A stretch of DNA of 64,000 nt, from sequence record ON323491.1, one strand, 5' to 3'. Both the position numbers and the translations under genes were made by a program. Below the pieces are notes generated by a model. That model was not told where the DNA came from and searched no databases. It worked only from the letters and a program-made list of their open reading frames with translations. Positions 1-64,000 of this stretch are shown in pieces; positions within the stretch are counted from its first letter, which is position 1, and every line of letters begins with the position of its first letter. The DNA is from Acinetobacter phage vB_AbaS_TCUP2199.

Positions 1-267
1 ATGAGCACATACCAAAGCACAATAGCTTGAGTATATCGAGTAGAACGCCACTAATCGAGAGACTGGATAGTATACCTTCAACCGTAACTATCCGCTAGTC
101 CGAACCACTAATTAACAATTTGAAAAGGTCGTTATCTATATATCTATAGTAATGTCTTATATTCGAGAATCGGACTTATCCACAGTACCGACGGTATAAA
201 CATTATGTATATAGTTAATTACCAAAATAACGGTTTTATACTAGGCTAGCACTCAACACTCAATAGT

Positions 268-284
268 GGCCGTGGCCGTGGCAA
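268..284. repeat. 17-bp direct repeat GGCCGTGGCCGTGGCAA, copy 1; contains overlapping GTGGCCGTG units
   Basis: Exact 17-mer also at 1239-1255. Reverse complement of the unit, CACGGCCAC, recurs at 323-331, 1039-1047, 1051-1059. Confidence 0.8.
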
Positions 285-343
285 TGTCTGACTCATTAAC
301 ACATTATCAGACAATGCCACTGACACGGCCACAGATACACACA

Positions 344-375
344 TAAGGCATTGCCCACAAGTGGGCAATGCCTTA
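344..375. repeat. Perfect 15-bp-arm palindrome TAAGGCATTGCCCAC-aa-GTGGGCAATGCCTTA
   Basis: Read directly from the sequence. Overlaps the GTG of listed ORF 361-660. Confidence 0.8.
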
Positions 376-426
376 CTAACATTCAATGTTATAACCAAGT
401 TTAAACACTTTTTGGAGTACACACTC

Positions 427-660
427 ATGAATACAATCAATGACAAAGTATTAAATACTTTAAATACTCTTTCCGCTACTGGAAAGAATGCCACTATCCT
501 TTTGACCATTGCCAAAGCAATTAATGCAGATAAAGCATTACCAGCATGGGCAGAGGAAACACTAGGGCAAAAGTTCTTTATCAATGTATTACATCATCGG
601 AGCGTACCATTGCAAAGGTATGTAAAGATGATTCATATCATGATTTACGTTCTATTGTGA
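427..660 (+). CDS. Hypothetical small protein; trimmed from listed ORF 361-660 to the ATG preceded by GGAG
   Basis: GGAG lies 9 nt upstream of ATG 427. Its stop TGA overlaps GTG 657 of the next frame. Confidence 0.3.
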   Translation: MNTINDKVLNTLNTLSATGKNATILLTIAKAINADKALPAWAEETLGQKFFINVLHHRSVPLQRYVKMIHIMIYVLL

Positions 661-1025
661 ATACATGGAACAAAACGCAACGTTTAACAGTGGGCCAATA
701 TGAGACACTTAAAACGTTAATGACTATCAAAGTATTTCAAAATAATGAAGTATTAAAAGCCATTAAAACACAAGCGGAATTAGTGGCAGCGATTACAGTC
801 ACTAAAGCTTTGTTTGGTTGCCATGATGTGACTATAACGGGCAATGAAGTACAAAAGGCCAAAGCTAAAGATACGGATTATTTCAATAATCTTGAGTCTT
901 TCAAGGCTGGTATTGACACAGTAAACAATGCCGATGATTTAGTCTTGATGATGGAAATTATCCAAGCTCGTTTGGAATCTCAAGTAAAAGCCCAATCAAA
1001 AGCACATCATAAAAAAGTGGCATAA
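546..1025 (+). CDS. Hypothetical protein; alternative start GTG 657 is coupled (GTGA) to the stop of 427-660
   Basis: Listed 159-aa ORF. It overlaps 427-660 in another frame, so the true start is uncertain. Confidence 0.35.
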   Translation: MGRGNTRAKVLYQCITSSERTIAKVCKDDSYHDLRSIVNTWNKTQRLTVGQYETLKTLMTIKVFQNNEVLKAIKTQAELVAAITVTKALFGCHDVTITGNEVQKAKAKDTDYFNNLESFKAGIDTVNNADDLVLMMEIIQARLESQVKAQSKAHHKKVA

Positions 1026-1033
1026 TCCTTGCC

Positions 1034-1057
1034 ACTTTCACGGCCACTTTCACGGCC
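1034..1057. repeat. Tandem 12-bp repeat CTTTCACGGCCA x2, immediately upstream of the RBS of the small ORF 1071-1196
   Basis: Read directly from the sequence. Same CACGGCCAC core as the other copies. Confidence 0.75.
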
Positions 1058-1070
1058 ACAAAGGTTGAAT

Positions 1071-1196
1071 ATGAAATATGTCCTTTATGTAACTTTGGCA
1101 GTGGCGTTAGGCTACTGCCTTTTCCATAACGCAGCTCAAGAGATACAATACCGCGACGAACAAACGCAACGCCAAATAATGGAAATTGACCAATAA
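1071..1196 (+). CDS. Candidate 41-aa hydrophobic miniprotein (MKYVLYVTLAVALGYCLF...)
   Basis: AAGG RBS 6 nt upstream; one TM-like segment; intrinsic terminator directly downstream. Below the 60-aa ORF-track cutoff. Confidence 0.3.
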   Translation: MKYVLYVTLAVALGYCLFHNAAQEIQYRDEQTQRQIMEIDQ

Positions 1197-1199
1197 CAA

Positions 1200-1226
1200 A
1201 AGCAAACATTAACCCGTTTGCTTTTT
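1200..1226 (+). terminator. Intrinsic terminator hairpin AAAGCAAAC-loop-GTTTGCTTT followed by TTTTTAT
   Basis: Stem plus T-tract read from the sequence. Confidence 0.55.
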
Positions 1227-1238
1227 TTATTGGAATCG

Positions 1239-1255
1239 CGTTTTAGCGGGCCGTG
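1239..1255. repeat. 17-bp direct repeat GGCCGTGGCCGTGGCAA, copy 2
   Basis: Exact match to 268-284. Confidence 0.8.
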
Positions 1256-1436
1256 GCCGTGGCAAAACCCATATAACTGATTTTTTGAGGAATTTTGAAA
1301 TGTCGCACAAATTTTTTGAGAATTTGCCAAGTAAAGACTTGCCTTGGTTTAGAACTTACACTTGCGAAAATTTTGACTGGGCCACATACACGGCCAAGAT
1401 TACAAGCAAGATGAAGCATTTAGAAAAGCTTTTAAT

Positions 1437-1697
1437 TTGCCGTTTGATGTGCATTTCACGCTTGAAAATATAGCGCTTGCAAATGCAAGTGCCATTGCTT
1501 TGTTACGTCAAAATGAAAATGAATGGTTAGATAAAGGGCTTATCATTGACCAAGCGCGGGTATTAAAACAGAGATTGGAAGGGGCATGGATGCAAATTGA
1601 GTTAATGCCTGATTATCATTTTTATTTTAAAAATAGAGAATCAGCATTATCTAAAGATGTTTATTCTATTTTAAATATTATCTTGAATGATATTTAA
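1437..1697 (+). CDS. Hypothetical protein
   Basis: Listed 86-aa ORF. Overlaps the alternative small ORF 1300-1473 (GAGGA RBS), so which one is real is unclear. Confidence 0.25.
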   Translation: MPFDVHFTLENIALANASAIALLRQNENEWLDKGLIIDQARVLKQRLEGAWMQIELMPDYHFYFKNRESALSKDVYSILNIILNDI

Positions 1698-1826
1698 ACT
1701 AAATAATTTTAGAATAAATTTTGATCAATTATTATCTTTTATTATAAATTGGCACGGCTAGAACAAGTGATGTTCGCCGTGTCAATAGAATTTTTCTGTT
1801 TGATCATTATTTGTACCGAAATTTTT

Positions 1827-1930
1827 GTCATTTCGGCCAATTTGGTCAAAAAAGAAGCTCATTATATGAAAAGATATTTTGATCGAAATTTGCACGATTT
1901 CGGCCAGAATGCTGTTTTCGGCCAAAAAGC
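1827..1930. repeat. Three copies of TTTCGGCCA(A) within about 100 bp
   Basis: Copies at about 1829, 1895 and 1914. GGCC core as in the other repeat families. Confidence 0.6.
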
Positions 1931-1959
1931 AGAAATTTAAAAAGTCCCATTTTGCTTGG

Positions 1960-2128
1960 GTGTAACTTTCTAGGATAATAATTTAATTTTTTTTTTTTCA
2001 TGCGAGAGAGAAGTGAAAATATTAGAATATATATACAGTAAATATATAAATGTAACAGAATATGTAAAATACATCTCTCTTACACAAAAAAGAAAAATTG
2101 TGATTTATTATCCGAGAAAGTTACACTC
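1960..2128. repeat. ~22-bp inverted repeat (GTGTAACTTTCTAGGATAATAAT / ATTATTATCCGAGAAAGTTACAC, one mismatch) flanking an AT-rich core with a T13 tract and (TA)n runs
   Basis: Arms at 1960-1982 and 2107-2128. Nested GAGAGA/TCTCTC inverted motifs in between. Confidence 0.7.
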
Positions 2129-2139
2129 TTGAAAAATAA

Positions 2140-2540
2140 GGGAAAAGTGAAAAATGGGCCGTGTCTGAGCGTGTGAAAGTGGCAGTATTTTAGGCTGAAT
2201 CAGTACCCGAACCCCAAATTTGCACCACAATAGTGCAAAAATGCAGATTCGGGGCCGACAGATAACCCTAACCCGTACCAATTTCTCAACCCCAACCCGA
2301 ACCATGCTCAAAACCACGCTGCCACGCTGCACCATTTCACGTATTTTCGCGCTAAACAGTGCAAAATGAATTACCCTACGTTAAGCCCTTAAAAACGCTT
2401 ATACGCAAAACCACGCGCAAATAGCGAAATACGACTTGTGAAGACGCAAAAACCCCACTCAAGACGAAAATTTCGCGCTGAACCCCGACCAAAACCAAAA
2501 TTTCGCGCCCAACACGAAATTTTGCACCTATTGCCGACCA
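2140..2540. repeat. GC-richer block with degenerate short repeats (AACCC/CCCGAACC units; AAATTTCGCGC x3; TTGCAC...GTGCAA dyads)
   Basis: Read from the sequence. The only ORF is the 75-aa - strand ORF 2108-2335, judged spurious. Confidence 0.5.
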
Positions 2541-2548
2541 CGATTTAG

Positions 2549-2611
2549 TTTAAATAAGAGAGTTAATATTATTATCCCGCGTCAATAATAATATTAACTC
2601 CCTTATTTAAA
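2549..2611. repeat. 26/27-bp inverted repeat TTTAAATAAGAGAGTTAATATTATTAT...ATAATAATATTAACTCCCTTATTTAAA with a ~10-nt GC spacer
   Basis: One mismatch between arms. Lies 40 bp upstream of the first well-formed gene (2655). Confidence 0.8.
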
Positions 2612-2654
2612 TTGAGAGATTTAAATAATCCCATTTTAATTTTCTATTATTTAC

Positions 2655-2969
2655 TTGACGCGAGTATTTAAAATGCAAAACCAACCTATTAATAAATCTT
2701 TATTGACGACAATGGCTCAAGTTGCAAAAACTGGCTTAATCAATGGCAGTGTATGGTCGGAGTCGCATAAGACCTTTATTTTTCGTGGTGTCATATACCT
2801 AGTGATTGGCATTGGCTTAGTGATAGCAATTTACTTTATGGGTTTATGCATCATGGGCCATGATCAAAGTATGCAAGTCCGTTTTTACATGGGCGTTATT
2901 GCCTTCATCAATCTGGTTTACATTTTGGTGATATACATCCTTCAAGCTATTTTCTTTTACGAAAAATAA
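2655..2969 (+). CDS. Small membrane protein (2 predicted TM helices)
   Basis: Listed ORF. Hydrophobic segments GVIYLVIGIGLVIAIYFMGL and IAFINLVYILVIYIL. Confidence 0.55.
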   Translation: MTRVFKMQNQPINKSLLTTMAQVAKTGLINGSVWSESHKTFIFRGVIYLVIGIGLVIAIYFMGLCIMGHDQSMQVRFYMGVIAFINLVYILVIYILQAIFFYEK

Positions 2970-2980
2970 GGAGTTCGGCC

Positions 2981-3946
2981 ATGTATGAATTTAATCCTGA
3001 AAACGTAAACGTTGAACTGCAAGCAGCTTTAAGAAAGAAAAGCTTTTTGGCTGCAAAAGGTATTGCCAACAACATGGTGTTTAATGATTTGGCAGTTATT
3101 CAAGTTCACGACGAAATTTTGCCAAAAATGCAATTTCGTTATGGTGCTGAAAATAACAAGATCATTGACAAAGAACTGGTTTTTATCGGCAACCCAAGTT
3201 TATTGGGTTTATACCAGACACCAAGGGAGCTTTTGGTTTTGGATTGGCTAGTAAGTGCATTGGTCTGTTTATATAACAATGCCAAAAGTATTAGTCCAAA
3301 CAATCGTAATTATGAAAGTGTAAAAAGTCCGCTTTATCATTTGGGTGATATGAGTCCAGTCACTGAATTGACTTTTGGATTTCCCCCAAGTTTTTCAATT
3401 TGCGGATTTATTCAAAGTAATGCAGTCAAGCAGCTTGACGGCTTACATAATCATTATGACTGGTATGACTCATTTTTATTCAGTGCATTAATCGGGATGA
3501 TGGCCCAGCACTGGAAATTATGGAGTGGCAATATCAGTTACCCAGTCCCAGCCAATTACTCATGCACACAACGGAAAAATCTTGATGATCAAATCCGTAA
3601 ATTTGCACGGATACGCCAATGGTCTAGCCAAGTGGCCGAGCAAATCATTGAGTGTCAGAATGTGGCATTGATACCGCGATATTCACACACCAGTAAAAAG
3701 GTGATTTACGAAAACCTGCGTCATTTTGGCAAGCGCGAGAAGCTGGATAACCACTTGTGGCTGACTCGTTCATGGTTAGCGCGTGATCGTTATAACCGAA
3801 TTTCCCGTCAACAAGAATCATTTTTTGACGGTGTGCAAGGTGAATTGCGATTTGAATTAATTCAATTTTTGCTTGACAACTTGATTGCCTTTCAGCGCAC
3901 ACATGAACTTAAAGTCCCTTATTGTGAGAGCTGCCAAAATGATTAA
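2981..3946 (+). CDS. Hypothetical protein (321 aa)
   Basis: Listed ORF in the tightly packed same-strand array. Confidence 0.6.
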   Translation: MYEFNPENVNVELQAALRKKSFLAAKGIANNMVFNDLAVIQVHDEILPKMQFRYGAENNKIIDKELVFIGNPSLLGLYQTPRELLVLDWLVSALVCLYNNAKSISPNNRNYESVKSPLYHLGDMSPVTELTFGFPPSFSICGFIQSNAVKQLDGLHNHYDWYDSFLFSALIGMMAQHWKLWSGNISYPVPANYSCTQRKNLDDQIRKFARIRQWSSQVAEQIIECQNVALIPRYSHTSKKVIYENLRHFGKREKLDNHLWLTRSWLARDRYNRISRQQESFFDGVQGELRFELIQFLLDNLIAFQRTHELKVPYCESCQND

Positions 3947-4151
3947 ATTTGCAACTGTCTGGGTTTTGACTGTGATAGTCACATACAGCGGAACCAACCG
4001 AGTGGCTTTAACCAATTTCCAGCACACATATGGTAGCCGTGAAGAATGTGTGAAGCGTTCTGAATTTTATAGAAAACAGAATGATGGCAACACTAAGTCT
4101 TTTGAAACTTACTGTGCCCCTTCACAAATACCAATGGTCGTCAATAAATAG
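3939..4151 (+). CDS. Small secreted or membrane-anchored protein (N-terminal hydrophobic MIKFATVWVLTVIVTYSG)
   Basis: ATGA overlap with the upstream stop. Trimmed from listed ORF 3885-4151. Confidence 0.45.
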   Translation: MIKFATVWVLTVIVTYSGTNRVALTNFQHTYGSREECVKRSEFYRKQNDGNTKSFETYCAPSQIPMVVNK

Positions 4152-4156
4152 GTGAT

Positions 4157-4642
4157 GTGATGAATAATTTTGCCGAGCAAGATGTAAATACGGTTATCAA
4201 TCCAGAAATGAGCATTCATTTATGGGATGTAAAACCAGAAGCTGTCTATATGGCTGGCCGTTCGCCTTTTTCTCCTGACAAACTGGAAGCGACTTTCCGT
4301 GTCATTTCCCGTGTCCGTGGTCAAGAAGGTGGCTTTATTGTTGTCATGTGCGATAAGCAAGACGCACCGAAATATGACTATCAATATAGTACAGCGGTTA
4401 CGCCTGATACTGTTTTGTTGACTAATTTTCACGTGACAGTTTTTGAAGGCTTGATTTTATATGAAGCTATGTATCGTCAGTATTATAGCTACATATACAA
4501 AACCCAGTATCGTTTATTAACGCCACGTTCTAAGGGTAAAAAACCAGAGCTGCCGATTGTTGAAATCCGCTTGGACCCGATTAGTGGCATGACTTATATG
4601 TGTGACCATGACCTATGTATTTTAGGTGATGGGAACAATTAA
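4157..4642 (+). CDS. Hypothetical protein
   Basis: Listed ORF; compact array. Confidence 0.55.
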   Translation: MMNNFAEQDVNTVINPEMSIHLWDVKPEAVYMAGRSPFSPDKLEATFRVISRVRGQEGGFIVVMCDKQDAPKYDYQYSTAVTPDTVLLTNFHVTVFEGLILYEAMYRQYYSYIYKTQYRLLTPRSKGKKPELPIVEIRLDPISGMTYMCDHDLCILGDGNN

Positions 4643-4653
4643 GGAGTTTTAGC

Positions 4654-4947
4654 ATGGCGAGTAAATTACTTGCACGTATTATTGACGTGCAAACTTCACC
4701 AGTAGATGGCCGTCAATATATTTCACCAGTTGGTGGAACATGTGACACAGTAGTTATTGATGGGCGTTGGGGTGACAGTCGCATACAAAGTGAAGTTGAA
4801 GCTGCCATAGATAAGCGATTAAAAAATGGCATTCTTAAAGAAAAAGTTGGTTATGCCATTTACCGCTATGGTGGTGGCTTAAAACTAATGAGTCTCCACA
4901 TTTTTGACGCTGCAAAGCATGGAAAAATGGAACGTCTATTTTTCTGA
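4654..4947 (+). CDS. Hypothetical protein
   Basis: Listed ORF; GGAG RBS upstream. Confidence 0.55.
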   Translation: MASKLLARIIDVQTSPVDGRQYISPVGGTCDTVVIDGRWGDSRIQSEVEAAIDKRLKNGILKEKVGYAIYRYGGGLKLMSLHIFDAAKHGKMERLFF

Positions 4948-4958
4948 GGAAGGTAAAA

Positions 4959-5378
4959 ATGCTATTACTTAATCAACAAAACACGGCCCCTAAGCGGGGC
5001 CTAATTGGTGCCACTTTGTTGTGTCACCAAACTGGCCGACAATTTTTAGCTAAGCAAGTTGGTATTACAACCAACTATGCAAAAGATCAACAAGGTTTTG
5101 TCTATTCAGATAAAGGTGTTGTATTACTAAATCTTCAAGCAATTGCAGACCGCAAACCAATCGGGCTTTATATAAGTGGCAGTCACTATGGCGCTAAAGT
5201 AAGCGGTTGGAAAGGCGAGAGTTACGGCAAAGTAATTGGCTGCACTGAATGGTTGAGACATTACCGAAGCACGACTGTTTTAATGCAGCAGTTCCGTGTA
5301 AAAATGGACGATGGCTCAATCTGGACTGGTCGAAAAAGTGCAGATTTTGAAGCCATTCTGTTACGGCCAGAAAAATAA
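4959..5378 (+). CDS. Hypothetical protein
   Basis: Listed ORF; AGGAAGG RBS. Confidence 0.55.
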   Translation: MLLLNQQNTAPKRGLIGATLLCHQTGRQFLAKQVGITTNYAKDQQGFVYSDKGVVLLNLQAIADRKPIGLYISGSHYGAKVSGWKGESYGKVIGCTEWLRHYRSTTVLMQQFRVKMDDGSIWTGRKSADFEAILLRPEK

Positions 5379-5389
5379 GGTAGGTAAAT

Positions 5390-5614
5390 ATGCGTCAGAA
5401 ATATTACGTTTTCTACAACTGGAACGCTGAGAATATGCGTATGAAGTATGACGCAGTTCAAGCGGTTATAGCTGACAACATGTTGGAAGCTGAACAAATA
5501 CTTTTGGAATTTGCTATTGAACAAGGTTGTGGCAAGGACAATTGTTATGTCAGTAAAGTTATGACCGAGTATCAATACAACATATTCCTAGCTTCAAAAG
5601 GACCATATTCATGA
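5390..5614 (+). CDS. Hypothetical protein
   Basis: Listed ORF; AGGTAGG RBS; ATGA overlap with the next gene. Confidence 0.5.
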   Translation: MRQKYYVFYNWNAENMRMKYDAVQAVIADNMLEAEQILLEFAIEQGCGKDNCYVSKVMTEYQYNIFLASKGPYS

Positions 5615-6102
5615 GTAACCAAGAAAAACCACATACGAACCCAGTATTAATTGACTTGGCAATGATGCTTATTCTTAAACATCCAAGTGTCAAAAGCTTT
5701 GAGCGTGAATCTGCTGGAAGTAGTTACTGTATCAAAAACTGGGCTGGTGAAATTCTGGTCCAAAGTACAGACATTTATGATGCCCTTGACTGGTTTTGGG
5801 CCAATTATTCAAACAACGTTGCATACATAGAAATGTGTGGCAAGTATAGTTTGGCTGTACGCAAAAGCGCCATTAATGGCTATCGCTTTTTCAGTTGCGT
5901 TGTCACCAGTTGTGACAAGCGCGAAAACACAAGCCGAACCGTTAATCATTACAACATGTTAGATGGTTTTTGGTACACACCACGGCATCAAGCAAGTGCA
6001 GCAGTTTTGAAGGCCATTTCATCTGACAAGTTCCAACGATTTGCAAATGTATTTCGTATTTTCAATGCGACGAATACAGAGAAAATGAAGCTGAAAATAT
6101 GA
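5611..6102 (+). CDS. Hypothetical protein
   Basis: Listed ORF; overlapping start and stop codons. Confidence 0.55.
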   Translation: MSNQEKPHTNPVLIDLAMMLILKHPSVKSFERESAGSSYCIKNWAGEILVQSTDIYDALDWFWANYSNNVAYIEMCGKYSLAVRKSAINGYRFFSCVVTSCDKRENTSRTVNHYNMLDGFWYTPRHQASAAVLKAISSDKFQRFANVFRIFNATNTEKMKLKI

Positions 6103-6509
6103 TTTCAAATCCGATTAAAGGCACGGTTTACACACCTATTAAAGACACTCCTTGGTTTAGTTCCAAGGATGTTTTTTATACGTACACAAACCAACGCCCT
6201 GAAGCAATCAAGGCTTGGAATTTTCAGCCTTACGACTGTGGGCTATCCAAGTATATGGAAGCCAATTTATTGTTTTTCGCAAGTGACGAGCATTGGGCAA
6301 AAAATCTTTTGAAAGACATGCTTTTATGGTATGTGAAAAACAATCCAGACGACCCGAACGAGCGCATGAATGTAGCTATGCGTACCCAACAATGGAAGCG
6401 TGAAAAAGTTCAGGAATGGCTTGACAATTGGGAAAAAGTAAAGGTTGTTGAAGTTCCAATGAATCAATTTTTTATAGTGGGATGGGCTGGAAATGACACA
6501 TTGCTCTAA
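6099..6509 (+). CDS. Hypothetical protein
   Basis: Listed ORF. Confidence 0.55.
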   Translation: MISNPIKGTVYTPIKDTPWFSSKDVFYTYTNQRPEAIKAWNFQPYDCGLSKYMEANLLFFASDEHWAKNLLKDMLLWYVKNNPDDPNERMNVAMRTQQWKREKVQEWLDNWEKVKVVEVPMNQFFIVGWAGNDTLL

Positions 6510-6750
6510 TACACCCGACAGCTACTTTCAAGGTAGTGAAAACTACATAATCCGAGAGCAACTAGAATTTGCTCTCGTTTTTTATCGTTTTAACCCAAAA
6601 ATCCGTGATCTCAATAGTGATGATTTATATAAGCTATTGACCGAGCATTGGCAAGACTATACAGCTTCTGATTTTTATCGAACTCCTGATAGTTCAACAT
6701 ACGAATGCTGTTATGACTACATTGCCAATTTTTGTAATAACATCGTATAG
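6493..6750 (+). CDS. Hypothetical protein
   Basis: Listed ORF. Confidence 0.5.
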   Translation: MTHCSNTPDSYFQGSENYIIREQLEFALVFYRFNPKIRDLNSDDLYKLLTEHWQDYTASDFYRTPDSSTYECCYDYIANFCNNIV

Positions 6751-6757
6751 GTGATTT

Positions 6758-7015
6758 ATGAATCAAACCAACACGGGTCATGCAGTAATTACCCACGAAC
6801 AAATTTATGAAATGGTCAAAGCTGGCGAATCCGACTTGCTTTTAAAATGTGTAATGATTGTCCGTGATGCTTTGATTGATGAAGTATTAGTACACACCCG
6901 CGGGGAATTAGCCCCCGCTGCAAAAATGTTAGGCATACAACGTGGTACTTTAAGAACATATATCCGTGCCAAAGGCAAGCCAATCAAAACCCAATTAAGA
7001 CCAAACATAAAATAG
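6758..7015 (+). CDS. Small DNA-binding protein with a C-terminal Fis/NtrC-type HTH
   Basis: C-terminal ELAPAAKMLGIQRGTLRTYIRAKG resembles the Fis-family HTH signature (…AxxLGIsRxTLyrKlkkyG). Confidence 0.6.
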   Translation: MNQTNTGHAVITHEQIYEMVKAGESDLLLKCVMIVRDALIDEVLVHTRGELAPAAKMLGIQRGTLRTYIRAKGKPIKTQLRPNIK

Positions 7016-7025
7016 GCAGGTAAGT

Positions 7026-7523
7026 ATGGATTTTTTAAATAAAAAGGGCTTGCTTGAGGGCAAGCTGTCAGGCTTAGAAATTTTCGTTGACTTAGGCCAA
7101 AACTTAGAGCTGTTAAATAAAGGTTTGGAATTATTCAAAGTTTACCTAAAATATGATGCAAATCAAGCAGATATGGCTGATTTCAAATACGATGAAGTCA
7201 GACATTTATTGATGCACAGCGACGGTGGAAATGTTACTAACCTATTGCTAAACCAAAGCTGGCAACATTGGTACAAACACCGCGGCCATGTTTTGAAAGA
7301 CATGCAAGAAATGCCAATGTTCCTTGGCTATGGTGTATACAGTACATACAACGGTGGCACTTTCTTTAGCCGACAGTTAAGTTTACACACAAACCCAATT
7401 CCAGACTTGAACCTCATCAATGATGAGGAATATGCCATAGCGCTTATGCGTAAGGCAAAAGAAGTTCACCCAGAACTAAAATGGGAAGTTATTAAATTGA
7501 AAATTACTTGGAGTAAATATTAA
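7026..7523 (+). CDS. Hypothetical protein
   Basis: Listed ORF. Confidence 0.55.
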   Translation: MDFLNKKGLLEGKLSGLEIFVDLGQNLELLNKGLELFKVYLKYDANQADMADFKYDEVRHLLMHSDGGNVTNLLLNQSWQHWYKHRGHVLKDMQEMPMFLGYGVYSTYNGGTFFSRQLSLHTNPIPDLNLINDEEYAIALMRKAKEVHPELKWEVIKLKITWSKY

Positions 7524-7897
7524 TGCAAGCAGTAGCAGTTCAACCAGAACAAATAGCACCTGAAACAACCCAAAATTTGTTAGCTCAGCGTATCATGGCT
7601 GAGCAAATCCGAGAGTATCATCGTAAATTTATTGGTGACCATTTCTTTGACCCAGCCAACACCAAGTTCTTTCGCAGTTCAATCGACCACGGTTATTTCA
7701 TTCCCGAAACCCGCACGGTTATTTTTATGACCTGTGAAAAATCACCAACTGGTAATGTTGGTTACACTGTACGTAAATTTGCAGCCATTGAGCGCAAATC
7801 TGGCGTTGTGGATTTGACACCGTTCAATGAATTGACCCGTGAAAAAGCAATGATTGAGTTGCAAAACGCTGTAAACCGCGAATGTCAACACCTTTAA
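7523..7897 (+). CDS. Hypothetical protein
   Basis: Listed ORF. Confidence 0.55.
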   Translation: MQAVAVQPEQIAPETTQNLLAQRIMAEQIREYHRKFIGDHFFDPANTKFFRSSIDHGYFIPETRTVIFMTCEKSPTGNVGYTVRKFAAIERKSGVVDLTPFNELTREKAMIELQNAVNRECQHL

Positions 7898-7952
7898 CCT
7901 AAGTTTTCGGGTATTATGTCGGCATTGATGATGGCGATATATTGAGAACGTG

Positions 7953-8312
7953 ATGGATAAAATGCAATCCGTTAAGAAAGTATTCAAGACTGGTGGAGAT
8001 TTCAATTTCCCCGTCTTACTTTGGGACCTTGATGTTGAGACGAATGTTAAAACACCAGTGGATATTACTGCCAACAAGTTGACAATTTCTTGTTCAATCT
8101 TTGACAGACAGAACAAAAAATTAGCTGATGCTGTAGTTGAGCAAATTCCAACAATCCCGAATGCAGTAATTATCAAGGTTGATAGTGAAGTAACCAAGCT
8201 ATGGAAGGCTGGTGAAGGCGCTAAGTTTGATTTGAAGATTGTTAATTCAGATACAGACGATGTTCGCTATTCACAAACGGTTTACTTCGACATTGAACGA
8301 GGGCTTAGCTAA
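7953..8312 (+). CDS. Hypothetical protein (precedes the fibre-repeat gene)
   Basis: Listed ORF trimmed to its first ATG. Confidence 0.5.
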   Translation: MDKMQSVKKVFKTGGDFNFPVLLWDLDVETNVKTPVDITANKLTISCSIFDRQNKKLADAVVEQIPTIPNAVIIKVDSEVTKLWKAGEGAKFDLKIVNSDTDDVRYSQTVYFDIERGLS

Positions 8313-9910
8313 TGGCTGATAAGAATTTATTTATCGAAATTATCTGGGACCCTTCCCCTATTGCTGTCACTGAAAAAATTGCACGTCAAACATTGGTGGT
8401 TGAATTACCAATTGGCGTGATGCTTGGAGGTGGCGGTGGAGGTGGCTCAGGTGGTGACTACATTCCAACAAGTGAAAAAGGCCAAGCTGGTGGGGTGGCT
8501 GAGTTAGATAGCACTGGTAAAGTGCCAGCTTCTCAATTACCAGCAGCACAAACGGGCGACTTTATTCCTAAATCGGAAAAGGGCCAGCCTTTAGGTGTGG
8601 CAACACTTGCCGAAGATGGTTTGGTAGATTGGCGACAATTACCAGCAGGGCCAGACCTGAGTGGTTTTATCATGACTTGGCAAATGGGTCAGCCCAACGG
8701 TGTGGCTACATTAGATAGCAGCGGTTTATTAGCAGCTTATCAATTGCCAGCTTTAGATTTTATCCCGACAAGCGCCATTGGTCAGCCTTGGGGCATTCCT
8801 CAGCTAAATAGTGAGGGTAAAGTTCTTAGCTCAATGTTGCCGCCTTTTCCAGACTTGGATTTTATCCCTATGTCTTATAAAGGGCAAAATGGTGGGGTAG
8901 CTGAACTGGACTTCACTGGTAAAGTACCAACTGAACAAATTAATTTCCCAGTAACCATGGTAAATGGTAAGACTGGTAATTTGACTTTGGTAGCTGCTGA
9001 CGTTAATGCTGACCCAGTTGGAACTGCGGCCACATTATCGGCTCAAGCAAAAAACCAAGCAGTTGCACAAGTTCATGCTGAAATTGATGGTACATTATCT
9101 AACTTGCAAAACAACAAATTGGATAAGGTTGATTATGTTCAACATTTCCGAGGGTTGTTTTCAAGCTATGCAGCTTTAACAGCAGCATTACCAACGGCAT
9201 CAGTTGGTGACTATGCACATATTGACAGCGGCTCAGGCTTTGACCGTCTCTCAGCGATTTGGGATAACGACGACAATAAATGGGTTGTGAATCAGGTAAA
9301 TGTTGCACATAACACCGATGAAATGCCAGAAGGTAGTAACAACCTTTATTTCACTGGTGCTAGAACACGTGCTGTACCATTAACTGGACTTATTATTCCA
9401 AATAATAAATCTCCTATTGTTGAGAGTGATACAATTTTGCAGGCTTTAGGTAAGCTGCAAGGCAGTATTAACAATTCAGCAAGCGCTGGTACAGATGCAG
9501 TGTGGGTAGATTCAAAAACTGTCGGGAATTGGGATGCTCAAATGTATACAGACCAATTTACTCGACTTGAGTTTGCTAGATGGCAAGGCTGTCTTTGGGT
9601 ACGTGGTTGGATGTTTTTAAAGAACATCACAAGCACCACATACCCTTTTGAATTTACCAATCCTAAATATAAAATTATCAACCCATTCAACCCTAATACG
9701 GAACATGCATGGATTGAAGCTTTTTATTCAGGAAACGCCAATGGGTCGCAAACCCAAATGGTATCCTTTTTCTCAGGCGGTGTTATTAACAACGCAGCAA
9801 CAGCAGCATCTGTTCAGCAAAGGATTCGTGGCGTAATTGCAATACCACCAGCGGGAATCCTGATGTTTGTAAGGGCACAAGCGCTAGGAATACTTGCCGA
9901 CCCAAGCTAA
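8312..9910 (+). CDS. Tail-fibre-like protein: poly-Gly tract followed by five ~30-aa repeats (FIPxSEKGQxxGVAxLDxxGKVPxxQLP) and a VNGKTGNLTLVAADV motif
   Basis: The repeat architecture is read directly from the sequence and resembles the phage tail-fibre repeat family. 532 aa. Confidence 0.65.
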   Translation: MADKNLFIEIIWDPSPIAVTEKIARQTLVVELPIGVMLGGGGGGGSGGDYIPTSEKGQAGGVAELDSTGKVPASQLPAAQTGDFIPKSEKGQPLGVATLAEDGLVDWRQLPAGPDLSGFIMTWQMGQPNGVATLDSSGLLAAYQLPALDFIPTSAIGQPWGIPQLNSEGKVLSSMLPPFPDLDFIPMSYKGQNGGVAELDFTGKVPTEQINFPVTMVNGKTGNLTLVAADVNADPVGTAATLSAQAKNQAVAQVHAEIDGTLSNLQNNKLDKVDYVQHFRGLFSSYAALTAALPTASVGDYAHIDSGSGFDRLSAIWDNDDNKWVVNQVNVAHNTDEMPEGSNNLYFTGARTRAVPLTGLIIPNNKSPIVESDTILQALGKLQGSINNSASAGTDAVWVDSKTVGNWDAQMYTDQFTRLEFARWQGCLWVRGWMFLKNITSTTYPFEFTNPKYKIINPFNPNTEHAWIEAFYSGNANGSQTQMVSFFSGGVINNAATAASVQQRIRGVIAIPPAGILMFVRAQALGILADPS

Positions 9911-9978
9911 TTTTTGGGTAGATAAAACCAAGGACCACCAAAACGGTGGTCCTTTTAACAGCTTTAAGGAGCTAAAAA

Positions 9979-10296
9979 ATGGCACAAACGCAAGGCGATT
10001 CACGACTTGATGATCAGGCAAAAGCATTAAAAGTTTTGCTTAATCAGGGCGTTTTCTTGGTTCATAAATATAGACCATGTGAAAAGCACTTACTTGGATT
10101 GATGAACCGATTAAAAAACCAAGGGCTTGTCACCATCACGAAGGAAGGCCGAACCAACCTGAAAGTACAACGGAAGGTAAAGCCAAGTGTAATGGTTGAG
10201 AAGCTGGTCAAGAATGAAAAATTCCATGAAGTTTATCTCCGTATGGTAAACAGTCCACGCAAAGGTACTTTACATAGTAACTTTGGAATTGAATAG
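9979..10296 (+). CDS. Hypothetical protein, possibly winged-helix DNA-binding
   Basis: Listed ORF; AGGAG RBS. The wHTH call is weak. Confidence 0.45.
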   Translation: MAQTQGDSRLDDQAKALKVLLNQGVFLVHKYRPCEKHLLGLMNRLKNQGLVTITKEGRTNLKVQRKVKPSVMVEKLVKNEKFHEVYLRMVNSPRKGTLHSNFGIE

Positions 10297-10317
10297 GCAA
10301 TTAGAGAGGTAATAGAC

Positions 10318-10830
10318 ATGATTCGTACAGACTTATTAGAAACTCTAAAAGAGTTCTTGAAAACTTTGCCGCGTGAAAAATTCGACTTGGATAGCTGGCG
10401 TGAAGGTCCATATTGGTCTGACGCAGTAACCGATGAAGCTTTAAAAAATGATTGTGGTACAAAAGGCTGCGCCATGGGCTGGGCAGCAACTTTGCCAGAG
10501 TTCAAAGAAGCTGGCCTAAGTTACACCCAAGGTCATATTCGATATGTAAATCCAGATGATGGAAAAGGACTAAATTGGGGCTTTGGTGCCTGTAAAAATA
10601 TATTTGGATTTAATCATTCAAATACATCAAAGGTTTTATTTTTAAAACGAAATTACGTTGATAACTGTGAAAAGTATGTGGAAGCACAAGCTGTTGTCCG
10701 TCGTATTGAATATCTATTGAAATTGGCAGAACTTCCAGAAGGTGCGGAAATGTCTGAGTCAGACAAAAACAATCATCACTTGAAAGCAGAAGTCCAGTTG
10801 ATTATGGATGTTGAACACAATCGTATTTAG
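10318..10830 (+). CDS. Hypothetical protein, paralog A of a tandem pair (MIRTDLLETLKEFLK...DCGTKGCAMGWAATLPEF)
   Basis: Shares ~45% identity with 10840-11367. The first 46 nt of the two genes differ at one position. Confidence 0.6.
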   Translation: MIRTDLLETLKEFLKTLPREKFDLDSWREGPYWSDAVTDEALKNDCGTKGCAMGWAATLPEFKEAGLSYTQGHIRYVNPDDGKGLNWGFGACKNIFGFNHSNTSKVLFLKRNYVDNCEKYVEAQAVVRRIEYLLKLAELPEGAEMSESDKNNHHLKAEVQLIMDVEHNRI

Positions 10831-10839
10831 GAGATAGGC

Positions 10840-11367
10840 ATGATTCGTACAGATTTATTAGAAACTCTAAAAGAGTTCTTGAAAAGTATTCCAGACGAGC
10901 GCTTCAACCTACTGTTCTGGCGTAAAGGTTCAGTTGAGTCAGGAATGTATATTAGCGATTTAGACTTGCATACCGATTGCGGGACCTCAGCCTGTGCAAT
11001 GGGTTGGGCAGCAGCTTTACCTGAATTTCGCCTAGCTGGTTTAAGTTTTGAAGGTTCAAGTATCGTTTTACGAAACAAAGATGGTGATTTTCTCTATGAC
11101 GACTTCTATGCCGTTAAAGAGGTATTTGTTTTTAGAGATTTCGATGTTGGAAATTGCCTTTTTTCTAATGCTTATTACACAGAGGATGATGATTGTGAAA
11201 AGAACATTGTCAAGCCTGAACGTGTGATTAGCCGAATCGAAAAGCTATTGGCGTTATTGGAAATACCAGAAGGTAAAACTCTCAGCAGTCGGAGACTTGC
11301 AAATTGGGAAGCTGGGGCTGAGCAAGAGTTTATTCGCTGTTGCTCAATGAATCCGACCACATATTAA
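10840..11367 (+). CDS. Hypothetical protein, paralog B of the tandem pair
   Basis: AGGAGATAGGC-ATG start. N-terminus matches paralog A. Confidence 0.6.
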   Translation: MIRTDLLETLKEFLKSIPDERFNLLFWRKGSVESGMYISDLDLHTDCGTSACAMGWAAALPEFRLAGLSFEGSSIVLRNKDGDFLYDDFYAVKEVFVFRDFDVGNCLFSNAYYTEDDDCEKNIVKPERVISRIEKLLALLEIPEGKTLSSRRLANWEAGAEQEFIRCCSMNPTTY

Positions 11368-11376
11368 GGTGAAGAC

Positions 11377-11871
11377 ATGAAAAAACATGAACGCATTTTG
11401 CACTACATCACCATGATGTTAGGTGACCAGCGCCTTAGTCTGGTAAATATCTGCCATTTAAGTCAGGAAAAGCTGATTAAATTCTCGGTTGAATTTGAAC
11501 ATAAGCACATCTGTAGTATTGAAATTGAGGAAAGTTATGACTCAATTCCAGAAGCAGTGTTCAAAATTTACTGTAACCACCCTATTCGTAAAGTTCAGGA
11601 CTTGGGTTACGAAATCCGCATTAACACTTTGCCAGAACAGCCAGTTGCGTGGATTCATGGCACAGTGGCACCAAAGCGTTATTTCCCATGGGTACGAATG
11701 AGCGTAGAAGCTGCACGTGAAATTATTCAATCGTTTAGTGTGCAAATCACGGACAGCAAACGCCTAGATTACGTCAGTGATTTCAAGTATAACGATTTGT
11801 TCCGTTTTATCTTGCGGGACGACCCACGTGACCCTTACCTACCAGACGAAGATTGGATGGATGAAGAATGA
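11377..11871 (+). CDS. Hypothetical protein
   Basis: Listed ORF. Confidence 0.55.
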   Translation: MKKHERILHYITMMLGDQRLSLVNICHLSQEKLIKFSVEFEHKHICSIEIEESYDSIPEAVFKIYCNHPIRKVQDLGYEIRINTLPEQPVAWIHGTVAPKRYFPWVRMSVEAAREIIQSFSVQITDSKRLDYVSDFKYNDLFRFILRDDPRDPYLPDEDWMDEE

Positions 11872-12617
11872 CAAAGTATTTTGATAAGCCATTAGGTTTG
11901 ATGCCAGTCAATCCTGAAACCATAGATTTACACAACATGTATCGGGCACGTCAGATGTTCGACCTGATTGGCAATCAAAATTCTAGTGCATCTTTCTCCC
12001 TGTTCTGGTTGATGATGGTACGAGAAAGTTACCGTATAGCCTGCATTGAACACCCAAAAAGCAGGCTAAAACGTGCCCAGTACCTGAATAAAGTTTACCC
12101 TCATGGTGTGAGCATATATCGGAACCCAAGCAGATTTCTACGCTGGTATTTGTCCCGTAACAATGATTTGTTGATGGGCGACCCGACAGGTAATTATTAC
12201 CTGCCAGTCAATACTAACGACCAAAAACTTGAGCTGATACCGCACCCATTTCCTAACGCCTTGGCCGACAGATTCACCTTATCCGTGCTACGGTATCTAA
12301 ACAAGATGCCAAAAGTGCGGTACGTGAGGAAGGAAGCTGGCTATGGTTATGTTGAATTACTCAGACCAACATTTGTTTATCTGGACCAAGACGGTAAGGT
12401 CCAGCGTCATAATTTTGACGAAAGTAGATACCGTGATCGCAGCTCTAAACGAACCAGTGAGCTGAAAGTGAAATTGACAGGTTATTTGACTGAATGGGAA
12501 ATTAGAGAATACTTGTTGACCGAACTAAAAATTTACATCAAGTACCATCGTGAAACTATGGATGACCGATGGTACAGATTTTTACAACAACACCCGCTGG
12601 TTAGCGGAAACATATAG
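11868..12617 (+). CDS. Hypothetical protein
   Basis: Listed ORF; ATGA overlap. Confidence 0.55.
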   Translation: MTKYFDKPLGLMPVNPETIDLHNMYRARQMFDLIGNQNSSASFSLFWLMMVRESYRIACIEHPKSRLKRAQYLNKVYPHGVSIYRNPSRFLRWYLSRNNDLLMGDPTGNYYLPVNTNDQKLELIPHPFPNALADRFTLSVLRYLNKMPKVRYVRKEAGYGYVELLRPTFVYLDQDGKVQRHNFDESRYRDRSSKRTSELKVKLTGYLTEWEIREYLLTELKIYIKYHRETMDDRWYRFLQQHPLVSGNI

Positions 12618-12627
12618 TGAGTTAAAT

Positions 12628-13167
12628 ATGAACTTAGTTAATTTGAGAAGTGGCGACTACATTACTTTAGCGTGTGGCTTAGGCTTTGTCGTAACAAGTA
12701 CCCGTGTAAAGGGTGACACCGTAGCCATTGAAATGGTCCGCAAGGATTTAAAAAATGGCGGTCAGGTTCATAAAACCATGACTGTAACAACCGATGGTTA
12801 TTTCAGCCCGACAAAAGAACCAACTGGTTTTGATGTGGTCCGTGTCTCAACTACTGACCGAGACATTACCTTCACCGAAGCTGGTAATTATGGCAAAAGC
12901 GCGGGTGTAGATTTGCATAAACTGTATATGGCAAATGACCCGAACATTTTCCAATACAAAGTCCGTACCCGCAACAATTACTGGTCAAACGTAATTGACG
13001 TAATGTGTGAAGGTGATATTTACACATTGAAAGTGGACCAGATCAATGGTGGTGCTGACAGTATTAAATACACCCAGTATCGTCGTAATGGTACAACAGT
13101 CCGAGCGCATGAAAGTGATGGTACTTTCTATGATGCATTTGAAATCATTGAGGTCCAAGGGCTATGA
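12628..13167 (+). CDS. Hypothetical protein
   Basis: Trimmed from listed ORF 12550-13167 to the ATG after the upstream stop. Confidence 0.5.
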   Translation: MNLVNLRSGDYITLACGLGFVVTSTRVKGDTVAIEMVRKDLKNGGQVHKTMTVTTDGYFSPTKEPTGFDVVRVSTTDRDITFTEAGNYGKSAGVDLHKLYMANDPNIFQYKVRTRNNYWSNVIDVMCEGDIYTLKVDQINGGADSIKYTQYRRNGTTVRAHESDGTFYDAFEIIEVQGL

Positions 13168-13427
13168 GTAACAAACCAACGATTTTTGGAAAATACCCAG
13201 TCAAGGATGCTTTAAGCATGATTGACGAAGGCATTATTGATGAGTTCGTTTGGCCTGTCCCGAATCAAAAAGAAGCGGTGTATTTTCGCAATTACATTAC
13301 CCAAACTGCTCTCAAGTATGAAGGGTTAAAGCTAAAAACCAACATTGTTAAAGCTATCATTGACGAATCAGTGGTCCGTTATGTTCATATACAACGCGCT
13401 GATATTGCCGAAGAAGCTGAGGAATAA
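13164..13427 (+). CDS. Hypothetical protein
   Basis: Listed ORF; ATGA overlap. Confidence 0.5.
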   Translation: MSNKPTIFGKYPVKDALSMIDEGIIDEFVWPVPNQKEAVYFRNYITQTALKYEGLKLKTNIVKAIIDESVVRYVHIQRADIAEEAEE

Positions 13428-13429
13428 TC

Positions 13430-13858
13430 ATGAATAGTACATTCATCCGCGCATATCCAATTTCAACACTTATTCAAGTGCTGGATTCTGAAAAAGTAAA
13501 TAAAGCTATAGCCGAATGGTTGAAACACGCTACCCACGGCCAGCAGCGCAGTGCCAGTATTAACAATATGTTGTTTACAATTAAGTATTTAAAGCAACAT
13601 TTTGAAGCTAACACAGGTGGTACAAAACCATTAGCAACCATGGCCGATAAGCACAAGGAAATGATTATAGATTTCTATCGTGAATTATTGGATGTGAATG
13701 CCAGTCAATTTCAATTTAGTTCAGGGCAAAGCTTTTTAGGCATGATACGAACTATTTCAGATGAAGCTGAACTAATTGAAGAAAATAAAAAGGCAACTGA
13801 ACCCCGTGTTGATGACCGTCCTGAAAAAGTACGTGGCCCAGCAAACACCAGTGGCTAA
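13430..13858 (+). CDS. Hypothetical protein
   Basis: Listed ORF. Confidence 0.5.
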   Translation: MNSTFIRAYPISTLIQVLDSEKVNKAIAEWLKHATHGQQRSASINNMLFTIKYLKQHFEANTGGTKPLATMADKHKEMIIDFYRELLDVNASQFQFSSGQSFLGMIRTISDEAELIEENKKATEPRVDDRPEKVRGPANTSG

Positions 13859-13868
13859 CTAAATCGAG

Positions 13869-14183
13869 GTGAGTATGTTATCTAAAAAGTATATGCACCT
13901 CTACTTTCCCATTGATTGGAATAATGCGAATAGTAGGGGCGTGGCTTACCATGTTGGTTGTAGCCATGAATCTATTGTCAACACTATCCGAACCAACCAC
14001 CTTGATCATTGGAAGGAAACAATAACCCACACAACACAGAATGGTAAAACATTCAGCGTGGAAGTCCTGAAAATGAAACGTATCAATTGGGTGTTACTTC
14101 TTTTGATGCGTAAAAATCCTTCAAAACTGAAAATTATTGATCAGTTGCAGAAGGGTGTACCCCTTAATAATGTCGAACTATAG
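13869..14183 (+). CDS. Hypothetical protein
   Basis: Listed ORF (GTG start; ATG at 13875 also possible); GAGGTGAG RBS. Confidence 0.5.
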   Translation: MSMLSKKYMHLYFPIDWNNANSRGVAYHVGCSHESIVNTIRTNHLDHWKETITHTTQNGKTFSVEVLKMKRINWVLLLLMRKNPSKLKIIDQLQKGVPLNNVEL

Positions 14184-14194
14184 GCAGATTAGAT

Positions 14195-14734
14195 ATGAAC
14201 GAATTTAACCAAGCGCAAGCTGTTGAAGCTATCCGTAATGCTGAAATTTTTAAAGACTTTGCCATTGCAACTGTCATTACCAACAAAGGTAATGAAATCC
14301 ACCTGTATATTTCTCAAGAGTTATACAAGCTGTATGCTGATGAAATTACAGAAAACGGTGGTGAAGTAAATGGTATGGGATTGCATAATCGTTTTATGCA
14401 TCTGGAAGCACCTAACACACCAATGGTTCAAGATGGTAAAGTGATGTACATGTATAATGGAAATTATGCTGTAGGTTCAATAAAACGTGTACGTCACCCA
14501 GCTTTTTGGACTGCAGAACACCCAAATGAAAAACCATTAGGTTTTGTATTGGGTATTGTAGCGGTACAAGAGGAATGTTTACAGGCTAGACAAAAAGTTA
14601 TTGAGCTTGAACAAAGTGTTAAGTTGGCAATTACCAAGGCTGAGCGTCGCCAAAACTTTGAAACGTATGCAGCAATTCCAGAGCTGCATGATTTAGTACA
14701 ATCGTATGACTTAGACAAAGATTTATTTAAATAA
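14195..14734 (+). CDS. Hypothetical protein
   Basis: Listed ORF. Confidence 0.55.
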   Translation: MNEFNQAQAVEAIRNAEIFKDFAIATVITNKGNEIHLYISQELYKLYADEITENGGEVNGMGLHNRFMHLEAPNTPMVQDGKVMYMYNGNYAVGSIKRVRHPAFWTAEHPNEKPLGFVLGIVAVQEECLQARQKVIELEQSVKLAITKAERRQNFETYAAIPELHDLVQSYDLDKDLFK

Positions 14735-14779
14735 TAAGTCTTTGATTATTTTTAATTTTTTAATTAGTGAGTAAGTAAA

Positions 14780-15340
14780 ATGAACACCAATATCGAAACT
14801 TTTTTAGAGTTCCAAACAAGCGTATCACGTGGTGCCGACACCTATGGCTATAACATCGTTCGTCTAGTTGACACCCACTATAACGGCAAAGCTTATAAGT
14901 GCATGGGCGGTGGCTATGACATGCACGGAACCAATCTCGGTCACTGGTTGCAAGACATTATCAAGGAAAATGGCGTATTACTTGAAGCCTTTGCCGAAGA
15001 TATTGCAAGCTATGTGAAAAAGGAAAAAGAAATTCCTTATGGCTTAAACTTCAATCGTGAAGCCAAAATGCGTGACGAAAAAACAGGTAAGCTTATTGTT
15101 GACAATATTACCAGACTTAAAAAAGCCATTCGTTCTAAACAATGGTCTTTGGATGGCGGTTGTGGTCAAAGCTGTATGAAGGACATTGCCCGTATCATTG
15201 GTATTGAAATTAAAGATCAGTATCAACGTGCAAAACGTAAAGGCCAGTATGATAAATACTTGGGTAGTAACGTTTATCTCACACCAAAAAACACATACCG
15301 TAAGTTATGTGCAAAAGCTGGGGTGACCTTGTATGTGTGA
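14780..15340 (+). CDS. Hypothetical protein
   Basis: Listed ORF. Confidence 0.55.
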   Translation: MNTNIETFLEFQTSVSRGADTYGYNIVRLVDTHYNGKAYKCMGGGYDMHGTNLGHWLQDIIKENGVLLEAFAEDIASYVKKEKEIPYGLNFNREAKMRDEKTGKLIVDNITRLKKAIRSKQWSLDGGCGQSCMKDIARIIGIEIKDQYQRAKRKGQYDKYLGSNVYLTPKNTYRKLCAKAGVTLYV

Positions 15341-15515
15341 AGAATCTCAATGTGAGAGGGCAGACCCAGACAACGGCAATCGTACATGCTTTGAGTTATA
15401 CAATTGCTGCAACTGTGGTGTTACCCTTGAAGATAGAGAGAAAGGTGGCGGCTGTATGTGCCGCTACTGTTTTTCTTGTAATGCTTGTGAGCATTGTTTG
15501 AATGAGGACGAATAG
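15333..15515 (+). CDS. Cys-rich miniprotein (12 Cys in 60 aa; CxxC and CC pairs), possible Zn-binding
   Basis: ATGTGTGA start overlaps the upstream stop. Its end abuts the next gene start at 15502. Confidence 0.45.
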   Translation: MCEESQCERADPDNGNRTCFELYNCCNCGVTLEDREKGGGCMCRYCFSCNACEHCLNEDE

Positions 15516-15939
15516 CATGTCAGATTGTTTTGAAGAAAAATGGCGAATCCATAAAGAGCCAAAGCTTGAAGAATTAGAACGCATACTTAATGCTAATTCT
15601 GAATCTTATGAAGCATTGGCTAAACAAGCTCATGAAGGTTCAGCAAAGATGGAAGCCTTTGCTGAAAATCTGGAACGTTCTAAACGTACAGTTCATAAGG
15701 GCCGTAATGTTGGCCGAAGCATAGCATTTGTTGGTAGCCCAAATGTAGCTCATTGGCTAAACATCGCCATGGAAAAGGGCCTGCATGTTAAGGTTACCAA
15801 TGATTTAGAAAATGAATCCTTAGAGCTTAGTGCTGTACGGAAGGAAACATTAACCCGTGCTGACTTTCCAAGTCGGCAAGCGTGGAGAGCGCATTGCCGT
15901 GAACTTGCAAAGCAGCAGTCAAAGGAAATGTATAAATGA
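15502..15939 (+). CDS. Hypothetical protein
   Basis: Listed ORF. Confidence 0.5.
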   Translation: MRTNSMSDCFEEKWRIHKEPKLEELERILNANSESYEALAKQAHEGSAKMEAFAENLERSKRTVHKGRNVGRSIAFVGSPNVAHWLNIAMEKGLHVKVTNDLENESLELSAVRKETLTRADFPSRQAWRAHCRELAKQQSKEMYK

Positions 15940-16292
15940 CCCACAAGTTAAAAGCTGGTGTGCTTTCAGTTGAAAAACTGAAAGCATACAAGGTAAAGGG
16001 AACCAATCTAGTTTCAATTAAAGTTGAGCAGTTGGGCATCAATTACAATGGTTTAAAAACCCTTTTGTCCCAGTCCTTACAATGGACAAGAGGTCTACAT
16101 GTTCGCCTAAACGAGTGGGATAGCATTGAAATCGACATGGTAGAGGACCACATCAACCACAAGATTGTTGATGTGAATTTCATGATCAAAGGATACGCAA
16201 CGCATCGTGTACTTGGGATTAAGGTAGTTAATCACAAACCGATTTCCTTTGAATCAGTAAGCATTCATGCGTTGCCAGCAAAAATTAATTAA
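15936..16292 (+). CDS. Hypothetical protein
   Basis: Listed ORF; ATGA overlap. Confidence 0.5.
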   Translation: MTHKLKAGVLSVEKLKAYKVKGTNLVSIKVEQLGINYNGLKTLLSQSLQWTRGLHVRLNEWDSIEIDMVEDHINHKIVDVNFMIKGYATHRVLGIKVVNHKPISFESVSIHALPAKIN

Positions 16293-16311
16293 CTATACAG
16301 GAAACAAAATC

Positions 16312-16917
16312 ATGTCAGAAACAATCCGTGACCAAGCCCTTCGTGCAGCTTTAGCCGTTCTTGATGCAGAAAAACAAATTGCATTCGTAACATTTCGCTA
16401 TTCAGTACCTAAAAACTTTACTGAAAAACCACAAGTTTATCGCGCTAAAGTTACAGCGGACCAAGTGGTACAAATTTTGAATCAGCAAAAGGTGATTCAA
16501 GAATATAAAGAACAGCTTAAAACTCAACCAGTAGGTAAGTCGATTGATAACCTACTTAATCAAAGTTCAATTACGTATCTTGGTGAAGAACCAGAAGGGC
16601 CAAAGGTATGCCCAGCATTCATCTTTGGTACTTTAATTGGTGACAACAATATCCCTAGTGTTGTTGAAATTTTATCAATCTTTGGATACGAGCAACTGGC
16701 TGGTATTGAAGTTCCTTTAGAAAATTTAAAGTATCTTCATTCAATCTTACCATTGCACACTGAAAACGATGCGGATAAAAAAGAAGCAGAAGTTGTCAAC
16801 GTCATCTCTAAAAAGTTGAAAGAGCAGTTTGGTACGAGTTATGCACGAAGCTTACTTGGTGATGATGGGTATGCTGACGTGATAAAAACTCTTAACCCAC
16901 CAGTTGACAAAGACTAA
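16312..16917 (+). CDS. Hypothetical protein
   Basis: Trimmed to the ATG after CAGGAAACAAAATC. Terminator downstream. Confidence 0.55.
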   Translation: MSETIRDQALRAALAVLDAEKQIAFVTFRYSVPKNFTEKPQVYRAKVTADQVVQILNQQKVIQEYKEQLKTQPVGKSIDNLLNQSSITYLGEEPEGPKVCPAFIFGTLIGDNNIPSVVEILSIFGYEQLAGIEVPLENLKYLHSILPLHTENDADKKEAEVVNVISKKLKEQFGTSYARSLLGDDGYADVIKTLNPPVDKD

Positions 16918-16942
16918 ATTAATCTGTAGTTTTTGAATCTAT

Positions 16943-16990
16943 ACCCAAGTTTGACTATGTCCATGCCGCAGTCAAACTTGGGTTTGTTGT
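16943..16990 (+). terminator. Intrinsic terminator: 14-bp perfect stem ACCCAAGTTTGACT/AGTCAAACTTGGGT followed by a T-rich tail
   Basis: Read from the sequence. Confidence 0.6.
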
Positions 16991-17030
16991 AGGCGGCATA
17001 AAATTAACCAAAGAGTAGAGGATGACAATT

Positions 17031-17444
17031 ATGTCAAACACAAACACACCAATTCCAAAAGCAAATGATGACACCGATTTAGGTGATTTTTTTAACTCTT
17101 TAGCTGGCGGTGTACAACGCCAAATCATTCAAAAAGTAATGTCTAGCGTAGCTAAAGGCGTACTTCAACATGGTTCAAAAGGTAAAACTGGTGAAGTTCA
17201 CATTAAGTTGAAATTTGCTCGTTTATCTGACGACACTGTTGAACAAGGTGCAGTAAAAATCACCTCAGAAGTATTCTTTGCTGCGCCAACCCAACGCGGT
17301 AAAAAGAATGAAACAGAAAGCCGTGAATCGGTAATGTACATGTCAAGCCAAGGCTTAACAGACGCACCACCGAAAAAACTTGACGAAGAACAACATAGCC
17401 AGTCAGGTATGCCAGTGCCAAAGACGGGAACTTACGCTAGTTAA
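17031..17444 (+). CDS. Hypothetical protein; a one-gene transcription unit bracketed by terminators
   Basis: GAGG lies 9 nt upstream of ATG 17031; terminator hairpins on both sides. Confidence 0.55.
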   Translation: MSNTNTPIPKANDDTDLGDFFNSLAGGVQRQIIQKVMSSVAKGVLQHGSKGKTGEVHIKLKFARLSDDTVEQGAVKITSEVFFAAPTQRGKKNETESRESVMYMSSQGLTDAPPKKLDEEQHSQSGMPVPKTGTYAS

Positions 17445-17460
17445 TCTAGCGTAGTTTTTA
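17433..17460 (+). terminator. Intrinsic terminator TACGCTAG-ttaat-CTAGCGTA followed by GTTTTT
   Basis: Read from the sequence; the gene's stop codon sits in the loop. Confidence 0.55.
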
Positions 17461-17497
17461 ACTTAACCTTAACCAAAACCTTTAGAGTAAATATCAC

Positions 17498-18355
17498 ATG
17501 TCTAAGCAAGAACAAAACCCAGTAGATTTTAAATTTGCAGAACAGTACCCAGAACTTGCACCTGAAAATACTTTAGTGTTGCATGAAAATTTCAATTTAT
17601 TCGACCTGCAAAAGTATTTACCAAATGCACGTCGTTTAGCTGCAAATTTCCAAACTGGTGATTCTGAGTCATACTTTAAGTATGTGTTGGACCGTAAAGC
17701 GGAAAATGAAGATTCTCAAAAATCTCGTACATTCATCAATGCTTTTAATCCAGAATCTAGCTTAACAGCTACAACTATCCTTAACTTTGGTACAAGTGAA
17801 AACGCAGGCCATGGGGATGATCGTGCTGTTTTGGATTTAAGTCGCGACCCAATGTTTGAAGAATTTTATGAAGCCTTCAACGATAAATGGTATAAAGCAA
17901 ACAAACTTGCAGAAACTTTAGAAACATTCTTAGGTACTGCAGAAATGTTTGGTACTGTTGACGGTGAGGAGGGTCGCCTTCATATTTCAGCAGTTATTAG
18001 CAGCTTCCGTAACTTAAAAGTTGAAGCTAATCACACTAACCAGACTACTTCACAGTCACAATTCAAAGCTGAAACTTCTGATCTTGAAAGCTTTGAAGCG
18101 GAAGCTGTTGGTGGTGCTTTACCAGAGTACATTTTCTTTAGCACACCAATCTATGCTGGTTTAGAGTTCCAAGACATTCGTTTTAAAGTGATCATGGAAA
18201 AACGTGAAGATGAAAATAAAAAGCCTTTCGCGGTATTCCGCTTAAAGCCAATTGCATTGAAGTATGCATACCATCAAGCGGCTGCTAACTTCCGTCACTT
18301 AGTACGTGAAAACTTGGAAGGTGAAGACACTTATATTGGTTCTGCAAAAGTATAA
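17498..18355 (+). CDS. Hypothetical protein (285 aa)
   Basis: Listed ORF; followed by a terminator. Confidence 0.6.
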   Translation: MSKQEQNPVDFKFAEQYPELAPENTLVLHENFNLFDLQKYLPNARRLAANFQTGDSESYFKYVLDRKAENEDSQKSRTFINAFNPESSLTATTILNFGTSENAGHGDDRAVLDLSRDPMFEEFYEAFNDKWYKANKLAETLETFLGTAEMFGTVDGEEGRLHISAVISSFRNLKVEANHTNQTTSQSQFKAETSDLESFEAEAVGGALPEYIFFSTPIYAGLEFQDIRFKVIMEKREDENKKPFAVFRLKPIALKYAYHQAAANFRHLVRENLEGEDTYIGSAKV

Positions 18356-18377
18356 GTTCTAACCCCATCATCAATAA

Positions 18378-18405
18378 AACAGCAAACTTCGGTTTGCTGT
18401 TTTTG
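18378..18405 (+). terminator. Intrinsic terminator AACAGCAAAC-ttcg-GTTTGCTGTT followed by TTTT
   Basis: Read from the sequence. Confidence 0.6.
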
Positions 18406-18432
18406 CTATCAAAAAATTAATTGGAGATTAAC

Positions 18433-18846
18433 GTGGATAAGAGCAAAGAAACTTTAGCTTATGTATGGTACAGATCAATAAATAACGTTGTGATGCATAT
18501 CCACAATGCTGTTTATAAAGGTGACCGTAAAAGCTGTAAATATAAAGTTGGCAAACAAATTATTGCCACAGTTGAAAATGACAAAGTGAGCAAGATTGCA
18601 GACTTTAGCAAGGGCCGTGTCATTATCCCAGACCATGACAAAGGCATTGTCAAGTACATGCCAATGCTCAATGAAACATCTTTGGCCGAAGATGTTCAAG
18701 ACAGAATGCAAGCAGCAATACGAGCCAACACACCACTCCAAGTATATAAGGCTTATGAAGTCACAGGTCTTAAATACTGGATAACTAATCGTATTGAATT
18801 TATCTACAAATATGCCAACCGTGTAGCAAACCCACAAAGCAATTAA
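18433..18846 (+). CDS. Hypothetical protein
   Basis: GTG start 6 nt after GGAG; the listed ORF begins at TTG 18421. Confidence 0.45.
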   Translation: MDKSKETLAYVWYRSINNVVMHIHNAVYKGDRKSCKYKVGKQIIATVENDKVSKIADFSKGRVIIPDHDKGIVKYMPMLNETSLAEDVQDRMQAAIRANTPLQVYKAYEVTGLKYWITNRIEFIYKYANRVANPQSN

Positions 18847-18858
18847 GAGGACTCCACC

Positions 18859-19314
18859 ATGGAACTTAAAAATCGTACAGTTGAAGAAGTAGCAGCAGAA
18901 ATCGAAAAGCTGATTGCAATAATGGACCCGAATCAACCATATTCAGTTGATGCCATTAAAGCCGACGTTGACCAAGCGGAGGTGGATGCGCTGCTTAAAC
19001 TGCTACATATTCGCTCACAGCTTGTTGAGAAATTCAAAGCAGTGTTTAACGTGGTTGACTCTATCGAAGCCAGTGTCAAAGCTAAACGTTTCCCTGCAGG
19101 TACTTATGGTATTACCAACCCGCTGAAAGTATCAGCAGTAACCAGCAAGGTTTATGATATGAAAGGAATCTTGGAAATTCTCAAAGATAAGTTTGATGAT
19201 ATTGAACCATACGTGATTCCTGATCTTAAAAACAAAACAGTTGAAGAAATCGTTGGCACTCAACCAAAGCTGGTTACAACAGTAAAAGGCACAAACCGCC
19301 ACAGCTTCAAATAA
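18859..19314 (+). CDS. Hypothetical protein
   Basis: Listed ORF; AGAGGA RBS. Confidence 0.55.
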   Translation: MELKNRTVEEVAAEIEKLIAIMDPNQPYSVDAIKADVDQAEVDALLKLLHIRSQLVEKFKAVFNVVDSIEASVKAKRFPAGTYGITNPLKVSAVTSKVYDMKGILEILKDKFDDIEPYVIPDLKNKTVEEIVGTQPKLVTTVKGTNRHSFK

Positions 19315-19325
19315 GGATACACGTC

Positions 19326-19547
19326 ATGCCAAGACATTTAACAATGGATGACGTAAGCAAACTTGACGATGAATGTGCATACATCATCGTCAATGCTGCA
19401 CCGATTCCTGTAGTTGAGTTAGTGACCATGGACTACAACAAAGCACGTGGTTTATGTGTAAGTGAAGAAAACAATGTTATGCTTGCGCTCACACCAGAAA
19501 CCTTGGCTGCAGTCCGCAGCGGTGAATACTTGGAGATCAAAGTATGA
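19326..19547 (+). CDS. Hypothetical protein
   Basis: Listed ORF. Confidence 0.45.
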   Translation: MPRHLTMDDVSKLDDECAYIIVNAAPIPVVELVTMDYNKARGLCVSEENNVMLALTPETLAAVRSGEYLEIKV

Positions 19548-19828
19548 CAACCTTCACAATCACTTTTAACCCATTCTACTTTGATATTATTCTTATATAT
19601 ATCATTTGGTTAGTTGCACCAATTGCTTTACGTTGGGATGTACATTTAAGTGACCCTAAGAAAGCTAAAGAACCCCACTGGCAGTTTTTAACTATGGTGG
19701 TTGGTTTTGCTTTAATTGTTACCTTATTTGTTTTACGTATACTTGACGCGATATTCGCTCAACTAGCAATATCACTTGATAAAGTATTAACCAAGTATGG
19801 AAAATATGTTTTTCCTACCAAAAAATAG
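19544..19828 (+). CDS. Small membrane protein
   Basis: Listed ORF; two hydrophobic helices. Confidence 0.5.
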   Translation: MTTFTITFNPFYFDIILIYIIWLVAPIALRWDVHLSDPKKAKEPHWQFLTMVVGFALIVTLFVLRILDAIFAQLAISLDKVLTKYGKYVFPTKK

Positions 19829-19836
19829 GTGGTCAG

Positions 19837-20310
19837 GTGAGTATAGAAAAACTTGAAACACTATTTGCAATTGAGTTCGGGCAACTACTTGAAAACTATC
19901 TGTATTCTAACGCACGACGTGAAGAATTGACGGACGTAATCTGTAGCTGCCTGCAGTTGCGAAACAAACAGCAATTGGCCCAGATATATGCTGGGTATGA
20001 TATACCTTCAACCGCTAACATATTTGAATTGATCAGAACATTGAATGACGACGAGTTCACCATGCGCTTTTTCAAGCTGCAGACTACGTTGCCAGAAGTG
20101 GCTGTATCAAGACCAGAGGAAGTGGTTGAGCAAGCACCTGTCGTTGAGGTAAGTACGGAGCGTAAACCGTACTGGATGATCGACGATGAAGAAAAGCCTG
20201 CAGACTATCCAAAGCAAGACGAAAATGACTTGCGAAAAAATGACGACATGTTCGATGAACTTGGAGACATGGATATGGATATGATGAAGGGGATTGATTT
20301 TAACCTTTAA
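19837..20310 (+). CDS. Acidic protein with a D/E-rich C-terminal tail, immediately upstream of the helicase gene
   Basis: Listed ORF (GTG start, GGTGG RBS). Confidence 0.5.
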   Translation: MSIEKLETLFAIEFGQLLENYLYSNARREELTDVICSCLQLRNKQQLAQIYAGYDIPSTANIFELIRTLNDDEFTMRFFKLQTTLPEVAVSRPEEVVEQAPVVEVSTERKPYWMIDDEEKPADYPKQDENDLRKNDDMFDELGDMDMDMMKGIDFNL

Positions 20311-20327
20311 AAATTAGGAAATTAACG

Positions 20328-21905
20328 ATGTTAGAGTTAAGACAAAAACAGATTAAAACTTTCCAGAAAGCGTTAATGAATAAACGCTTCCTAGATCGTT
20401 CACATGCAGGGACTGGTAAAACAGCCCCTATTTGCTGCCTGACTGGTTTTTTGATCGGCTCTAAACCAGTTGATATTCATCCGTCAAAAACCATTCACCA
20501 GATACCGAAAATTGTCACTTTAACGAAACACTCAATTACTCAGGTAACTGGTGGAATATATAACTGCCGTGCTATTTGGATTCAGCCAAGTTCATTGATG
20601 GAGAAAAATCGTCAGGAACTTTTAAGTTGGAACCCAACATGGTCGGAGTCTGCAGTAAAAGTTGTACAGGGAACACCTGCCAAAAAGAAAAGAATCATTA
20701 ATGATGAAAATACTTTGGTGTGGGTTATGACTGCAGAAGCTTTCAAGGCTTATTACAAAGAAATGAAAGTTAAGTATCCAGATATTCTACAAATTGTTTG
20801 TGATGAACCTCACTTATATTACCGTGGCTTTAACAGTGCCCGTACCCAATTTTTTGTCAACAACGTGGACCAAAACACTCGCGTTCACTTCATGACCGCA
20901 ACACCAACACCACGTGGCAAGTTAAGTTCAGCTTACACTTACTGTCACATGATTCAGCGCGATTATTATGGATGCTATGACTGGTTCATTAATACCCACG
21001 CTGATCTTGATGAATACGGTAATCCACAGAACTGGAAAAACCATGACAAGCTATGGACATTCTTGGATAACTACTCAATCTGCTGGACCAGTAAGGATAT
21101 GTATGGTGACGTTGACGAAGTTATTATTCGTGATGTTGTTCGTATGAATCCAGTAGTTGAACATGTGTATCGTGAATTTGAATTAGCTGGTATTGCCGAT
21201 TTGCAGGGTTCAGTATTGAATGCAACGAGTGGCGGTGTCGAAAGCCTACGCTGTCGCCAAATGCTATGCCACCCACATGCTATCCGTATTCCATGTGCTT
21301 GGGGTGATGACGGTAAACCAACCAACTACCAAGTCGGGACAATTTTAGACGACATTACCCCTAAATTAGAAAGAATTGTAGAATATGCAGAAGCTGGTGA
21401 GCCATTGATCATCTTTGGTTCATTCACTTCTGAAATAGAAATGATTGCCGAAACTTTACGGAGAAGAAAATTCCGTGTCGGTGTCATCCATGGTGGAGTT
21501 TTACAACTCCAACGTGTGAAGATCGACCAAGACTTCCAAGCTGGAAAGCTTGACGTAGTGGTCTGTTCTGCAGCAACAGCAGGCGTTGGCTTCAACTGGG
21601 GCCACGTCAACACAGTAATTTTCCATTCATTGAACTATGGTGATGATGAGTTCTTGCAAGCGATTGCCCGTGCTAAGCGTGGTGTTCGTACAGAGACACT
21701 TAAAATTATCTTGTTGGAATATGAAAATACTATTGATCAACCAGTCATGTGGGCGGTGCATCATAACTCACGCAACAGCCATTTGACCAATCCAGACAAC
21801 CCGATTATTTACTTCCCACGTGTGATGCAAGATGATAAAAACGCATCTTTAACACCACAAATGGAAATGGAATATAAGGAATATGGTGAAAAGATGATCG
21901 CATAG
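20328..21905 (+). CDS. SF2 (DExH-type) helicase
   Basis: Walker A AGTGKT; DEPH box (VCDEPHLY); C-terminal helicase motifs. Confidence 0.75.
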   Translation: MLELRQKQIKTFQKALMNKRFLDRSHAGTGKTAPICCLTGFLIGSKPVDIHPSKTIHQIPKIVTLTKHSITQVTGGIYNCRAIWIQPSSLMEKNRQELLSWNPTWSESAVKVVQGTPAKKKRIINDENTLVWVMTAEAFKAYYKEMKVKYPDILQIVCDEPHLYYRGFNSARTQFFVNNVDQNTRVHFMTATPTPRGKLSSAYTYCHMIQRDYYGCYDWFINTHADLDEYGNPQNWKNHDKLWTFLDNYSICWTSKDMYGDVDEVIIRDVVRMNPVVEHVYREFELAGIADLQGSVLNATSGGVESLRCRQMLCHPHAIRIPCAWGDDGKPTNYQVGTILDDITPKLERIVEYAEAGEPLIIFGSFTSEIEMIAETLRRRKFRVGVIHGGVLQLQRVKIDQDFQAGKLDVVVCSAATAGVGFNWGHVNTVIFHSLNYGDDEFLQAIARAKRGVRTETLKIILLEYENTIDQPVMWAVHHNSRNSHLTNPDNPIIYFPRVMQDDKNASLTPQMEMEYKEYGEKMIA

Positions 21906-21917
21906 TGAAAATTACTG

Positions 21918-21947
21918 TTGACTCTAACCAGATTTTGCAATTATAGT
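21918..21947 (+). promoter_or_regulatory. Sigma70-like promoter TTGACT-N18-TATAGT
   Basis: Hexamers and spacing read from the sequence. Lies upstream of gene 22040. Confidence 0.45.
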
Positions 21948-21952
21948 AAGTC

Positions 21953-21995
21953 ATCACCGCAGTTTACACCTCGTTTTCTGCGGTGATATTTTTAT
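21953..21995 (+). terminator. 10-bp perfect hairpin ATCACCGCAG...CTGCGGTGAT followed by ATTTTTAT
   Basis: It starts at about +1 of the promoter above, so it could terminate the helicase operon or act as a 5' leader/attenuator. Confidence 0.5.
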
Positions 21996-22039
21996 GTTTC
22001 AAAATCACTTTCAAAATCAAAGTCACAGGAAATTTTATC

Positions 22040-22825
22040 ATGACAGCATTAAATGAAGCACTAAACGCAGCAGCAAACGAAGCGGCAGCAGATTCAACTG
22101 CAACAGCTCAACCTATCTCTCAGGTAGATCAAGGCTCAGTAGTTGGAAATGGTGAAGCTACTACACCTGCAGTAGCGAATCGCCAAGTAGCAGCAGCGCC
22201 TGCGGCTGGTGGTCCTTCACTGTCTATGGACAGCAGCGTTGTCCAATCACAAAGCAGCATCACAGAATTTTTAAAATTAAGTGATGGTGGCTGTATGGTT
22301 GGTGAAGCAAAGTTCGACCCAATCAAAGTTCGTATTCGTCTTGAAGATGCCAGCAATGGTGGTGGTTTTAAACCAGCTTACATGATGAACTACGAAGGTC
22401 CACAAGGCATGGTTTACACTAAATCTTATGATGGTGTAAATACGTCAAGTAATAACCCAGCTCACGCTGGATTATCATGGGCTGATAACAAAGCACGTAT
22501 TCTTAACCTTGCACCAAAAGCGTATGATTTCTTAGGATATGATATTGCGTTTGTTGTAGCGGAAGATACTTTGTCTAAAGACAAGAAAACTGAACTAAAA
22601 GCTGGTACAGTTCTTGGCTTTACGACTCCATACACTGCAGCAAAAATGTTGAAGAAAGTATGGGACTCAGGTGTTGGTGCAAACCAACGTGGTAATGATG
22701 CAATTCTTATGATTTCTGGTGAAGAAATTTCTAAGAATGGTCGTCAGTACAAGCAATTAGTTGTTGAGCATGTCGGTTACGCAGCTCCAACTACTGTGGC
22801 TGAACCTGAACATGAAGGTGAGTAA
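22040..22825 (+). CDS. Hypothetical protein with an Ala/Gly-rich low-complexity N-terminus
   Basis: Trimmed to the ATG after CAGGAAATTTTATC. Has its own promoter and terminator. Confidence 0.55.
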   Translation: MTALNEALNAAANEAAADSTATAQPISQVDQGSVVGNGEATTPAVANRQVAAAPAAGGPSLSMDSSVVQSQSSITEFLKLSDGGCMVGEAKFDPIKVRIRLEDASNGGGFKPAYMMNYEGPQGMVYTKSYDGVNTSSNNPAHAGLSWADNKARILNLAPKAYDFLGYDIAFVVAEDTLSKDKKTELKAGTVLGFTTPYTAAKMLKKVWDSGVGANQRGNDAILMISGEEISKNGRQYKQLVVEHVGYAAPTTVAEPEHEGE

Positions 22826-22838
22826 TCACTTTTAAGTC

Positions 22839-22870
22839 AAATGCCCCTTAATTGGGGCATTTGTCTATTT
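22839..22870 (+). terminator. Intrinsic terminator AAATGCCCC-ttaatt-GGGGCATTT followed by a T-rich tail
   Basis: Read from the sequence. Confidence 0.6.
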
Positions 22871-23056
22871 GGAGATAACATGTTAGTCCTTCCAGATTTA
22901 AAGCCAGAAACCTTAGTTGCCTTGGCGATTTTTGTTCTCATGTTTTGTATAGCTTGTTGGTACGAAGAACACATGGAGAAAAAGAACAAGAAAATAGCAG
23001 AGGAATCTAAGAAAAAATTTAACAAAAACAAAGGGGTAGATGAATGCAACGAATAA
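22870..23056 (+). CDS. Small membrane protein
   Basis: Trimmed from listed ORF 22841-23056; GGAGA RBS. Confidence 0.4.
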
Positions 23057-23862
23057 ATATTATTGATGGAAATAACCAGTTTTTCATCAATATGAGTCGC
23101 GCACTAAATGCTCAAGACCTTGCCCGTCGCTGCTTTGAATTACACCATGGTTATGACATTGTGTATTGGACCTTTGACGGAATTGATTCACGCAAACCAC
23201 GTCGTGATTTGTACGCTGGCTATAAAGATACTGTAGCCCGTCAAAAAGCCAAACATGATACCAACCGTTATGAATTATTAAAGAATTTTAAACACCAACA
23301 CTTACCAGCACATGGTGGTGTCATAGTTATTGAAGTTCCCTTTTTTGAAGCCGATGACGTTATCCGTAAGCTGGTCAATCATCACGCGAATGGTGACAAC
23401 CTGATAACCATTTCATCAAACGATGCCGATTTACTTGACTTGACACGGTTTAAGGGTGTGACACAGCCACAAGCTAAGTTCCCTGCAGTCTGTCAGGACC
23501 CAGTTTACTTGCCAATATACAAAACACTGGTTGGTGATACTGGTGACAATATCAAGGGCCTAAAAGGTTTTGGTGATGGTGCATGGTCCAAATTATCAGA
23601 TGGTGACATGCGTTTGATTGCTTCATGTCTATGGAATAAGATACGCATTGACCAAGATAGCGTGATGGATGATGAAAAGCTCAAAGCTAAGTTAATAGAG
23701 CATTGGGATTCTGTTGCGTTATGGTATAAGCTAGTTGACTATATTGACGTTCCAGACGATGCTATTCAAGCTAACTTGAGAATACATCCACGGAAAACTC
23801 CAAAAAACCCTGTGGCATTTGTCGATACCAAACGGCCAAGCATTTCAATGGATACGCTATGA
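23044..23862 (+). CDS. Flap endonuclease / 5'-3' exonuclease (FEN family)
   Basis: Motifs IIDGNN, EADDVI, GDTGDNIKGLKGFG. Confidence 0.75.
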   Translation: MQRINIIDGNNQFFINMSRALNAQDLARRCFELHHGYDIVYWTFDGIDSRKPRRDLYAGYKDTVARQKAKHDTNRYELLKNFKHQHLPAHGGVIVIEVPFFEADDVIRKLVNHHANGDNLITISSNDADLLDLTRFKGVTQPQAKFPAVCQDPVYLPIYKTLVGDTGDNIKGLKGFGDGAWSKLSDGDMRLIASCLWNKIRIDQDSVMDDEKLKAKLIEHWDSVALWYKLVDYIDVPDDAIQANLRIHPRKTPKNPVAFVDTKRPSISMDTL

Positions 23863-24398
23863 GTACATATACTGCAAATCGTAATAACCCTGATGTGATG
23901 AACATTTCAGGTAAACCAGCCATTCAAGCAGCAAGTGCTGAGGGCAAATCAATCCTGTTAGCAATCCTTGCGTTTGCTAAAGAGGACTCAGACAAAGGTA
24001 CTTACTTACGTTATGTACCAGAGAGCAAAGCGTGGACCGATTCTAAAGGTCATGTTGTTCTATTTAATATCGCTGACTCAGAAACCACTTCTGCAGAAGC
24101 TATCCAATTGGTTAAGCAGTTCTCAACCAAGACTGGATATGAACCCCCTGTTAAGACTCAGGTTTCAGAAGGTGGCACTTTAGCTACCGACAATGGTGAG
24201 CCTATCGCAATCAGCACCCGTGCTATTGAAGAAAGCTCAAGTGACGAAAATGACGAAACAAATAAAAATGCAGAAGTCATTGGCGTTGACCATGAAAGCA
24301 AAAAAGTAGAACAAGAACCAGTAGTAGAAAAAGAAACGGTAGCTAAGCGCACTGCCAAGGCTGTAAAACCAGCTACAGATTCAACTACTGAATCGTAG
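23859..24398 (+). CDS. Acidic hypothetical protein
   Basis: Listed ORF; ATGA overlap. Confidence 0.5.
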   Translation: MSTYTANRNNPDVMNISGKPAIQAASAEGKSILLAILAFAKEDSDKGTYLRYVPESKAWTDSKGHVVLFNIADSETTSAEAIQLVKQFSTKTGYEPPVKTQVSEGGTLATDNGEPIAISTRAIEESSSDENDETNKNAEVIGVDHESKKVEQEPVVEKETVAKRTAKAVKPATDSTTES

Positions 24399-24429
24399 CA
24401 ATAAATAGAAACAGCCGTTATCAAGTGAT

Positions 24430-24458
24430 AAACTCTCGTCAACTGACGAGAGTTTTTT
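24430..24458 (+). terminator. Intrinsic terminator AAACTCTCGTCA-act-GACGAGAGTTT followed by TTTTAT
   Basis: Read from the sequence. Confidence 0.6.
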
Positions 24459-24461
24459 ATT

Positions 24462-26561
24462 ATGGCTAATGTTATTGACCTTTTTACCAGAAAGATTAAA
24501 GACCTTCTGGTGGGTTCAGACCTTGGTGCTAACCCACATGTTTTTAAAGATGTAAAGATTCCAGTAGGTAACTTACCTTCCAACTATCGTGACATTGAAG
24601 CTCTTACATTAGAACAAATTTCAGAGCTGGCATTAGGTATGAACCCTAACGGTGGTAACTATTCAGAGGAACCACCGATTGTTTATGAAAATCTGGTGGA
24701 ACGTTTCCCTGCAGACTGCTGGACCGTAGATGGTGTCCGTAGTATGTCTTTCTGCGTGGTTGGTGAAAAGGACGATGGATTCGACGTTCACTGGACTTCA
24801 CGTCGTAAAAATGACTTTGCTGCCGTCATCTGGTTCAGCGAAGATTTAAACATGCACCCATACTTATCGTATGAAACTAAACCAGATTACCGCAACTGTA
24901 CCCTTTCTTTCTCTATTGATTTAGAAGGTCAAGTACCCCCTATTTCAGATGAGCAACTGGGCTTAGTAATGACTGTTATCACCATTAACAGCTACGGCCA
25001 ACAAGTGCCGTATTACTTACGCCTTGCCAATTTTGCAGACCCTGCAACTCTCACAGACACACATGCAGATGTAACCATTGACTGGAACACTGCCCGTTCT
25101 GGTTTCTATGCCACAGACAATTTCCCTAAAACAAATATCCAGCGTATCTTCATTGGCTGCTTAACCAATGGCTTTGACATTGACAGTACACAGCCGTTGC
25201 CTAAAGAGGAAACAGCATCTATGAAGATAACGAACATGCGCTGTACTGGTACAGAGAGCAAGTTCATTCGTAGAACCATGGCTGTGCCACAGCACACGAT
25301 TGGCATGTGTACCAGTTATGATGATAGCTATAACGTAAACCCTTACCGTATCATCAAGAACTGCTTCATGCTGGGCTATCGTGGACACATAAACCATTAC
25401 TGTGGTATGTCTCATTACTACAACCAGAAATGGAGTGAGTCACAGCTCCGCTTTGTCGTGACTAAAGTAGAGGACCGACCAGAGTACAGTTTAATCAATA
25501 AAGAAACCACGTTGTGGCATAAGTACATGGCAAAAGCCTGCAAGAAAATGTATATGCTGCCAATTTTTTCTGTCTCTTATGAAATGTTTTCGGAAGCTGC
25601 AGAATTAACTTGGACTCAACGTGACTGGAACGATAACTATGGCCGTACAGGTTATGAGCCACCAAGTTATTTATTAAGCCCATGTATCCCAGAAGCCATG
25701 AACTGGTTACAGCAAGTATTTGTTGAGTTTGCAGCTATTTCTGCGGGTGAAGGGTTAGTACCGCACCTGCAGGTAGGTGAACCATGGTGGTGGATTAACA
25801 GCGACGGTAAACCTTGTATTTATGATTACCCTACACGGGTTAAGTTTAATGCTGAGACAGGATTATTTGCGCCAGAAATCCCTAACCGTATGGACACACA
25901 CTTACTTGAACAATCACCTTACAAAGAATTTGCTGCATTCTTGCGTAAGGAATTGGGTAACTCAGTTGTGGCCGTGCGTACAGCAGTGAAACAGGTTTAT
26001 CCAGAAGCATTGGTTACAACACTATTTTTCTTACCTTCCATTCTGGATGAAGAAACCAGTGGTATTGCATCAACTATTAACTATCCAGTTGAGCAGTACA
26101 AGTACCCGAACCTTGACTTTATCCAAACTGAAACCTATGACTGGTTGATCATTGGTAAGTTTAATAAAGCCTTGCGCGGGTTCACGTCGGCCATTGATGA
26201 GTTAGGATACCCACCAGATTTGGTCCATTACTTGCTTGGCTTTGTCCCAGATGATTTCTTGGGCAAGCTCATTATCCCTAACTATGACTTGAAAAAGGAC
26301 GGGGTAAAAGTGTGGCAAGCAATCATGGGTAATGCTTACCTTGGTAAAGAATATAACGTTGCTAAGCAATATATTTGGGCCTACAACCAAGTTATGCGTG
26401 ATGGTTTAGTCATTCAGCCAGAGCTGTTCTTGCGTAAGTTCTGGATATTGAATAGCCTGTATTTAAGTCAGGTCCGTGAAGGTGAAGTATTGGGTACACC
26501 AATTGATAACCTACCTTGGAACCCTGTGCGACCACCACAGCCAGAAACTCCAAACGTATAA
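24462..26561 (+). CDS. Putative receptor-binding / tail-fibre protein (699 aa) carrying the shared N-terminal module
   Basis: N-terminal ~70 aa (…VKIPxGNxPxxY…EALTLxQI…GGG/NP) is shared with 27573-28664 and 28682-29554. Confidence 0.55.
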   Translation: MANVIDLFTRKIKDLLVGSDLGANPHVFKDVKIPVGNLPSNYRDIEALTLEQISELALGMNPNGGNYSEEPPIVYENLVERFPADCWTVDGVRSMSFCVVGEKDDGFDVHWTSRRKNDFAAVIWFSEDLNMHPYLSYETKPDYRNCTLSFSIDLEGQVPPISDEQLGLVMTVITINSYGQQVPYYLRLANFADPATLTDTHADVTIDWNTARSGFYATDNFPKTNIQRIFIGCLTNGFDIDSTQPLPKEETASMKITNMRCTGTESKFIRRTMAVPQHTIGMCTSYDDSYNVNPYRIIKNCFMLGYRGHINHYCGMSHYYNQKWSESQLRFVVTKVEDRPEYSLINKETTLWHKYMAKACKKMYMLPIFSVSYEMFSEAAELTWTQRDWNDNYGRTGYEPPSYLLSPCIPEAMNWLQQVFVEFAAISAGEGLVPHLQVGEPWWWINSDGKPCIYDYPTRVKFNAETGLFAPEIPNRMDTHLLEQSPYKEFAAFLRKELGNSVVAVRTAVKQVYPEALVTTLFFLPSILDEETSGIASTINYPVEQYKYPNLDFIQTETYDWLIIGKFNKALRGFTSAIDELGYPPDLVHYLLGFVPDDFLGKLIIPNYDLKKDGVKVWQAIMGNAYLGKEYNVAKQYIWAYNQVMRDGLVIQPELFLRKFWILNSLYLSQVREGEVLGTPIDNLPWNPVRPPQPETPNV

Positions 26562-26570
26562 GAGAAAGCT

Positions 26571-27569
26571 ATGCCTGAATATACCTTAACACCAATCCCA
26601 GATATGGTCTTATATGTGGATGGAGTCCCAGCGATAGTCCCAGCCAGTAATATCGGGGCTGCAGTCTTAAATGACTTTTACACTTACTTATTGGACCCCA
26701 GCACTGGCAATAGTGTTGGGGTAACGCTACGCTATGTTCATCCAAGTTCATCGTGGATTTTACCGAATGGTGAGCCAGCGTTGTTTAATTTGGGAATGTC
26801 AGATGAAAACTTCTTTGAGATTATTACCCAGTTAAAAACATATTCTAAAGCCAACTACCTTGTAAAACCTTTGGGTTCTTTGTGGGGCTACCTTGCAACG
26901 GATGCAGGTAATTTTTTAGAGTTAAAACCAGATGAACTTATTGAAATTAAACCGCAAGAGTTCGTGAAAGCTGGCAAAGAAGTTTACTATATTTCTAACC
27001 TAGACAATGGCTTAACCCTTAACACAGCCATGGCACAGCTTGGTGTTTTTTCTTTGCCTGAGAAAAAGAATCCGCTTCAAGATTATGCTTGGGGTGGGTA
27101 TGTGTTAAATGAAACACCACAGGATGGTAAACACTCTTTGTGGAAAGTAACGTACAAGACTGATACCAGCGAGTTTTTTATTAAACGAGCCGATCAAGTT
27201 GAACAGACTAACCCATTGTATGAAACTGATGTAACCGCAGTTGGCCTAGCAATGGACCCACAGAACAGACCACAGATTGTTTATACCATTGCTGGTGTAT
27301 CAAACATTTACTGGTATGATTTCAACCTTGGTCGTTACAACCACATGGAATTACCTGACGCGGTGAATCCGTGTATTTCAGACCTGAACCCAAACTCAGG
27401 CACTGAAATTATTTTAGGCTACCAAGTGGATAATAGTTTGATGTATCGAAAATATTCAGAAGGCTATCAGACTGAACACACCTTGGTTAGCAACCTAGCT
27501 AATGGTTTAAAGTTACATCAAATTGGTTATGCTGATAATGAAAAATTTCAATGGTTATTAAAGGGGTAA
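26571..27569 (+). CDS. Hypothetical protein inside the RBP cassette
   Basis: Listed ORF. Confidence 0.5.
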   Translation: MPEYTLTPIPDMVLYVDGVPAIVPASNIGAAVLNDFYTYLLDPSTGNSVGVTLRYVHPSSSWILPNGEPALFNLGMSDENFFEIITQLKTYSKANYLVKPLGSLWGYLATDAGNFLELKPDELIEIKPQEFVKAGKEVYYISNLDNGLTLNTAMAQLGVFSLPEKKNPLQDYAWGGYVLNETPQDGKHSLWKVTYKTDTSEFFIKRADQVEQTNPLYETDVTAVGLAMDPQNRPQIVYTIAGVSNIYWYDFNLGRYNHMELPDAVNPCISDLNPNSGTEIILGYQVDNSLMYRKYSEGYQTEHTLVSNLANGLKLHQIGYADNEKFQWLLKG

Positions 27570-27572
27570 GTT

Positions 27573-28664
27573 GTGGATAACATTGAAGAATCTGTAATAA
27601 AAGCAAGGACTTACGCCTTTTTTATGTTGGCTTTATCTGTGGATAAAAAAAACCCAGACTGGGCTGATGTGAAGATACCTGCAGGTAATTTTCCAAAAGG
27701 TTTTGAACACTGTGAAGCCCTAACATTGGGCCAAATCGTTGCCATTTTGCAAATTACTGTCAAGAAAAAATTGCAAGATATTGTAGATGAATTAAACGGT
27801 GGTGGTACAGTTAATCCGCATCCTCCAATTGAGTGTGCAAATGGTGCTTCATGGTTTGAATTTCATACTGACTTAGGTTCACAAATAGAATGGTTAGTGT
27901 CAGCTAATGGTGGGCCATGGTTAAGTATTGTTGATCATCCAGCGGTGGAATATTGGTATAACCCACAAAATTTTGGGGCCACCATGGTCATTGTTTTAAG
28001 GGAAGGATTACCACCAACTCCAATTCAACTTAAAGCAAGTTCACCTGTAGCCTTTTATGTTAATCCATCGGCTAACGTAAACGACACTGAACAGGAAAAC
28101 CAATCGTATGTCTTGTATAACAGTCAAGACGTAATAGTTGACCCAACTTTAGAAATTAATAAAGTTTATAACTCACCATACATCAATGATACCAGTACCG
28201 AGTTAGATTATTGCGTGATGTTCAATGCTGTAGACTTCTGCTTAAAATACCCAGAAGGGCCGCCAGTTGGGTGTGCAGGGGCGATTGACACCTTTAAAGC
28301 TATCTACATGACTGCTGGTGGTTTATATAATTTCTATGTTAATGACGTGGAATTTACAGGGACTAACTGGATGTTCAGGGATGACATATTTAAAGATCAT
28401 CTTGCTACTTTTGGTGTCATTTTAAACGCTTACGATCTGGACGGTAACCCAGTACCTAAAGGGGAAAACGGTAGATATGATGGCGCGTATATGGGAGAGT
28501 TAATTAACACATCCAATAATTACGTGAGAATAAAGATTTTTTGTGGGGACGCAAGTGCCATTGATAATTTTCAAAACCCTATCAACCCTGCAGCAAATTG
28601 GGATGCTGAAAACAATACTTTAACAGTATGTTTGGCCCCTCAAGGCACCACCCTAACAACCTAA
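27573..28664 (+). CDS. Putative receptor-binding / tail-fibre protein, paralog 2
   Basis: GTG start after AAGGGG; shared N-terminal module. Confidence 0.55.
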   Translation: MDNIEESVIKARTYAFFMLALSVDKKNPDWADVKIPAGNFPKGFEHCEALTLGQIVAILQITVKKKLQDIVDELNGGGTVNPHPPIECANGASWFEFHTDLGSQIEWLVSANGGPWLSIVDHPAVEYWYNPQNFGATMVIVLREGLPPTPIQLKASSPVAFYVNPSANVNDTEQENQSYVLYNSQDVIVDPTLEINKVYNSPYINDTSTELDYCVMFNAVDFCLKYPEGPPVGCAGAIDTFKAIYMTAGGLYNFYVNDVEFTGTNWMFRDDIFKDHLATFGVILNAYDLDGNPVPKGENGRYDGAYMGELINTSNNYVRIKIFCGDASAIDNFQNPINPAANWDAENNTLTVCLAPQGTTLTT

Positions 28665-28681
28665 GAATAGTTGAGAACGCC

Positions 28682-29554
28682 ATGACAGTTAGCAAACTTA
28701 TGACACGACGGATGGCTGACCTAATCACCCCGTCAAATTTAGGTGAAAACCTATTAAAATTTAATCAGGTAATTTTACCTTGTGGGCGTATGCCTGCAGG
28801 TTATGAATTTGTAGAGGGTCTAACTATCAGCCAGCTTGGTGATATTATTATTGAGCAACTAGACGTAGCTGGTCTTATTCCAGACCTCAGTGGCGGTGGC
28901 AATAACCCAAGCGAAGGTGTACCAACAGACTCGCTTACTATGAATTTCACATTCAATAATAGTGCTACTATCCCATTAAATGATGTTGAAATTTTAATGT
29001 TTGATGGTTCTGACACCATGCGGGTTAATGACACCTTCGATCTGGACCATAACCCGACACAGCCTAACTACTTTATGGCTATTGTTACTGGTCCAAAATG
29101 GGTGTTTTATAACTTCCATCCGAGTAATGCCCCAATTAAAATTGCCATTCGTCTGATTCCTGAGAATCAAAATTCGTTACAGAATATTCAATTGGTCGGA
29201 AACACTACTTTTAAATGGTTGGATGAGAACAAAGCTTATGTTGGAACATTACTCCCATTCCCTAAACCACAGCTTTCAGATGTAACTTATGACCCATCAT
29301 CTGGTTCAACTGTACTTATTGAAGGTACTGCTTTGAACCTAAAAGATGGTGCAGAATATGGGGCATACGTCACATTTCATAGGACGGATATTGACCAAAC
29401 TGTCGTATTACCATCGGCTGACACTATTACTTCTGTCAATAAAAACTTTACTATTGAAGGAGATATACCAGTTGATATGGGTCCATATTATGTGTCTTTA
29501 CATCTTAAAGATGCCACAGGTTGGCGTGACACCGTGCAGGCTGAACTTATTTAA
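28682..29554 (+). CDS. Putative receptor-binding / tail-fibre protein, paralog 3
   Basis: Trimmed to ATG 28682; shared N-terminal module. Confidence 0.5.
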   Translation: MTVSKLMTRRMADLITPSNLGENLLKFNQVILPCGRMPAGYEFVEGLTISQLGDIIIEQLDVAGLIPDLSGGGNNPSEGVPTDSLTMNFTFNNSATIPLNDVEILMFDGSDTMRVNDTFDLDHNPTQPNYFMAIVTGPKWVFYNFHPSNAPIKIAIRLIPENQNSLQNIQLVGNTTFKWLDENKAYVGTLLPFPKPQLSDVTYDPSSGSTVLIEGTALNLKDGAEYGAYVTFHRTDIDQTVVLPSADTITSVNKNFTIEGDIPVDMGPYYVSLHLKDATGWRDTVQAELI

Positions 29555-29638
29555 AGTAATGGGTCCATTTAGCAGAAAGTATTAAAAGTATACAAGGTAG
29601 TATGATATTATCAGCACATCAACTCAGGGTGTGCTGAA

Positions 29639-30061
29639 ATGTTTTTAAAATACATTGCAATCAGTTTTCTTTTGAGTGTCTTGAGCATGAATGTTCCAGC
29701 AATGGCTCAAACTAAAAACGACAGTCCAGCTACTACTTTCGTTCTCACGTATGGAAACGAATTTACCTTTGGGTTGTGTGTTTTAGTGTTAATCTTGTCC
29801 AGTTGGCTTAGTTTAAAGCTACCATCTGATGACACAGTTAAGCCAGAAATGTCCAATCAAGCCAAGATACTTTCAGCTTTAACTGGTGGAATCTTAGCGT
29901 TTATCTATTCGCTACACAAAGACCAAGGTTTAACCCTTATGAATCCTATTTGGATTGCTGTTGCTGCGATTGTACTCCCAGTTACAATTTTAACTTTACG
30001 CAGTAAATTTAAGAGATACACTGAAACTGTAGATTTCAGCAATCAACGAAAGGGTGACTAG
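29639..30061 (+). CDS. Membrane protein with an N-terminal signal-like segment; holin/spanin candidate
   Basis: Signal-like MFLKYIAISFLLSVLSMNVPAMA followed by three hydrophobic helices. Sits next to the endolysin gene. Confidence 0.45.
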   Translation: MFLKYIAISFLLSVLSMNVPAMAQTKNDSPATTFVLTYGNEFTFGLCVLVLILSSWLSLKLPSDDTVKPEMSNQAKILSALTGGILAFIYSLHKDQGLTLMNPIWIAVAAIVLPVTILTLRSKFKRYTETVDFSNQRKGD

Positions 30062-30359
30062 GATGCCAATTAACCTTTACACCATGTTCTGGGCCGCTGT
30101 TGGCGTGTTAAGTCTCACTGGCCTGTTCATGTTTAACTCAAAACCTAGCATTTTCAATTTCATAACGAAGCGGGAATACTTGGTTGCTTTTCTTATCGCA
30201 TCAATTTTAGGAATGCGAGAAACTTTCCCCCTTGCTTGTATTATTTCAGGGGTAACTCTTTTTGCCATGTTTCGTCAATACCCGCAATACTTAAAACATT
30301 GCTTCCTTGAGAAACAACGGCACAGTCAGGGGCACAATTACCGTCATAGAAATTTATAA
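30054..30359 (+). CDS. Membrane protein with 3 TM helices; holin candidate
   Basis: Hydrophobic helices; immediately upstream of the endolysin gene. Confidence 0.45.
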   Translation: MTRMPINLYTMFWAAVGVLSLTGLFMFNSKPSIFNFITKREYLVAFLIASILGMRETFPLACIISGVTLFAMFRQYPQYLKHCFLEKQRHSQGHNYRHRNL

Positions 30360-30381
30360 ATGTATACGTTATGTTATAGTA

Positions 30382-30410
30382 CCCTCATCACTTGATGAGG
30401 GTTTTATTTT
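30382..30410 (+). terminator. Hairpin CCCTCATCA-ctt-GATGAGGG followed by TTTTATTTT
   Basis: Read from the sequence. Confidence 0.5.
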
Positions 30411-31140
30411 GTCTAAACAAACACGAATGCACTTTCAGGAGTTTCTGAAAGCTAAAGGTTTTTACACTGGCAATATAGATGGCATTATCGGTTTAAGAAC
30501 TAAAGCCGCCATTCTAAATTGTTTCCAGTGTAAAACTGCAACTACCATTACCGACGTTGAATTATTTCAATTTGCCAAATTACTTGGTGATACCAACACG
30601 GTTCGTATTCGTACCGTTGCCAAGGTAGAATCAAATGGCTCAGGCTGGTTCAATGATGGTCGCCCAAAAATTTTGTATGAGCGTCATAAGTTCTGGAAGT
30701 ATAACGATGATGCAACTGCACCTAAGTCTACTTTCTTTAACTTCCCAGATGCTGGTAACTACACCATTGATGCAGACAAGAATGGTATCAATGATTCATA
30801 CGACAAACTTTTAAAGGCTTGTGAGTATGACCCAATGGGGGCTTTCATGTCAGTCTCAATGGGTGCCTTCCAAGTTATGGGTTTCTATTTCAAGGAAATG
30901 GGCTATGCCACACCTTGGGAAATGCTCTATGACTGTGCCCGTTCCGAGAAAGCTCAGTACCAGTTGCTGGTCAATTACATCATAATGAATAAATTGCAAA
31001 AAGCTTTCTTGGCTATTTCTGGAAAACCAGACACTTGCCGTATGTTTGCGTCAGGATACAATGGTAAAAATTACGCTAAGTATAATTACCATGGTAACTT
31101 GGCTTCTGCTTATTTATACTATTTGAACAAGGTCAGATAA
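30409..31140 (+). CDS. Endolysin: N-terminal peptidoglycan-binding domain plus a C-terminal muramidase-like domain (KVESNGSG…ERHKFW)
   Basis: PG_binding_1-like segment FQEFLKAKGFYTGNIDGIIGLRTKAAI; the C-terminal motifs resemble the DUF3380 N-acetylmuramidase family. Start is TTG 30409 or ATG 30427. Confidence 0.6.
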   Translation: MSKQTRMHFQEFLKAKGFYTGNIDGIIGLRTKAAILNCFQCKTATTITDVELFQFAKLLGDTNTVRIRTVAKVESNGSGWFNDGRPKILYERHKFWKYNDDATAPKSTFFNFPDAGNYTIDADKNGINDSYDKLLKACEYDPMGAFMSVSMGAFQVMGFYFKEMGYATPWEMLYDCARSEKAQYQLLVNYIIMNKLQKAFLAISGKPDTCRMFASGYNGKNYAKYNYHGNLASAYLYYLNKVR

Positions 31141-31155
31141 ATAGGCGGTTAAAAT

Positions 31156-31305
31156 ATGAGCAAACGTGAAGTTGCTGTTGTCATCGTCAAAGCCATTATT
31201 TTAGGGACGTTGCGCTATCTTGAAGATAAATCCAAGGATAAAAAACAACCTAAAAATAAAATTATTTTTAAAGATGGTGTTGACGAAGGAATCGGCCTTG
31301 GCTAA
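31156..31305 (+). CDS. Candidate 49-aa protein with a hydrophobic N-terminus, downstream of the endolysin gene
   Basis: ORF read by eye (MSKREVAVVIVKAIILGTL…); followed by a strong terminator. Below the ORF-track cutoff. Confidence 0.3.
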   Translation: MSKREVAVVIVKAIILGTLRYLEDKSKDKKQPKNKIIFKDGVDEGIGLG

Positions 31306-31390
31306 TATTGGTTTCAAGACGAGGGGCAGCAGTTAAACAGTAGTTCTAACGCAAGTTTGAAACAACCGTTGTATGCAAATCTCCAAGTAT

Positions 31391-31417
31391 AAAAAACCCC
31401 TTTCGGGGGTTTTTTAA
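31391..31417 (+). terminator. Intrinsic terminator AAAAAACCCC-tttc-GGGGGTTTTTT
   Basis: Read from the sequence. Confidence 0.7.
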
Positions 31418-31711
31418 TCGCTTTAGAAAGCAGTAAATTTTAAAGCCTAAATCAATTTATTTTGGATTAGTCTTTTTGATTTCAATATTTAGATACTATT
31501 GTTGCTTTCTAACCGATTAAACTGGCTACGAACTTAGCCAATGAAGTCGAAAGATGGATTGAACAACCCTTTAGTGTTGAGGTTCATTTAAATCTGGCAT
31601 GGCTGGCTTATCCATTTGGTTCTGCAGATAACCAGTGGTTAAAGTAGAGGGGTTCTAACAGCCAAATTGTTTTTAGATATTGATAGAAGCTATAGTAATT
31701 CTTGATATGGA

Positions 31712-31740
31712 CTTAAACAATTAGGGTTCGATTCCCTACG
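31712..31740 (+). other. tRNA T-arm-like element TAGGG-TTCGATT-CCCTA followed by CGCCAGA; no complete cloverleaf could be folded by eye
   Basis: Perfect 5-bp T-stem and canonical T-loop read from the sequence. No 5' partner for the acceptor stem found within 90 nt. Confidence 0.3.
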
Positions 31741-31856
31741 CCAGATGCCATTTATGGGTTATCTATCAAATTGAAGTAAACGAAAGCGCGTAAGTAGTTT
31801 ACGGAAAATTACTGGTGTAGATAGATGTGCTGTGTTACTTCTAGGGTCAAAGGCAC

Positions 31857-31887
31857 ATGGTGGTTCGATTCCCCGATAACCCAACCA
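31857..31887 (+). other. Second tRNA T-arm-like element (GGTGGTTCGATTCCCC…AACCCAACCA)
   Basis: T-loop consensus with a weaker stem; ends in ACCA-like sequence. Confidence 0.25.
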
Positions 31888-32862
31888 ATATTTATAGTTG
31901 ATAATTTCAGTCAACTGTACATCAAAGGTCGCAACTTTGCAGGACAGAAGTTATCAACTATAAATGTTGGAAACAATATTTAGTGAAGCATTCTTGACGA
32001 ACCGCATGAGATGTAAGGGGTAATGGAGACTGTGATGGTCATAGAAGTTACCAGATAAGTTGAAGCGTATGTGGCCCTTTTCAAAGGTTGTGGGCCAAAG
32101 CTGAGCTGACGATCAAACAGATTTAGCATCAACCAAGGTGTTGCTAGTCACTTCACCGAGAATGCTTCCCTAAATGTTGGAATACTCAGGCAAAGGGTAA
32201 ACCGCTGTAGACAGGCCGCAAGGGACAGATACTCTTGGTCAGGGCCGATAAGTTTTTGGGTTATGCAACTCAATTCCAACATTTCCAAATTTGAGGACTG
32301 CCGATTTAGCGGTTGTGCAAGCTCAAAGGGGTTACGTAAGTGCCGCACGACCTACTAGCTAGGAAGGCATAAGCGTAATGGGTGTCACCTACCAGCAGGT
32401 CAACTAAGTACACGTTGATTAATCCTAGTGGTGAGATGCTAGGGAACCCCAGCTAGGGTTCCTAACAATATTTATGGAAACAAATTCATGACTGTGACCT
32501 CTTTAAAAAAAGATAAGCAGTTGATTGTCGGTTAGTTTGGGTATGTGAGGTAACCACTCAAGCGGACAATCTCCTTCCTCACAAGGGTTGAGTTTGGTTC
32601 CATAAGTGTTGTAAATGAGAGAAACAGCCCGTATCCCTGTATGGTTAAGACTGCTCTCAATAGTCTGTGGATTGAAACCTAGCTGGTAACAGCATGAGAC
32701 GGATGCCACGCCTTGTATGGCAACAAACCAGCGAGTGAGTGGAAAGCTCACAACCAACACTTACCATGTTGACTGTCAGACTCAGGACATAAGCGAGGAA
32801 CATAGCAGAGAAATTGCTCTTAGAAGTAGAAGCCTGCTTGACCGACAAGAATGTTGAGTCAG

Positions 32863-32898
32863 CACCCCGACCATTAAATTGGTTGGGGTGTTATTTTA
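32863..32898 (+). terminator. Hairpin CACCCCGACCA-ttaaat-TGGTTGGGGTG followed by TTATTTTA
   Basis: Read from the sequence. Confidence 0.55.
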
Positions 32899-32923
32899 TC
32901 CACGCAATAAAAAGGAAATAACC

Positions 32924-33223
32924 ATGACCCCCGAAGATCAAAAAGTGCTGGACCAAATTGTAGATTTACCGACAGTTTTAAATGTTGAAGGCTTTGGTAT
33001 CACAGAAGCAGACGTTTACAATCAAGCCTGTCAGATTTATGCTAAGTTAGTTTCTGTACCACGTACCCTGCAACATGAACAAATGCTAGACTTTACTTAC
33101 AAAGAGCTTGGTTATGAAGGCGGTGCCACAGAAGCTTACCAAGTTGGAGCTGTACAAGCAGCCTTTAACATCAAACGTATGGTTGAAAAAGGAATGGCTA
33201 AACAGGAGAAAGAGAATGTTTAA
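32924..33223 (+). CDS. Hypothetical protein
   Basis: Trimmed to the ATG after AAAAGGAAATAACC. Confidence 0.5.
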   Translation: MTPEDQKVLDQIVDLPTVLNVEGFGITEADVYNQACQIYAKLVSVPRTLQHEQMLDFTYKELGYEGGATEAYQVGAVQAAFNIKRMVEKGMAKQEKENV

Positions 33224-33407
33224 ATCAATGTTAAAATCTGCAGTAGCTATTGCAGCAACCCCAGTTACGGTTGTAGTTGATGCCACAGCCAATGTGAAGG
33301 ACTGTATTGTAGGCGACACCCCACGTGGTTTAAAAAACACTAAAGCTGTCACAGATTTAGCTGCAGAAAATTTTAAGAACGCAGTTGAGCCTTTAACAAA
33401 AAAGTAG
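33217..33407 (+). CDS. Hypothetical small protein
   Basis: ATG after AGGAGAAAGAGA; trimmed from listed ORF 33108-33407. Confidence 0.4.
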
Positions 33408-33693
33408 TAAATTACCAATTGAATGTTATGTTAGTGGTGTGTCTAAAAGCTGATTAATGCCAACCTCCTTTGCTCAGAACAGTTGGTACGTGGACATTGT
33501 TAGAAGTCAGCGCAAACTTATCTATCTCCGTCGGTAAGTGCAAAAGTTAAACACACAAGCAACCCTTAACCTTGGCCTGAGCATCCAGACAATACACGGT
33601 GCGACTAAACTAACTGCCAATTAATTTAGCGTAGATTGTCAATAGGTTAAGCATCAACGTGGTAAATACAGCCACAGTTGCGTAAACGGTAGT

Positions 33694-33727
33694 AACCCCC
33701 AACGTAGGAGTTTGGGGGTTTACTTTT
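33694..33727 (+). terminator. Hairpin AACCCCC…TGGGGGTT followed by TACTTTT
   Basis: Read from the sequence. Confidence 0.5.
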
Positions 33728-33785
33728 ACCTAAAGATCAGCTACTGTGGTTTTTATCTGGACAGCGCGATTAGAAATAATTGCCT

Positions 33786-33814
33786 GTCCTTTTTCTGTAC
33801 TCAACAAAAAGGAC
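33786..33814 (+). promoter_or_regulatory. 9-bp perfect hairpin GTCCTTTTT…AAAAAGGAC that sequesters the Shine-Dalgarno sequence 5 nt upstream of the DNA polymerase ATG
   Basis: Read from the sequence. By analogy with the translational operator of T4 gene 43. Confidence 0.45.
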
Positions 33815-33819
33815 AACAC

Positions 33820-36399
33820 ATGTCATTTTCATACGACTGCCCTGTAGAGCGTATCTTGGTTGACCGCCATAATATTGCTATCTGGGACCAATTCATTACA
33901 GAACAATTAAGTAAACCATCGAACTTTGTAGGTTTCGATATAGAAACCTCACAACGTGATGCCCATGAAGGCATTAAAAAATTGATGAAGACTGACGATG
34001 AGGGTTACAGCAAGGGTAAAAAATTAATCTTTGACTTTAAGCGAACAAAAATTGTCGGGGCTTCTTTTTATTTTGGGCACACTGCAGGTGACAAAGCTTT
34101 CTATGTGAACTTTGACCATGCAGATAAAGAAAATACAATCAGCATTGATTATTTAATCCGCTGGATGGATTTAGCCAAAGCCAACAATGTCAGCAACATT
34201 ATTCACAACGTACAATATGAATATTCTGTTTTCCGCGGGTCATATAACTACGAGCTGCCACCAACGCTATGTTCTATGCAACTGTGCGTGACAGCTTATG
34301 GTCCAGATGAATATAAAAAATCTGATCTAGCAATGGCCGTAGCTAACGGTATCAAGCCATTGATTCCAGAAATTGACCGTGTGTTTGCCAACTATGAATA
34401 TGGCAAGCTGACTTTCCAGCAAGAGGAATTGCTGGGCAAGTTCTGTGCAAAGTCTGGTGGCGCAACCCATTCTTATGAAGGTATCGTGAAAGGTATCTCT
34501 TACGGCTATGGTTTAAAGAAAGCTGTCAAGACTTGGTTCGGTTACCAGATGGAAGAATTTAAGGATACCTTGGGTGATTCTGCAGACATGGAAAGCCTAA
34601 CTGCTCAACAAGTATTGGCCTATGGTGCTGATGATGCTATCTGGGCATATCGTTTATTTTTCCGTGTGTATTCTTACCTGCAGCAAACTAACCCAGACGT
34701 TATTGCAACATACCTGAACACAGAAAACCCCATTACCCGTGTCTTTGCTGAAACCACCATTGGTGGCATGAAGGTAAACCATCAAGAGATCATTAAAAAG
34801 CGTGACGAAATGCGTCACTCTGTGGCAATGAAATTGGTTGAGTTCAAGCAACTGCTACGCGAACACATGCCAAAAGAAGCACCAGAAATGCATGAGAAAC
34901 TTTTGAAATATGAAAAATGGTATAAGCCAGATTCTCATCAAAAGTATTTCAACTATATCTGGGATTGGCTTGATATGCCAGATGATGTGTCTGACTATGA
35001 GCTATGCACGCAAATTAAATGTGCCACAGGCAACGCTTGGCTTGAAGATGTGAAAGGGGTTGGGGCTAAGCCAAAAGCTTTGCTGTCAATTAACCATTAC
35101 ATGGCTCAACGATACATTATGTTTGTAATCTTTAATCTGCCATGTTCTGCATCTGGTGGCAAAATTAATAGTGACAAACTGGCACGTGCAGAAATGGCTG
35201 AGAAGCTGGGCGGTCACCCGCTGTTGGATATTTATGAAAAATTAAGTTCTGCAGAGCAGGCATTTAAGCTGTACATTACACCATACCTGTGTCTTGTGGA
35301 CCCAGAAACTGGTTTGATGCATCCACAGCTTTCGTCTATGTTGGCGACACGTCGTACCAGTTGTTCTAACCCGAACGGTCAACAGTTGGCTAAACGTGGT
35401 GACTCTGTATTTGTCCGTGGCTTTTTCCAAGCGGATGACCCAGACTCGGTTATTGTCTCAGCCGACTGGTCCGCTATTGAATTGGTTGGTGTAGCTGCAA
35501 ATAGTCAGGACCCAGAGTTCTTGGCAGCTTATGGTCAACGACCACATAACGATTTACATACTGCAGCAGCAGCAGGTGTACTTGGTCTTGACTTAGATGA
35601 GTTCAAGCAATTACCAAACAAGAAAGACATGCGTACTATCTTGGGTAAAGGCTCTAACTTTGAATACTGGTATTCAGGTTGGTTAATGAACACAGCCAAG
35701 AAAATGGGTTGGGACCTTGAAGAAACTGCAGAAGCGGTACGTGGTTATACAAGCAAGTTCCCTGTTGCAGAGAACTGGCGTTTAGCTTTAATTGAAGAAT
35801 TAAAACGCAATGGTTTTGTTAAGATTGCTGACCATCACATTCGTACACGTTTTGAAGCTACTCAGGAATGGGCAGATATTATTTGGAATGTATTCGACGG
35901 TTATGGTAGCCAAGCCATTCTTGACTTTGCACGTGAAGCCATTAAGCGTATTCAACGTCGTGCTTGCAACCAAGGTGTGAACTTCTCAATTCAAGGCTTG
36001 TGTGCCGCATTGGCTAAACAGACTATTTTACGTGTAATTGCTAACGCTAAAAAAGCTGGATTTAAAGCGCGATTCATGTTGTTAATTCACGATGAATTGT
36101 TGTTCTCTGTGCCACGTGCGGAAGCTGCAGCATTCTGTGACTTCTTATACAACGAAATGATTCAGGATTCTGATATGTTCCCGAATGTGAAGATTGACAG
36201 CTCTGTGGCCGTAGGTTATACCTTCCAACCATTTGATAAAGTCAATGCGCCATTTGGTCAGATCGAATTACATGAAATCCAGAAAGGTGTACCAGTGATA
36301 CCAGAGGACCGTTGGGAGTCTAAGGCAACACCAGAGGAACGCGACTTGATCATTGATTATTTAACAATCCAACGAGCAGCAGGGGTGGCGTATGCATAA
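33820..36399 (+). CDS. Family-A DNA polymerase with a 3'-5' exonuclease domain
   Basis: Exo I FDIETS; motif A DWSAIEL; motif B RTILGKGSNFEYWYSG; motif C HDELLFSV. Start trimmed to ATG 33820 (listed ORF begins at 33712). Confidence 0.9.
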   Translation: MSFSYDCPVERILVDRHNIAIWDQFITEQLSKPSNFVGFDIETSQRDAHEGIKKLMKTDDEGYSKGKKLIFDFKRTKIVGASFYFGHTAGDKAFYVNFDHADKENTISIDYLIRWMDLAKANNVSNIIHNVQYEYSVFRGSYNYELPPTLCSMQLCVTAYGPDEYKKSDLAMAVANGIKPLIPEIDRVFANYEYGKLTFQQEELLGKFCAKSGGATHSYEGIVKGISYGYGLKKAVKTWFGYQMEEFKDTLGDSADMESLTAQQVLAYGADDAIWAYRLFFRVYSYLQQTNPDVIATYLNTENPITRVFAETTIGGMKVNHQEIIKKRDEMRHSVAMKLVEFKQLLREHMPKEAPEMHEKLLKYEKWYKPDSHQKYFNYIWDWLDMPDDVSDYELCTQIKCATGNAWLEDVKGVGAKPKALLSINHYMAQRYIMFVIFNLPCSASGGKINSDKLARAEMAEKLGGHPLLDIYEKLSSAEQAFKLYITPYLCLVDPETGLMHPQLSSMLATRRTSCSNPNGQQLAKRGDSVFVRGFFQADDPDSVIVSADWSAIELVGVAANSQDPEFLAAYGQRPHNDLHTAAAAGVLGLDLDEFKQLPNKKDMRTILGKGSNFEYWYSGWLMNTAKKMGWDLEETAEAVRGYTSKFPVAENWRLALIEELKRNGFVKIADHHIRTRFEATQEWADIIWNVFDGYGSQAILDFAREAIKRIQRRACNQGVNFSIQGLCAALAKQTILRVIANAKKAGFKARFMLLIHDELLFSVPRAEAAAFCDFLYNEMIQDSDMFPNVKIDSSVAVGYTFQPFDKVNAPFGQIELHEIQKGVPVIPEDRWESKATPEERDLIIDYLTIQRAAGVAYA

Positions 36400-36739
36400 G
36401 GATGTAACTTTAACCAAGGAACAGTTTGACAAGATAAAATTGCTAGATTTAATAATCAAATGGCAACGGGACTTTAAAGACTTCAACAGGAATGGTTTCA
36501 TATACGTTATAGAAACTATCAATGGTGAATATGAATTAAGACCTTTTAATCCTAGACAACAAAACTGGGGCGATAATTGGCGTAGATGTTATGAACTGCG
36601 GATACCTGAGTGGGTTAAAAGTATTGCTGACTATTTGAAATCTAAACGTGTTAGGATTCGCAGAGTGTGGTGGACACAGCACCCACATGATGGTTGTTAT
36701 TTTGAAACAGCAAGAACAGTATGGTTATTTTTGGAGTAA
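36392..36739 (+). CDS. Hypothetical protein
   Basis: Listed ORF; its start overlaps the polymerase stop. Confidence 0.5.
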   Translation: MHKDVTLTKEQFDKIKLLDLIIKWQRDFKDFNRNGFIYVIETINGEYELRPFNPRQQNWGDNWRRCYELRIPEWVKSIADYLKSKRVRIRRVWWTQHPHDGCYFETARTVWLFLE

Positions 36740-37475
36740 GACAATGCATGAAGTAAATAAATTAGACAGTCTGGAAGTTCCACAGCCAGATGTTCGCCAA
36801 GAATTGTTGTTGAATAACATGCAATTTCATAAAACTCAGGCTGCAGCTTTTCTTAAAAAGTCTGAGGATATGCGAAAGGAAATAGCGGAAACGTATGTTC
36901 CAAAAGAAATTGAACTTGGTAAAACGTATATTGGTATTAGACACCCTAACGATACAGCTTCAATATTTGAACATGCACCTGCTATGTATGCTAAGTTATT
37001 GAAAGATAACAAATTATGTTTACATTACCAAAATAGCGAGTTTGAAAATCGTGAAGTAACACCTATTGCGATTGCTTTATATGATCTCAATTTTAATTTG
37101 GGAATCATCCGCTGGGAAATTACTGTAGAAAATTCAGATCAGAAATTGTTTACTGCTCTGTATGCTACAAAAATGGCGGGTAAACCATATCCAAAGCTTA
37201 AAATGGATGACCTATTCATTCTGTTAGCAATTAGTGGCCTAGAACCAGACAAGCTTGGTGATAATGTTATTTACATTGCCAAAAATGTTAATGGTGCAGT
37301 GACTACATTCGTTAATGGTGTGCCTGCAGATTGGGTTGTAAAAGGCATACCATTTATTCCAGAAGGGGTTAAAAGCTGGCCCCAGTTTATTAGCAACCCA
37401 GAAAGTGTAATGATGAACTTAGACGATAAAGTTTTTTCATTAGATGAATGGCTCAGCTATTGCAATGCAACATAA
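36734..37475 (+). CDS. Hypothetical protein
   Basis: Trimmed to the ATG after GGAGTAAGACA. Confidence 0.55.
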
Positions 37476-37513
37476 GAGTAAGTAGTATTACTTAAAAATA
37501 CTCTTTGGTTAAG

Positions 37514-37546
37514 CCCTTATCCGCTAGTCGGGTAAGGGATTTTTAC
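37514..37546 (+). terminator. Hairpin CCCTTATCCG-ctagt-CGGGTAAGGG followed by ATTTTTA
   Basis: Read from the sequence. Contains the 12-mer TATCCGCTAGTC that also occurs at 89-100. Confidence 0.5.
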
Positions 37547-37569
37547 AGGTCAGATTTATTGAGATTGAA

Positions 37570-37788
37570 ATGTCTGAAAAAACGGATGAGCTTGAATATC
37601 AAGCTATTGAACTTCATTTTAATGAAGCAATGCATAAAGCAAAGCAAGCTGGAAAGCATGACTTGAAACCAGTTGGGGCTTGTCATAACTGTAATGAATC
37701 AGTTGATGGAAATAAACTTTTCTGTGATCAAGATTGTGCCGAAGATTATGAAAAACGCAAGTTCGCAAAGTCACAAAGGCTATATTAA
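37570..37788 (+). CDS. TraR/DksA-like C4 zinc-finger protein
   Basis: 72 aa with an acidic N-terminus, CHNC…CDQDC and a C-terminal …CAEDYEKRKFAK tail resembling TraR-family proteins. Confidence 0.45.
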   Translation: MSEKTDELEYQAIELHFNEAMHKAKQAGKHDLKPVGACHNCNESVDGNKLFCDQDCAEDYEKRKFAKSQRLY

Positions 37789-37790
37789 GT

Positions 37791-38318
37791 ATGATTAAAA
37801 AACACGGAATTAAATCAAATTCTAGTGGTGAATCAGCTACCAAAGTCAGAAGCATAAAAGCCAATGGTAAAGCTACGGAAAAAACCGTAGCTTATCTTTT
37901 GCGCCAAGCTTATGCGACACAGGTAGAAATCCTTCGCCTACCAGATAAATATGACACAGGCCGACACGAAGATACACGCCCCAGCGATTTCGTTGTCATC
38001 CTGAATCCAACCAACCATGGCCTAGTCGGTGTCTCAAACACTTTCTATGTCGAAGCCAAGGAAACTGGCGCAGATAAGAACACTTGGTCACTTCTGTCAA
38101 CATTCAGAAATGGTCAGCTTCAAGCAATGATTCGTGCAAATAAATTGAATATTCCCTACTTTGTGGTGTTCCATTACTTGCATAACAAAAAGATTTATCT
38201 GGTCCCAAGTACAGTTATTTTGGACCTTTACATGAACGGTAAGAAATCTATATCTAAGGATGTTATTGCACAATACCCTTGGGACGATGGACGACTTTAC
38301 AACTACTTTAGAAAGTAA
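37791..38318 (+). CDS. Putative PD-(D/E)xK nuclease (possible junction-resolving enzyme)
   Basis: PSDFVVIL…FYVEAKE fits the D…ExK pattern. Confidence 0.4.
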   Translation: MIKKHGIKSNSSGESATKVRSIKANGKATEKTVAYLLRQAYATQVEILRLPDKYDTGRHEDTRPSDFVVILNPTNHGLVGVSNTFYVEAKETGADKNTWSLLSTFRNGQLQAMIRANKLNIPYFVVFHYLHNKKIYLVPSTVILDLYMNGKKSISKDVIAQYPWDDGRLYNYFRK

Positions 38319-38344
38319 TTAACCAAAACATTAGGAGCAACACA

Positions 38345-39031
38345 ATGGCTAAAAAAGAGACTACTCGCAAGCATGAACGTTACCATCACTTTATGGTTGA
38401 CTGTGAAACTTTAGGGGTATTGCCAAACTCAAATCCAGTATTACAGATTGCGATTGTTGAATTTGACCCAGTGTCATTCACGGCCACAGGTAAAGAACTA
38501 ACAGTGTTTTTGCCATTGGTTGAACAATTAAAAGCGGGTGCCATTGCTGATAAAGGTACTGTTGACTGGTGGAATAAACCTGAACGTGCCAAGGTGCTTG
38601 AAGAAGTCATGGCAGGTGTTAATGCTGCAGGCACAATGAGTGATCAACTATTAAAAATTTATCACTGGTTAAAAGATGTTTGCACTGTTGAAGGAAATAA
38701 TGAACTTGGTAAAACCATGTTCTGGGCAAAACCTGCAGCGTTTGACTATCCATTCATTGATGGTTTATTTGTGAAGTTTGGCATCCCTAGCCCATTCATG
38801 TTCCGTAATGTTATGGACATGCATAGCTATATCATTTCAAATTTTATTAATACGCACCGTGCAGTTCAGCATTATGAAATTGATTTCTGGCAAGCTCAAC
38901 AAATGTATTGGGATGCTATGAAAGATGTTGAAGCCAATGAGGAAGATGCCCATAACGCAACGCACGACTGCCATTTCCAGATTGAATGGCTACGTCATGC
39001 AGTATTAAATCCTCAAAAATATTTTGATTAA
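38345..39031 (+). CDS. DEDDh-family 3'-5' exonuclease
   Basis: Exo I MVDCETLG; Exo II FDYPFIDGL; Exo III HNATHDCH. Confidence 0.7.
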   Translation: MAKKETTRKHERYHHFMVDCETLGVLPNSNPVLQIAIVEFDPVSFTATGKELTVFLPLVEQLKAGAIADKGTVDWWNKPERAKVLEEVMAGVNAAGTMSDQLLKIYHWLKDVCTVEGNNELGKTMFWAKPAAFDYPFIDGLFVKFGIPSPFMFRNVMDMHSYIISNFINTHRAVQHYEIDFWQAQQMYWDAMKDVEANEEDAHNATHDCHFQIEWLRHAVLNPQKYFD

Positions 39032-39034
39032 TTG

Positions 39035-39063
39035 TTGACATGAGATAATGATTTAATCATTAT
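39035..39063 (+). promoter_or_regulatory. TTGACA -35-like hexamer followed by a 19-bp perfect palindrome ATAATGATTTAATCATTAT (operator-like)
   Basis: Read from the sequence. Confidence 0.4.
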
Positions 39064-39068
39064 GAATT

Positions 39069-39097
39069 GAGACTGACCATTGGGTCAGTCTTTTTAT
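39069..39097 (+). terminator. Intrinsic terminator GACTGACC-attg-GGTCAGTC followed by TTTTTAT
   Basis: Read from the sequence. Confidence 0.6.
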
Positions 39098-39120
39098 CAC
39101 CTAAACAAAAGGATACGAGC

Positions 39121-39402
39121 ATGGGTCCATTAATATTTTTACCCCCGAACAATGTGCCATTTAAGTATTACAACATGCGTGACCATTTCGCTGGTATGGC
39201 AATGCAAGGCATGATTAGTTCAATTAAAGATCAAGATCAACTTGATCGTATGCGCGATTGGGCAAACAAAAATCAAATGTCACTGGCTCAATTTATTGCT
39301 TATGATTCATATAAACAAGCTGACGCTATGCTTCAAGCACGTACACAGCCAGCGGTTTATACCGAAGAACTTCACACAGAATACAAAGGACCTAAACGAT
39401 GA
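39121..39402 (+). CDS. Hypothetical protein
   Basis: ATG after AAAAGGATACGAGC; trimmed from the listed ORF. Confidence 0.45.
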   Translation: MGPLIFLPPNNVPFKYYNMRDHFAGMAMQGMISSIKDQDQLDRMRDWANKNQMSLAQFIAYDSYKQADAMLQARTQPAVYTEELHTEYKGPKR

Positions 39403-39815
39403 ATATTTTCCCAACTGACGAAGCAGTAATAGTAGCCGCACCAGAATACACAGCAGTACAGTCAGCATTTATTGATGCAATCAACAATGACCAAATCCCG
39501 TTGTTGCACCATTACTTCACCATTAACGAATATTTTGGTTTAAATGATGATGGTGAGTTTGAACACATAGACACGTATGCAGCTTTTAAAATTTTTGAAG
39601 CTGGCTATGTGTTGAGTAAAGCTGAAAATGAACCTTTAGAAGATGAGCAGCTTGAAGATGAAGTTTTAGCTGCAGTCTCTGGCCGTGACCCTAACAAGCC
39701 TGTTAATTCTGGCAAGTTAAAAGATTGGGTCATTATGATTGGTGTTCTAATCATCGGATTGATCATTGGTTACTATGTAAACTTTGCTCATTTAAATAGC
39801 AAAATCCATTTCTGA
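39399..39815 (+). CDS. Hypothetical protein with a C-terminal TM helix
   Basis: Listed ORF; ATGA overlap. Confidence 0.5.
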   Translation: MNIFPTDEAVIVAAPEYTAVQSAFIDAINNDQIPLLHHYFTINEYFGLNDDGEFEHIDTYAAFKIFEAGYVLSKAENEPLEDEQLEDEVLAAVSGRDPNKPVNSGKLKDWVIMIGVLIIGLIIGYYVNFAHLNSKIHF

Positions 39816-39822
39816 GAATATT

Positions 39823-40950
39823 ATGATTGATCAAAATTATAAACACAGAAACCCTTTAATAATTACCCCTATGGGTAATTTTTTACAGACCATTGGTGAC
39901 ACCCACTTAGGTCGGGTGTTTAAAAACGATGTGCCTTTGGACCGTCGTGGTGATTATGAGCAATACCAGTATGAAAAATTACAGGAACTGCTTTGGGCTA
40001 AACCAAAATTTACTACGACTGAAACACTCCTTAGCTCAGAAATTAAAGGCCGCTATGTTAAGGCCCAAGTAGGCGACTGGTTTGATAAGCCAGTCGTTAC
40101 ACTGAATGTTATTCAACAGTCAGTTGATACGTTAGAACAGTATGCCCAAGAACATGAGGATAAAGAGGAACTTTTTATCCTTTCTGGAAACCACGATGAT
40201 GCCAAAAATGTCACGGATACGACAGCTTGGGATTTATTAGCCAGTACGTTACGCAGCAGTGTGTATAATTCAGAAGGCACTGTTACTTTTGTGAAGGACT
40301 ACGAGGTATATGAATATGCAAACGGTGAAGAAATCCTGTTTATTGGTTGGAATATTGCCACTAATGCTTGTTCTGCTTTACTTAGAGCTTTGGAAGCGGG
40401 CCATAAGTCTATAACAACTGTGGTCTGCCACTTGGATAAAATCAGCTATGGGAATGACGAAAATGTCATTCCTTATGAATTTTTTGCAAGCCATGGTGTC
40501 AAACTAGTTGTCAGCGGCCATGAGCATAAACCTTACCATTCCCATGACAGTGGTATGGAAATTATTGGTACTGGTTCATTATTACCTTTCAGTCATGCCG
40601 AAGATGATGGTGAAGAAATCTATGTGACTTTGCACTCAATCAATGAGTATGAAGATTACTTGATTGACAATGATGTGACTGACAAACATATCCGTTTGAT
40701 CTTGGATGAAGATGACCAGAAGCGTGTAGACGAACTCAACAATGTTCAATCATTAAGCTTGAAGATTGTTAAGAAGGGCGTAGCTGTAGAAGTTCTCGAT
40801 ATGGATAACTCAGGCGTTAGCCAAGTTACCTTGGAAGCTTACGATGCCAAAAGTGTTTGGGAAAATGCTGTGGCTGAGACTGGGTTAGAGCCAGTGACGG
40901 GTAAATTGGTATGGCAAGAAATCCAGTCTAAAGGGGACAGTGATGATTAA
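39823..40950 (+). CDS. sbcD: SbcD/Mre11-family nuclease
   Basis: Calcineurin-like phosphoesterase motifs GDTHLG, GNHDD, GHEH. Confidence 0.8.
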   Translation: MIDQNYKHRNPLIITPMGNFLQTIGDTHLGRVFKNDVPLDRRGDYEQYQYEKLQELLWAKPKFTTTETLLSSEIKGRYVKAQVGDWFDKPVVTLNVIQQSVDTLEQYAQEHEDKEELFILSGNHDDAKNVTDTTAWDLLASTLRSSVYNSEGTVTFVKDYEVYEYANGEEILFIGWNIATNACSALLRALEAGHKSITTVVCHLDKISYGNDENVIPYEFFASHGVKLVVSGHEHKPYHSHDSGMEIIGTGSLLPFSHAEDDGEEIYVTLHSINEYEDYLIDNDVTDKHIRLILDEDDQKRVDELNNVQSLSLKIVKKGVAVEVLDMDNSGVSQVTLEAYDAKSVWENAVAETGLEPVTGKLVWQEIQSKGDSDD

Positions 40951-43117
40951 AAAATTAAAGATGCGTAATTGGGCCAAGCATCATGACCGTGAGTTCTTTT
41001 TTGAAGCTGGTTTAAATATGATTCGCGGTGTCAATGAAGGTGGCAAGAGTTTGATTTTGGAAGCCATTGACTATGCACTTCATGGTTCAGTAGCCCTTCG
41101 TTTGCCTGCGAGTTTGTATCCAACTAACTTGTCATCTGAGCTAACAGTGGTTATCCGTGGCAAGGAATACTTCATTCAGCGTTCACCTAAAATGGCGATT
41201 CTGACTGACGTAGAAACAGACACTGTCCTTGCCAAAGGTACAAAGCCAGTAGATGCTGAGATTCGTAAAATTCTTGGTTACAGCCGCAGTGTATTTATGG
41301 TTTCCAACTATAGTTCTCAGAATGCTATTGACCAGTTGGCTGCATTAAAGCCTGCTGAGCGTAAGCGTGTGATTGACAACGTGGTTGGCCTGACTGCAGT
41401 TGAGGAAGTGATTGGTGACCATAAGGTTGAACTATCAGCTCTCAATAAAATGCTTGCTGGTCACAAGGCACGTTTACCTGATAATGAACCAGTAAAGCCT
41501 GCTGTGGATTTGCCAGATTATTTGTCGAGCCAGAAAATGTACTTGCGCGAAGAAATGACTCGCGTACAAGGTTATATTTCTCGTCAAGAACAAATCGCTG
41601 TGACGCACCAACGCTTAATGGATACCAAGCCAGAGCAGCTTCATTTTGATGAAGTGCGTTTGCAAAAAATGCTGATACCAGAAGGTATTGACCGTGCTGC
41701 TGCAGCAAAACATGACGCTACTTTAAAAAGTAAGAAAGACATGTTGGCCCAGCAACAGGCATTGTTGGAAGCTGAGAAACAGCCTGAGTATGTGCCTGAG
41801 CCAGACACAGCATGGTTAATTGAAGGTATGACTCGCGCTAAGTGGGATGCATACAATCAGAAAACTGCTCAATTAAACGCTGCTATTGATAAAGCTTTAA
41901 GTGACCAAAATGCCTTAGAAACTCGTAAGAAATCATTGACTTATATAAGTCAAGCTGACTTAGATGACTTATACGTGGCTAATAATCTTTACAAGGATTG
42001 GCTTAACGTACAGGAATTAAAGGCAAAAGGGTCATTGACTTGTGATAGTTGTGGGTCAGAAGTCCACTTGATGAAAGACCATCTGGCTAAATACCAGCAT
42101 GTGCCTGAGACTGTGGCTAAGCCAACAATGGATTATGATCAAGCAGTTAAAGAACATAAATGGTACAACGAAATACAAGAGGAAATTACCAAAGCTAAAG
42201 ATCGTGTAGTTGAACTCATGACCGAACGTGATGAACATGTTCTAACCATGAGCTGCTATAGCAATGAGCAGATAGAACAGCACTTCAAAATTGAAAACCA
42301 ACTGGAACTTTGGAAAGAAAGCCTTAAAAAATATGAAGATTATAAGTACCGTACTGGCACTTATAAAGATAACTGTGAACGCTTGGAAGCTGAAATTATC
42401 GAACTAGAAACCAACTGGTACGATGAAAAAACCTTGGCCGATAACTTCTATGCCATTGATGAATTTGAGAAGCTGGAAAAACAAAATGCCAGTTTGCTTG
42501 TTTGGCAGCGTAACTTTGATGCACTTCCAACCTATGAAGGTGATGAAGCTGTAGAAAAAGCCAAACTGGAATTGAAAGAACTCAATGAAAAAGAAGCTGA
42601 ACTTCAAGCTCTTGAATATGAGTGGGATGTTTATAAGCGTGACAAAGCAGCTTACGATGCTATTTACAGTGATTATGAAGTTGTAAAAACCCAAGTGGAT
42701 GCTGAGAAAGAAATCATTGAAACACTGCAGCTCTATAAAGCCAAGATCAAATCAACGATTTTGCCAAGTGTCAATTCAGTGGCATCTTCATGGATTCAGC
42801 GTATGTCCCTCGGTAAGCATGTAAGCGTGGCCCTTACCGATGATATGGAAATCTTAGTGAACAATGAACCAATTGAAGCACTTTCTATTTCGGGTCGTGC
42901 TTTGGGCCATTTAAGCTTACGCATGGCTTTGGGTCAGGTTTTAACGAATAGTATTTTTCCAGTGTTCATGGCTGATGAAGTGGATGCTTCAATGAGAAAC
43001 GAACGGGCACAAGCAGTGCTTGACAACTTGGTAAAAATGCTGGATGGGTCGGTGAAACAGATCATTATGATCTCACACCGAGAGCTGGAAAATATTCAAA
43101 ATGTGATTGAGGTGTAA
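40940..43117 (+). CDS. sbcC: SbcC/Rad50-family ATPase
   Basis: Walker A GVNEGGKS; long coiled-coil middle; signature-like LSISGRALG; Walker B MADEVD. Confidence 0.8.
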   Translation: MMIKKLKMRNWAKHHDREFFFEAGLNMIRGVNEGGKSLILEAIDYALHGSVALRLPASLYPTNLSSELTVVIRGKEYFIQRSPKMAILTDVETDTVLAKGTKPVDAEIRKILGYSRSVFMVSNYSSQNAIDQLAALKPAERKRVIDNVVGLTAVEEVIGDHKVELSALNKMLAGHKARLPDNEPVKPAVDLPDYLSSQKMYLREEMTRVQGYISRQEQIAVTHQRLMDTKPEQLHFDEVRLQKMLIPEGIDRAAAAKHDATLKSKKDMLAQQQALLEAEKQPEYVPEPDTAWLIEGMTRAKWDAYNQKTAQLNAAIDKALSDQNALETRKKSLTYISQADLDDLYVANNLYKDWLNVQELKAKGSLTCDSCGSEVHLMKDHLAKYQHVPETVAKPTMDYDQAVKEHKWYNEIQEEITKAKDRVVELMTERDEHVLTMSCYSNEQIEQHFKIENQLELWKESLKKYEDYKYRTGTYKDNCERLEAEIIELETNWYDEKTLADNFYAIDEFEKLEKQNASLLVWQRNFDALPTYEGDEAVEKAKLELKELNEKEAELQALEYEWDVYKRDKAAYDAIYSDYEVVKTQVDAEKEIIETLQLYKAKIKSTILPSVNSVASSWIQRMSLGKHVSVALTDDMEILVNNEPIEALSISGRALGHLSLRMALGQVLTNSIFPVFMADEVDASMRNERAQAVLDNLVKMLDGSVKQIIMISHRELENIQNVIEV

Positions 43118-43385
43118 TGTGGCTGTAGATGTTGAACGCTTATTGGCTGAGTTTGATCTTCTGACACAGAACACAGCCACAAAAGATCGGGTATTGTTTT
43201 TACTTTTAAAGGAAATTCAAGAGGAATTACCCAACACAGATGAAGGTTCAGAATGGTTCCATGCGGCCTTTAGGAAAATAGATGTGTCTGGTAGTGGTTA
43301 TCGAGATATGGCTATTTATATATTACTTGGTGATAGTTCTGCTTTTTGGGAACTGTATCACAGATTAGATGGAGAAAAGGCATGA
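43107..43385 (+). CDS. Hypothetical protein (start may be GTG 43119)
   Basis: Listed ORF. Confidence 0.45.
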   Translation: MRCNVAVDVERLLAEFDLLTQNTATKDRVLFLLLKEIQEELPNTDEGSEWFHAAFRKIDVSGSGYRDMAIYILLGDSSAFWELYHRLDGEKA

Positions 43386-43579
43386 AACGTCTGATTGGAA
43401 AGGTGACTGTAAATTTAGTTGTTGAGCTGGAAAACATAGACGTAGAGCTTTACGACTTAGCTCAGTCCTTGGGAAATAATACAAGCTTAAATACTAAGGT
43501 TCAAAACATTCGTAAAAAGATAGAGTCAATCCAAGGTTGGCTTAATGCTATCAGTTACGACTTAAATGGAGATAAATAA
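43382..43579 (+). CDS. Hypothetical small protein
   Basis: ATGA overlap; trimmed from 43346. Confidence 0.4.
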   Translation: MKRLIGKVTVNLVVELENIDVELYDLAQSLGNNTSLNTKVQNIRKKIESIQGWLNAISYDLNGDK

Positions 43580-43875
43580 TGTCTGATGCAAAGGTTGGTT
43601 TGTCACAAGTATTGGCAGAGATTGGTGACGATAATTATAAACTCCAAGTGCTGGGCAGCAGCTTGAAGGGGTTTAGACAAAATAAACGTGATACGGTTAT
43701 TGAGTTTTATACTGACCCTGAAAACACCCCACAATTTTCTGGGCCAAACATGATAGTTGACACGCCAAAATTAGGTGTGGTTCTTTGGATTGATCGTGCA
43801 GATTATGACAAAGCATTTAAGGCTCTCACAGATCGTCAAAAGGAAGCTAAACCAAATGATGAAGTGGTGGAGTAA
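43579..43875 (+). CDS. Hypothetical protein
   Basis: Listed ORF. Confidence 0.5.
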   Translation: MSDAKVGLSQVLAEIGDDNYKLQVLGSSLKGFRQNKRDTVIEFYTDPENTPQFSGPNMIVDTPKLGVVLWIDRADYDKAFKALTDRQKEAKPNDEVVE

Positions 43876-44011
43876 TTTATTTGCTAAACCGTGTAGCTGC
43901 AGAAACTGCAGCTACTGTCAAAAACATGGTGGGTATATTCCCTGTGCCGATAAAGTATATAAAGCACAAGCAATATATCAAACACGGGCTAAGCCACCTA
44001 AAAAATTGTGA
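43859..44011 (+). CDS. Candidate 50-aa Cys-rich miniprotein (MMKWWSNLFAKPCSCRNCSYCQKHGG…)
   Basis: Overlaps the 3' end of 43579-43875 in another frame and ends 8 nt before ATG 44019. Below the ORF-track cutoff. Confidence 0.3.
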   Translation: MKWWSNLFAKPCSCRNCSYCQKHGGYIPCADKVYKAQAIYQTRAKPPKKL

Positions 44012-44018
44012 GACCAAA

Positions 44019-44459
44019 ATGAAGACAATCCACCAACTGGTCGCAGACCAAGAAAAGTTAAGTCAAAAAATTAGAGAGCATCAAAACGAAATCCGTATTT
44101 TGCAAGAGGGTATTATTGCCATTTGCGACGAGATTAAGGACCGTTTTGCACCTAAAGATATTCTAGGTCACCTATTTAAAATCAAGGGTTATACCTATGA
44201 AGTTGGGTATGATGAAGAATCACGCAACTATGATGCTTTAGAGGAACGTATTTTCCGTGTTAAAAGTTGGGGCCAAGGCTACAAGAAAATCATGGAAGGT
44301 CGTTTATGCAAGGTTATTGCTGTAGACCTTATGAACATCATGCCTGATAAGAAGGAAATTAGATGGATGATTACAGCTATTCCAGCCAATGCAGATGGTA
44401 AATTTGGTAATTTAATTATTCGTACCAATGTTATTGACAAAGTATCACTAAGTGATTAA
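44019..44459 (+). CDS. Hypothetical protein
   Basis: Trimmed from listed ORF 43881-44459 to the ATG after the stop of the miniprotein. Confidence 0.5.
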   Translation: MKTIHQLVADQEKLSQKIREHQNEIRILQEGIIAICDEIKDRFAPKDILGHLFKIKGYTYEVGYDEESRNYDALEERIFRVKSWGQGYKKIMEGRLCKVIAVDLMNIMPDKKEIRWMITAIPANADGKFGNLIIRTNVIDKVSLSD

Positions 44460-44554
44460 TGTGTAATAGCTTACTCGACAAAGCGAACACTCCAACTTGA
44501 TTGGGGTGTTTTCTTTAACCTAAAATTTTTTAACCTACCATTATGGTGAACTAA

Positions 44555-45268
44555 ATGACTGATCAACAAGCGCTACCAGCAAACGTACAAGAAAATTATC
44601 GTGAGCTTTCACACATGGATTTCGGGGCCATTTCTCGTTTAATCAATCTCCGCGCTGGCCGTGTACCAGCGACAAGTGTTCAAGCTGCTACTGTCATTCA
44701 ACAATTCAATTTAATTGAATCAGAATTAATCGAAGGTAAACGGGCTGCTGCAGACGGTAATGTTGATCAGGTCCGTGATGCCATTGCTGATATTATTCTT
44801 TTAGCTGCTGGTCAAATGGGTCATATTCAAGAACTGGATGTTGCCGAAGATTTTAAACGTATGTGTGCGTTTAATATGACTCGTATTCCTCAGTCTGTAG
44901 ATGAAGCTGCAGCTACTGTAGAAAAATATGCAGCCATTGGTATTGAAGCAGTTATGCTTGAACCAATCACTGTTGGTGGCAGCACGTTATTCCCAGTAGT
45001 TACTGCAGATAAAGAGCAGTGGGATACTGAGAAAAACGAACACTATCCACCTCGTAAGTTCTTGAAATCAATCAATTTTTCTGACGTTTACTATGAGCCA
45101 TTAGCTCTTACAGAAATTGTAGGTGGTGGTGTAGACGTAGAACACTTGGTTGGTACTCAATTTACCTCTAATCATTTAGATTTGATCAAAACTGAACTTG
45201 AACAAGAAAACTTGTTAAGTGAAGAAGTGATTGAAGTTCTTGAACGTCTTGTAGGGAAACGCGCTTAA
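44555..45268 (+). CDS. Putative MazG-like all-alpha NTP pyrophosphohydrolase
   Basis: IESELIEG…DAIADIILLAAGQ is an ExxE…D motif arrangement; sits in the nucleotide-metabolism neighbourhood. Confidence 0.45.
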   Translation: MTDQQALPANVQENYRELSHMDFGAISRLINLRAGRVPATSVQAATVIQQFNLIESELIEGKRAAADGNVDQVRDAIADIILLAAGQMGHIQELDVAEDFKRMCAFNMTRIPQSVDEAAATVEKYAAIGIEAVMLEPITVGGSTLFPVVTADKEQWDTEKNEHYPPRKFLKSINFSDVYYEPLALTEIVGGGVDVEHLVGTQFTSNHLDLIKTELEQENLLSEEVIEVLERLVGKRA

Positions 45269-46215
45269 TGACCTTACGCACTATCAATGTCGCAACTATC
45301 GAGAAAATGGTAGATGAAGACTCACACGGTACACACACCTATGCCAAAATTATTGAAGCTTCCAAGTGTATCCAGACTGGAAAAAAGCTTATTACTTTTG
45401 AGTTGTTTTTTCCCCGCGCTATTCTGGCAGAAAAAAACACGCACCGTAAACACTCCAAGAATACTGGCTCTAGCCGTGCTATTCCTGTATTGCGTTTACT
45501 TAAAGACATTATGCGTTCACCCTTTACACCTCTCTTTTGGGGGGCCAATAAGTCTGGTATGCAATCAGCCCAAGAACTTCCCCTCTGGAAGCGAGTTCTT
45601 TGTGCTTGGATTTGGATTACTCATCGTTATTTCACTTATTTCACGGTTCGCTTATTAACTAAGCTTGGCCTACACAAACAATGGACCAACCGTTTGTTTG
45701 AGCCGCATAGCTATATTCGCCAAGTTGAAACCAGTGATAGCTTTGATAACTTCTTTGATCTTCGCTACCATGATGATGCTCAGCCAGAAATCATCTTACT
45801 GGCTATCATGATGAAGCGTGAGATTGAATATATTGAAAAGAACAACCTTTGGAATAAAGTGGATGCACGTAAAACCAAAGGTGATGCTCTCAACTGGCAC
45901 TTACCATACATCACAGATCAAGAGCGCAACATTTATCGTCGCTTCCCTGAGTATCTGGCTAAGTTGTCGTCAGCTCGTACAGCGCGTACCAGTTTCTTGA
46001 CACAGGAAGGGGTTGAGCCTAAGCCTGAGAAAGAAATTGAGACGTTTAAAAAGCTGGCATTATCAAAACCGATTCATGCTTCGCCACTTGAACACATTGC
46101 ATATCCGAGTTTGGATGGTAATGTCAAGTCTCGTAATTTCACTGGTTATGTTCAGTACAGAGAAATTTACGAAGAAAAAGAATTTGGAAGCCCTATTGTA
46201 ATTCCGAAAGTTTAA
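45268..46215 (+). CDS. thyX: Flavin-dependent thymidylate synthase (ThyX-like)
   Basis: THRKHSKNTGSSR fits the ThyX xHR-x7-S signature; ATGA start overlap. Confidence 0.55.
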   Translation: MTLRTINVATIEKMVDEDSHGTHTYAKIIEASKCIQTGKKLITFELFFPRAILAEKNTHRKHSKNTGSSRAIPVLRLLKDIMRSPFTPLFWGANKSGMQSAQELPLWKRVLCAWIWITHRYFTYFTVRLLTKLGLHKQWTNRLFEPHSYIRQVETSDSFDNFFDLRYHDDAQPEIILLAIMMKREIEYIEKNNLWNKVDARKTKGDALNWHLPYITDQERNIYRRFPEYLAKLSSARTARTSFLTQEGVEPKPEKEIETFKKLALSKPIHASPLEHIAYPSLDGNVKSRNFTGYVQYREIYEEKEFGSPIVIPKV

Positions 46216-46280
46216 TAATATAGTGAACGAATCGAACGACACCTAACAGGTGTCGTTTTTATCACCTAAAGGAAAGTACC

Positions 46281-47342
46281 ATGTCTATGCCAGATGACGT
46301 TTTAAAAAACTTACGTGGGGTTTTGCACTTTTCACGTGCTGAGTTAGCTTCACCGCCACAGCCATTTTCTGAGGAAATAGCTGCAGAAATTCGCGCAATG
46401 CTATATCCACCTGTACCTCTATACCTTTCACGTAAATCTATTTTTGAATTAATGAATGAAGGTCATAAGGTAACGATTGAAGGCAAAGAATGGCGACCAG
46501 CTCATTTTTATTTATTTGAACATTTATATGATCAAGACTTGCCAGTAGAAGCAACAGGACCACAGCCAGATATTGCAGAATTAAAACGTAAACAAGCAGT
46601 GCGTGAATATTTTGGTATTGACGCTGAACAGTTTGAAGCTGGTGTCAAAAAAGCAGCAGAAGCTTTCCAAGCAATGTCTCATGCTGCACAAATGAAATTT
46701 AAAAAATGTGAAGGCCCATGTTCGGGCAAATGTGGAGAAAATCAAGTGACTCAAGATCGTAAAGTTTCAGGTGACCATGTTGGTGCAGTTAGTATGGCTA
46801 ATGCTCGACAGACAGCGGATATTAACCCTCAAGCTCGTTATGAAAAAGGCGGTTTCACTGGTACAGTAAAACAGTTTGGTGAAACTATGGCAGTTGGTGC
46901 AAACGTTGAGCAACTTCCAAAAGTTGGAAGTGATATTTTCAAACAAGTTCGTGGTATGGACCCAGATGAACATCAACGTATTCAAGACCACTATAACGAA
47001 TCTGTAGCTATGGCTGCTGGTTCAAAATTCCAATTTGAACCAGCTCGTATGATGAATGTTCGCCAAGGTTATTCTGAACTTGCTGAGGTTCTTGCACTGG
47101 CTCTTGAACAGGCACAGAACGGGAAAGGGAATGCGCGTCACCAAGTGGGTACGACACCGTTTATTGCTCAGCCAATTTGTGAACTTGCGCGTCTATATGG
47201 TGTTGGTTACAACTTCGGTCAGGCAGCTAAAAAAGCTCATGAAACTCAACAGCTTGAATCTAAAGAAGCAAAATTGGCTGAAATCCTTGGTGGTATTAAT
47301 TATCTAGCTGCAGCATATATTGTTATTGCTGAGCAAGAATAA
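46281..47342 (+). CDS. Hypothetical protein (353 aa)
   Basis: Listed ORF. Confidence 0.55.
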   Translation: MSMPDDVLKNLRGVLHFSRAELASPPQPFSEEIAAEIRAMLYPPVPLYLSRKSIFELMNEGHKVTIEGKEWRPAHFYLFEHLYDQDLPVEATGPQPDIAELKRKQAVREYFGIDAEQFEAGVKKAAEAFQAMSHAAQMKFKKCEGPCSGKCGENQVTQDRKVSGDHVGAVSMANARQTADINPQARYEKGGFTGTVKQFGETMAVGANVEQLPKVGSDIFKQVRGMDPDEHQRIQDHYNESVAMAAGSKFQFEPARMMNVRQGYSELAEVLALALEQAQNGKGNARHQVGTTPFIAQPICELARLYGVGYNFGQAAKKAHETQQLESKEAKLAEILGGINYLAAAYIVIAEQE

Positions 47343-47411
47343 ACACAATATGTAGTTGTCAAGACTATTTTTTAATATATTTTTGCAGTAAATTACTACC
47401 ATCACCACCAT

Positions 47412-47440
47412 AAAGGGCACGTCACGTGCCCTTTATTTTC
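47412..47440 (+). terminator. Hairpin AAAGGGCACG-tca-CGTGCCCTTT followed by ATTTTC
   Basis: Read from the sequence. Confidence 0.55.
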
Positions 47441-47458
47441 GACTCTACAGGTAGAAAT

Positions 47459-49408
47459 ATGTTATTAAAAAACCATGTTGATTATTCGCGTGATCAACTA
47501 TTGTCAGCCTTTGGTATGGCGACATTGAAAGACCGATACCTCAAACCATTTGAAGAATCACCTCAAGAACTTTATATGAGAGCTGCAACCGCTTGGGGAA
47601 GTAATAAAGCTCACTCTCTCCGTCTATATGACTATGCCAGTAAAGGCTGGTTTGGTTTTGCAAGTCCCACTATTTCAAATGCCCCTGTACGAACAAATTA
47701 CCTCTCCGACACTGTAGCAAACTTCACACGCGAATGCTTTGAGTCTGTAGAAGGTGCTTTACCAATCTCTTGTTTCACTGGCTATGTGGGCGATAACCGC
47801 GAAGAAATCGGGAACCATTACTATGAATCTGTTTGGCTGGCTTCAAATGGCGGTGGCTATAAAGCTGCATGGTCTGCACTTCGACCAATCAATTCGTCAA
47901 CTTCAACAGGCTCTAAGACGGGTGGACTTATTCCATTTTTCCATGTTATGGATGGTCTTATTATTGCTACTCACCAAGGTAATAACCGACGTGGCGTGTA
48001 CGGTGGTGCTTGTGATGTTAGTCATGTCGAAATTATTGAGTTTATTAGCAGCCGAAAAATGACAGGTGACGTGAATAAACGTTCACGTAATATTTTCCAA
48101 ACTGTCAATATCCCAGATATTTTCATGTACGCTGTACTTGAAGATGCAATGTGGGGCCTAACAGACCACCATGGTAATGTTGTAAAAACTATCAAAGCAC
48201 GTGTGCTTTGGGAAATGATCATGGAAATGCCATTTGAAACTGGCTGCCCATTCATTATGTGGTCTGACTCAGCAAATGATGCTTTACCAACTTCTCAAAA
48301 AATGCTTGGTCTTAAAGTTCACAACCCTAACATCTGTACTGAAATCACATTGGCTACCAATAAAGATCGTACTGCTGTTTGCTGCTTGTGTTCACCAAAC
48401 GCTGCCAAATACGATGAATGGAAAGACCACCCTCAGTTCATTTCAGACCTTACAGAAATGCTTGATAACATTCTGGAATACTTTATCCAAAATGCTATGT
48501 ATGCATGTACTAAGGATTATGACTGGGATAAGTTATACAACACCATTAATGAATCAATGTCTGAAATTGGCGTTGAATTAACTGCAGACCAAGTTCAAAA
48601 ATTGGCTAAAGACATTGTTGAAAAGAATATCATGGGCTACAAAAAAGCTGTGTATTCTGCTAAACGTGAACGTGCCATTGGTATTGGTTTAATGGGCCTT
48701 GACACATATTTCATGTCAAAAGAAATTGCTTATGAATCAAATGAAGCATTGGCTCTTACCCAAGAAATCACACGCAATATCAAATCTAACTTTGTCAAAG
48801 CTTCTAAACGTTTAGCCCTTGAACGTGGTGAGCCAGAAGACATGATCGGCACTGGTATGCGTAACTCACACGGTTTGGCTATTGCACCAACTGCAACTAA
48901 CTCAATCATTGTGAACGTGACTGCAGCGTTAGAAAAATGCTATGAAAACATTTATACGCAAAAAACCAAGTCTGGTACTTTTGAAGTTGTAAACCCAGCA
49001 CTGGTTAAGTTGCTTGATAAATATGGTATCAACACACCAGAAGTTCGCAAGTCTATTGCTGACCAGCAGGGTTCTGTACAACATATTGAACAGTTCACAG
49101 ATCATGAACGTAAATATTTACGTACAGCATTTGAAGTGGACCAACGTTGGATTGTTGAACACGCTGCAGTAGCACAACAATCTGTGTGTCAAGCTATCTC
49201 TGTGAACCTGTTCTTTAAACCAGAAACGCCACGTGAATATGTGAACAATGTTCACTTGTTAATGTGGAAACGTGGTTTAAAAACTCGTTACTACGTTCGC
49301 ACAAAAGCGGTCAATACTGCAGATGCATTTGCAGACGAATTGATCAAAAATTACAACACTATTGACTATACTGCAGGCTTCAATAGCTGTGTAGCATGTG
49401 AAGCATAA
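47459..49408 (+). CDS. nrdA: Class I ribonucleotide reductase large subunit (NrdA); no ATP-cone evident
   Basis: NICTEI active-site motif; length and layout. Start trimmed to ATG 47459 (listed ORF begins at GTG 47426). Confidence 0.85.
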   Translation: MLLKNHVDYSRDQLLSAFGMATLKDRYLKPFEESPQELYMRAATAWGSNKAHSLRLYDYASKGWFGFASPTISNAPVRTNYLSDTVANFTRECFESVEGALPISCFTGYVGDNREEIGNHYYESVWLASNGGGYKAAWSALRPINSSTSTGSKTGGLIPFFHVMDGLIIATHQGNNRRGVYGGACDVSHVEIIEFISSRKMTGDVNKRSRNIFQTVNIPDIFMYAVLEDAMWGLTDHHGNVVKTIKARVLWEMIMEMPFETGCPFIMWSDSANDALPTSQKMLGLKVHNPNICTEITLATNKDRTAVCCLCSPNAAKYDEWKDHPQFISDLTEMLDNILEYFIQNAMYACTKDYDWDKLYNTINESMSEIGVELTADQVQKLAKDIVEKNIMGYKKAVYSAKRERAIGIGLMGLDTYFMSKEIAYESNEALALTQEITRNIKSNFVKASKRLALERGEPEDMIGTGMRNSHGLAIAPTATNSIIVNVTAALEKCYENIYTQKTKSGTFEVVNPALVKLLDKYGINTPEVRKSIADQQGSVQHIEQFTDHERKYLRTAFEVDQRWIVEHAAVAQQSVCQAISVNLFFKPETPREYVNNVHLLMWKRGLKTRYYVRTKAVNTADAFADELIKNYNTIDYTAGFNSCVACEA

Positions 49409-50459
49409 GGAAAAACCCGTGGAAAATCAAGAAGTTAAGCAATTTAAATTGACGGATAAACGACCATACTACAAGCCATTTACTTATCCATGGGCTTACC
49501 AGTATGCCGAAGAACACCGTCGTATGAACTGGACTAAAGAGGAAGTTCGTTCATTACACGAAGACATTCTGGACTGGCATGCTTTACCAGAGGAACGTCG
49601 TAAACCATTAGAACTTCTGCTTCTGTACTTTACTCAAGCAGACTGGGATATTGGTGATTCGTACATTGAAAACCTTTTCCGCTGGTACAAAATGCCAGAA
49701 CTTCGCCATGGTTTAATTCGTACTGTTGACCGTGAAGCAACTCACGTAGACAACTACGATTTGCTACCAGACCAGTTTGGTATTCCTCATCGTAACTACC
49801 AAGACTTGATGGACATTGACGCTATCTATGACCAACATGCCTTTATGGTTGCACAACCAGATGATGATTCTGTTGAAGCTCGTTTGTTGACTTTAACCAA
49901 ACATATCTGTGGTGAGGGTATTTCGATTTACGGTATTTTCTTAATGCTGTTAAACGAATCCCGCTTTGGTCGTATGAAATGTTTGGGCCAAGAAATTGTC
50001 TCTTGGTCAGCACGTGATGAAAACCAACACGTTGGTTTCTTGACTAAATTGTTCACTACCGAGCTTGAAGAAAACCCAGAGGTTGATTTAGAACAATTAC
50101 GCCAAAATGTGGTTTGCTTAATCAAGCTTGCTGTTGAACGTGCTATTGCAATGGCTAAAACTGTTCTAAGCTATGGTCCATTAGAGGATTTAACCTTTGA
50201 ACAGATTTCATATTTCTTAATGCAGTTAGCCAATGTTCGTATCCGTCGCATGGGCTTAGGCATTAAATCTATCTATGATGTAGACGAAATTGTTCGCCTT
50301 GAATGGGCTGGTTCATTATTCCGTGGTTCATTGGATAACTTCTTTGAAACTGCAGGGACCAACTACCAGATTGGTGCAATGATTGGTGAATGGAAATATC
50401 CTGAACCTAATACCTATTTCAAAGACAGTGATTATGAAAAAATGATTGCCAATGGTTAA
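49398..50459 (+). CDS. nrdB: Class I ribonucleotide reductase small subunit (NrdB)
   Basis: Ferritin-like EATH and ENQH metal-ligand motifs; NWTKEEV region aligns with R2 proteins. Start is GTG 49398 or GTG 49419. Confidence 0.75.
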   Translation: MKHKEKPVENQEVKQFKLTDKRPYYKPFTYPWAYQYAEEHRRMNWTKEEVRSLHEDILDWHALPEERRKPLELLLLYFTQADWDIGDSYIENLFRWYKMPELRHGLIRTVDREATHVDNYDLLPDQFGIPHRNYQDLMDIDAIYDQHAFMVAQPDDDSVEARLLTLTKHICGEGISIYGIFLMLLNESRFGRMKCLGQEIVSWSARDENQHVGFLTKLFTTELEENPEVDLEQLRQNVVCLIKLAVERAIAMAKTVLSYGPLEDLTFEQISYFLMQLANVRIRRMGLGIKSIYDVDEIVRLEWAGSLFRGSLDNFFETAGTNYQIGAMIGEWKYPEPNTYFKDSDYEKMIANG

Positions 50460-50468
50460 GCCATAAAG

Positions 50469-50497
50469 AAAAATACCGCCACTTGGCGGTATTTTTT
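50469..50497. terminator. Bidirectional intrinsic terminator AAAAATACCGCC-acttg-GCGGTATTTTTT between the convergent nrdB and tail-fibre genes
   Basis: Perfect stem with A-tract and T-tract flanks. Confidence 0.7.
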
Positions 50498-51497
50498 ATG
50501 CTACGTATTCACTTGGATTATAGTTGCCAGCAATCTGGCTCACGACACGTTCAATCATTAGGCCACTGATATGGAATTGGTTGCCAGCTTCACCGTCGCC
50601 ATTTGGATAGAAACCAATAACAGCACCGCCAGTTGTATTTGCAATAAAGCTGATAGAGTAACGAGTCATTGTTTCAGATAAAACCAATGGGTGCGGGTTG
50701 GTTACAGCAAAGTTACCATCTGCTAGTCGGATGACACAACGCATTTTTTTACCTGCAGTTGCAGCCATGGCGTAGAAGCTGTAAATATATTGAACCCCAG
50801 CTACCAGTTGGATGTTCTCGTAAGTATCTGGTGTGTCATCAAAATAAATATAAGCGTCTGGGTTAGCAGCATTGGTACACTCAATAGTCAACCGTTTTCC
50901 ACGTACATGTTTTAATGTGGTTTCATCACTTACTGTGGCCGTAACATCTGCTTTGGACCAGCTTGCAACACCAGCAAAGCTTTTGATGTAATCATTTAAA
51001 AGGTTTATGCCTGCGCCTGCTTTACTGAGTAAGCCATACATTAAGCCACGGACCTGAGAAACAGCACCAATGGTTGCAGCTAGACCATGTTCAGTCTCAG
51101 ATGCGTAAATGTCACCGCTTAAAGCAACAATACCAGTTACGCCTACGCCTGCAGCACGAATATCATTCATGGAAACGCCAGTGATTAAGCCTTGGGCATT
51201 CACTGTGATAGACGGAATTTTAATTGTGGACATGTAGGTCCCAGCAACAACCCCTGAGTTCTGCAGGGTTAAAATTGCTGATTTATTACCTGAACCATCA
51301 AAGCTGACAGAACCAGTTACTGAGCCAGAAAAAGAAAGGGTAATTTCTGTAGCCCATTTACTTGCTGACACAGCATTATCGGCAGCATTTAACTTACCTT
51401 CTTTTAAATCTTTAATGTCTTGACCAACTCTTACAGCGAGTTCGTTTACACCTACCGCTACCTGTTCGGCCGTTAGTGTTTCAATTGTGTCAGCCAT
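50496..51497 (-). CDS. Tail fibre protein
   Basis: Sits after the J-like gene; Gly/Ser/Thr-rich beta-type sequence. Confidence 0.55.
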   Translation of the reverse strand: MADTIETLTAEQVAVGVNELAVRVGQDIKDLKEGKLNAADNAVSASKWATEITLSFSGSVTGSVSFDGSGNKSAILTLQNSGVVAGTYMSTIKIPSITVNAQGLITGVSMNDIRAAGVGVTGIVALSGDIYASETEHGLAATIGAVSQVRGLMYGLLSKAGAGINLLNDYIKSFAGVASWSKADVTATVSDETTLKHVRGKRLTIECTNAANPDAYIYFDDTPDTYENIQLVAGVQYIYSFYAMAATAGKKMRCVIRLADGNFAVTNPHPLVLSETMTRYSISFIANTTGGAVIGFYPNGDGEAGNQFHISGLMIERVVSQIAGNYNPSEYVA

Positions 51498-51512
51498 AAA
51501 TAGGACCCATAA

Positions 51513-51538
51513 AATACACCCATATCAATGGGTGTATT
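51513..51538 (-). promoter_or_regulatory. 10-bp perfect hairpin (AATACACCCA / TGGGTGTATT) between the J-like and fibre genes
   Basis: Read from the sequence. Confidence 0.4.
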
Positions 51539-51548
51539 CTATCAGAGA

Positions 51549-54500
51549 TTAACTTGAGCTGCTGTTATAAACAGCGGTAGGGTTAAAACCGTTGGTAGAC
51601 ACCGCTGGTACAATCACCTCAGCCCATTCAGAATCTAAAGCATTGTATTCCCAATCTGGTGGGTCACCAATTACACCATTCTTATCTGAGACACGAATCT
51701 TGATCTTGGCACCAACAAAAGTTTCATCTGGGGCAAATAATATACCGCCCATACTGTTGTCAACTTCAAAGTACAAATCAAAGATACCTGAATTGGCTGG
51801 TGTACTTGCTGCTTTAATTGGTAAGTCAAGGTAACCATAAATACGATAGTCACCATCGTTATGATCTGAAATTACAGCAAAGAAAGGTGACCATGCATAT
51901 TGCTCACGGAAATACTGCTCAAATATTGGATACTGACTATAATTTGGAATTTGCACAACTAAATGTACGAATACCATCCCTTCTGGTGCAGTACGAATAT
52001 TCCAGCTTTGTTTAGCGCGAGTATATGACTCAATACCAAGGATTACTGGTTTAGGGTACTTAGCAACTGGTAAGCTGCCAGAATCATCCCCATAATAAGT
52101 CCAAGTGTCAGTTTTTTGAGTATCTACAAAACCACCGTTGGCAGCACTTGTAGCTTCATAGCGTAAACTCATTTTGTATGTGCCAGCGCCAACATACGGA
52201 ATATCGTAGTAAGTAGAATCAACTGGTACTGGTTGGTTGGCACTTGATCTATACGGAGCTGAATAGTTTACATAAGCTTCGTTATAAATTAAACCAGTGT
52301 ACGGTTGGAAGTTAGCCTGAGTAAATGCAAAACGGATACTCTTGGTCGGAGCATAATATTCAGCAGAAATAAACTTAGGTAAACCATTTTCCTGAGCTTT
52401 ACCAAGCTGAACATTATCCATGATTAATGGTTCACCTGCCTGCCCAGCTTTGTTGTATGGTGTAATCTTCAACTTCAAACTGGTTGTCTCAGGGAAAGCT
52501 GGGGCCAACACACCTTCGGTATCAAACAATATGGTTTCACGCGCTTCACCAGTTTCCTTGTTTACCCAAGTAATTTTGTACTTGTGTGCTGGGTCAATCG
52601 TATTAAACGTAATACCATAAGTTGGCTGACCTAAAGCGTTTGACAAATCACGAAGCCACAGGCGAACATCAAACGGCATACTAGGGATACGGTCACGCTT
52701 ATAGGTTAAGTCCAAACTGTTATATTTGAAATTAACCAAGCTTGGGTCATTAATATTGTCAATGGCTTGGTACTTGATCGGGGCAACAATGGCACCTTTA
52801 AACAAGAACATTTCGCCTTGAGCAACGTCTGACGAATCCGTTTGTTCAATACTGAGGACACGGAAAATTTTAGGCTGACCGTACACGCCACCTGCTAAAC
52901 CAATTGGTGCATTCTCAATACTGTTAAGGTATAAGTTTACATCATCCAATTTTTCAACTTCTGTCACCAGTAACTGGTGCGGGTTGATACTTTTCACGAA
53001 TGCAGTCATCACAGTATCCTGTGTATGGAAATACATTGTGTAAACTTCACTAGATGACATTTCAACCAAAGCATCACGAAGGGTAACCAACTGGGTTGCT
53101 GGGTCGTAACTAGAAATACGAGTACCTAAACCCCAATCCATTTCTTTATCGAAGATATAGAAATTATCATATAAATCAACAACATGACCCAAACGAGGTT
53201 GGGTGAATGTGATGAAAGTGGTTTCCTCTTTATTGGTGTACATTAAGTAAACCGCCTGACGGATAGCTTCACTTAAATTAGTTGCACCAACACATTGGAA
53301 TGCGTAAGGAATAATACCATTGACCGCTTGGCTTTCTTCATCTAAAAGAACACGACGGTCCTCTTGGTAATCGTTCGCAGCATTGGCAAAAATTACACGC
53401 ATGAAGTTATACCGTGATGAAAGGTCAGAACGGTAATAGCTTAAACCAGTTTGGAATACTGTTTCTGAACTGACAAAGAAACGAGGGGTCTTTGGTTTAT
53501 CAATAAAGAAGCGATAAACACCAAACATCTCCCGACTGGTCGCATGGAATGAACCAAGGACATATTTTAAGTATTCATCAATGTCGCGTTCAGCGGTAAT
53601 AGCTTCATTAAAAGTGTGACGAGGTTTCATTTCACCGTTAAGGTCAGGTACTTTCTCATCACAATACTTGATAGCTTCCATCAAGCTGGTGTTGTCTACA
53701 CGTAGCTGCGGCTCACTAGCTCGTTTACCCCAATCGCGGTTCATGATGATCTCACGCGCAATTAGAGCATTATTGTCGGTCCAACCTTTCTTGAATCGAC
53801 CATCCCAGATGCCTGCCCAAGTTTTGGTGATCGGATTATAGTTGACAGGAATGTCACACATTAAACCCATAATCTCAGCAGTAAAGTCTGGCACATCGTC
53901 AAAACGGTCAGTATGCTGGGCCACAACATGGCAGATAGCGGTTTTTGGATAAGCTTTTTCTGTGTCAGTAATGATAGTCACACTATCTAAACTGATTGTT
54001 TTAGATGAGAATTTCTTTTCATCAGAAGTCAATTCCTTACTACGACGAACAATTTGAACTTCCCAATCATGGTTAGCATCTGAGTCATCAAAAATAGGAA
54101 TGTTTAATTCGTAAATGTAACCTGCCGTAGTCTTACCAGTTACCACAATCATTTCATTTTGAATTTGAGAAGTAGTAGTACCCGTTGGTAATTGGCTTAA
54201 ATACTTTTCATATAAATCAACAGAATAAGCACGACGAATTAAACGACCATAGCCGCCATTCTGATACTGAATTTCTGTTTCTGCAGGTGTATCTAAGTTA
54301 CCTAAGTCAGCAGACACAATGTTTTTGAGTTCTTTTAAAGTGTTTAACTCAAAATCATATTGCTGAGCAGGGGTCATGGCATCAAAATCAAGACCTCTAT
54401 CTTTAGCAGCTTGACGAAGGGTAGCAACCTTACGCTTATATTGAATTAAAGTCTCTGTGGTTTCATTCACATAACGCCAATTAGTGTCACCAACACGACG

Positions 54501-54938
54501 ATATTTCACCTGAAAAATTACAGATGATTCATAACTGTTCTGACCATCACCAGCGGTTAATTGGTTAATGATGATACGAACATCTAAGCTTTTGATAGCG
54601 CCACGGTATTGGGCTGGTGTAACGATTGTTCGCGCAACATCTGCAGGTAAAGATAAACCTAAACTACCAGCAATAATTGAAGATTCACCGCCCGAAAAAT
54701 AACGGATAGGTTGATCATCCATATACCCTTGACGAATATTTACAGCTACGTCTTGGAAATTATACTCCCCAGTCTCAGCTACCAAAGGCAAATTATTGAT
54801 GTAGAAAGATTTTAAACCATCTTTTAATCCAAAAATGGTTCCTTCACACATACCAAATGCCAGCTCTACAATATCTTGGCTATATAAGTTATCGGCCGCA
54901 ATCGTAGGGCTAGGCGGTTGTTTTTTCTTACCACCCAT
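51549..54938 (-). CDS. Tail tip / host-specificity protein (lambda gpJ-like, 1129 aa)
   Basis: Size and position after the gpI-like gene in a lambda-like M-L-K-I-J order. Confidence 0.6.
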   Translation of the reverse strand: MGGKKKQPPSPTIAADNLYSQDIVELAFGMCEGTIFGLKDGLKSFYINNLPLVAETGEYNFQDVAVNIRQGYMDDQPIRYFSGGESSIIAGSLGLSLPADVARTIVTPAQYRGAIKSLDVRIIINQLTAGDGQNSYESSVIFQVKYRRVGDTNWRYVNETTETLIQYKRKVATLRQAAKDRGLDFDAMTPAQQYDFELNTLKELKNIVSADLGNLDTPAETEIQYQNGGYGRLIRRAYSVDLYEKYLSQLPTGTTTSQIQNEMIVVTGKTTAGYIYELNIPIFDDSDANHDWEVQIVRRSKELTSDEKKFSSKTISLDSVTIITDTEKAYPKTAICHVVAQHTDRFDDVPDFTAEIMGLMCDIPVNYNPITKTWAGIWDGRFKKGWTDNNALIAREIIMNRDWGKRASEPQLRVDNTSLMEAIKYCDEKVPDLNGEMKPRHTFNEAITAERDIDEYLKYVLGSFHATSREMFGVYRFFIDKPKTPRFFVSSETVFQTGLSYYRSDLSSRYNFMRVIFANAANDYQEDRRVLLDEESQAVNGIIPYAFQCVGATNLSEAIRQAVYLMYTNKEETTFITFTQPRLGHVVDLYDNFYIFDKEMDWGLGTRISSYDPATQLVTLRDALVEMSSSEVYTMYFHTQDTVMTAFVKSINPHQLLVTEVEKLDDVNLYLNSIENAPIGLAGGVYGQPKIFRVLSIEQTDSSDVAQGEMFLFKGAIVAPIKYQAIDNINDPSLVNFKYNSLDLTYKRDRIPSMPFDVRLWLRDLSNALGQPTYGITFNTIDPAHKYKITWVNKETGEARETILFDTEGVLAPAFPETTSLKLKITPYNKAGQAGEPLIMDNVQLGKAQENGLPKFISAEYYAPTKSIRFAFTQANFQPYTGLIYNEAYVNYSAPYRSSANQPVPVDSTYYDIPYVGAGTYKMSLRYEATSAANGGFVDTQKTDTWTYYGDDSGSLPVAKYPKPVILGIESYTRAKQSWNIRTAPEGMVFVHLVVQIPNYSQYPIFEQYFREQYAWSPFFAVISDHNDGDYRIYGYLDLPIKAASTPANSGIFDLYFEVDNSMGGILFAPDETFVGAKIKIRVSDKNGVIGDPPDWEYNALDSEWAEVIVPAVSTNGFNPTAVYNSSSS

Positions 54939-54950
54939 AAGGGTACTCCA

Positions 54951-55724
54951 TTAAAATTCTGAACCAGTACGGTAAGTACCATTATCCACTTGATTTAATT
55001 TAACCTTATCACCAGCTTGGACAAAACCATAATACTTGTTAAGGTTTTGGGTTGGTAAATTTTCATCTACTTTACCAGTGAAATATGGTGAGTCAGTCGG
55101 GTCATCAATACCACTATATTTGCGAGATTCAACGTTGAAGCTGAACATGTGGAAACCAATTTTGTAGGTTCCAAACACGATTTGAATAGGTGTACCGATT
55201 TCCGAAGTGGTTCTGGCCCCAAAAGTACGTGAGCTATAATTACCATCATTCTTGGTTTCACTTTCTTTTGGAGTCGGTGACAGCAACTGCATAACCCCCA
55301 TAAGCATTAAGCCGTAACCGACTTTAATCATGACGGTTGTAGCTGCTGCAGCAAACGCACCACTGGCACCTGTAAATAATGCAGGGGCTGCGTATGGGGC
55401 AAGGACCGCGACAACAACCAAGACAACACCAATGACAATGTTTAACCAACCATTACCGCCACCAGCACCTTGGTAAGTTGAAGGTGCAACCATATTCTCA
55501 CCAACAGGTACAATGTCAAACACATGTTGATCGTCAGCAATAGTCGGGTTATTTAACTCAACCATGGTATGTAATTGTTTAATCCTGACTGGAACTGGTT
55601 TAATTTTTCCGTTCTCAGGATGTTGGGTAGCCAACAGTTTTAAAGCATCCAAAGGTGTGGATGCTTCAATATTGACTTCTGCAGGAAATAAATGCTGCAG
55701 GTCTGGGTGGAATTTTAGAATCAT
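54951..55724 (-). CDS. Tail assembly protein (gpI-like): N-terminal Ubl-like domain ending in GGG, then a hydrophobic segment
   Basis: …FDIVPV…GAGGGNGWLNIVIGVVLVVVAVL…. Position between the JAB ORF and the J-like gene. Confidence 0.5.
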   Translation of the reverse strand: MILKFHPDLQHLFPAEVNIEASTPLDALKLLATQHPENGKIKPVPVRIKQLHTMVELNNPTIADDQHVFDIVPVGENMVAPSTYQGAGGGNGWLNIVIGVVLVVVAVLAPYAAPALFTGASGAFAAAATTVMIKVGYGLMLMGVMQLLSPTPKESETKNDGNYSSRTFGARTTSEIGTPIQIVFGTYKIGFHMFSFNVESRKYSGIDDPTDSPYFTGKVDENLPTQNLNKYYGFVQAGDKVKLNQVDNGTYRTGSEF

Positions 55725-56038
55725 GTAGTTTCTTCTCTAAGAACAAAATCACGACGGACATAATATTCAGCGTATTCATCACGACTATTATAGATTCTAT
55801 GTCTATGATCTGGATACGCTAAAAAGGATAAATAATCATCCAAACTAAGGTTGATGTTATCATCCACATGTGAATGCCAAAAATAGGCAATCTGGTCCTT
55901 GTACTTTTCTATTTCCGCAGGGTCCATAGCGAAAAAATTACTAGGCTCTTTATGGATGTTCGGCACTTCAATTTGAGTGCCGTCCTTTAAAATAAATCCA
56001 CAGCGTTCGCTAAATGGACTCCAAAACTTACTCGACAT
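55721..56038 (-). CDS. JAB/MPN (JAMM) metalloprotease-domain protein (gpK-like, N-part)
   Basis: HSHVDDNINLSLDD matches HxHx7Sx2D. Confidence 0.65.
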   Translation of the reverse strand: MSSKFWSPFSERCGFILKDGTQIEVPNIHKEPSNFFAMDPAEIEKYKDQIAYFWHSHVDDNINLSLDDYLSFLAYPDHRHRIYNSRDEYAEYYVRRDFVLREETT

Positions 56039-56507
56039 ACCCAGCCACCTTCTGATAATTAGGCATTAAATCAATTACGTTGAACTGTACTACAGCATGT
56101 TCAACATCCTTGTGACGAGAAACCATTTGAATGCGACGAAGCCAAGCTGGTGTTAATGCTTCCTCACGTGGTTCACGATCAACTAATTGATGTAAGAATA
56201 ACTGGTTGCCAAGATAAATACCAACATGATTAATGGTACTGGCATGGACAGTCATGCTTAGAACATCACCAGCTTGCATGTCTTTTACATCCACACACGG
56301 TAAGTGTTGCCAGTAATCTTCACTATAAATTTTGGCAAACAAATCTAGGCGCGGGTCATAAAAATCCCGCGGTCTGGCATAGTTTGGCAAGAGGACACCA
56401 CAGGCTCTGTTTAAGACAGTTCTCACCACAGAGTAGCAGTCTGATTCCCCCTGAATATAAGGCAAATTTAATAAATCCTTATATACATCATACGGAATGT
56501 ATTGCAT
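56028..56507 (-). CDS. NlpC/P60-family cysteine peptidase-domain protein (gpK-like)
   Basis: ESDCYSVV Cys motif and INHVGIYLG His motif. Confidence 0.6.
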   Translation of the reverse strand: MQYIPYDVYKDLLNLPYIQGESDCYSVVRTVLNRACGVLLPNYARPRDFYDPRLDLFAKIYSEDYWQHLPCVDVKDMQAGDVLSMTVHASTINHVGIYLGNQLFLHQLVDREPREEALTPAWLRRIQMVSRHKDVEHAVVQFNVIDLMPNYQKVAGYVE

Positions 56508-56522
56508 AAAAATCCTTTATTA

Positions 56523-57041
56523 TCAAACGTTTACGTGATAAAACTCAGGTGGATAATATCCGCGTGGCGGGAATCGCTGAGCTAAGTTATCGCCTAAACG
56601 ACGTAAAGTTAAACTTACCTTGGTACTAATCATTGGAATTTGATAGACCTTCCAAATATCAGTACGTACAACTTTACCAGTAGTTTCTGAACCATATTCA
56701 GCTTCAATCTGGTAACGAGTTATTAAGGCACCTTCTAAACGACCAGAGACAGCCAGTTTGTTGAACATGGAGTCTGGGTTTGATAAATCAATGTTTGGTC
56801 GGCTCTTTTCATCCGATTGGGTTAATAAATCACCAGTGATTGAGAAATCTAAATAGACATAAGTTTCATCTAAATATTTAAACTCAAACTGGTCACAAAT
56901 TAAAATTTGTTGACCATCAACAGTTTTGATCTTCAACAAATTAATCGTGGTTTTTTGCTGCAGGGAATTGACCTGCAACAAATCTAATTCAGAATCAGCC
57001 ATTAATGTCTTTCTCCTGTAGGGTTTGGAATGGAGTTTCAA
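56523..57041 (-). CDS. Minor tail protein (gpL/M-like by position)
   Basis: Listed ORF. Alternative start at 57002 (ATG, GGAG RBS) gives an 8-nt overlap with the upstream gene. Confidence 0.5.
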   Translation of the reverse strand: MKLHSKPYRRKTLMADSELDLLQVNSLQQKTTINLLKIKTVDGQQILICDQFEFKYLDETYVYLDFSITGDLLTQSDEKSRPNIDLSNPDSMFNKLAVSGRLEGALITRYQIEAEYGSETTGKVVRTDIWKVYQIPMISTKVSLTLRRLGDNLAQRFPPRGYYPPEFYHVNV

Positions 57042-57882
57042 TCAATGTTAATTCAATTGTTGGCAGTATGCCAGAATTAGCTGCTGGCTTAGTTAAGGTT
57101 AATGGCTCCTTAAAACGTACAGGAATAATTTCGTCGGCATATTTCCAGTTAAACACAGTTTTTAAACGGTTCTGGATGTAAAAAATTTCCAGTAAAGCAG
57201 CATTACGTTCAGGCCAGTAGCTCAAACTGATCTCATCGTTTGGAGTGAGAAAATACTGCAGACCTTCAATGTGAACTTTAATGGTCCGTAAAGCTGGCTT
57301 ATTATCTTTGAAAATCATGTTGTAATTACCGCCCAAAGGGGTAATCAACGTATCTTCACGATATTCCATTTCTACGTCATAGAAACCACAAGGGAAAGCA
57401 ATTTTTCCAGTCAGGTCTTCGTTTTGATCAAAATAAAAATCCGTGTCAATGATTTCAATCAAGGTAACATTTAAACCCTGAATGGTTTGACTGTTTGGAT
57501 TTTTCTTAGGTAAAACGATTGGCCGTGCAAAACGTACTTTTAAATCACCATACACAGGATGTGGATAAACAAAAGCTTTGTGCAAGCCATGCTCTAAGTA
57601 AAAGGTTTGCAGTTTGGCATAGTTATATTCATCTGGGCAAGTTGTCTCTACACCACCATTATAAAATAAGGTTGGAAATTCCAGTTCAAAAGTACGCAAG
57701 GGCTTTACTGTCTGTGAAAAGACATACTCTTGGGTACTGTTGTTTTTTACACTGGCATGAGTAAACGGCTCTTGATAAGCCGTTCCAAAATTATGACAAT
57801 CCCAGATAAACCGTTTAAGGGTAGGGTCAGTAATGACCCGCCCCTTAAAGTTTTGGCTGAAATCAAAAGTTTTAATAGCCAT
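56995..57882 (-). CDS. Minor tail protein (distal tail / gpM-like by position)
   Basis: Directly downstream of the TMP gene. Confidence 0.5.
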   Translation of the reverse strand: MAIKTFDFSQNFKGRVITDPTLKRFIWDCHNFGTAYQEPFTHASVKNNSTQEYVFSQTVKPLRTFELEFPTLFYNGGVETTCPDEYNYAKLQTFYLEHGLHKAFVYPHPVYGDLKVRFARPIVLPKKNPNSQTIQGLNVTLIEIIDTDFYFDQNEDLTGKIAFPCGFYDVEMEYREDTLITPLGGNYNMIFKDNKPALRTIKVHIEGLQYFLTPNDEISLSYWPERNAALLEIFYIQNRLKTVFNWKYADEIIPVRFKEPLTLTKPAANSGILPTIELTLIETPFQTLQEKDING

Positions 57883-57883
57883 A

Positions 57884-60800
57884 TTATTCGTTCACAATTT
57901 GCTTAATCAGGGTTTTCAACTCACCACTTCGGGTTAAGTTGTCTGCCACAGCTACAACCACATCATTCTTGTTTAAAGACTGAGGTACACTGTTTTGAGT
58001 AACAACGTAAACATTGGTGTTGCTCGGTGGTCGCGGTGGCGCTTCTTGCTTCATAGAAACATTATACTTAGTATTTAACGTACCTGCTGGGTCAGCCCGT
58101 AAATTTTCTAAGAAACCTAAACCTACCGTATCTGTCACACTGCTTGGTAATACATACTCATCCTTAGACAACAAGGTTGGTAAGGTATCAACATTTGGTG
58201 CGCCATAACCTTTTACTAGGCCACCTTCACTGTACATGCCCCACGAACCACCTGACGGTAAGTTGTAGTTCATCGTTGCAGAAGGTGTTGCTGCAGATCG
58301 GCTTAAAGCGTCTGCTGCAGTTACTGTACCTGCCGCTGCTGCACCAGCACCGCCAAAGTAAGCTGAACCGATAGCAGCACCAATCTGGATAACTGAGCGT
58401 AACCAGCCAAATTTATCTTTAGGCTGTTCAGGTGCAGAGTATGCATTCTGACCAATTCGTGTTGCCGATGCTGTACCTAACGCTTTTGCAATACCTTGGC
58501 CGATGCCTGTGCCACCAATTAGGCCACCGTTACCTTCCTCGCCAAACAATGCGCCAGTAACTAACTGCATAAACTGCTGAGCAATGCGGTCAGTAACAAT
58601 CTTCATCATGGTTTGTAAGATGCTATAACCAAATGCTTTGAAAGCTTCTTTTGATTCACGGGAACCGCCAACCAAAATTTTAAAAAAGTCGTCAAAGCTA
58701 TCGGAAGCTTCCCAAGCTGTACTGATCAACTGGTTGAAAGCACCCTGAACACTGCCCAAGACATTTTCAACGTCAGCATATTTCTGGTTTTCTGAATCCA
58801 TTTGACGTTGGTTTTTACCCACAATCGCACGGACAGTCTCACCGATACCAAATTGGCTTGGACGGAAATTACCATCAAGTTCTTTAAGCTTTTGCTCAGT
58901 TTCACGAAGCTTAGTTTTCCATTCGATAAGGTCAGCACTTTGTTTAGTTAAATCTTCTGTCAGCTTGGTTTGCTGCTTTTTAATTTCAGTAATAGTTGCT
59001 TCGCTAATTTCCTTATCACTAATTGTCTGAGCATTTTCAATCAACTTAGCAGAAATGGCCTCTTGCTGCGCTTGTGCTTCTGCAATTTTGGCCGTGATCT
59101 CAGAAATAGCATCATTGTAAACCACACGACGAACTTCTAGGTCATTCAATTCAACTTGGTTTTGAGCTTCTAAACCAGCTTGGCTAATTTTGTAGCTCAG
59201 GTCTTCACGTTGAATATCTGAATATTTATCCTTGTATCGTGGGTCATCCATCAATGCACGTTTAGCTTGCATTTCACCGATGCCAGCTTGGTCCTGTACT
59301 TCCCAAGTGTTCACCTGTTTCTGGAAGTCCAAACCTTGAAGGCTATCTTTCACACGGTTGTTGGTTTCAGCAATAGAGTTATTGATGTTATCAAGGAACT
59401 CTTTATTTTGCTTTTTGATGATTTCGGCATACGAAGTAGCTGCGTCTTTCAACCATTTCTTTCTACGTGTGTCAATATCCAGCTTCAAGTTTTCAGTGTC
59501 AGTTTTCAACTTCAAGTCTGCAGACATAACCACGTAGTTGCCCAATACCTTGTTTTGTGCGCTGTAAGTTACAGCATCAAACTTGGTAAGGTCAGCAGTC
59601 ATCTTAATTTCTTGTTCTTTCAAGTCTTTCAACTGATCAAACAATTTTGCAGCTTCCACAGTTTGCTTGTAATCATCACCGTCACGAATGTCTTTTACAT
59701 TCTTCAACTGTTGTTCAACAGATGAGATTTGAGCTTTGATTTCATCCAAACCATATTGTTTAGCTTCACGCTCACGTTTACGTTCTTCGGTGTCTTTAGC
59801 TTGGGCAGACTGAATCGCATTGTTAGTCTGACTTTGTAAAGAATCCATTTCCCGCTGGAAAGCCTGAACACGTGTAGTCAAGGTGTCATACTCACGCTTT
59901 TCAGCAGGTGACAACTTGTTCACGTCTTTACTGCCATACTTGGTTTCTAACAAGTTAGCATCGTTTTCCTGTAAACCTTTTAAGCGTTCCAAGATAGCCA
60001 AATCGGTTTTGATATTGTCTGGTACTTCTACTTCACCAGCCAGTTGGAATCGACCACCAGTTTTGCTTACATTTGCGTAGTTCGCTGCAATCTTAGAAAC
60101 GTACTGGCTTGATTCCTGATAACGAGCCTTGGCACCTTTACCATTCTTGTAATTTCTTAAATCACCAGAACCCATGTAGTAAGCACGGAACGCATCTTCA
60201 TAGTTGCCAAACTCTTTATATTTTTGAGCAATGTACTTGGCACCAGCCATGATGTTGTTTTCATCATTGCCAACGATGCTGTTGTAGTTAAAGCCAGCAT
60301 CTTGAGCTGCCGCACGGGTAACTTGCATTACACCAACTGCAGATGTGGTGATTGGTTTACCGTTAGCATCATACTTACCAGTTTTGCCAAGTACAGTGCT
60401 TGAACCCAAGCTTGACTCAGTGATACTTTGTGCAACCAAAAATTCAACAGGCACACCAGTTGCTGCCGAAGCTTTCTTGAAAGCTGGCATCAAATCTTTG
60501 AGACGCTGTTGCTGAGCCAAAGTCAATGGTTTAGCAGATGCACCAGTCATGTTCACCATGTTGCCCATGTTCGCATTAGCTGGGATACGGCCTGTACGAC
60601 GCATGTTCAAAATGTCAGCTTGAACAGTGTTCTGCGCTGATTGAACATTACGCTGGTTTTCAGTCATATCCTGTTGGCTAAGGGTAGAACTGAATCGGTT
60701 GATCAGGTTCGTATAATCCTTAAAGCCATTCATCATGTTATTGATGCTGGCAATGGTAGTACGAGCATTGGCTTTTTGTTCTGGCGTAGTACGGCTATCA

Positions 60801-63800
60801 GAAACTCGATTCTGGTATTGTTTACGCGCACCATTAATAATGGTGTTGAACTCATTGACTTTTGCTTTGATCTTTGGTAAAGCTTCACGCGCTTCATCTG
60901 GTGTCATATCATTCAAGGTCATTGCTGCCTGAGTGATACTGTTCGCCAAGTTTTGAATCGCTTGGGCGCTTCCTGTACCGCCATTTGCTTTATTGGCTTG
61001 AGAAATTGCTGTAAAGAACTCTAAACCTGACGGGTTAGGGTCACCACCTAAACCACCACCGATTAAACCTCTTGCACTTACACCATATTTAGCATAAGGG
61101 TTAGCAGGCTTAACAGCTTGACTTAAATTATTGAAATCATAGACTTTTCCGAAGTTATTCTTGCTGACACTGTTAGGGCCAAAGAAGTCGCCACGGTCCT
61201 GTAATTCCTTACCTTTCAACTGAGCTGTGATGTACGCTAAGTTTTGAAGCTCAGCAATCTGGTTGTCCAGATTCATCACCAATTCTTTACCTAAAGCTAG
61301 GCGTAATTCTTCCCAACCCAAGCGGACCGACTCAATATTATTTTTTAAGTCTGTGCCAAGGGTAATACCAAGCTCAGATGCTCGGTCTTTTAACTTAGCC
61401 ATTTCTACAGCAACTGCTGCAGGGTCATCTTTTAATGACTCAAAACGTGACTCAAGAGAAACGATTTTCTTATCAGTCTCTTGGATTTCATTTTGGGTGT
61501 TAGAAATCGCATCGTTCAAGTTGTTGACCGATGTTTTGGTGGCTTCCATACTGATCTTCAAATCTTCATTTGAATCACTGAATGCTTTGAATGCCAAAAT
61601 ACCCGCTGAAACGAGAGCTGTGATAATTGCCAACTGAGGTGCAGTCAACATCATGGCTGCTCGTAAAGCAGTCATTGCTGTGGTTGCGCCACCTGCAGCT
61701 ACACCGCTTGCAGTTGTAGCTGCAGTCATAACTGCAGAAGCTGCCGCTGCTTTACGGTAAATATCGGCCAAAGCAATCACGGCACCGATTGAACTACGGA
61801 TAATTAAGATACCAGTTGTCAAGGCCCCAGCCATTACTACCACTTGGGTTGTGTAACGAACCACACCGTTGTCCGTCAATTCACGGAAACCGATGAGCAT
61901 ATCGCCAATGGTACGGACCACATCCGTAAGAGTGTCACGTAAACCAGCACCTGAAACTTCTGCCAAGGCTTTAAACTGGTTCGTCATGCGGTCAGTTTGA
62001 GCTGCCAATGAGTTCATTTGAACTTCGTTAGCATCCATGGCTGCAGTGTTATTATCCAAGTTTGCAGACAAATCATCGTACATTTGCAAGTTGTTAGATA
62101 ATGCTGTATAGAACGCTACCGAACGAACTTCAAATGATTGGTATGCATCTGCAGTGGTAAACCCTGCTTCACGTAAAGTTTTTAACGCACCAACCAAACC
62201 TTTTGTACGAATGTCAACATCTGCAGCACTCAAACCTAGTCGGGTAAGAATGTCTGAGAATTTTTGACTTGGTGCGATAAGGTCTGTCAACAATTGACGG
62301 AAACCAGTACCGAGTGTTGAACCAGATCGTACACCAGCGTTGGCAACGGTAGAGACAGAAGCCAATAATTCTTCAAAATCTAAGCCAGCATCAGATGCAG
62401 CGTTACCCGCGTACTGAACAGCAAGCTGGAATTTTTGAATATCCAACTTAGATAAGTTCATTGCTTGGGTAATTTGGTTCACAATCGTCGGCATGTTTTC
62501 AGCAGACAACTGGAAGGCACCAAGTGATGATGTAGCAATGTCCACCGTTTCTTTTAACGATGAGCCAGTTGCTGTTGCAAGCAAGGTCACTGATTCCAAG
62601 GTCTTTTCAATTTCAGACATTGAGAAACCAGCTTGTGCCAAGCTAGTTGCAGCGTCAGTGATTTCAACCGCTGAGAAGCGAGAGTTTTCCGCTACCTTTA
62701 AGATTGAGCCACTTAATGACTGCATCTGGGTATCAGTCGCTTGCGAAATTGCCTGAGTTTGCTTCAAGGCATTTTCAAAGTCACGCAAGAACTGGTAGCT
62801 GCCAGTAAGCGCACCAATACCAGCACCCAACATGGCAAAGTCACGAAGGAAGCTAATACGGTTCGCTAAACGTGAGCCAGAGATTTCAGACTCTGATTTT
62901 TGTTCAGCTTGTGACTCTTTAATCGCACGGGTACGAGCCTTGATAGCATCAACCTCTTGTTGGTATTTAACCACAAGGTCTGTTGCATCTTTTTTGGCTT
63001 GGGTATTACCCAATTTTTCTGCTTCATACAAAGCTGATTTTGCCTGAGACAAACGCTTGGTCATTGTTACTTGACGAGCGATTAAGTCATCTGGGGCAAG
63101 TTGTGCAATTTTGTCTGCAGATAATGTGTCTACACGCAAGCCACCTTTCAAGGTGTCTTGTAATTTTACATTACGTTGCTGCTCGTCATTGGTTTTACGG
63201 ATAGCTTTTAATTCGTCATCCGTTTGCTTGAGGTTGGTACGCTTCAAGTTAGAAATGGCTTGCAACTTGACACGTTCAGCTTCAAGGTTATCCAAAATTT
63301 TGCTAAGTGAAGCCAATTCCTTGTCACGGGTTTTGCTGTCATCTTGCAAATATGTTTGGGCCATTAAACGGTTGGCTGCAGCAATTTTTTGAGTGTTGGT
63401 CGCTAAAGCCTGCTGAGTGCTACCGCCTGCAATCGGGTCCTTGGAAGGTTGCAAGTTTGCTTTACTCGCCATGAACTGACGAATAGCTTTTTCATCTGCA
63501 GCAGTAGTGTAGTTACGATTCAAACGTGACGAAGCAGCAGCCTGAGTTGCATACTCAGACATTGGTTGACGAAGGAACGCAACAGCAGCTTCATCTTGAA
63601 GACGACGCATAGTTGCCAAGCCTTTCATCTTCACATTCAGATCAGACATGGTTTTCTGATACTGATCTAAAGCTTTGCTGGCTTCCTCAGCTTTTTTAAT
63701 GTCACCCTGTAGACGTGCAGCATTTAAACGAGTATCGAGAACGCTACGAATAACCTTCGGGTCATAATCCTTGAACAATGAGTTCATTGTGTTTGGATTC

Positions 63801-63991
63801 GAGAAACGACGACGGCTCTCCATCAACTGAACGAATTGGTTATCCAGTGATGCTTGGTTAGTTCGGCTGTAAGCTTGACGTTGAATATTGGCAGGTGTAG
63901 TCGTAAGCAAATCAATTTGCTGACGCAACCGTTTGAGAGTTTGTGCATTAAGGGCTGAGTTTTCACCCACACCTTTTTGCATCTTTTGCAT
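57884..63991 (-). CDS. Tail tape-measure protein with an internal lytic transglycosylase (SLT) domain; at least 2035 aa, probably 5'-truncated by the window edge
   Basis: Coiled-coil-rich; SLT motifs ITESSLGSS…VGVMQV…AYYMG at about aa 1150-1290; no in-frame stop before position 64000. Confidence 0.75.
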   Translation of the reverse strand: MQKMQKGVGENSALNAQTLKRLRQQIDLLTTTPANIQRQAYSRTNQASLDNQFVQLMESRRRFSNPNTMNSLFKDYDPKVIRSVLDTRLNAARLQGDIKKAEEASKALDQYQKTMSDLNVKMKGLATMRRLQDEAAVAFLRQPMSEYATQAAASSRLNRNYTTAADEKAIRQFMASKANLQPSKDPIAGGSTQQALATNTQKIAAANRLMAQTYLQDDSKTRDKELASLSKILDNLEAERVKLQAISNLKRTNLKQTDDELKAIRKTNDEQQRNVKLQDTLKGGLRVDTLSADKIAQLAPDDLIARQVTMTKRLSQAKSALYEAEKLGNTQAKKDATDLVVKYQQEVDAIKARTRAIKESQAEQKSESEISGSRLANRISFLRDFAMLGAGIGALTGSYQFLRDFENALKQTQAISQATDTQMQSLSGSILKVAENSRFSAVEITDAATSLAQAGFSMSEIEKTLESVTLLATATGSSLKETVDIATSSLGAFQLSAENMPTIVNQITQAMNLSKLDIQKFQLAVQYAGNAASDAGLDFEELLASVSTVANAGVRSGSTLGTGFRQLLTDLIAPSQKFSDILTRLGLSAADVDIRTKGLVGALKTLREAGFTTADAYQSFEVRSVAFYTALSNNLQMYDDLSANLDNNTAAMDANEVQMNSLAAQTDRMTNQFKALAEVSGAGLRDTLTDVVRTIGDMLIGFRELTDNGVVRYTTQVVVMAGALTTGILIIRSSIGAVIALADIYRKAAAASAVMTAATTASGVAAGGATTAMTALRAAMMLTAPQLAIITALVSAGILAFKAFSDSNEDLKISMEATKTSVNNLNDAISNTQNEIQETDKKIVSLESRFESLKDDPAAVAVEMAKLKDRASELGITLGTDLKNNIESVRLGWEELRLALGKELVMNLDNQIAELQNLAYITAQLKGKELQDRGDFFGPNSVSKNNFGKVYDFNNLSQAVKPANPYAKYGVSARGLIGGGLGGDPNPSGLEFFTAISQANKANGGTGSAQAIQNLANSITQAAMTLNDMTPDEAREALPKIKAKVNEFNTIINGARKQYQNRVSDSRTTPEQKANARTTIASINNMMNGFKDYTNLINRFSSTLSQQDMTENQRNVQSAQNTVQADILNMRRTGRIPANANMGNMVNMTGASAKPLTLAQQQRLKDLMPAFKKASAATGVPVEFLVAQSITESSLGSSTVLGKTGKYDANGKPITTSAVGVMQVTRAAAQDAGFNYNSIVGNDENNIMAGAKYIAQKYKEFGNYEDAFRAYYMGSGDLRNYKNGKGAKARYQESSQYVSKIAANYANVSKTGGRFQLAGEVEVPDNIKTDLAILERLKGLQENDANLLETKYGSKDVNKLSPAEKREYDTLTTRVQAFQREMDSLQSQTNNAIQSAQAKDTEERKREREAKQYGLDEIKAQISSVEQQLKNVKDIRDGDDYKQTVEAAKLFDQLKDLKEQEIKMTADLTKFDAVTYSAQNKVLGNYVVMSADLKLKTDTENLKLDIDTRRKKWLKDAATSYAEIIKKQNKEFLDNINNSIAETNNRVKDSLQGLDFQKQVNTWEVQDQAGIGEMQAKRALMDDPRYKDKYSDIQREDLSYKISQAGLEAQNQVELNDLEVRRVVYNDAISEITAKIAEAQAQQEAISAKLIENAQTISDKEISEATITEIKKQQTKLTEDLTKQSADLIEWKTKLRETEQKLKELDGNFRPSQFGIGETVRAIVGKNQRQMDSENQKYADVENVLGSVQGAFNQLISTAWEASDSFDDFFKILVGGSRESKEAFKAFGYSILQTMMKIVTDRIAQQFMQLVTGALFGEEGNGGLIGGTGIGQGIAKALGTASATRIGQNAYSAPEQPKDKFGWLRSVIQIGAAIGSAYFGGAGAAAAGTVTAADALSRSAATPSATMNYNLPSGGSWGMYSEGGLVKGYGAPNVDTLPTLLSKDEYVLPSSVTDTVGLGFLENLRADPAGTLNTKYNVSMKQEAPPRPPSNTNVYVVTQNSVPQSLNKNDVVVAVADNLTRSGELKTLIKQIVNE
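60120..60540 (-). other. Approximate location of the SLT (family 1 lytic transglycosylase) domain within the TMP
   Basis: Catalytic ES in AQSITESSLG; MQV…AYYMGSG block. Confidence 0.55.
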
Positions 63992-64000
63992 ATCATCATT

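Follow-up and report, generated by a model that had tools for sequence, protein, structure and literature searches.

Short GC-rich repeats in the long terminal repeat of an EAb13-like Acinetobacter phage are mostly arms of conserved stem-loops around three early genes

Most of the short GC-rich repeats at the left end of the Acinetobacter phage vB_AbaS_TCUP2199 sequence (ON323491.1) are the arms of conserved stem-loops, accompanied by extra copies that have slipped from them, and they lie within a long direct terminal repeat (DTR). The best explanation that we can offer, held with moderate confidence, is that they are cis-acting stem-loops on early transcripts, with a role in processing, stability or attenuation. 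The stretch of DNA analysed here (the window) is 64,000 nt long, and its positions 1–2085 (+ strand) are part of the DTR, the first approximately 146 nt of which fall to the left of the window. The right boundary of the DTR lies between CTCTTACAC and AAAAAAG and maps to window position 2085. The predicted genome ends read GTCGCA... on the left and ...TTACAC on the right. Judged from its sequence, the region is the 2.2 kb DTR of an EAb13/Mystique/fJoAci01-like Acinetobacter baumannii phage. The window is 84–95% identical to fJoAci01, Mystique, fJoAci04 and EAb13, and DTRs of 2238, 2182 and 2177 nt are annotated in the records of these named relatives. The content of the DTR is a three-gene early cassette, gp1, gp2 and gp3. 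A first-pass annotation of the window had raised the question of whether physical genome ends map to the repeats, and in one sense they do, as the repeat region is wholly inside the terminal repeat.

EAb13, Mystique and fJoAci01/04 are broad-host-range therapy candidates against multidrug-resistant A. baumannii, and nearly all of their early genes are without annotation. The abstract of the EAb13 announcement gives direct terminal repeats of 2,177 bp and leaves short repeats unmentioned, and the Mystique paper nowhere mentions terminal repeats, termini or packaging. Stem-loop punctuation is an expected, ordinary kind of feature in phage early regions. The present analysis locates the repeats inside the DTR and identifies them as conserved structural punctuation around three pre-early genes. 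The promoter block, leader and intercistronic hairpins, boundary palindrome and outer arrays described below provide a map for probing early transcription, processing and end formation.

Approximately 14 related sequences, genomes and contigs combined, were compared. A search of IMG/VR with the 321 aa neighbour protein returned no relatives, and exact 18-mer matches there were single and unrelated. When the conserved 17-mer terminus signal was used to query viral contigs, no relative and one unrelated match were found; among 60 matches in metagenomes, one (L102) was a real relative.

The repeats are strongly non-random. The 17-mer GGCCGTGGCCGTGGCAA had been reported twice, and both exact copies are present, at 268–284 and at 1249–1265, the latter 10 positions away from the 1239–1255 given originally; 100 shuffled sequences contained none. 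The shorter word CACGGCCAC occurs eight times in 64 kb (0.18 expected), with six copies in the first 1.3 kb (266−, 272−, 324+, 1039+, 1051+ and 1253−). The reverse-complement unit placed at 323–331 is at 324–332, and the 12 nt tandem before the ribosome-binding site (RBS) of a 41 aa ORF, described as two copies at 1034–1057, extends over 2.4 copies from 1031 to 1059. Tandem Repeats Finder (TRF) detected period-6 arrays at 266–282 and 1249–1263. Three copies of TTTCGGCCA were confirmed, at 1831, 1898 and 1916 (0.49 expected), as was the enrichment of GGCC, with 14 sites in 246–1960 against 3.4 expected and a genome-wide rate of approximately 3.8 per 2 kb. Phased units are concentrated in the same region: the first 2.2 kb contains 3/4 copies of GCCAC-N-GCCAC (shuffle mean 0.09), 4/6 of GCCAC-N7-GCCAC (0.08) and 5/6 of CAC-N3-CAC-N3-CAC (0.44), and the matches beyond it are intragenic Gly-codon runs. 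The proposed over-representation relative to shuffled sequence is thus borne out, nearly all of it in the first ~2.2 kb, and the motifs are found at homologous places in related genomes. As they are both over-represented and conserved, the grounds that the first-pass annotation had named for discarding its motif do not apply.

The GGCC core to which the repeats had been attributed is not conserved. Three relatives (L040, L042 and L043) have no GGCC in 3–8 kb and retain GTGGC/GCCAC units, and the conserved core is GTGGC/GCCAC. The repeat units are lineage-specific GC-rich hexamers, here GTGGCC/GGCCAC. The reading of the units as operators or iterons is not supported for most copies, which are arms of inverted repeats in which pairing, not sequence, is conserved.

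The first array (GTGGCC GTGGCC GTGGCA; 266–291) is the left arm of a hairpin in the leader of gp1 (266–332, +), and the right arm is TGCCAC TGACAC GGCCAC (307–332). The 26 nt arms are 88% complementary and flank a 15 nt loop; the structure has a predicted energy of −39.2 kcal/mol (z −7.5) and helices of 9, 1, 6 and 7 bp between small internal loops. A hairpin occupies the homologous leader position in six other lineages (z −4.9 to −7.8), and is also found in relatives that have unrelated stem sequences and a primase-polymerase only 33–61% identical. A MAFFT alignment analysed with RNAalifold had its right arm out of register and yielded a spurious structure; folds of individual sequences and hand-cut arms were used instead. 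Across the hand-cut arms of the relatives, the outer stem is 84.5% paired and three pairs are altered on both sides. Compensatory changes include C-G to U-A in L040, L042 and L043 and G-C to C-G in L043, and the covariation score of 0.194 (0.081 in shuffled data) was reached in 0/500 shuffles, a result that reflects two or three independent events in arms cut by hand. The arms have become CTGGC/GCCAG in L043 and unrelated sequences in L047 and L110–L112, with pairing retained throughout. A second hairpin, at 344–375 (+), has a perfect 15 bp stem (TAAGGCATTGCCCAC/GTGGGCAATGCCTTA) and is confined to part of the close clade; it is missing in EAb13 and fJoAci04 and has an altered loop in L046.

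A promoter-like block, TTGTAC-17/18-TATCAT, is preceded by an AT-rich tract, lies approximately 110 nt from the left end and faces the cassette. It is kept in all lineages, with TATAGT as the −10 in L043. The leader hairpin is 3′ of this block and 5′ of the gp1 RBS, and has equivalents in all lineages examined. It lacks a T-run and so does not resemble an intrinsic terminator, but it does have the imperfect duplex of approximately 20 bp between early cistrons that characterizes RNase III-type sites.

At the end of gp1, the hairpin AAAGTGGCA-TAATCCT-TGCCACTTT (1014–1038, +; 9 bp) carries the gp1 stop codon in its loop. It is kept in eight genomes, with 96.8% of cells paired, and its closing pair is UA, AU or GC, following the synonymous third base of an Ala codon. 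Its U-tract is only TTT in the window and TTTT or TTTTT in L040 and L043, too short for an intrinsic terminator. The 12 nt tandem GCCACTTTCACG (1031–1059, +; 2.4 copies by TRF), directly 5′ of the gp2 RBS, repeats the 3′ arm of this hairpin in amplified form, probably through slippage. Copy number varies: there is one CTTTCACGGCCA unit in EAb13, fJoAci04, L045 and L046, two in the window, two and a variant third in fJoAci01, and three and a variant fourth in Mystique. No unit besides the hairpin arm is present in L040, L042 or L048, and L043 has two copies of GCCACTTTTTAA and one of GCCACAGCCAC.

The second 17-mer array (GGGCC GTGGCC GTGGCA; 1248–1265, +) lies between the gp2 terminator and the gp3 RBS and forms no local hairpin. 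It is complementary to the units at 1039–1059, and in the minimum-free-energy fold 1039–1047 pairs with 1253–1261 and 1054–1057 with 1249–1252. Pairing of this kind could enclose gp2 and its terminator in a long-range stem. Folds of fJoAci01, Mystique, EAb13, L045 and L046 show the same pairing clearly, and that of fJoAci04 less so; in distant relatives the position of the array is taken by a local hairpin, GGGCAC-TTTTT-GTGCC(C). Although the array is placed where the −35 of a gp3 promoter would be expected, no −35 can be recognized, and a consensus scan found no convincing plus-strand promoter at the repeat sites.

The genes between these elements are small, as first described, but two were misdrawn: the units 427–660/657–1025 and 1300–1697 are each one broken gene. 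The first is gp1 (427–1025, +), frameshifted in the window by a 1 nt deletion at 588; its product is 195 aa in five named relatives and L045/L046 and 198–199 aa in L040 and L042. Neither Pfam nor PHROG assigns it to a family, and a fold search of the PDB gave no match (best E 4.4). A PHROG match to 5′-3′ deoxyribonucleotidase was sub-threshold (E 0.03) and is not trusted. The 41 aa gp2 (1071–1232 with its terminator, +), which has a hydrophobic N-terminus, and the intrinsic terminator with a T-run that follows it are as originally described (ORF 1071–1196; terminator 1198–1225, +). This true terminator is an element separate from the hairpins at 266–332 and 1014–1038. The gp3 gene (1300–1697, +; approximately 132 aa in relatives) is frameshifted in the window at 1399 and carries a coding copy of the repeat, GGCCAC ATACAC GGCCAA, at 1380–1397. 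The breaks at 588 and 1399, and another at 1378 in Mystique, may be sequence errors.

Beyond gp3, a hairpin with arms GGCACGGC and GCCGTGTC followed by a T-rich tract (1748–1786, +) is kept in the window, four named relatives and L045. The three TTTCGGCCA copies are in small hairpins at 1816–1927 (+). In two of these the word serves as the 3′ arm (1816–1836, CCGAAAT/ATTTCGG; 1884–1902, CGAAAT/ATTTCG). The third copy is within a T4-CGGCC-A4 palindrome (1915–1927), for which the fold instead pairs GUUUUC with GAAAAG near 1868. In distant relatives this stretch holds TTTTGCCA or AGCCAG repeats instead. A large imperfect inverted repeat with 50 nt arms and an AT-rich centre (1949–2137) straddles the right end of the DTR at 2085; its single-stranded DNA fold has a z of −5.9, and L040 shares the arms GTGTAACTTTCT...AGAAAGTTACAC. 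Just outside the DTR, units of the same family (TGCCAC TTTCAC ... AGACAC GGCC; 2155–2187, −) form no local hairpin, and nor does a GTGGC-N-GTGGCTAAGTC site placed approximately 55 nt in from the left end. The 160 nt 5′ of the DTR left end is, in every lineage, 8- to 16-fold enriched in GNCAC at a phase of approximately 6 nt (4–8 units against a background of 0.5), in strictly one orientation. GTGNC units in inverted orientation are found past the right end, two or three in the close clade and eight in L043. The block AAAATTTTTAGAACGGAGAT is also conserved.

If, as predicted, the genes are all read rightward from a conserved, putative sigma-70-like promoter close to the left end, the earliest transcripts would carry the stem-loops, which may act there in cis as RNA structures. 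They might be processing or stabilizing sites of the kind that RNase III uses between the early genes of T7, or weak terminators or attenuators that tune the expression of gp1, gp2 and gp3 relative to one another. The words that the sites share would then stem from arm duplication and homogenization, not from recognition by a single protein. As hairpins with GTGGC/GCCAC arms are found only in and next to the DTR, a DTR-specific role is hinted at, rather than general mRNA punctuation. Rfam 15 returned nothing at gathering score, the sole matches being to microRNA-precursor models far below threshold, which are generic hairpins. Several observations count against the stem-loop reading, the restriction of GTGGC/GCCAC-armed hairpins to the DTR and its surroundings among them. 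Units without a local partner occur at 1248–1265, 2155–2187, the left-end site and the upstream GNCAC arrays, and correction of quasi-palindromes by template switching could mimic selection for pairing.

Other known elements were considered. A sigma-54 promoter in GTGGCC-GTGGCC-GTGGCA is a misfit by inspection of the −24/−12 spacing. The stems and loops are much larger than those of N4-type hairpin promoters, and no giant virion RNA polymerase is named in the EAb13 annotations examined. For Chi-like end protection, the complement of Escherichia coli Chi, which may not be the Acinetobacter sequence, is present at genome positions 9–16 in EAb13 and missing in fJoAci01 and Mystique.

The units could instead be double-stranded sites for a sequence-specific protein that acts on the terminal repeat, which we consider possible but rather unlikely. 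Candidates would be a small terminase or packaging factor marking the DTR boundaries, an early-gene regulator such as a Fis-like helix–turn–helix (HTH) protein, or the 891 aa primase-polymerase/helicase encoded just 5′ of the right DTR copy, for which the units would be origin iterons or priming sites. The restriction of the repeat family to the DTR and its flanks, the oriented outer arrays and the sites without a local hairpin all agree with this, as does the nature of the gene beside the arrays, a Prim-Pol with a DUF5906 helicase. Against it, arm sequence varies across the family where pairing is conserved, and in L043 both leader arms left GCCAC compensatorily while its other GCCAC sites stayed unchanged. 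The arrays on the downstream side are weakly developed in the close clade. Each unit is 6 or 12 nt long, and the units face both ways, vary in copy number and are spread over 2 kb between genes. They do not form the three or more same-orientation repeats of approximately 17–22 bp, with helical phasing and an AT-rich element, that are expected of origin iterons, and the absence of GGCC from L040, L042 and L043 means that relatives do not share one motif at each site, as operators would. The single DNA-binding protein that had been postulated could not be tied to the repeats: the DTR proteins have no recognizable DNA-binding family or fold in Pfam, PHROG or the PDB, and the AlphaFold2 model of gp1 is all-helical (pLDDT 68.7) with no PDB fold match. 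The suggested Fis-like protein at 6758–7015 does have an HTH (Pfam HTH_8, E 1.5e-5), but nothing ties it to the sites. Protein binding may still explain the units that lack a hairpin, for example the oriented GNCAC arrays that border the DTR.

A more specific version, in which the GNCAC/GTGNC arrays at both DTR boundaries and inside it are a recognition or priming system that makes the long terminal repeat, is doubtful. On this reading, a Prim-Pol/helicase or a terminase subunit would be the starter, and synthesis would begin into the single DTR copy at a concatemer junction, so that the DTR is duplicated. The gene adjoining the arrays does encode a Prim-Pol with a DUF5906 helicase, and the pRN1 enzyme (ORF904), of Prim-Pol/helicase architecture, needs a template that contains GTG (PMC2034472). 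If true, this would be a new kind of signal for forming the ends of phages that have long terminal repeats, and the phage family would offer a small (2.2 kb) model for how such repeats are made.

It is improbable that the inverted repeats function as single-stranded DNA hairpins or cruciforms in replication, DTR duplication or concatemer processing, for example as bottom-strand sites of primosome loading or pausing. The largest inverted repeat spans the DTR end, and in fJoAci01 G-T wobbles leave the leader hairpin with its full stability on the minus strand alone (−41.7 kcal/mol, against −25.4 on the plus strand), with uniform minus-strand energies (−36.8 to −44.6) across five close-clade sequences. 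However, the strand bias is reversed in L042, cruciform extrusion is disfavoured by 7–15 nt loops and internal mismatches, and the hairpins are exactly at cistron boundaries, over a stop codon or just 5′ of RBSs, as expected of RNA elements.

We give an equally low likelihood to mostly neutral slippage or local duplication of GC-rich words in AT-rich non-coding DNA, shaped by restriction-site avoidance. Unit copy number (both 12 nt and 6 nt) does differ among near-identical genomes, the hairpin at 344–375 comes and goes among close relatives, and many GC-rich palindromes are banned from the genome (observed/expected: CCGG 0/65, CAGCTG 0/30, TGGCCA 0/18). Neutrality sits poorly with hairpin positions that persist, with compensatory changes, down to 33% protein identity, with arms in fJoAci01 that are invariant around a diverged spacer, and with a distant clade that purged GGCC yet kept the pairing (GGCC/GGCC to GGCT/AGCC). 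A T5-like injection-stop or two-step DNA-entry signal is highly improbable: first-entering genes are on a long DTR as in T5, but the DTR has no paired DnaA boxes (TTWTNCACA occurs once, at 176–184, and is not enriched, with 10 occurrences over 64 kb where 14 are expected), A1, A2 and dmp have no homologue that could be detected, most of the GGCC-type repeats lie towards the left or centre of the DTR and not at its inner end, and two-step entry is unreported for EAb13-like phages.

Several known systems share part of this arrangement. The alpha iterons of P4 are initiator recognition sites of the Prim-Pol/SF3-helicase replicase class. As with the replicases of pRN1 and P4, a Prim-Pol and DUF5906 gene adjoins oriented arrays, here with GTG/CAC every ~6 nt; unlike their sites, the arrays differ between lineages, internal copies are explained by pairing, and a need for GTG, by analogy, is putative. 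The T5 left terminal repeat also bears the first genes on a long DTR, of approximately 10 kb compared with 2.2 kb here (Davison, bioRxiv 10.1101/866236). Its injection-stop signal comprises eight paired DnaA or DnaA-like boxes in large inverted repeats in an untranslated region of the DTR (bioRxiv 10.1101/866236), and the sequences are unrelated to those described here.

The stem-loop reading has its own parallels. T4-type phages have promoter-early stem-loop (PeSL) cassettes, and REP-like intergenic palindromes are also known. Like these, related stem-loops recur between small early genes and vary in copy number or presence among close relatives, but there is only a handful of copies in one 2.2 kb region, and no promoter consensus was found beside each. 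The T7 terminal repetition is reportedly flanked by the short-repeat arrays SRL and SRR, which Dunn and Studier are said to have described in 1983. There too, very short repeats are directly outside the terminal repeat at the concatemer junction, though the units here are GNCAC at ~6 nt and appear again within the DTR, as arms of hairpins. T7 also has RNase III processing hairpins between its early genes (R0.3, R0.5, R1 and others). The stems of those sites are unrelated to ours, which lie inside a 2.2 kb terminal repeat and share hexamer words, and cleavage here is putative; one hairpin, of 9 bp, falls short of the length of a classical RNase III site. Like the T7 R sites, however, the hairpins are stem-loops of about two turns with internal loops and no U-tract, and are placed ahead of the first gene, in its leader, and in the gaps between small early cistrons, at the left genome end and on transcripts predicted to be made by the host polymerase.

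The first 3 kb of the window matched four A. baumannii phages, Mystique (94.7%), fJoAci01 (93.3%), EAb13 (84.8%) and fJoAci04 (83.7%), and no further relatives were found in the phage collection by DNA or by the protein encoded by gp1, the first of three small rightward genes (gp1–gp3) in the direct terminal repeat (DTR). DTRs are annotated in three of the four records (2238, 2182 and 2177 nt), with lengths determined using PhageTerm or similar tools, and both copies in EAb13 are identical. In genome coordinates the window starts at ~147, and the right end of the DTR, between ...CTCTTACAC and AAAAAAG, falls at window 2085, so that by this mapping the whole repeat region (246–1960) is inside the terminal repeat. 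In the EAb13 annotation, the DTR is followed by early genes and DNA-metabolism genes, all rightward, as far as ~51 kb, then by leftward structural genes with the large terminase last, and a rightward 250-aa gene and ~890-aa Prim-Pol/DUF5906 primase-helicase directly precede the right DTR copy.

Several other features lie near the DTR ends. A large imperfect inverted repeat (1949–2137; 50-nt arms, AT-rich centre) spans the right boundary and is a candidate signal for cleavage or nicking at that end; even distant relatives keep its core arms (GTGTAACTTTCT...AGAAAGTTACAC). Right after the DTR, ~2190–2530 is untranslated, C-rich and G-poor (GC skew down to −0.35), and contains a 30-nt tandem repeat (2451–2508) as well as AACCCC-type repeats; its composition is Rho-utilisation-like and it may be a gate separating the DTR genes from the early genes that follow. 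The longest inverted repeat of the window, a 63-bp near-perfect palindrome at 2549–2611 (27-nt arms, 96% complementary, 9-nt CG-rich centre), is just upstream of the first post-DTR gene and is conserved in the window, the four named phages and the related locus L045. Towards the left end, the window (176–184), Mystique and locus L046 have a perfect DnaA box (TTATCCACA), other close relatives reading TTAACCACA. CCACCAGC, exactly complementary to E. coli Chi, is found 9–16 nt from the left end in EAb13, fJoAci04, L045 and L046 and is absent there from fJoAci01 and Mystique.

Motif counts, shuffles and TRF on the window recovered every repeat family described in the first-pass annotation. The 17-mer is exact at 268–284, but its second copy is at 1249–1265, 10 positions from where it had been placed. 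CACGGCCAC occurs eight times (0.18 expected), with six copies in the first 1.3 kb, TTTCGGCCA three times, and the enrichment of GGCC in 246–1960 is genuine (14 observed, 3.4 expected). TRF returned period-6 arrays at 266–282 and 1249–1263 and a period-12 array at 1031–1059. Read as hexamers, the families are one: GTGGCC GTGGCC GTGGCA (266–284), TGCCAC TGACAC GGCCAC (315–332), TGCCAC TTTCAC GGCCAC TTTCAC GGCCAC (1030–1059), GGGCC GTGGCC GTGGCA (1248–1265) and a coding copy, GGCCAC ATACAC GGCCAA (1380–1397). The density of GCCAC/GTGGC, ~2 per kb on average over the window, rises to 8 per kb in the first 2 kb, and phased GCCAC-unit combinations hardly occur beyond the first 2.2 kb, the few matches elsewhere being Gly-codon runs within genes.

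The proposal that GGCC is the core did not hold in more diverse relatives recovered via the gp1 protein (P0001–P0008, loci L040–L048). Those with 70–74% gp1 identity contain no GGCC in 3–8 kb (5–10 expected) and still have GTGGC/GCCAC units at homologous places. As these units are kept where GGCC is absent, the conserved core is GCCAC, with GGCC a property of the close clade (the four phages and loci such as L045 and L046). Restriction-type palindromes are strongly avoided in the window and in the more distant L040, L042 and L043 (observed/expected in the 64-kb window: CCGG 0/65, CAGCTG 0/30, TGGCCA 0/18, GTTAAC 0/15, GGTACC 0/13, AGTACT 0/12, CTTAAG 0/12, CATATG 1/14), and GATC and TCGA are likewise depleted. 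GGCC is not avoided in the window (121, ~129 expected) and is wholly absent from the more distant relatives' contigs.

The genes between the repeats are fewer than first annotated. Where the window has ORFs at 427–660 and 546–1025, relatives carry one 195–199-aa gene, gp1, which a 1-nt deletion at 588 has split; a 12-nt insertion is found at 985–996. The ORF at 1300–1697 does correspond to one ~132-aa gene in relatives, gp3, but is broken in the window at 1399, where a T is missing from a T-run. In Mystique, gp3 carries one G too many in a G-run at 1378. The position of both gp3 slips in homopolymer runs suggests sequencing errors, although the variation may be real. No family assignment was obtained for gp1, gp2 or gp3, and the predicted gp1 model (all-helical, pLDDT 68.7) had no match in the PDB. 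The gp1 of fJoAci01 (L001 577–1164) gave a PHROG match to a 5'-3' deoxyribonucleotidase family, and dmp, the first terminal-repeat gene of T5, is a deoxyribonucleotidase. We set this assignment aside, as the match is below threshold (E 0.03) and unsupported by the fold search. The Fis-like protein at 6758–7015, suggested as a repeat-binding candidate, has a genuine HTH_8 match (E 1.5e-5), but no connection to the repeats was found.

Upstream of gp1, 266–291 and 307–332 are 26-nt arms, 88% complementary and separated by 15 nt, that fold at −39.2 kcal/mol (z −7.5). A hairpin is present at the homologous place, between the conserved block AACGGTTTT-R-TACTA and the gp1 ribosome-binding site, in every lineage: in folds of fJoAci01, L046 and L042, and as arms AAGTGGCTGT/ACAGCCACTT in L040, AACTGGCTGTGA/TCACAGCCAGTT in L043 and AGGACTTAG/CTAAGTCCT in the 33%-identity relative L047. 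The relatives' z-scores are −4.9 to −7.8. With arms hand-cut from seven genomes, 84.5% of cells are paired, three pairs are altered on both sides (C-G to U-A, G-C to C-G), and the covariation score is 0.194 compared with 0.081 for shuffles, 0/500 of which reach 0.194. A Prim-Pol protein search reached three further relatives, L110, L111 and L112 (Prim-Pol identity 61%, 38% and 33%), which share one gene order (minus-strand terminase, small gene, plus-strand Prim-Pol/DUF5906, non-coding stretch, first early genes). Each has a strong hairpin just 5' of its first gene, and the stems are entirely different. Within the sampled family, conservation at this place is of structure and not of sequence. 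The diverged relatives with this synteny, at least three in number, are mostly known only from read-archive assemblies, and many Prim-Pol homologues, with identity down to ~33%, are on contigs of ~57–83 kb. In L111, the first gene's leader contains a tandem of four 10-nt units (CAATCCAAAC).

A second hairpin, AAAGTGGCA-TAATCCT-TGCCACTTT (1014–1038), covers the gp1 stop codon in all eight genomes compared and is 96.8% paired; its closing pair is UA, AU or GC, tracking the synonymous third base of an Ala codon. The 12-nt tandem is the repeated 3' arm of this hairpin, and its copy number bears the signature of slippage: there is one CTTTCACGGCCA unit in EAb13, fJoAci04, L045 and L046, two in the window, two plus a variant third in fJoAci01 and three plus a variant fourth in Mystique, while beyond the hairpin arm L040, L042 and L048 have no extra units and L043 has GCCACTTTTTAA x2 plus GCCACAGCCAC. 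The 1248–1265 array is complementary to the extra tandem units, and the minimum-free-energy fold of 1000–1300 (z −5.2) contains a long-range stem enclosing gp2 and its terminator; this pairing is clear in folds of fJoAci01, Mystique, EAb13, L045 and L046. At the equivalent place, distant relatives without extra units have a small local hairpin, GGGCAC-TTTTT-GTGCC(C). A further hairpin lies 3' of gp3 (arms GGCACGGC/GCCGTGTC). Two of the three TTTCGGCCA copies are hairpin 3' arms (CCGAAAT/ATTTCGG, CGAAAT/ATTTCG), and the third is inside a T4-CGGCC-A4 palindrome, its 5' part predicted to pair with upstream GAAAAG; distant relatives have TTTTGCCA or AGCCAG repeats here. Rfam returned only sub-threshold microRNA-precursor matches, as expected of generic hairpins.

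All genes of the DTR cassette are rightward, and a sigma-70-like promoter block (TTGTAC-17/18-TATCAT, with an AT-rich tract upstream) faces them in all lineages, ~110–150 nt from the left end (relatives' genome positions ~90–152; the L043 −10 is TATAGT). The window starts inside its −10 element (window 1–2). This promoter is probably the first used after DNA entry and, given its conservation and direction, the hairpins would be within the first transcripts made. The leader hairpin (9, 1, 6 and 7 bp, small internal loops, no U-tract) matches in geometry the RNase III sites separating the T7 early genes, one of which precedes the first gene. The 9-bp stop-codon hairpin has a short U-run and resembles a weak terminator or attenuator, or a 3' stabiliser. 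Pairing and pairing conservation are observed, whereas transcription, cleavage and any effect we infer, and we hold with middling confidence that these are cis-acting RNA structures setting the processing, stability and relative expression of gp1–gp3.

The units could instead act as DTR-specific DNA sites for a packaging factor, the neighbouring Prim-Pol/helicase or a regulator; we regard this as a real but doubtful possibility. It would accommodate units lacking a local partner, namely 1248–1265, 2155–2187 (70–100 nt past the DTR end) and a conserved site, GTGGC-N-GTGGCTAAGTCATTGA, that lies ~55 nt in from the left terminus and is in no significant fold, and the finding of no GTGGC-armed hairpins elsewhere in the 64 kb. 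The pRN1 enzyme, of Prim-Pol/helicase architecture, requires GTG in its template (PMC2034472). Also in its favour, an oriented, ~6-nt-phased GNCAC array is found just upstream of the left DTR boundary in every lineage, with 4–8 units per 160 nt against a background of 0.5. The unit is GGTCAC or GGCCAC in Mystique, GCCACA in L040, GACACT in L042, a 24-nt unit containing GACAC in L043 and CACGG-TTCTTG in L110. The array is followed by a conserved block, AAAATTTTTAGAACGGAGAT, and ~12 nt on by the terminus GTCGCA (outside the window; e.g. L003 2690–2854, L044 30100–30235, L040 3380–3501). This spacing is seen in the close clade, L040, L042 and L043, and L110 has only a diverged version of the block. 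Together, block and lineage-specific arrays are a candidate left-end recognition signal. Past the right boundary, GTGNC units are inverted, weakly in the close clade (2–3) and strongly in L043 (8). A function of the oriented arrays as signals for end formation or for priming in terminal-repeat duplication seems improbable.

A role for the hairpins in single-stranded DNA would fit fJoAci01, where stability of the leader hairpin is limited to the minus strand (−41.7 versus −25.4 kcal/mol on the plus strand), but that of L042 prefers the plus strand, and because these preferences are opposed we give such a role only a slim chance. Neutral slippage would account for the variation in copy number, but a neutral origin leaves positional conservation with compensation unexplained and is quite unlikely. 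A T5-like injection stop is very unlikely: the repeat-rich untranslated region running past the DTR end resembles that of T5 in general outline (bioRxiv 10.1101/866236), but the paired DnaA boxes that are a T5 hallmark are absent, and searches gave no homologues of A1, A2 or dmp.

Terminal repeats, termini and packaging go unmentioned in the Mystique paper, and the abstract of the EAb13 announcement reports 2,177-bp direct terminal repeats and gives no account of short repeats. As these repeats appear in neither source, to that extent their description is new for the EAb13/Mystique/fJoAci01-like phage group. As a type of feature, structured repeats that punctuate the genes entering first in a terminally redundant phage are already known.

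What the first reader, a model, noticed from the sequence alone, without database searches (positions are those of the whole stretch)
1960..2611. Origin-like architecture: AT-rich core flanked by a 22-bp inverted repeat, a degenerate repeat field, and a 27-bp-arm palindrome
Positions 1960-2128 are a 22-bp inverted repeat with one mismatch enclosing a T13 tract and (TA)n runs, which could serve as a DNA-unwinding element. Positions 2140-2540 are GC-richer and carry degenerate AACCC / CCCGAACC units, AAATTTCGCGC three times, and TGCAC…GTGCA dyads. Positions 2549-2611 are a 26/27-bp-arm inverted repeat with a GC-rich 10-nt spacer, just upstream of the first compact gene. Together they resemble a replication origin, a pac/cos region, or a major early control region.
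Basis: seen in the sequence. Interest (0 to 1): 0.55.

Follow-up and report, generated by a model that had tools for sequence, protein, structure and literature searches.

The report
Palindrome marking a phage genome end
This stretch is where the 2.2-kb repeat at each end of an Acinetobacter phage's linear DNA stops, so one physical end of the packaged genome falls inside a conserved, easily melted palindrome that most likely directs how that end is cut and the repeat copied.

Summary
The window is Acinetobacter phage vB_AbaS_TCUP2199. In three close relatives with read-mapped ends (fJoAci01, EAb13, fJoAci04), the ~2.2-kb direct terminal repeat ends at the homologous position, window 2085|2086. 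That point lies in the AT-rich spacer of the first inverted repeat, 19 nt from its right arm, so element 1 brackets a physical genome end.

Bracketing inverted repeats of unrelated sequence also occur at the same (early-gene-side) boundary in Caulobacter phage Seuss and, less significantly, in Achromobacter phages JWF and 2-1. They are absent in Lumi, T7, T5 and phage K, and absent at the opposite boundary in every phage tested.

A GGCCAC box sits 63 and 69 nt outside the two boundaries in inverted orientation. It varies between clades, but its left and right copies match within each phage.

The C-rich middle field is poorly conserved and is not a structured RNA. The second palindrome is nearly invariant, and its role is unresolved (terminator or operator).

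Best reading: a terminal-repeat boundary and end-forming signal, followed by the leader of the early operon. An origin is neither supported nor excluded. The boundary is already annotated in relatives; the cis architecture around it has not been described.

The parts
1..2085 (+). Direct terminal repeat. The window starts about 146 nt into it. It carries two small genes of unknown function.
   Evidence: Homology to the PhageTerm-annotated repeats of fJoAci01 (1-2238), EAb13 (1-2177) and fJoAci04 (1-2182). The two copies are identical in each record.
1698..1948 (.). Conserved non-coding block inside the repeat, with three TTTCGGCC boxes (1831, 1898, 1916) and two CGAAAT...ATTTCG dyads
   Evidence: 4-way identity is 0.62-0.88, higher than in the adjacent gene. 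The motifs are exclusive to this region.
1945..2141 (.). Nested imperfect palindrome (element 1) that brackets the repeat boundary
   Evidence: DNA fold -33 kcal/mol, z = -7. 93% of cells are paired in 5 phages, against 45-61% when partners are slid; covariation is not significant.
1960..1981 (.). Left arm, GTGTAACTTTCTAGGATAATAA
   Evidence: 21/22 complementary to 2105-2126. Nearly invariant in the 6 sequences that cover it: one variable position, 1979 T/C.
1999..2085 (.). AT-rich core, the last 87 nt of the repeat. Contains the GAGAGAG/CTCTCT inner stem and can fold back on itself.
   Evidence: 1975-2074 is 83% A+T, and 2011-2110 is the second least stable 100-bp duplex segment of the 64 kb. 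Fold.
2085..2086 (.). Inner end of the terminal repeat, i.e. the right physical end of virion DNA (...CTCTCTTACAC | AAAAAAGAAAAA...)
   Evidence: Three annotated boundaries map to this alignment column. The flanking sequence is invariant in 7 sequences.
2105..2126 (.). Right arm, TTATTATCCGAGAAAGTTACAC, starting 19 nt outside the boundary
2155..2183 (-). Outside-flank box (bottom strand CTCAGACACGGCCCA) plus GTGAAAGTGGC. Mirrors a box 63 nt outside the other repeat boundary.
   Evidence: It is the best inverted-orientation match between the two outside flanks in 4 phages (1-7 of 200 shuffles each). It varies between clades while the left and right copies match within each phage.
2190..2545 (+). 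C-rich, G-poor field of degenerate AACCC/CCCGAACC units. About 8 invariant islands (e.g. 2200-2217 TCAGTACCCGAACCCCAA; dyad TTTGCAC-N7-GTGCAAA at 2219-2239) sit in variable, indel-rich sequence.
   Evidence: C/G = 2.05. 4-way identity 0.38-0.68. Islands. No conserved RNA structure.
2468..2522 (.). Three AAATTTCG boxes (2468 +, 2498 +, 2515 -). The last two form a 10-bp dyad.
2549..2611 (.). Second palindrome: 27-nt arms, 26/27 complementary, 9-nt loop CCCGCGTCA. Its inner stem carries TTATTATCC, the 9-mer also found in both arms of element 1.
   Evidence: Nearly invariant in 7 sequences, with only single-sided changes.
2645..2672 (+). Conserved element just before the start codon (TATTAT...TGACGCGAGTATTTAAA)
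   Evidence: Conserved in the 6 sequences that reach it. A 1-nt indel before the ATG rules out the TTG at 2655 as the start codon.
2673..2969 (+). First early gene (98 aa, no known family), first of a long + strand block

Best explanation
The region is the inner border of the ~2.2-kb direct terminal repeat of a T5/SPO1-style siphovirus, followed by the untranslated leader of its early operon.

Shown: one physical end of packaged DNA lies at 2085|2086. This is inside the easily melted spacer of a conserved inverted repeat, 19 nt from the outer arm.

Inferred: element 1 is the cis signal that forms this end. The packaging enzyme (large terminase, with or without a partner) would recognise the invariant arms and/or the GGCCAC box 69 nt outside the boundary. 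It would then nick or cut in the AT-rich spacer. The single repeat copy at each concatemer junction would then be duplicated in one of two ways: by strand-displacement synthesis starting in the easily melted core, or by fold-back priming from the terminal 87-nt palindromic core (1999-2085), as proposed for T7. A matching box in inverted orientation 63 nt outside the other boundary would direct the cut on the opposite strand there.

The C-rich field and the second palindrome most likely act on transcription, by termination/insulation and/or as an operator in front of the early genes. That part is the least certain.
For: 1. Three PhageTerm-annotated repeat ends from two laboratories map to the same alignment column. 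The repeat copies are identical in each record. EAb13's termini come from read data (PMC10508131).

2. The boundary sequence and both arms are invariant or nearly so (one variable position in each arm) in up to 7 sequences, including metagenomic relatives at ~75% identity. The adjacent gene and the middle field diverge.

3. A bracketing inverted repeat at this boundary scores 19-21 in this group (matched or exceeded at 0-1 of 150 random positions). It recurs with unrelated sequence in Seuss (13-bp perfect arms, 0 of 150) and, less significantly, in JWF (score 13, 6.7%) and 2-1 (score 12, 14%). The opposite boundary never scores above background.

4. Mirrored GGCCAC boxes lie 63 and 69 nt outside the two boundaries. 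Each is the best inverted-orientation match between the flanks (1-7 of 200 shuffles per phage) and differs between clades while matching within a phage.

5. In phage K, which has a distantly related terminase, the same motif sits at both boundaries in inverted orientation. This shows that a two-fold symmetric layout exists in this kind of packaging.

6. The core is among the three most easily melted segments of the 64 kb.

7. Signs of a recombination-prone DNA end: Mystique carries a conversion patch (~1910-2039) ending 25-45 nt from the boundary, and two metagenome contigs begin 9 nt from it.

8. A hairpin intermediate containing the terminal repeat has been reported for T7 (PMC4281155).
Against: - The boundary was not mapped for TCUP2199 itself. 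Its record is a collapsed assembly, so the position rests on homology.
- No experiment links the palindrome to cutting.
- Covariation in the stem is not significant (136 of 500 shuffles reach it), so conserved sequence cannot be told apart from conserved structure.
- Lumi, a relative with the same layout, has no bracketing repeat. The JWF and 2-1 scores are only marginal against their own GC-rich background.
- The cut sites themselves share only T|GT (6-7 of 24 matches).
- No small terminase subunit or other candidate binding protein was identified.
- The roles of the field and the second palindrome are guesses.
Confidence: 0.6

Rival explanations
1. Replication origin. The AT-rich core would be a DNA-unwinding element. 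The inverted-repeat arms and the repeated boxes would bind an initiator, and replication would start here.
For: The three least stable duplex segments of the 64 kb lie in 1646-2652. There are dense region-specific boxes resembling iterons. Strand composition switches at the boundary, from C/G 0.6-0.85 inside to 1.45-2.0 outside.
Against: There is no DnaA box in 1960-2611, and window-wide counts are at chance. No recognisable initiator gene is adjacent. Cumulative GC skew simply follows gene orientation. The exact coincidence with the repeat end, and the recurrence of bracketing repeats at that boundary in distant relatives, is explained by end formation rather than by an origin. Another inverted-repeat cluster, in a gene-poor gap upstream of the DNA polymerase (31.1-33.7 kb), is an equally good candidate.
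Confidence: 0.12
2. A T5-like injection stop signal. DNA entry would pause here after the terminal repeat has entered the cell. The repeat-borne genes would be expressed first, and the rest of the genome would follow.
For: The genome layout resembles T5. T5's Repeat Region 3 is likewise a ~1.2-kb untranslated, repeat- and palindrome-rich stretch that straddles the inner end of the terminal repeat by 270 bp.
Against: T5's hallmark paired DnaA boxes are absent. The repeat carries only two small genes with no family match to T5 pre-early functions, and both are frameshifted in TCUP2199. T5 has no bracketing inverted repeat at its boundary. There is no evidence of two-step DNA transfer in this group.
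Confidence: 0.08
3. Primarily a transcription control region. It would contain host-polymerase early promoters and operators. The C-rich untranslated field would be a Rho loading site, and the second palindrome a bidirectional terminator or operator gating the early operon. The position of the repeat end would be incidental.
For: The region lies directly upstream of the first early gene. In T7 the same interval holds C-rich repeats and then promoters A0-A3. 2242-2367 is one of only two + strand stretches in 64 kb with C/G >= 2.5. The second palindrome folds to about -29 kcal/mol as RNA in both directions and has U-rich tails. The best sigma-70-like match (10/12) lies in the core on the - strand.
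Against: Promoter-like sites are not enriched (18 against 12.5 +/- 3.3), and none of quality lies on the + strand between 2086 and 2672. The terminator scan did not flag the second palindrome. This reading does not explain why the repeat ends inside element 1 in this group and inside unrelated inverted repeats in Seuss and JWF. It may well hold for 2140-2672 alongside the main explanation.
Confidence: 0.2

Closest known systems
Phage T5 'Repeat Region 3' at the inner end of the left terminal repeat (candidate injection stop signal)
   Same: A ~1-kb untranslated stretch packed with direct repeats, inverted repeats and palindromes. It straddles the inner end of a long direct terminal repeat and is better conserved than neighbouring genes. 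Both are siphoviruses with comparable genome layout.
   Different: T5 has paired DnaA boxes in its inverted repeats; none occur here. T5 has no strong inverted repeat bracketing the boundary (score 8, matched or exceeded at 74% of random positions). The T5 repeat is 10 kb with many pre-early genes, whereas this one is 2.2 kb with two genes of unknown function.
Phage T7 left end / concatemer junction (terminal repeat, CCTAAAG repeat array, early promoters, hairpin intermediate)
   Same: The same order of parts: repeat end, then C-rich G-poor degenerate short repeats, then the leader, then the first early gene. An inverted repeat spans the boundary (T7 arms 123-134 and 236-247). A hairpin containing the repeat has been reported as a processing intermediate.
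   Different: T7's bracketing repeat is weak (11/12, matched or exceeded at 33% of random positions), against 21/22 plus nested extensions here. The T7 repeat is 160 bp and non-coding. T7 packaging is coupled to its own RNA polymerase, which this phage lacks.
Staphylococcus phage K (K-like phages): boundary motif of the long terminal repeat
   Same: The terminases are distantly related. The same element occurs at both repeat boundaries in inverted orientation, implying two-fold symmetric processing.
   Different: In K the 12-mer TAAGTACCTGGG contains the cut itself (16/24 matches around the cut). Here the cut sites share only T|GT (6-7/24), and the mirrored boxes lie 63 and 69 nt outside. K has no bracketing palindrome.
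Caulobacter phage Seuss and Achromobacter phages JWF and 2-1 (nearest terminase relatives, 36-39% identity)
   Same: Genomes of the same size and layout, with 1.5-1.7-kb terminal repeats. The boundary on the early-gene side lies inside an inverted repeat with a 45-86-nt spacer (AT-rich in Seuss). The opposite boundary has none.
   Different: The arm sequences are unrelated and shorter (12-19 nt). Significance is marginal for JWF and 2-1. Lumi, a relative with the same layout, lacks the feature.

Membership tests
Fixed-end direct terminal repeat boundary (T7/T5/SPO1-type packaging) | Identical sequence at both physical ends of virion DNA | tested here: met
   The two copies are identical in fJoAci01, EAb13 and fJoAci04. 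It cannot be seen in the window itself, because the TCUP2199 record is a collapsed assembly.
Fixed-end direct terminal repeat boundary (T7/T5/SPO1-type packaging) | Ends defined by read-start peaks or end sequencing | not testable with these tools
   This relies on the depositors' PhageTerm annotations and on PMC10508131. No reads are available here.
Fixed-end direct terminal repeat boundary (T7/T5/SPO1-type packaging) | The boundary maps to a homologous, conserved position in the window | tested here: met
   All three boundaries fall at window 2085|2086. The flanking sequence is invariant in 7 sequences.
Fixed-end direct terminal repeat boundary (T7/T5/SPO1-type packaging) | The large terminase belongs to a lineage that packages long direct terminal repeats | tested here: met
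   The nearest terminases belong to JWF, 2-1, Lumi and Seuss, all with 1.5-2.3-kb terminal repeats verified from sequence. More distant matches are Staphylococcus and Enterococcus phages.
T5 Repeat Region 3 / injection stop signal | A long untranslated repeat- and palindrome-rich region straddling the inner end of the repeat | tested here: met
   1698-2672 has no conserved ORF. It extends 388 nt inside the boundary and 587 nt outside, comparable to T5.
T5 Repeat Region 3 / injection stop signal | Paired DnaA boxes within the inverted repeats | tested here: not met
   No TTATCCACA match with up to 1 mismatch in 1960-2611. The window has 28 matches against 21.5 +/- 4.8 expected.
T5 Repeat Region 3 / injection stop signal | Pre-early genes (A1, A2, dmp) in the repeat | tested here: inconclusive
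   The two repeat-borne proteins match no Pfam or PHROG family. No direct comparison with the T5 proteins was made.
T5 Repeat Region 3 / injection stop signal | Two-step DNA transfer | not testable with these tools
   This needs infection experiments.
T7-type left end / concatemer junction | An array of short degenerate C-rich repeats immediately after the repeat end | tested here: met
   C/G is 1.45-2.0 over +61 to +460 here, against 3.3 and 2.0 in T7. The units are AACCC/CCCGAACC here and CCTAAAG in T7.
T7-type left end / concatemer junction | An inverted repeat able to form a hairpin at the repeat boundary | tested here: met
   Score 19-21 here (matched or exceeded at 0-1 of 150 random positions). 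T7 scores 9.
T7-type left end / concatemer junction | A cluster of strong host promoters between the repeat and the first gene | tested here: inconclusive
   The consensus scan is not enriched, and no good + strand site lies in 2086-2672.
T7-type left end / concatemer junction | A phage RNA polymerase and its pause site at the junction | tested here: not met
   No RNA polymerase is annotated in the complete genome of fJoAci01.
K-like terminal repeat boundary motif | The same motif of 12 nt or more at both boundaries in inverted orientation, containing the cut | tested here: not met
   6-7 of 24 matches around the cut, against 16 of 24 in phage K. A displaced analogue does exist: boxes 63 and 69 nt outside the boundaries.
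Bacterial-type replication origin | A cluster of DnaA boxes | tested here: not met
Bacterial-type replication origin | An AT-rich unwinding element | tested here: met
   2011-2110 is the second least stable 100-bp segment of the 64 kb.
Bacterial-type replication origin | Iterons with an adjacent initiator gene | tested here: inconclusive
   Region-specific boxes exist, but no neighbouring protein has a recognisable family.
Bacterial-type replication origin | A mapped initiation site | not testable with these tools
   Cumulative GC skew follows gene orientation only.
Intrinsic (bidirectional) terminator, for the second palindrome | A stable stem followed by a U tract on the transcribed strand | tested here: inconclusive
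   The RNA hairpin is -28.5 (+ strand) and -30.3 (- strand) kcal/mol with U-rich tails. However, the stem is AT-rich, the loop is 9 nt, and the scanner did not call it.
Known or structured non-coding RNA | A match to an Rfam family, or a conserved structure with covariation | tested here: not met
   Only microRNA-precursor look-alikes far below their gathering scores. The consensus fold of the field is -23.9 kcal/mol with a covariation term of +0.42.

The most novel reading that the evidence does not exclude
A long conserved palindrome that brackets only the early-gene-side boundary of the terminal repeat is the cis element for hairpin-primed (fold-back) duplication of long terminal repeats. 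After a cut at 2085|2086, the terminal 87-nt palindromic core would snap back and prime copying of the 2.2-kb repeat. The hairpin would later be opened, possibly by the phage's own SbcCD-like hairpin nuclease (window 39823-43117). If so, this would be the first defined mechanism and signal for making long terminal repeats in the SPO1/T5-like packaging lineages.
Probability: 0.15. Interest if true: 0.7.

Novelty: new variant of a known kind. Interest (0 to 1): 0.45.

Why it matters
How phages with kilobase-long direct terminal repeats (T5, SPO1, K-like and many therapeutic phages) cut their concatemers at two fixed sites and duplicate the repeat is still poorly understood. Cis signals are barely defined outside T7/T3.

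This locus offers a compact, testable candidate signal. It consists of an invariant 22-bp inverted repeat around an easily melted core with the cut 19 nt from one arm, plus mirrored boxes outside both boundaries. Analogues in distant relatives suggest a shared solution.

There is also a practical gain. The TCUP2199 record has no mapped ends, and this analysis predicts them: the right end at window 2085, and the left end about 146 nt before the window start. That matters for correct genome orientation and for engineering this broad-host-range group of A. baumannii therapy candidates.

Tried and rejected
- Rfam search of 1-3200: only microRNA-precursor look-alikes, i.e. generic long hairpins.
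- Structured RNA in the middle field: the consensus fold is weak and covariation gives no support. Single-sequence z-scores are only -2.6 to -2.8 on either strand.
- Compensatory evolution in element 1: two double-sided changes (1979:2107 and 2013:2072), but overall no better than shuffles. Mystique breaks both. The second palindrome shows only single-sided changes.
- DnaA boxes: none.
- Sigma-70 promoter enrichment: none.
- Exact-pattern scans of viral contigs with either palindrome: no hits. A protein-based scan of viral contigs also found nothing.
- The two metagenome hits to a 19-mer of the arm (L016, L017) show no other similarity and are chance matches.
- A shared extended motif at the two cut sites: not found.
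- A bracketing inverted repeat at the outer boundary: not found in any phage.
- Literature on inverted repeats at terminal repeat boundaries of Twort-like phages: the papers held here did not cover it, so I tested phage K directly from sequence instead.
- The details of the T7 hairpin papers (Chung, Nardone and Hinkle 1990) could not be read. Only a secondary citation was available.
Full report
IDENTITY AND CONTEXT

The window is Acinetobacter baumannii siphovirus vB_AbaS_TCUP2199. The 321-aa protein at 2981-3946 is 100% identical to a protein of that phage on a 79,572-bp contig. Its closest deposited relatives are fJoAci01 (93% identity over the first 8 kb), Mystique, fJoAci04 and EAb13.

The genome has a T5-like layout:
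- a terminal repeat with two small genes;
- a long + strand block of small early ORFs;
- replication and recombination genes: Pol I, helicase, primase, ribonucleotide reductase, an SbcCD-like nuclease and a Holliday junction resolvase;
- late genes on the - strand, ending with portal and large terminase.

No phage RNA polymerase is annotated.

The TCUP2199 paper reports only '127-bp repeats at both ends'. That looks like an assembler overlap, so the true ends were never mapped for this genome.

Yes. Element 1 has arms 1960-1981 and 2105-2126, 21/22 complementary, extendable to 50-nt arms at 78%. The whole 1945-2141 stretch folds as a nested imperfect palindrome: T-run against A-run, then GAGAGAG against CTCTCT, around an AT-rich centre (-33 kcal/mol as DNA, z = -7.0).

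Element 2 has arms 2549-2575 and 2585-2611, 26/27 complementary, with a 9-nt GC-rich loop (z = -10.6).

These are the two best inverted repeats in all 64 kb. The three least stable 100-bp duplex segments of the window all lie between 1646 and 2652.

The field between the two elements is C-rich and G-poor (C/G 2.05 against 0.93).

Several short motifs are almost confined to this kilobase: AAATTTCG (5 of 6 copies), TTTCGGCC (3 of 3), GGATAATAA (3 of 4: both arms of element 1 and the inner stem of element 2) and GTGAAAGTGGC (3 of 3).

Corrections are small. The T tract is T12, not T13. The spacer is 9 nt, not 10. AAATTTCGCGC is exact only twice.

WHAT IS ACTUALLY THERE

The three relatives carry PhageTerm-annotated long direct terminal repeats of 2238, 2177 and 2182 bp. 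I confirmed that the two copies are identical in each record. In the alignment, all three inner repeat ends fall in the same column, window 2085|2086...CATCTCTCTTACAC | AAAAAAGAAAAATTG.

So one physical end of virion DNA lies inside element 1, in its AT-rich spacer, 104 nt from the left arm and 19 nt from the right arm. Two laboratories obtained the same boundary. For EAb13 it comes from Illumina read data (PMC10508131).

The 975-nt stretch 1698-2672 has no conserved ORF. The only ORFs there are short, the alignment is interrupted by indels, and the annotation calls made in EAb13 score very poorly.

CONSERVATION

Conservation comes in blocks:
- The non-coding stretch 1700-2146 has 4-way identity of 0.62-0.95, higher than the adjacent repeat-borne gene (0.15-0.45 in its middle).
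- The field 2147-2540 is the least conserved part (0.38-0.68).
- 2539-2618 rises again to 0.88-0.95.

Adding Mystique and two metagenomic relatives (L018 at ~75% identity, and L019) shows more. The boundary sequence and the second palindrome's core are invariant; each arm of element 1 has a single variable position (1979 T/C and 2107 A/G). The field keeps about eight invariant islands within variable, indel-rich sequence.

In element 1, 93% of stem cells pair in five phages, against 45-61% when the partners are slid. Covariation, however, is no better than the shuffles (136 of 500). The symmetry is therefore conserved, but sequence constraint and structural constraint cannot be separated. The second palindrome shows only single-sided changes.

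DOES THE ARCHITECTURE RECUR?

The nearest terminases outside the group (36-39% identity) belong to Achromobacter phages JWF and 2-1, Xylophilus phage Lumi, Caulobacter phage Seuss and Pseudoalteromonas phage KB12-38. The first four have the same layout in the reverse orientation and have terminal repeats of 1466, 1542, 2298 and 1748 bp, verified from sequence. KB12-38, whose record is arranged differently, was not examined.

I scored the best inverted repeat whose arms lie on either side of each boundary, and compared that score with 150 random positions in the same locus.

At the early-gene-side (inner) boundary:
- TCUP2199 group: 19-21 (matched or exceeded at 0-1 of 150 random positions).
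- Seuss: 13, perfect 13-bp arms around an AT-rich 86-nt spacer (0 of 150).
- JWF: 13 (6.7% of random positions).
- 2-1: 12, with arms homologous to those of JWF (14%).
- Lumi: 9 (not significant).

At the opposite boundary nothing exceeds background in any phage.

By the same test T7 has only a weak 11/12 pair centred near nt 185 (33% of random positions). T5 and phage K have none.

A strong bracketing palindrome at one boundary only is therefore a feature of this phage lineage. It is not a general property of phages with terminal repeats.

THE TWO BOUNDARIES COMPARED

I wrote each outside flank 5'->3' toward the boundary: top strand at the left boundary, bottom strand at the right. In all four phages the best local match between the two flanks is the same box. 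It ends 63 nt (left) and 69 nt (right) from the boundary, reached by 1-7 of 200 shuffles per phage. Direct-orientation controls are at background.

The box reads CTCAG-N-CACGGCCAC in fJoAci01 and TTCTGGGCCAC in EAb13 and fJoAci04. It differs between clades, but the left and right copies match within each phage. In the window it is at 2155-2169.

This inverted arrangement is what one asymmetric recognition site would need in order to direct nicks on opposite strands at the two ends of the repeat.

Phage K shows the principle directly. TAAGTACCTG|GG occurs at both of its boundaries in inverted orientation (16 of 24 matches around the cut). In the TCUP2199 group the cut sites share only T|GT (6-7 of 24), so the K-type motif at the cut is not present here.

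MOST LIKELY MECHANISM

Shown: the repeat ends at 2085|2086, inside a conserved and easily melted palindrome.

Inferred: element 1 is the end-forming signal. The terminase complex would read the arms and/or the outside box and cut in the spacer. The single repeat copy at each concatemer junction would then be duplicated in one of two ways:
- by strand displacement starting in the AT-rich core, which lies on the repeat side of the cut, where displacement must begin; or
- by fold-back priming from the terminal 87-nt core (1999-2085), whose GAGAGAG/CTCTCT stem is conserved.

A hairpin intermediate containing the repeat has been reported for T7.

Two side observations fit a recombination-prone DNA end at this site:
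- Mystique carries an EAb13-type conversion patch (~1910-2039) that ends 25-45 nt from the boundary.
- Two metagenome contigs begin 9 nt from the boundary.

THE REST OF THE REGION

The order of parts is: repeat end, C-rich degenerate repeats, leader, first gene. This parallels the T7 left end: repeat 1-160, CCTAAAG array, promoters A0-A3, first gene at 925.

It also parallels T5's Repeat Region 3, which straddles the repeat end by 270 bp.

The field is not a structured RNA. Its C>G bias would suit Rho loading if it is transcribed untranslated.

The second palindrome would form a hairpin of about -29 kcal/mol in RNA from either strand, with U-rich tails. It shares TTATTATCC with the arms of element 1. 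Terminator and operator are both open possibilities.

Promoter scans are uninformative.

RIVAL EXPLANATIONS

An origin is supported only by the easily melted core and the iteron-like boxes. It lacks DnaA boxes and a nearby initiator. A competing candidate region lies at 31.1-33.7 kb.

A T5-type injection stop lacks the DnaA-box signature and recognisable pre-early genes.

A purely transcriptional role does not explain why the repeat boundary sits inside inverted repeats in this group and, with unrelated sequence, in Seuss and JWF.

VERDICT

This is a packaging and end-related site, but it is a fixed terminal-repeat boundary rather than a cos or pac site, and there is no positive evidence for an origin.

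The repeat boundary is already annotated in relatives. The bracketing palindrome, the mirrored outside boxes and the recurrence in Seuss and JWF are not described in the papers I could read.

Noticed in passing
window 427-1025 and 1300-1697: Both genes in the terminal repeat are split by single-base deletions relative to fJoAci01: a C missing after 588 and an A missing after 1400. This gives ORF pairs 361-660/546-1025 and 1285-1473/1437-1697. These are either sequencing errors in the TCUP2199 record or real pseudogenes. The second gene is also very divergent (66% nucleotide identity to fJoAci01).
   Followed up: partly
window 31140-33712: A gene-poor gap of ~2.5 kb upstream of the DNA polymerase holds two further strong inverted repeats: 31885-31912/31943-31970 (28-nt arms, 89%) and 31974-32001/32152-32179 (28-nt arms, 82%). 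Relatives carry tRNA-Asn here; the window has no tRNA. This is a candidate origin or a middle/late control region.
   Followed up: partly
window 258-345, 1030-1060, 1249-1264, 1389, 2157: GGCCGTG/CACGGCC boxes are concentrated in the terminal repeat: 9 of the window's 18 copies lie in the first 2.2 kb, often as tandem GGCCGTGGCCGTGGCA. One inverted pair forms a long hairpin at 258-345. This looks like an array of binding sites for an unidentified protein.
   Followed up: partly
window 176-184: A single perfect DnaA box (TTATCCACA) lies in the terminal repeat. It is isolated, and the window-wide count is at chance.
   Followed up: yes
L007 (Mystique), equivalent to window ~1910-2039: Mystique carries a ~130-bp patch of EAb13-type sequence (21 of 22 informative sites) within otherwise TCUP2199-type sequence. 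The patch covers the left arm and left half of the core of element 1 and ends 25-45 nt before the repeat boundary. This looks like a short gene-conversion tract at a DNA end.
   Followed up: partly
L019 and L020, position 1 (equivalent to window 2077): Two metagenome contigs of a relative begin at CTCTTACAC|AAAAAAG, 9 nt before the repeat boundary. They come from a JGI record and an ENA soil record, possibly from the same study. This may reflect the physical end or an assembly break at the palindrome.
   Followed up: no
window 39823-43117: The phage encodes an SbcCD-like nuclease, and relatives also encode a Holliday junction resolvase. Such enzymes cleave hairpins and cruciforms, which could be relevant to processing the long palindromes at 1945-2141 and 2549-2611.
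   Followed up: no
window 2041-2068, - strand: The best sigma-70-like match in 1-3200 (TTTACA-16-TATATT, 10/12) lies in the AT-rich core and points leftward into the repeat. This recalls the leftward promoter A0 next to the T7 terminal repeat.
   Followed up: no
window 2264-2300, - strand: Runs of C3-4 on the + strand (AACCCTAACCC, CAACCCCAACCCGAACC; even denser in EAb13) give the - strand the potential to form G-quadruplexes. ACCCTAACCC also happens to match the vertebrate telomere C-strand unit.
   Followed up: no
window start (position 1): The TCUP2199 record opens about 146 nt inside the terminal repeat, and its published '127-bp repeats at both ends' match an assembler overlap. The deposited genome is therefore neither oriented nor terminated at its real ends. 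The predicted true length is about 82 kb.
   Followed up: partly

Follow-up and report, generated by a model that had tools for sequence, protein, structure and literature searches.

Gene content and position of the cassette

The window analysed here, the whole 64,000-nt stretch of record ON323491.1 from Acinetobacter phage vB_AbaS_TCUP2199, is 95–99% identical to the fJoAci01 (99%) and Mystique genomes, and comes from a siphophage of Acinetobacter in the StAb3/EAb13/Mystique/TCUP2199 group. Siphophage morphology has been described for Mystique and the related StAb3, and the window encodes a lambda-like J protein and a tape measure protein longer than 2000 aa. The cassette lies between replication genes, including FEN, on one side and holin-like and muramidase lysis genes on the other. 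Features are as follows (names give the length in aa):

23859–24398, plus strand: hyp179, conserved gene immediately preceding the cassette, its start overlapping the stop codon of FEN
24430–24455, plus strand: upstream hairpin, 11-bp stem and U-run UUUUUUAUU (terminator scan), ending 6 nt before the A699 ATG
24462–26561, plus strand: A699, N-module, Gly linker, NCTSP_N and TIM-barrel_NCTSP; 699 aa
24462–24662, plus strand: A699 N-module, aa 1–67, Gly linker after it
24696–25259, plus strand: A699 NCTSP_N (PF23844), aa 79–266; Pfam 1e-31, 109.8 bits
25287–26405, plus strand: A699 TIM-barrel_NCTSP (PF23845), aa 276–648; Pfam 5e-89, 299.1 bits
25404–25418, plus strand: A699 GMSHY motif, aa 315–319; exact 5-mer
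26571–27569, plus strand: B332, module 2 and tail-fibre tip domain, without N-module; 332 aa
27573–28664, plus strand: C363, C-type N-module, domain X and domain Y; GTG start; 363 aa
27573–27806, plus strand: C363 N-module (C-type), aa 1–78
28682–29554, plus strand: D290, D-type N-module, GGG linker and beta-rich body; 290 aa
28682–28909, plus strand: D290 N-module (D-type), aa 1–76, GGG linker after it
29611–29637, plus strand: downstream hairpin, 10 bp, ending directly at the holin-like ATG (29639)
50496–51497, 51549–54938 and beyond, minus strand: tail module, consisting of fibre, J-like protein and then tape measure protein

The three ORFs that a first-pass annotation had grouped by a common N-terminus (A699, C363 and D290) are present where it placed them. 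Its lengths of 699 and 363 aa are right; the third protein has 290 aa rather than 291. The D290 start at 28682 is backed by ortholog starts, while the fJoAci01 annotation uses an ATG at 28628 instead. The cassette is also, as had been described, remote from the tail genes, with about 21 kb between its end and the tail module on the minus strand.

A portable N-terminal module

Pairwise BLASTP and HMM comparisons bear out the shared N-terminus of the three proteins, a module of about 65 aa followed by a Gly-rich linker (A699 and C363, 37% identity over 60 aa, E 9e-6; A699 and D290, 25% over 133 aa, E 4e-10; C363 and D290, 36% over 50 aa, E 1e-5). Beyond it the proteins are dissimilar, as had also been proposed: all pairwise comparisons of the remaining segments gave E > 0.2. 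The core motif quoted earlier for the module fits in general, but the D290 copy only loosely (QVILPCGRMPAGY...EGLTISQL). Alignment invariants, in A699 numbering, include R10, V31, P34, G36, P39, E46, T49, Q52 and GG64-65. A module HMM, run on the window, the remainder of fJoAci01 and the tail genes of N4 after six-frame translation, matched exactly three ORFs, A699, C363 and D290, with E values from 1e-34 to 1e-37 and the next best at 0.16; N4 gp64, gp65, gp66 and gp67 gave no match. Proteins of the rV5-like locus gave none either, A699 aa 1–78 has no Pfam match, PHROG returned nothing with E < 0.1, and the best PDB profile matches (E 1.8) were to unrelated proteins.

Outside this phage, a search of 1.84 billion protein representatives placed the module in about 51 clusters of proteins from 67 to 1132 aa long, always at the extreme N-terminus (module start at aa 1–11). 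Its partners comprise at least 10 unrelated C-terminal domain types, mostly glycan-acting, among them the NCTSP TIM barrel, CotH, DUF285/LRR_5, BNR sialidase-like, GDSL/SGNH, SASA esterase, DUF4886, DUF5040, peptidase M14 and PHROG tail-fibre families. It also occurs alone, in anchor-only ORFs of 70–85 aa, which are intact in relatives L008 and L011 (52% identical to each other), with another in L017; these genes are apparently selected.

Identities between the paralogs are low (25–37%), as they would be if the common N-terminus were a chance similarity or compositional artefact. The probability of this is negligible: the matches consistently start in register at residue 1, 11 columns are invariant over five module sequences covering the three paralog types, the profile picks out only these ORFs genome-wide, and the module is N-terminal in every one of the roughly 51 independent clusters. 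Sequences outside the training alignments also match all three copies, including a metagenomic 712-aa protein (E 9e-9, 2e-5 and 5e-5). The genome scan, the clusters and these independent metagenomic matches already refute that reading, and at the level of sequence the comparisons show the module to be a portable N-terminal unit. As it has no Pfam, PHROG or PDB relative, it is from architecture alone that we infer docking to the virion.

A hypervariable slot in related phages

The gene order FEN, hyp135 to hyp179, one to seven variable genes, holin-like gene, muramidase is the same in the window and in each of the six metagenomic loci that were compared (seven records). Comparison across relatives, which the first-pass annotation had suggested, thus points to a hypervariable host-range slot: in every syntenic relative examined, the content between the hyp179-like and holin-like genes varies, while the muramidase and the flanking membrane proteins of 140 and 101 aa are conserved in all of them. 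Compared with EAb13, A699 is 96% and D290 84% conserved (flanking genes, 88–92%), and B332 and C363 have conserved N-termini with C-terminal parts that are swapped or diverged.

The N-modules fall into three subtypes (A, C and D), old paralogs each with its own orthologs. The window, EAb13, fJoAci04, Mystique and L011 each have all three. L013, L015 and L016 have one A-type module and nothing else, and L008 has C+D+D with no A-type; the 699-aa gene is absent from it altogether, so A699 is not essential to the lineage.

The intervening gene, B332, lacks the N-module and instead begins with a second one (module 2, aa 1–113) in common with hyp179, whose first ~110 aa are homologous to it (BLASTP, 36% over 107 aa, E 2e-9). 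The C-terminal part of hyp179 is acidic and of low complexity, and orthologs of 135–162 aa occupy the same place in L008, L011, L013, L015 and L016. T5, G18, A25, L50, Y52, W59, L68 and F69 are invariant in a 10-sequence alignment, and hyp179 has no match in Pfam, PHROG or PDB. The B332 tip domain covers aa ~150–331 and matches phrog_4950 ("tail fiber", 9e-26) over aa 165–331; the C-terminal half resembles tail fibre genes of Xanthomonas, Xylella and Stenotrophomonas podophages. B332 corresponds to the N-terminal part of a 274-aa L008 protein plus a separate 206-aa L008 protein, and is a fusion of parts encoded separately in relatives. Its N-terminus is 90% identical to that of EAb13, its C-terminus 32–40%.

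C363, which is 100% identical to a TCUP2199 protein, shows shuffling of a similar kind. Domain X (aa ~85–228) is absent from EAb13 and domain Y (aa 229–363) is shared with EAb13 aa 96–224, giving the order N-X-Y here and N-Y-Z there. Homologs of both C363 and D290 are confined to this phage group, and AF2 models from their shallow alignments have mean pLDDT of 40.3 and 49.6, respectively, with block means of ~66–80 only over D290 aa ~201–280. The body of D290 is beta-rich, probably tandem beta-sandwiches; Foldseek gave only generic Ig/FN3-like matches (TM 0.2–0.3) from the low-pLDDT model.

The hairpins

The upstream hairpin looks like an intrinsic terminator by its GC-containing stem and U-run, and had been taken for the cassette's own; it lies upstream of the first gene, however, and so does not terminate the cassette. 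In EAb13, L008, L011, L013, L015 and L016, an equivalent hairpin of 11–12 bp with a U-run directly precedes the first gene of the cassette. Three different stem sequences occur among these six relatives, so that stem changes have been compensated. The 3' arm holds the sole Shine-Dalgarno-like sequence (GAGAG) for A699. Expression of the cassette would probably involve read-through of, or initiation around, this conserved hairpin, which might sequester the A699 ribosome-binding site and thus keep the low-copy cassette proteins low or delayed. The downstream hairpin, with a stem (CAGCACAUC...GGUGUGCUG) kept in EAb13, L008, L011 and L017, delimits the variable slot on its downstream side.

A699 and the N4-type receptor module

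A699 passes both NCTSP Pfam models in order (gathering cut-off 27 bits for each) and is a member of that family. Homologs occur in 327 phage records, among them lateral tail fibres of rV5-like and phi92-like type, and in PDB it matches N4 gp64 (1e-39, aa 344–651) and N4 gp65 (5e-13, aa 75–151 and 226–321). These are proven virion receptor-binding proteins, as is the rV5/phi92 lateral tail fibre, and the earlier view of A699 as a protein of receptor-binding type is supported by this homology.

N4 is a podovirus (Schitoviridae) with a non-contractile sheath of gp65, the receptor-binding protein (1382 aa), and gp64 (417 aa; PDB 9LC0, 9YF4/5); D-domains of the gp65 body wrap the short tail tube and hold the plug, gp53. 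PF23844 and PF23845 apply both to gp65/gp64 and to A699, in which aa 75–321, GMSHY included, correspond to gp65 aa 52–416 and aa 344–651 to gp64 aa 112–410. The Pfam TIM-barrel profile is split in N4, with positions 4–46 in gp65 (aa 374–416) and 60–347 in gp64 (aa 109–407), whereas A699 is one chain rather than a heterodimer of gp65 (major) and gp64 (minor). A699 also differs in its N-module, which replaces the gp65 N-terminus and shows no similarity to it, and in lacking gp65 residues ~417–1382, including the plug-binding D9-D10 (aa 1183–1382). The single chain, the missing gp65 body and the siphovirus context set it apart from the N4-type non-contractile tail sheath, and since the phage is a long-tailed siphovirus the "tail sheath" annotation of this gene in fJoAci01 is a misnomer.

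Another likeness in build is the Vequintavirus/Justusliebigvirus lateral tail fibre "with glycosidase and deacetylase domains" (RudolfGeigy bas52_0033; phi92 Gp142 according to a preprint). With 690 aa to the 699 of A699, it has NCTSP_N and the TIM barrel on a single chain, GMSHY, and 32–35% identity over ~90% of the protein. It differs in its N-terminal ~100 aa, a Calx-beta domain rather than the N-module, and is encoded within the structural module and carried on a myovirus baseplate. The other N-terminus on the same body, in full-length rV5-like homologs, marks the N-terminus as the lineage-specific part.

GMSHY aligns with gp65 aa 410–414 and RudolfGeigy aa 337–341. A699, N4 gp65 and the rV5-like fibre have it letter for letter, whereas the Njord and Goslar homologs read GISNY and GMSHF. 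A preprint reports this 5-mer, within a conserved small domain, as the predictor of NGR use, derived from E. coli phages only. N4 and Vequintavirinae, which have the NCTSP domain in common, are wecB/NGR-dependent; Vequintavirus/Justusliebigvirus phages bypass O-antigen via NGR and have very broad host recognition. The corresponding Acinetobacter polysaccharide is PGR, a ManNAc-containing, N4-receptor-like exopolysaccharide needed for StAb3 adsorption, and both systems rely on a host exopolysaccharide of ManNAc type made by an NfrB/WecB-like locus. Deletion of pgrD in the host abolishes adsorption of StAb3 (96% ANI to EAb13), and carriage of PGR correlates with susceptibility to EAb13 and Mystique. 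PGR was found genetically in 2025, in a paper that names no receptor-binding protein. Given the likeness to gp65/gp64, the GMSHY motif and the StAb3-like need for PGR, A699 is predicted to bind PGR, as a candidate PGR-binding or PGR-processing receptor-binding protein. Against an inference of the GMSHY/NGR type, one study reported LPS use by an N4-like phage of Achromobacter with a tail sheath protein 54% identical to gp65 (PMC5862860).

Possible roles of the cassette

The cassette at 24462–29554 is probably a host-range (receptor-binding protein) locus in which the N-module anchors varied bodies and A699 recognises PGR. One N-terminus is found with unrelated C-termini within the genome, and distal domains vary across relatives in a syntenic slot, as in modular receptor-binding proteins. 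The N-module with its flexible Gly-rich linker would serve as a lineage-specific anchor of receptor-binding or glycan-processing bodies on the virion; particle data for the lineage comprise cryo-EM of Mystique, which resolved the head and tail tube only, and an SDS gel of TCUP2199. A699 would recognise and possibly process PGR, and its 96% conservation would match a conserved receptor and a broad host range. B332, C363 and D290 may act as accessory adhesins, with distal domains exchanged between close relatives, that probably adjust attachment to capsule and other variable surface structures. The portable module, the hypervariable slot, the swaps relative to EAb13 and the A699 homology thus favour the interchangeable receptor-binding proteins first proposed; that they dock to a single adaptor site is doubtful, as the copies represent three old paralogous subtypes with orthologs of their own.

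Several receptor-binding proteins per genome, with a conserved N-terminal attachment domain, exchangeable C-terminal enzymatic or binding domains and horizontal swaps of distal domains, are familiar from G7C gp66/gp63.1, CBA120 TSP1-4, DT57C LtfA/LtfB, K1-5/SP6 and the Friunavirus tailspikes. The present cassette differs from these in lying outside the structural module, next to lysis genes, in having three paralogous anchor subtypes and anchor-only genes, and in an N-module with no sequence relationship to described attachment domains detectable in Pfam, PHROG or PDB.

The first three of those systems are also the likeness for a branched or hetero-oligomeric fibre, in which A, C and D modules would bind each other, only one would touch the tail with the others hanging from it, and the anchor-only genes would encode hub partners. 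Co-occurrence of the three old subtypes in five phages or loci speaks for this, as do the intact anchor-only ORFs, which argue for selection on the module alone; L013, L015 and L016 show that a single A-type module can function by itself, and L008 manages without one. An obligate 1:1:1 trimer of A, C and D modules is excluded by these same four relatives; optional branching seems rather unlikely. Less likely still is a non-virion role, with soluble polysaccharide-acting proteins made together with the lysis gene products and set free at burst, the N-module being an oligomerisation or localisation tag; such enzymes could clear neighbouring cells of exopolysaccharide or capsule, or keep phages from re-adsorbing to debris. 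The setting between replication and holin/endolysin genes, 21 kb from the structural module, would suit this, and many of the fused domains are enzymes (esterases, sialidase-like, a peptidase). However, the closest characterised A699 homologs are virion components, gp64/gp65 in solved N4 virion structures, and the rV5-like fibre genes sit among baseplate and tail-fibre genes; the B332 tip matches tail fibre genes; and attached receptor-binding proteins typically combine a conserved N-terminal with a variable C-terminal part. Since StAb3 depends on PGR for adsorption, the glycan must be bound by a protein of the virion, for which A699 is the only N4-like candidate.

A699 is a specific candidate for the PGR binder, which makes the question testable by knockout, binding assay and domain swap, and through it three morphologically different phage groups would be linked by one receptor module. 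StAb3, EAb13, Mystique and TCUP2199 infect 85–91% of tested A. baumannii isolates, a coverage exceptional for this host that makes them phage-therapy candidates, and the anchor module with its variable slot would be a natural engineering site for retargeting.

More speculatively, and with a rather low probability, the N-module could be an undescribed docking system whose three ancient subtypes and anchor-only mini-genes form a hetero-oligomeric hub, maybe at the neck rather than the tail tip, carrying an unsplit, ancestral-like N4 sheath module that binds PGR and enzymatically "reels along" it through the capsule. A siphophage, a podophage and myophages would then have one portable receptor module for one conserved exopolysaccharide class, and the N4 gp64/gp65 heterodimer would have arisen by fission of such a gene. 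A comparison for placement at the neck is N4, where gp65 and gp66 are hung from the head-tail adaptor. In TEM of TCUP2199, particles were noted with the tail facing away from the cell.

Genomic setting of the cassette

The layout given in the first-pass annotation stands. According to the fJoAci01 annotation and the ORF lists, the cassette lies in a plus-strand block, ~21 kb from the minus-strand structural block, in the order helicase, FEN, hyp179, four cassette genes, holin-like genes, muramidase, DNA polymerase, and onward.

Features of the window referred to in the text

8312-9910, fibre-like gene (532 aa) with tail-fibre repeats, among the early genes and outside the structural module
23044-23862, plus strand, FEN (fJoAci01 annotation, ORF lists)
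23859-24398, plus strand, hyp179, carrying module 2
24430-24455, plus strand, hairpin of 11 bp followed by a U-run, ending 6 nt before the ATG of the 699-aa gene
24462-26561, plus strand, A699 (699 aa), beginning with the N-module
26571-27569, plus strand, B332, beginning with module 2 (~110 aa; aa 1-113, 26571-26909)
27573-28664, plus strand, C363 (363 aa), beginning with the N-module
28682-29554, plus strand, D290 (290 aa), beginning with the N-module
29611-29637, second hairpin, 10 bp (CAGCACAUC...GGUGUGCUG), ending directly at the holin-like start codon (29639)
50496-51497, minus strand, 333-aa fibre, start of the structural block
51549-54938, minus strand, J-like protein (phrog_31, E 1e-78)
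Minus-strand structural block, minus strand, tape measure protein (>2000 aa)

Relatives described in the literature are siphophages, long-tailed and with very broad host ranges. Over 24000-30000, megablast gives 99.0% identity to fJoAci01 at full length, 95.4% to Mystique, and ~87% over 70% of the query to EAb13 and fJoAci04. C363 is 100% identical to a protein of TCUP2199, a phage that the StAb3 paper puts at ~77% ANI to the EAb13 branch (StAb3); the match would fit either an exchange of cassette genes in recent times or a window more closely related to TCUP2199.

A further fibre-like gene proposed among the early genes, at 8312-9910, is borne out by its product, which has a 38-aa N-terminus, a poly-Gly linker, five copies of the tail-fibre repeat DFIPxSxKGQxxGVAxLDxxGKVPxxQLP, and a C-terminal phrog_34369 domain. 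It has neither an N-module nor a PDB match.

A shared N-terminal module

The proposal that three cassette proteins share an N-terminus and differ behind it was confirmed by pairwise BLASTP, by a profile scan, and by a metagenomic protein that was absent from all alignments and matches all three copies. A699, C363, and D290 are alike at their N-termini only (E 9e-6, 4e-10, and 1e-5; all other segments E >0.2), and pairwise BLASTP finds no similarity of B332 to any of them. The module is ~65 aa long, with a Gly-rich linker at its end and invariant R10, V31, P34, G36, P39, E46, T49, and Q52 in the alignment. The core motif first quoted for all three copies fits that of D290 only loosely, and this protein has 290 aa rather than 291, its start at 28682 being supported by orthologs. 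Among six-frame ORFs from the window, the remaining fJoAci01 genome, and the N4 tail region, the N-module profile matches exactly three, namely A699, C363, and D290. A likeness to the N-termini of phage N4 gp64, gp65, gp66, and gp67 was therefore rejected, as the HMM scan included these ORFs and gave no match, and the module has no relative in Pfam, PHROG, or PDB.

Word-indexed homolog searches returned just two to four proteins apiece. When 1.84 billion representative proteins were searched with the profile, 52 clusters came up at E <= 0.001, 51 of them credible; in every credible cluster the module starts at residue 1-11, in proteins of 67 to 1132 aa. Behind it, in the 36 members that reach 150 aa, are found the NCTSP TIM barrel, CotH, DUF285/LRR_5, BNR sialidase-like, GDSL/SGNH, SASA carbohydrate esterase, DUF4886, DUF5040, and peptidase M14 domains, as well as several PHROG “tail fiber” families. 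Among 50,697 records, the cultured phages with an N-module are fJoAci01, fJoAci04, EAb13, and Mystique only; a scan of IMG/VR with the module gave no match.

The N-modules fall into three old subtypes, with 47-58% identity among same-subtype orthologs versus 25-37% among paralogs in one genome. The A-type is found on long proteins, encoded by the first cassette gene wherever the position could be seen; the C-type is often alone; and the D-type is on proteins of 200-345 aa. Genes encoding the N-module alone (71-82 aa) are intact inside long contigs of three metagenomic loci, L008 (10001-10219), L011 (10001-10249), and L017 (3067-3282). Those of L008 and L011 are 52% identical, which argues for selection on the module by itself. 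The representative library has ~10 more short clusters of this kind, some of which may be contig-end fragments.

A hypervariable slot between conserved flanks

Six metagenomic loci (seven records) were compared, one of which, L017, starts inside the slot and contributes the downstream flank only. Where the flanks are on the contig, the gene order is helicase, FEN, a hypothetical gene of 135 to 179 aa, the variable genes, a holin-like gene of 137-142 aa, a gene of 87-102 aa, muramidase, and DNA polymerase A. Between the flanks there is anything from one gene, in L015 (996 aa) and L016 (1132 aa), to seven, in L011, and the flanking holin-like proteins remain 51-70% identical. With a fixed order, conserved flanks, and one to seven genes between them, the slot is hypervariable, and its main proteins start with the N-module, a real and portable N-terminal unit of this host-range slot. 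The idea of an obligate heterotrimer, implied if each cassette had exactly three N-modules, fails on L013, L015, and L016, with one module each.

EAb13 allows a comparison at closer range. A699 is 96% identical (FEN 88%, endolysin 92%) and D290 is 84% identical throughout. In B332 the N-terminus is 90% and the C-terminus 32-40% identical; in C363 the N-module is 62-78% and one domain 60% identical, with a different second domain, so that the domain order is N-X-Y in the window and N-Y-Z in EAb13. The distal parts of B332 and C363 thus differ, and their N-termini are kept. Such a set, with one conserved specificity and several exchangeable ones, is what receptor-binding proteins usually show. 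A paper on host adaptation of an EAb13-like phage describes changes, again frameshift indels, in a tail gene of the minus strand and is uninformative for the cassette.

In the Mystique record (PQ438181), FEN and the 699-aa and 363-aa genes are split by +1 (once +3) indels in homopolymer runs, at the equivalents of window positions 23340, 23802, 25564, 28461, 28537, and 30227. The split 699-aa gene could be read as a sign of dispensability; this was rejected, since these are homopolymer +1 indels and FEN and C363 are disrupted too. The breaks are most likely sequencing errors, and the Mystique gene count of 154 is therefore probably inflated.

A699 and the phage N4 receptor-binding apparatus

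A699 has NCTSP_N (aa 79-266) and TIM-barrel_NCTSP (aa 276-648) domains, both far over the Pfam threshold, and its only matches in PDB are to phage N4, namely gp64 (E 1e-39, aa 344-651) and gp65 (aa 75-151 and 226-321). N4 gp65, the “non-contractile tail sheath”, is a known receptor-binding protein, and the N4 sheath is a gp64-gp65 heterodimer. By homology, A699 is a member of this gp65/gp64 (NCTSP) family. Relative to gp65 it is short of ~970 residues, among them the plug-binding D9-D10 domains; since these are missing and the phage is a siphovirus, the fJoAci01 label “non-contractile tail sheath protein” is not to be taken literally.

In N4 the TIM-barrel_NCTSP profile is divided between two chains, with positions 4-46 in gp65 (aa 374-416) and 60-347 in gp64 (aa 109-407) by Pfam, whereas A699 has it unbroken, as does a 690-aa protein, the lateral tail fibre of RudolfGeigy, an rV5-like phage. 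Because of this, the N4 heterodimer appears to rebuild one domain, which suggests an origin by gene fission or insertion. The rV5-like fibre differs from A699 at its N-terminus, having a Calx-beta domain in place of the N-module. An N-module had been considered there, as tblastn alignments begin at aa 10, and was rejected (module HMM E 0.7). Judging from these alignments, the body is common to the two proteins and the N-terminus is specific to the lineage of each phage type, as would be expected of an attachment domain.

Several published observations bear on the receptor. The BASEL study noted a predicted deacetylase-like domain common to N4 Gp64 and the conserved Vequintavirinae lateral tail fibre, and found both N4 and Vequintavirinae to be wecB-dependent, a dependence assigned in later work to NGR, the glycan receptor of N4. 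A 2026 preprint reports that a 5-mer, GMSHY, predicts NGR use and sits in a small domain common to N4 Gp65 and the myovirus fibre. In A699, GMSHY lies at aa 315-319 and lines up with the motifs of gp65 and RudolfGeigy, and it is also found in the EAb13 and L011 orthologs; the homologs of Njord (GISNY) and Goslar (GMSHF) do not have the exact motif. It recurs in Acinetobacter Lokivirus IMEAB3, a 43-kb siphophage unrelated to the window phage, whose gene 26 product (903 aa) has a TIM-barrel region as in A699 and an exact GMSHY at aa 390, so that this phage may also use PGR, the N4-receptor-like ManNAc glycan.

Genes for NfrB-, WecB-, and PgaB-like proteins make up the PGR locus, which those who discovered it likened to the receptor locus for N4. 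Susceptibility to EAb13 and Mystique tracks an intact PGR locus, and adsorption of StAb3 (96% ANI to EAb13) fails on a pgrD deletion mutant. The PGR paper does not name the receptor-binding protein and does not mention gp65. Given its NCTSP homology and the N4-like receptor used by its relatives, A699 is a strong candidate for the PGR-recognising protein. Published TEM of TCUP2199 (PMC9228384) includes particles with the tail facing away from the cell, which would fit head-proximal (neck) fibres, although this is anecdotal.

Several receptor-binding proteins on a common anchor is a well-known design. Four points are new here: the putative N-module anchor family; its division into three subtypes, together with the genes that encode the anchor alone; a cassette placed outside the structural module; and an N4-type receptor module in a single chain, on a siphophage with an N4-like receptor.

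The other cassette proteins and hyp179

B332 consists of module 2 and a tip domain that also occurs in podophages of Xanthomonas, Xylella, and Stenotrophomonas, in their tail fibre genes. Its N-terminus and that of hyp179 are 36% identical over 107 aa (E 2e-9), and module 2 is also homologous to separate genes in L008 and L011, where the parts of B332 are separate genes with a 326-329-aa “tail fiber” (phrog_4176) gene between them. Orthologs of hyp179 (135-162 aa) are present in every relative, including those with single-gene cassettes; its C-terminus is acidic and of low complexity. This protein might be an adaptor or a chaperone, or have some unrelated role.

Homologs of C363 and D290 were found in this lineage only. 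AlphaFold2 models of D290 (three-sequence alignment, mean pLDDT 49.6) and C363 (two sequences, mean pLDDT 40.3) were unusable, with the N-module below 40 in both. Only the final ~90 residues of D290 reach block means of ~66-80; there the low-confidence model is beta-sandwich-like, and Foldseek with this model (mean pLDDT 49.6) returned generic Ig/FN3 matches only.

Hairpins flanking the cassette

The hairpin at 24430-24455, first taken as the cassette’s own terminator, sits upstream of it. The only Shine-Dalgarno-like sequence is in its 3' arm. An equivalent hairpin with a U-run is found at the same site, 3-8 nt before the first-gene ATG, in EAb13, L008, L011, L013, L015, and L016. The stems come in three versions (e.g., CUCUCGUC, CUCACAUC, and UACCUCCAA) with arms that are still complementary, and the 3' arm has a Shine-Dalgarno-like GAGAG, GUGAG, or GGAGG across versions; this comparison is of individual folds, as MAFFT/RNAalifold set the stems out of register. 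The conservation of the hairpin and U-run, with a Shine-Dalgarno-like sequence in the 3' arm, suggests a combined role: it most likely terminates or attenuates the transcript of FEN and hyp179 and hides the ribosome-binding site of the gene that opens the cassette. Sigma-70-like promoters were not in excess in the region (22 sites versus 23.2 expected). The second hairpin, at 29611-29637, is conserved in the window, EAb13, L008, L011, and L017, and may control translation of the holin.
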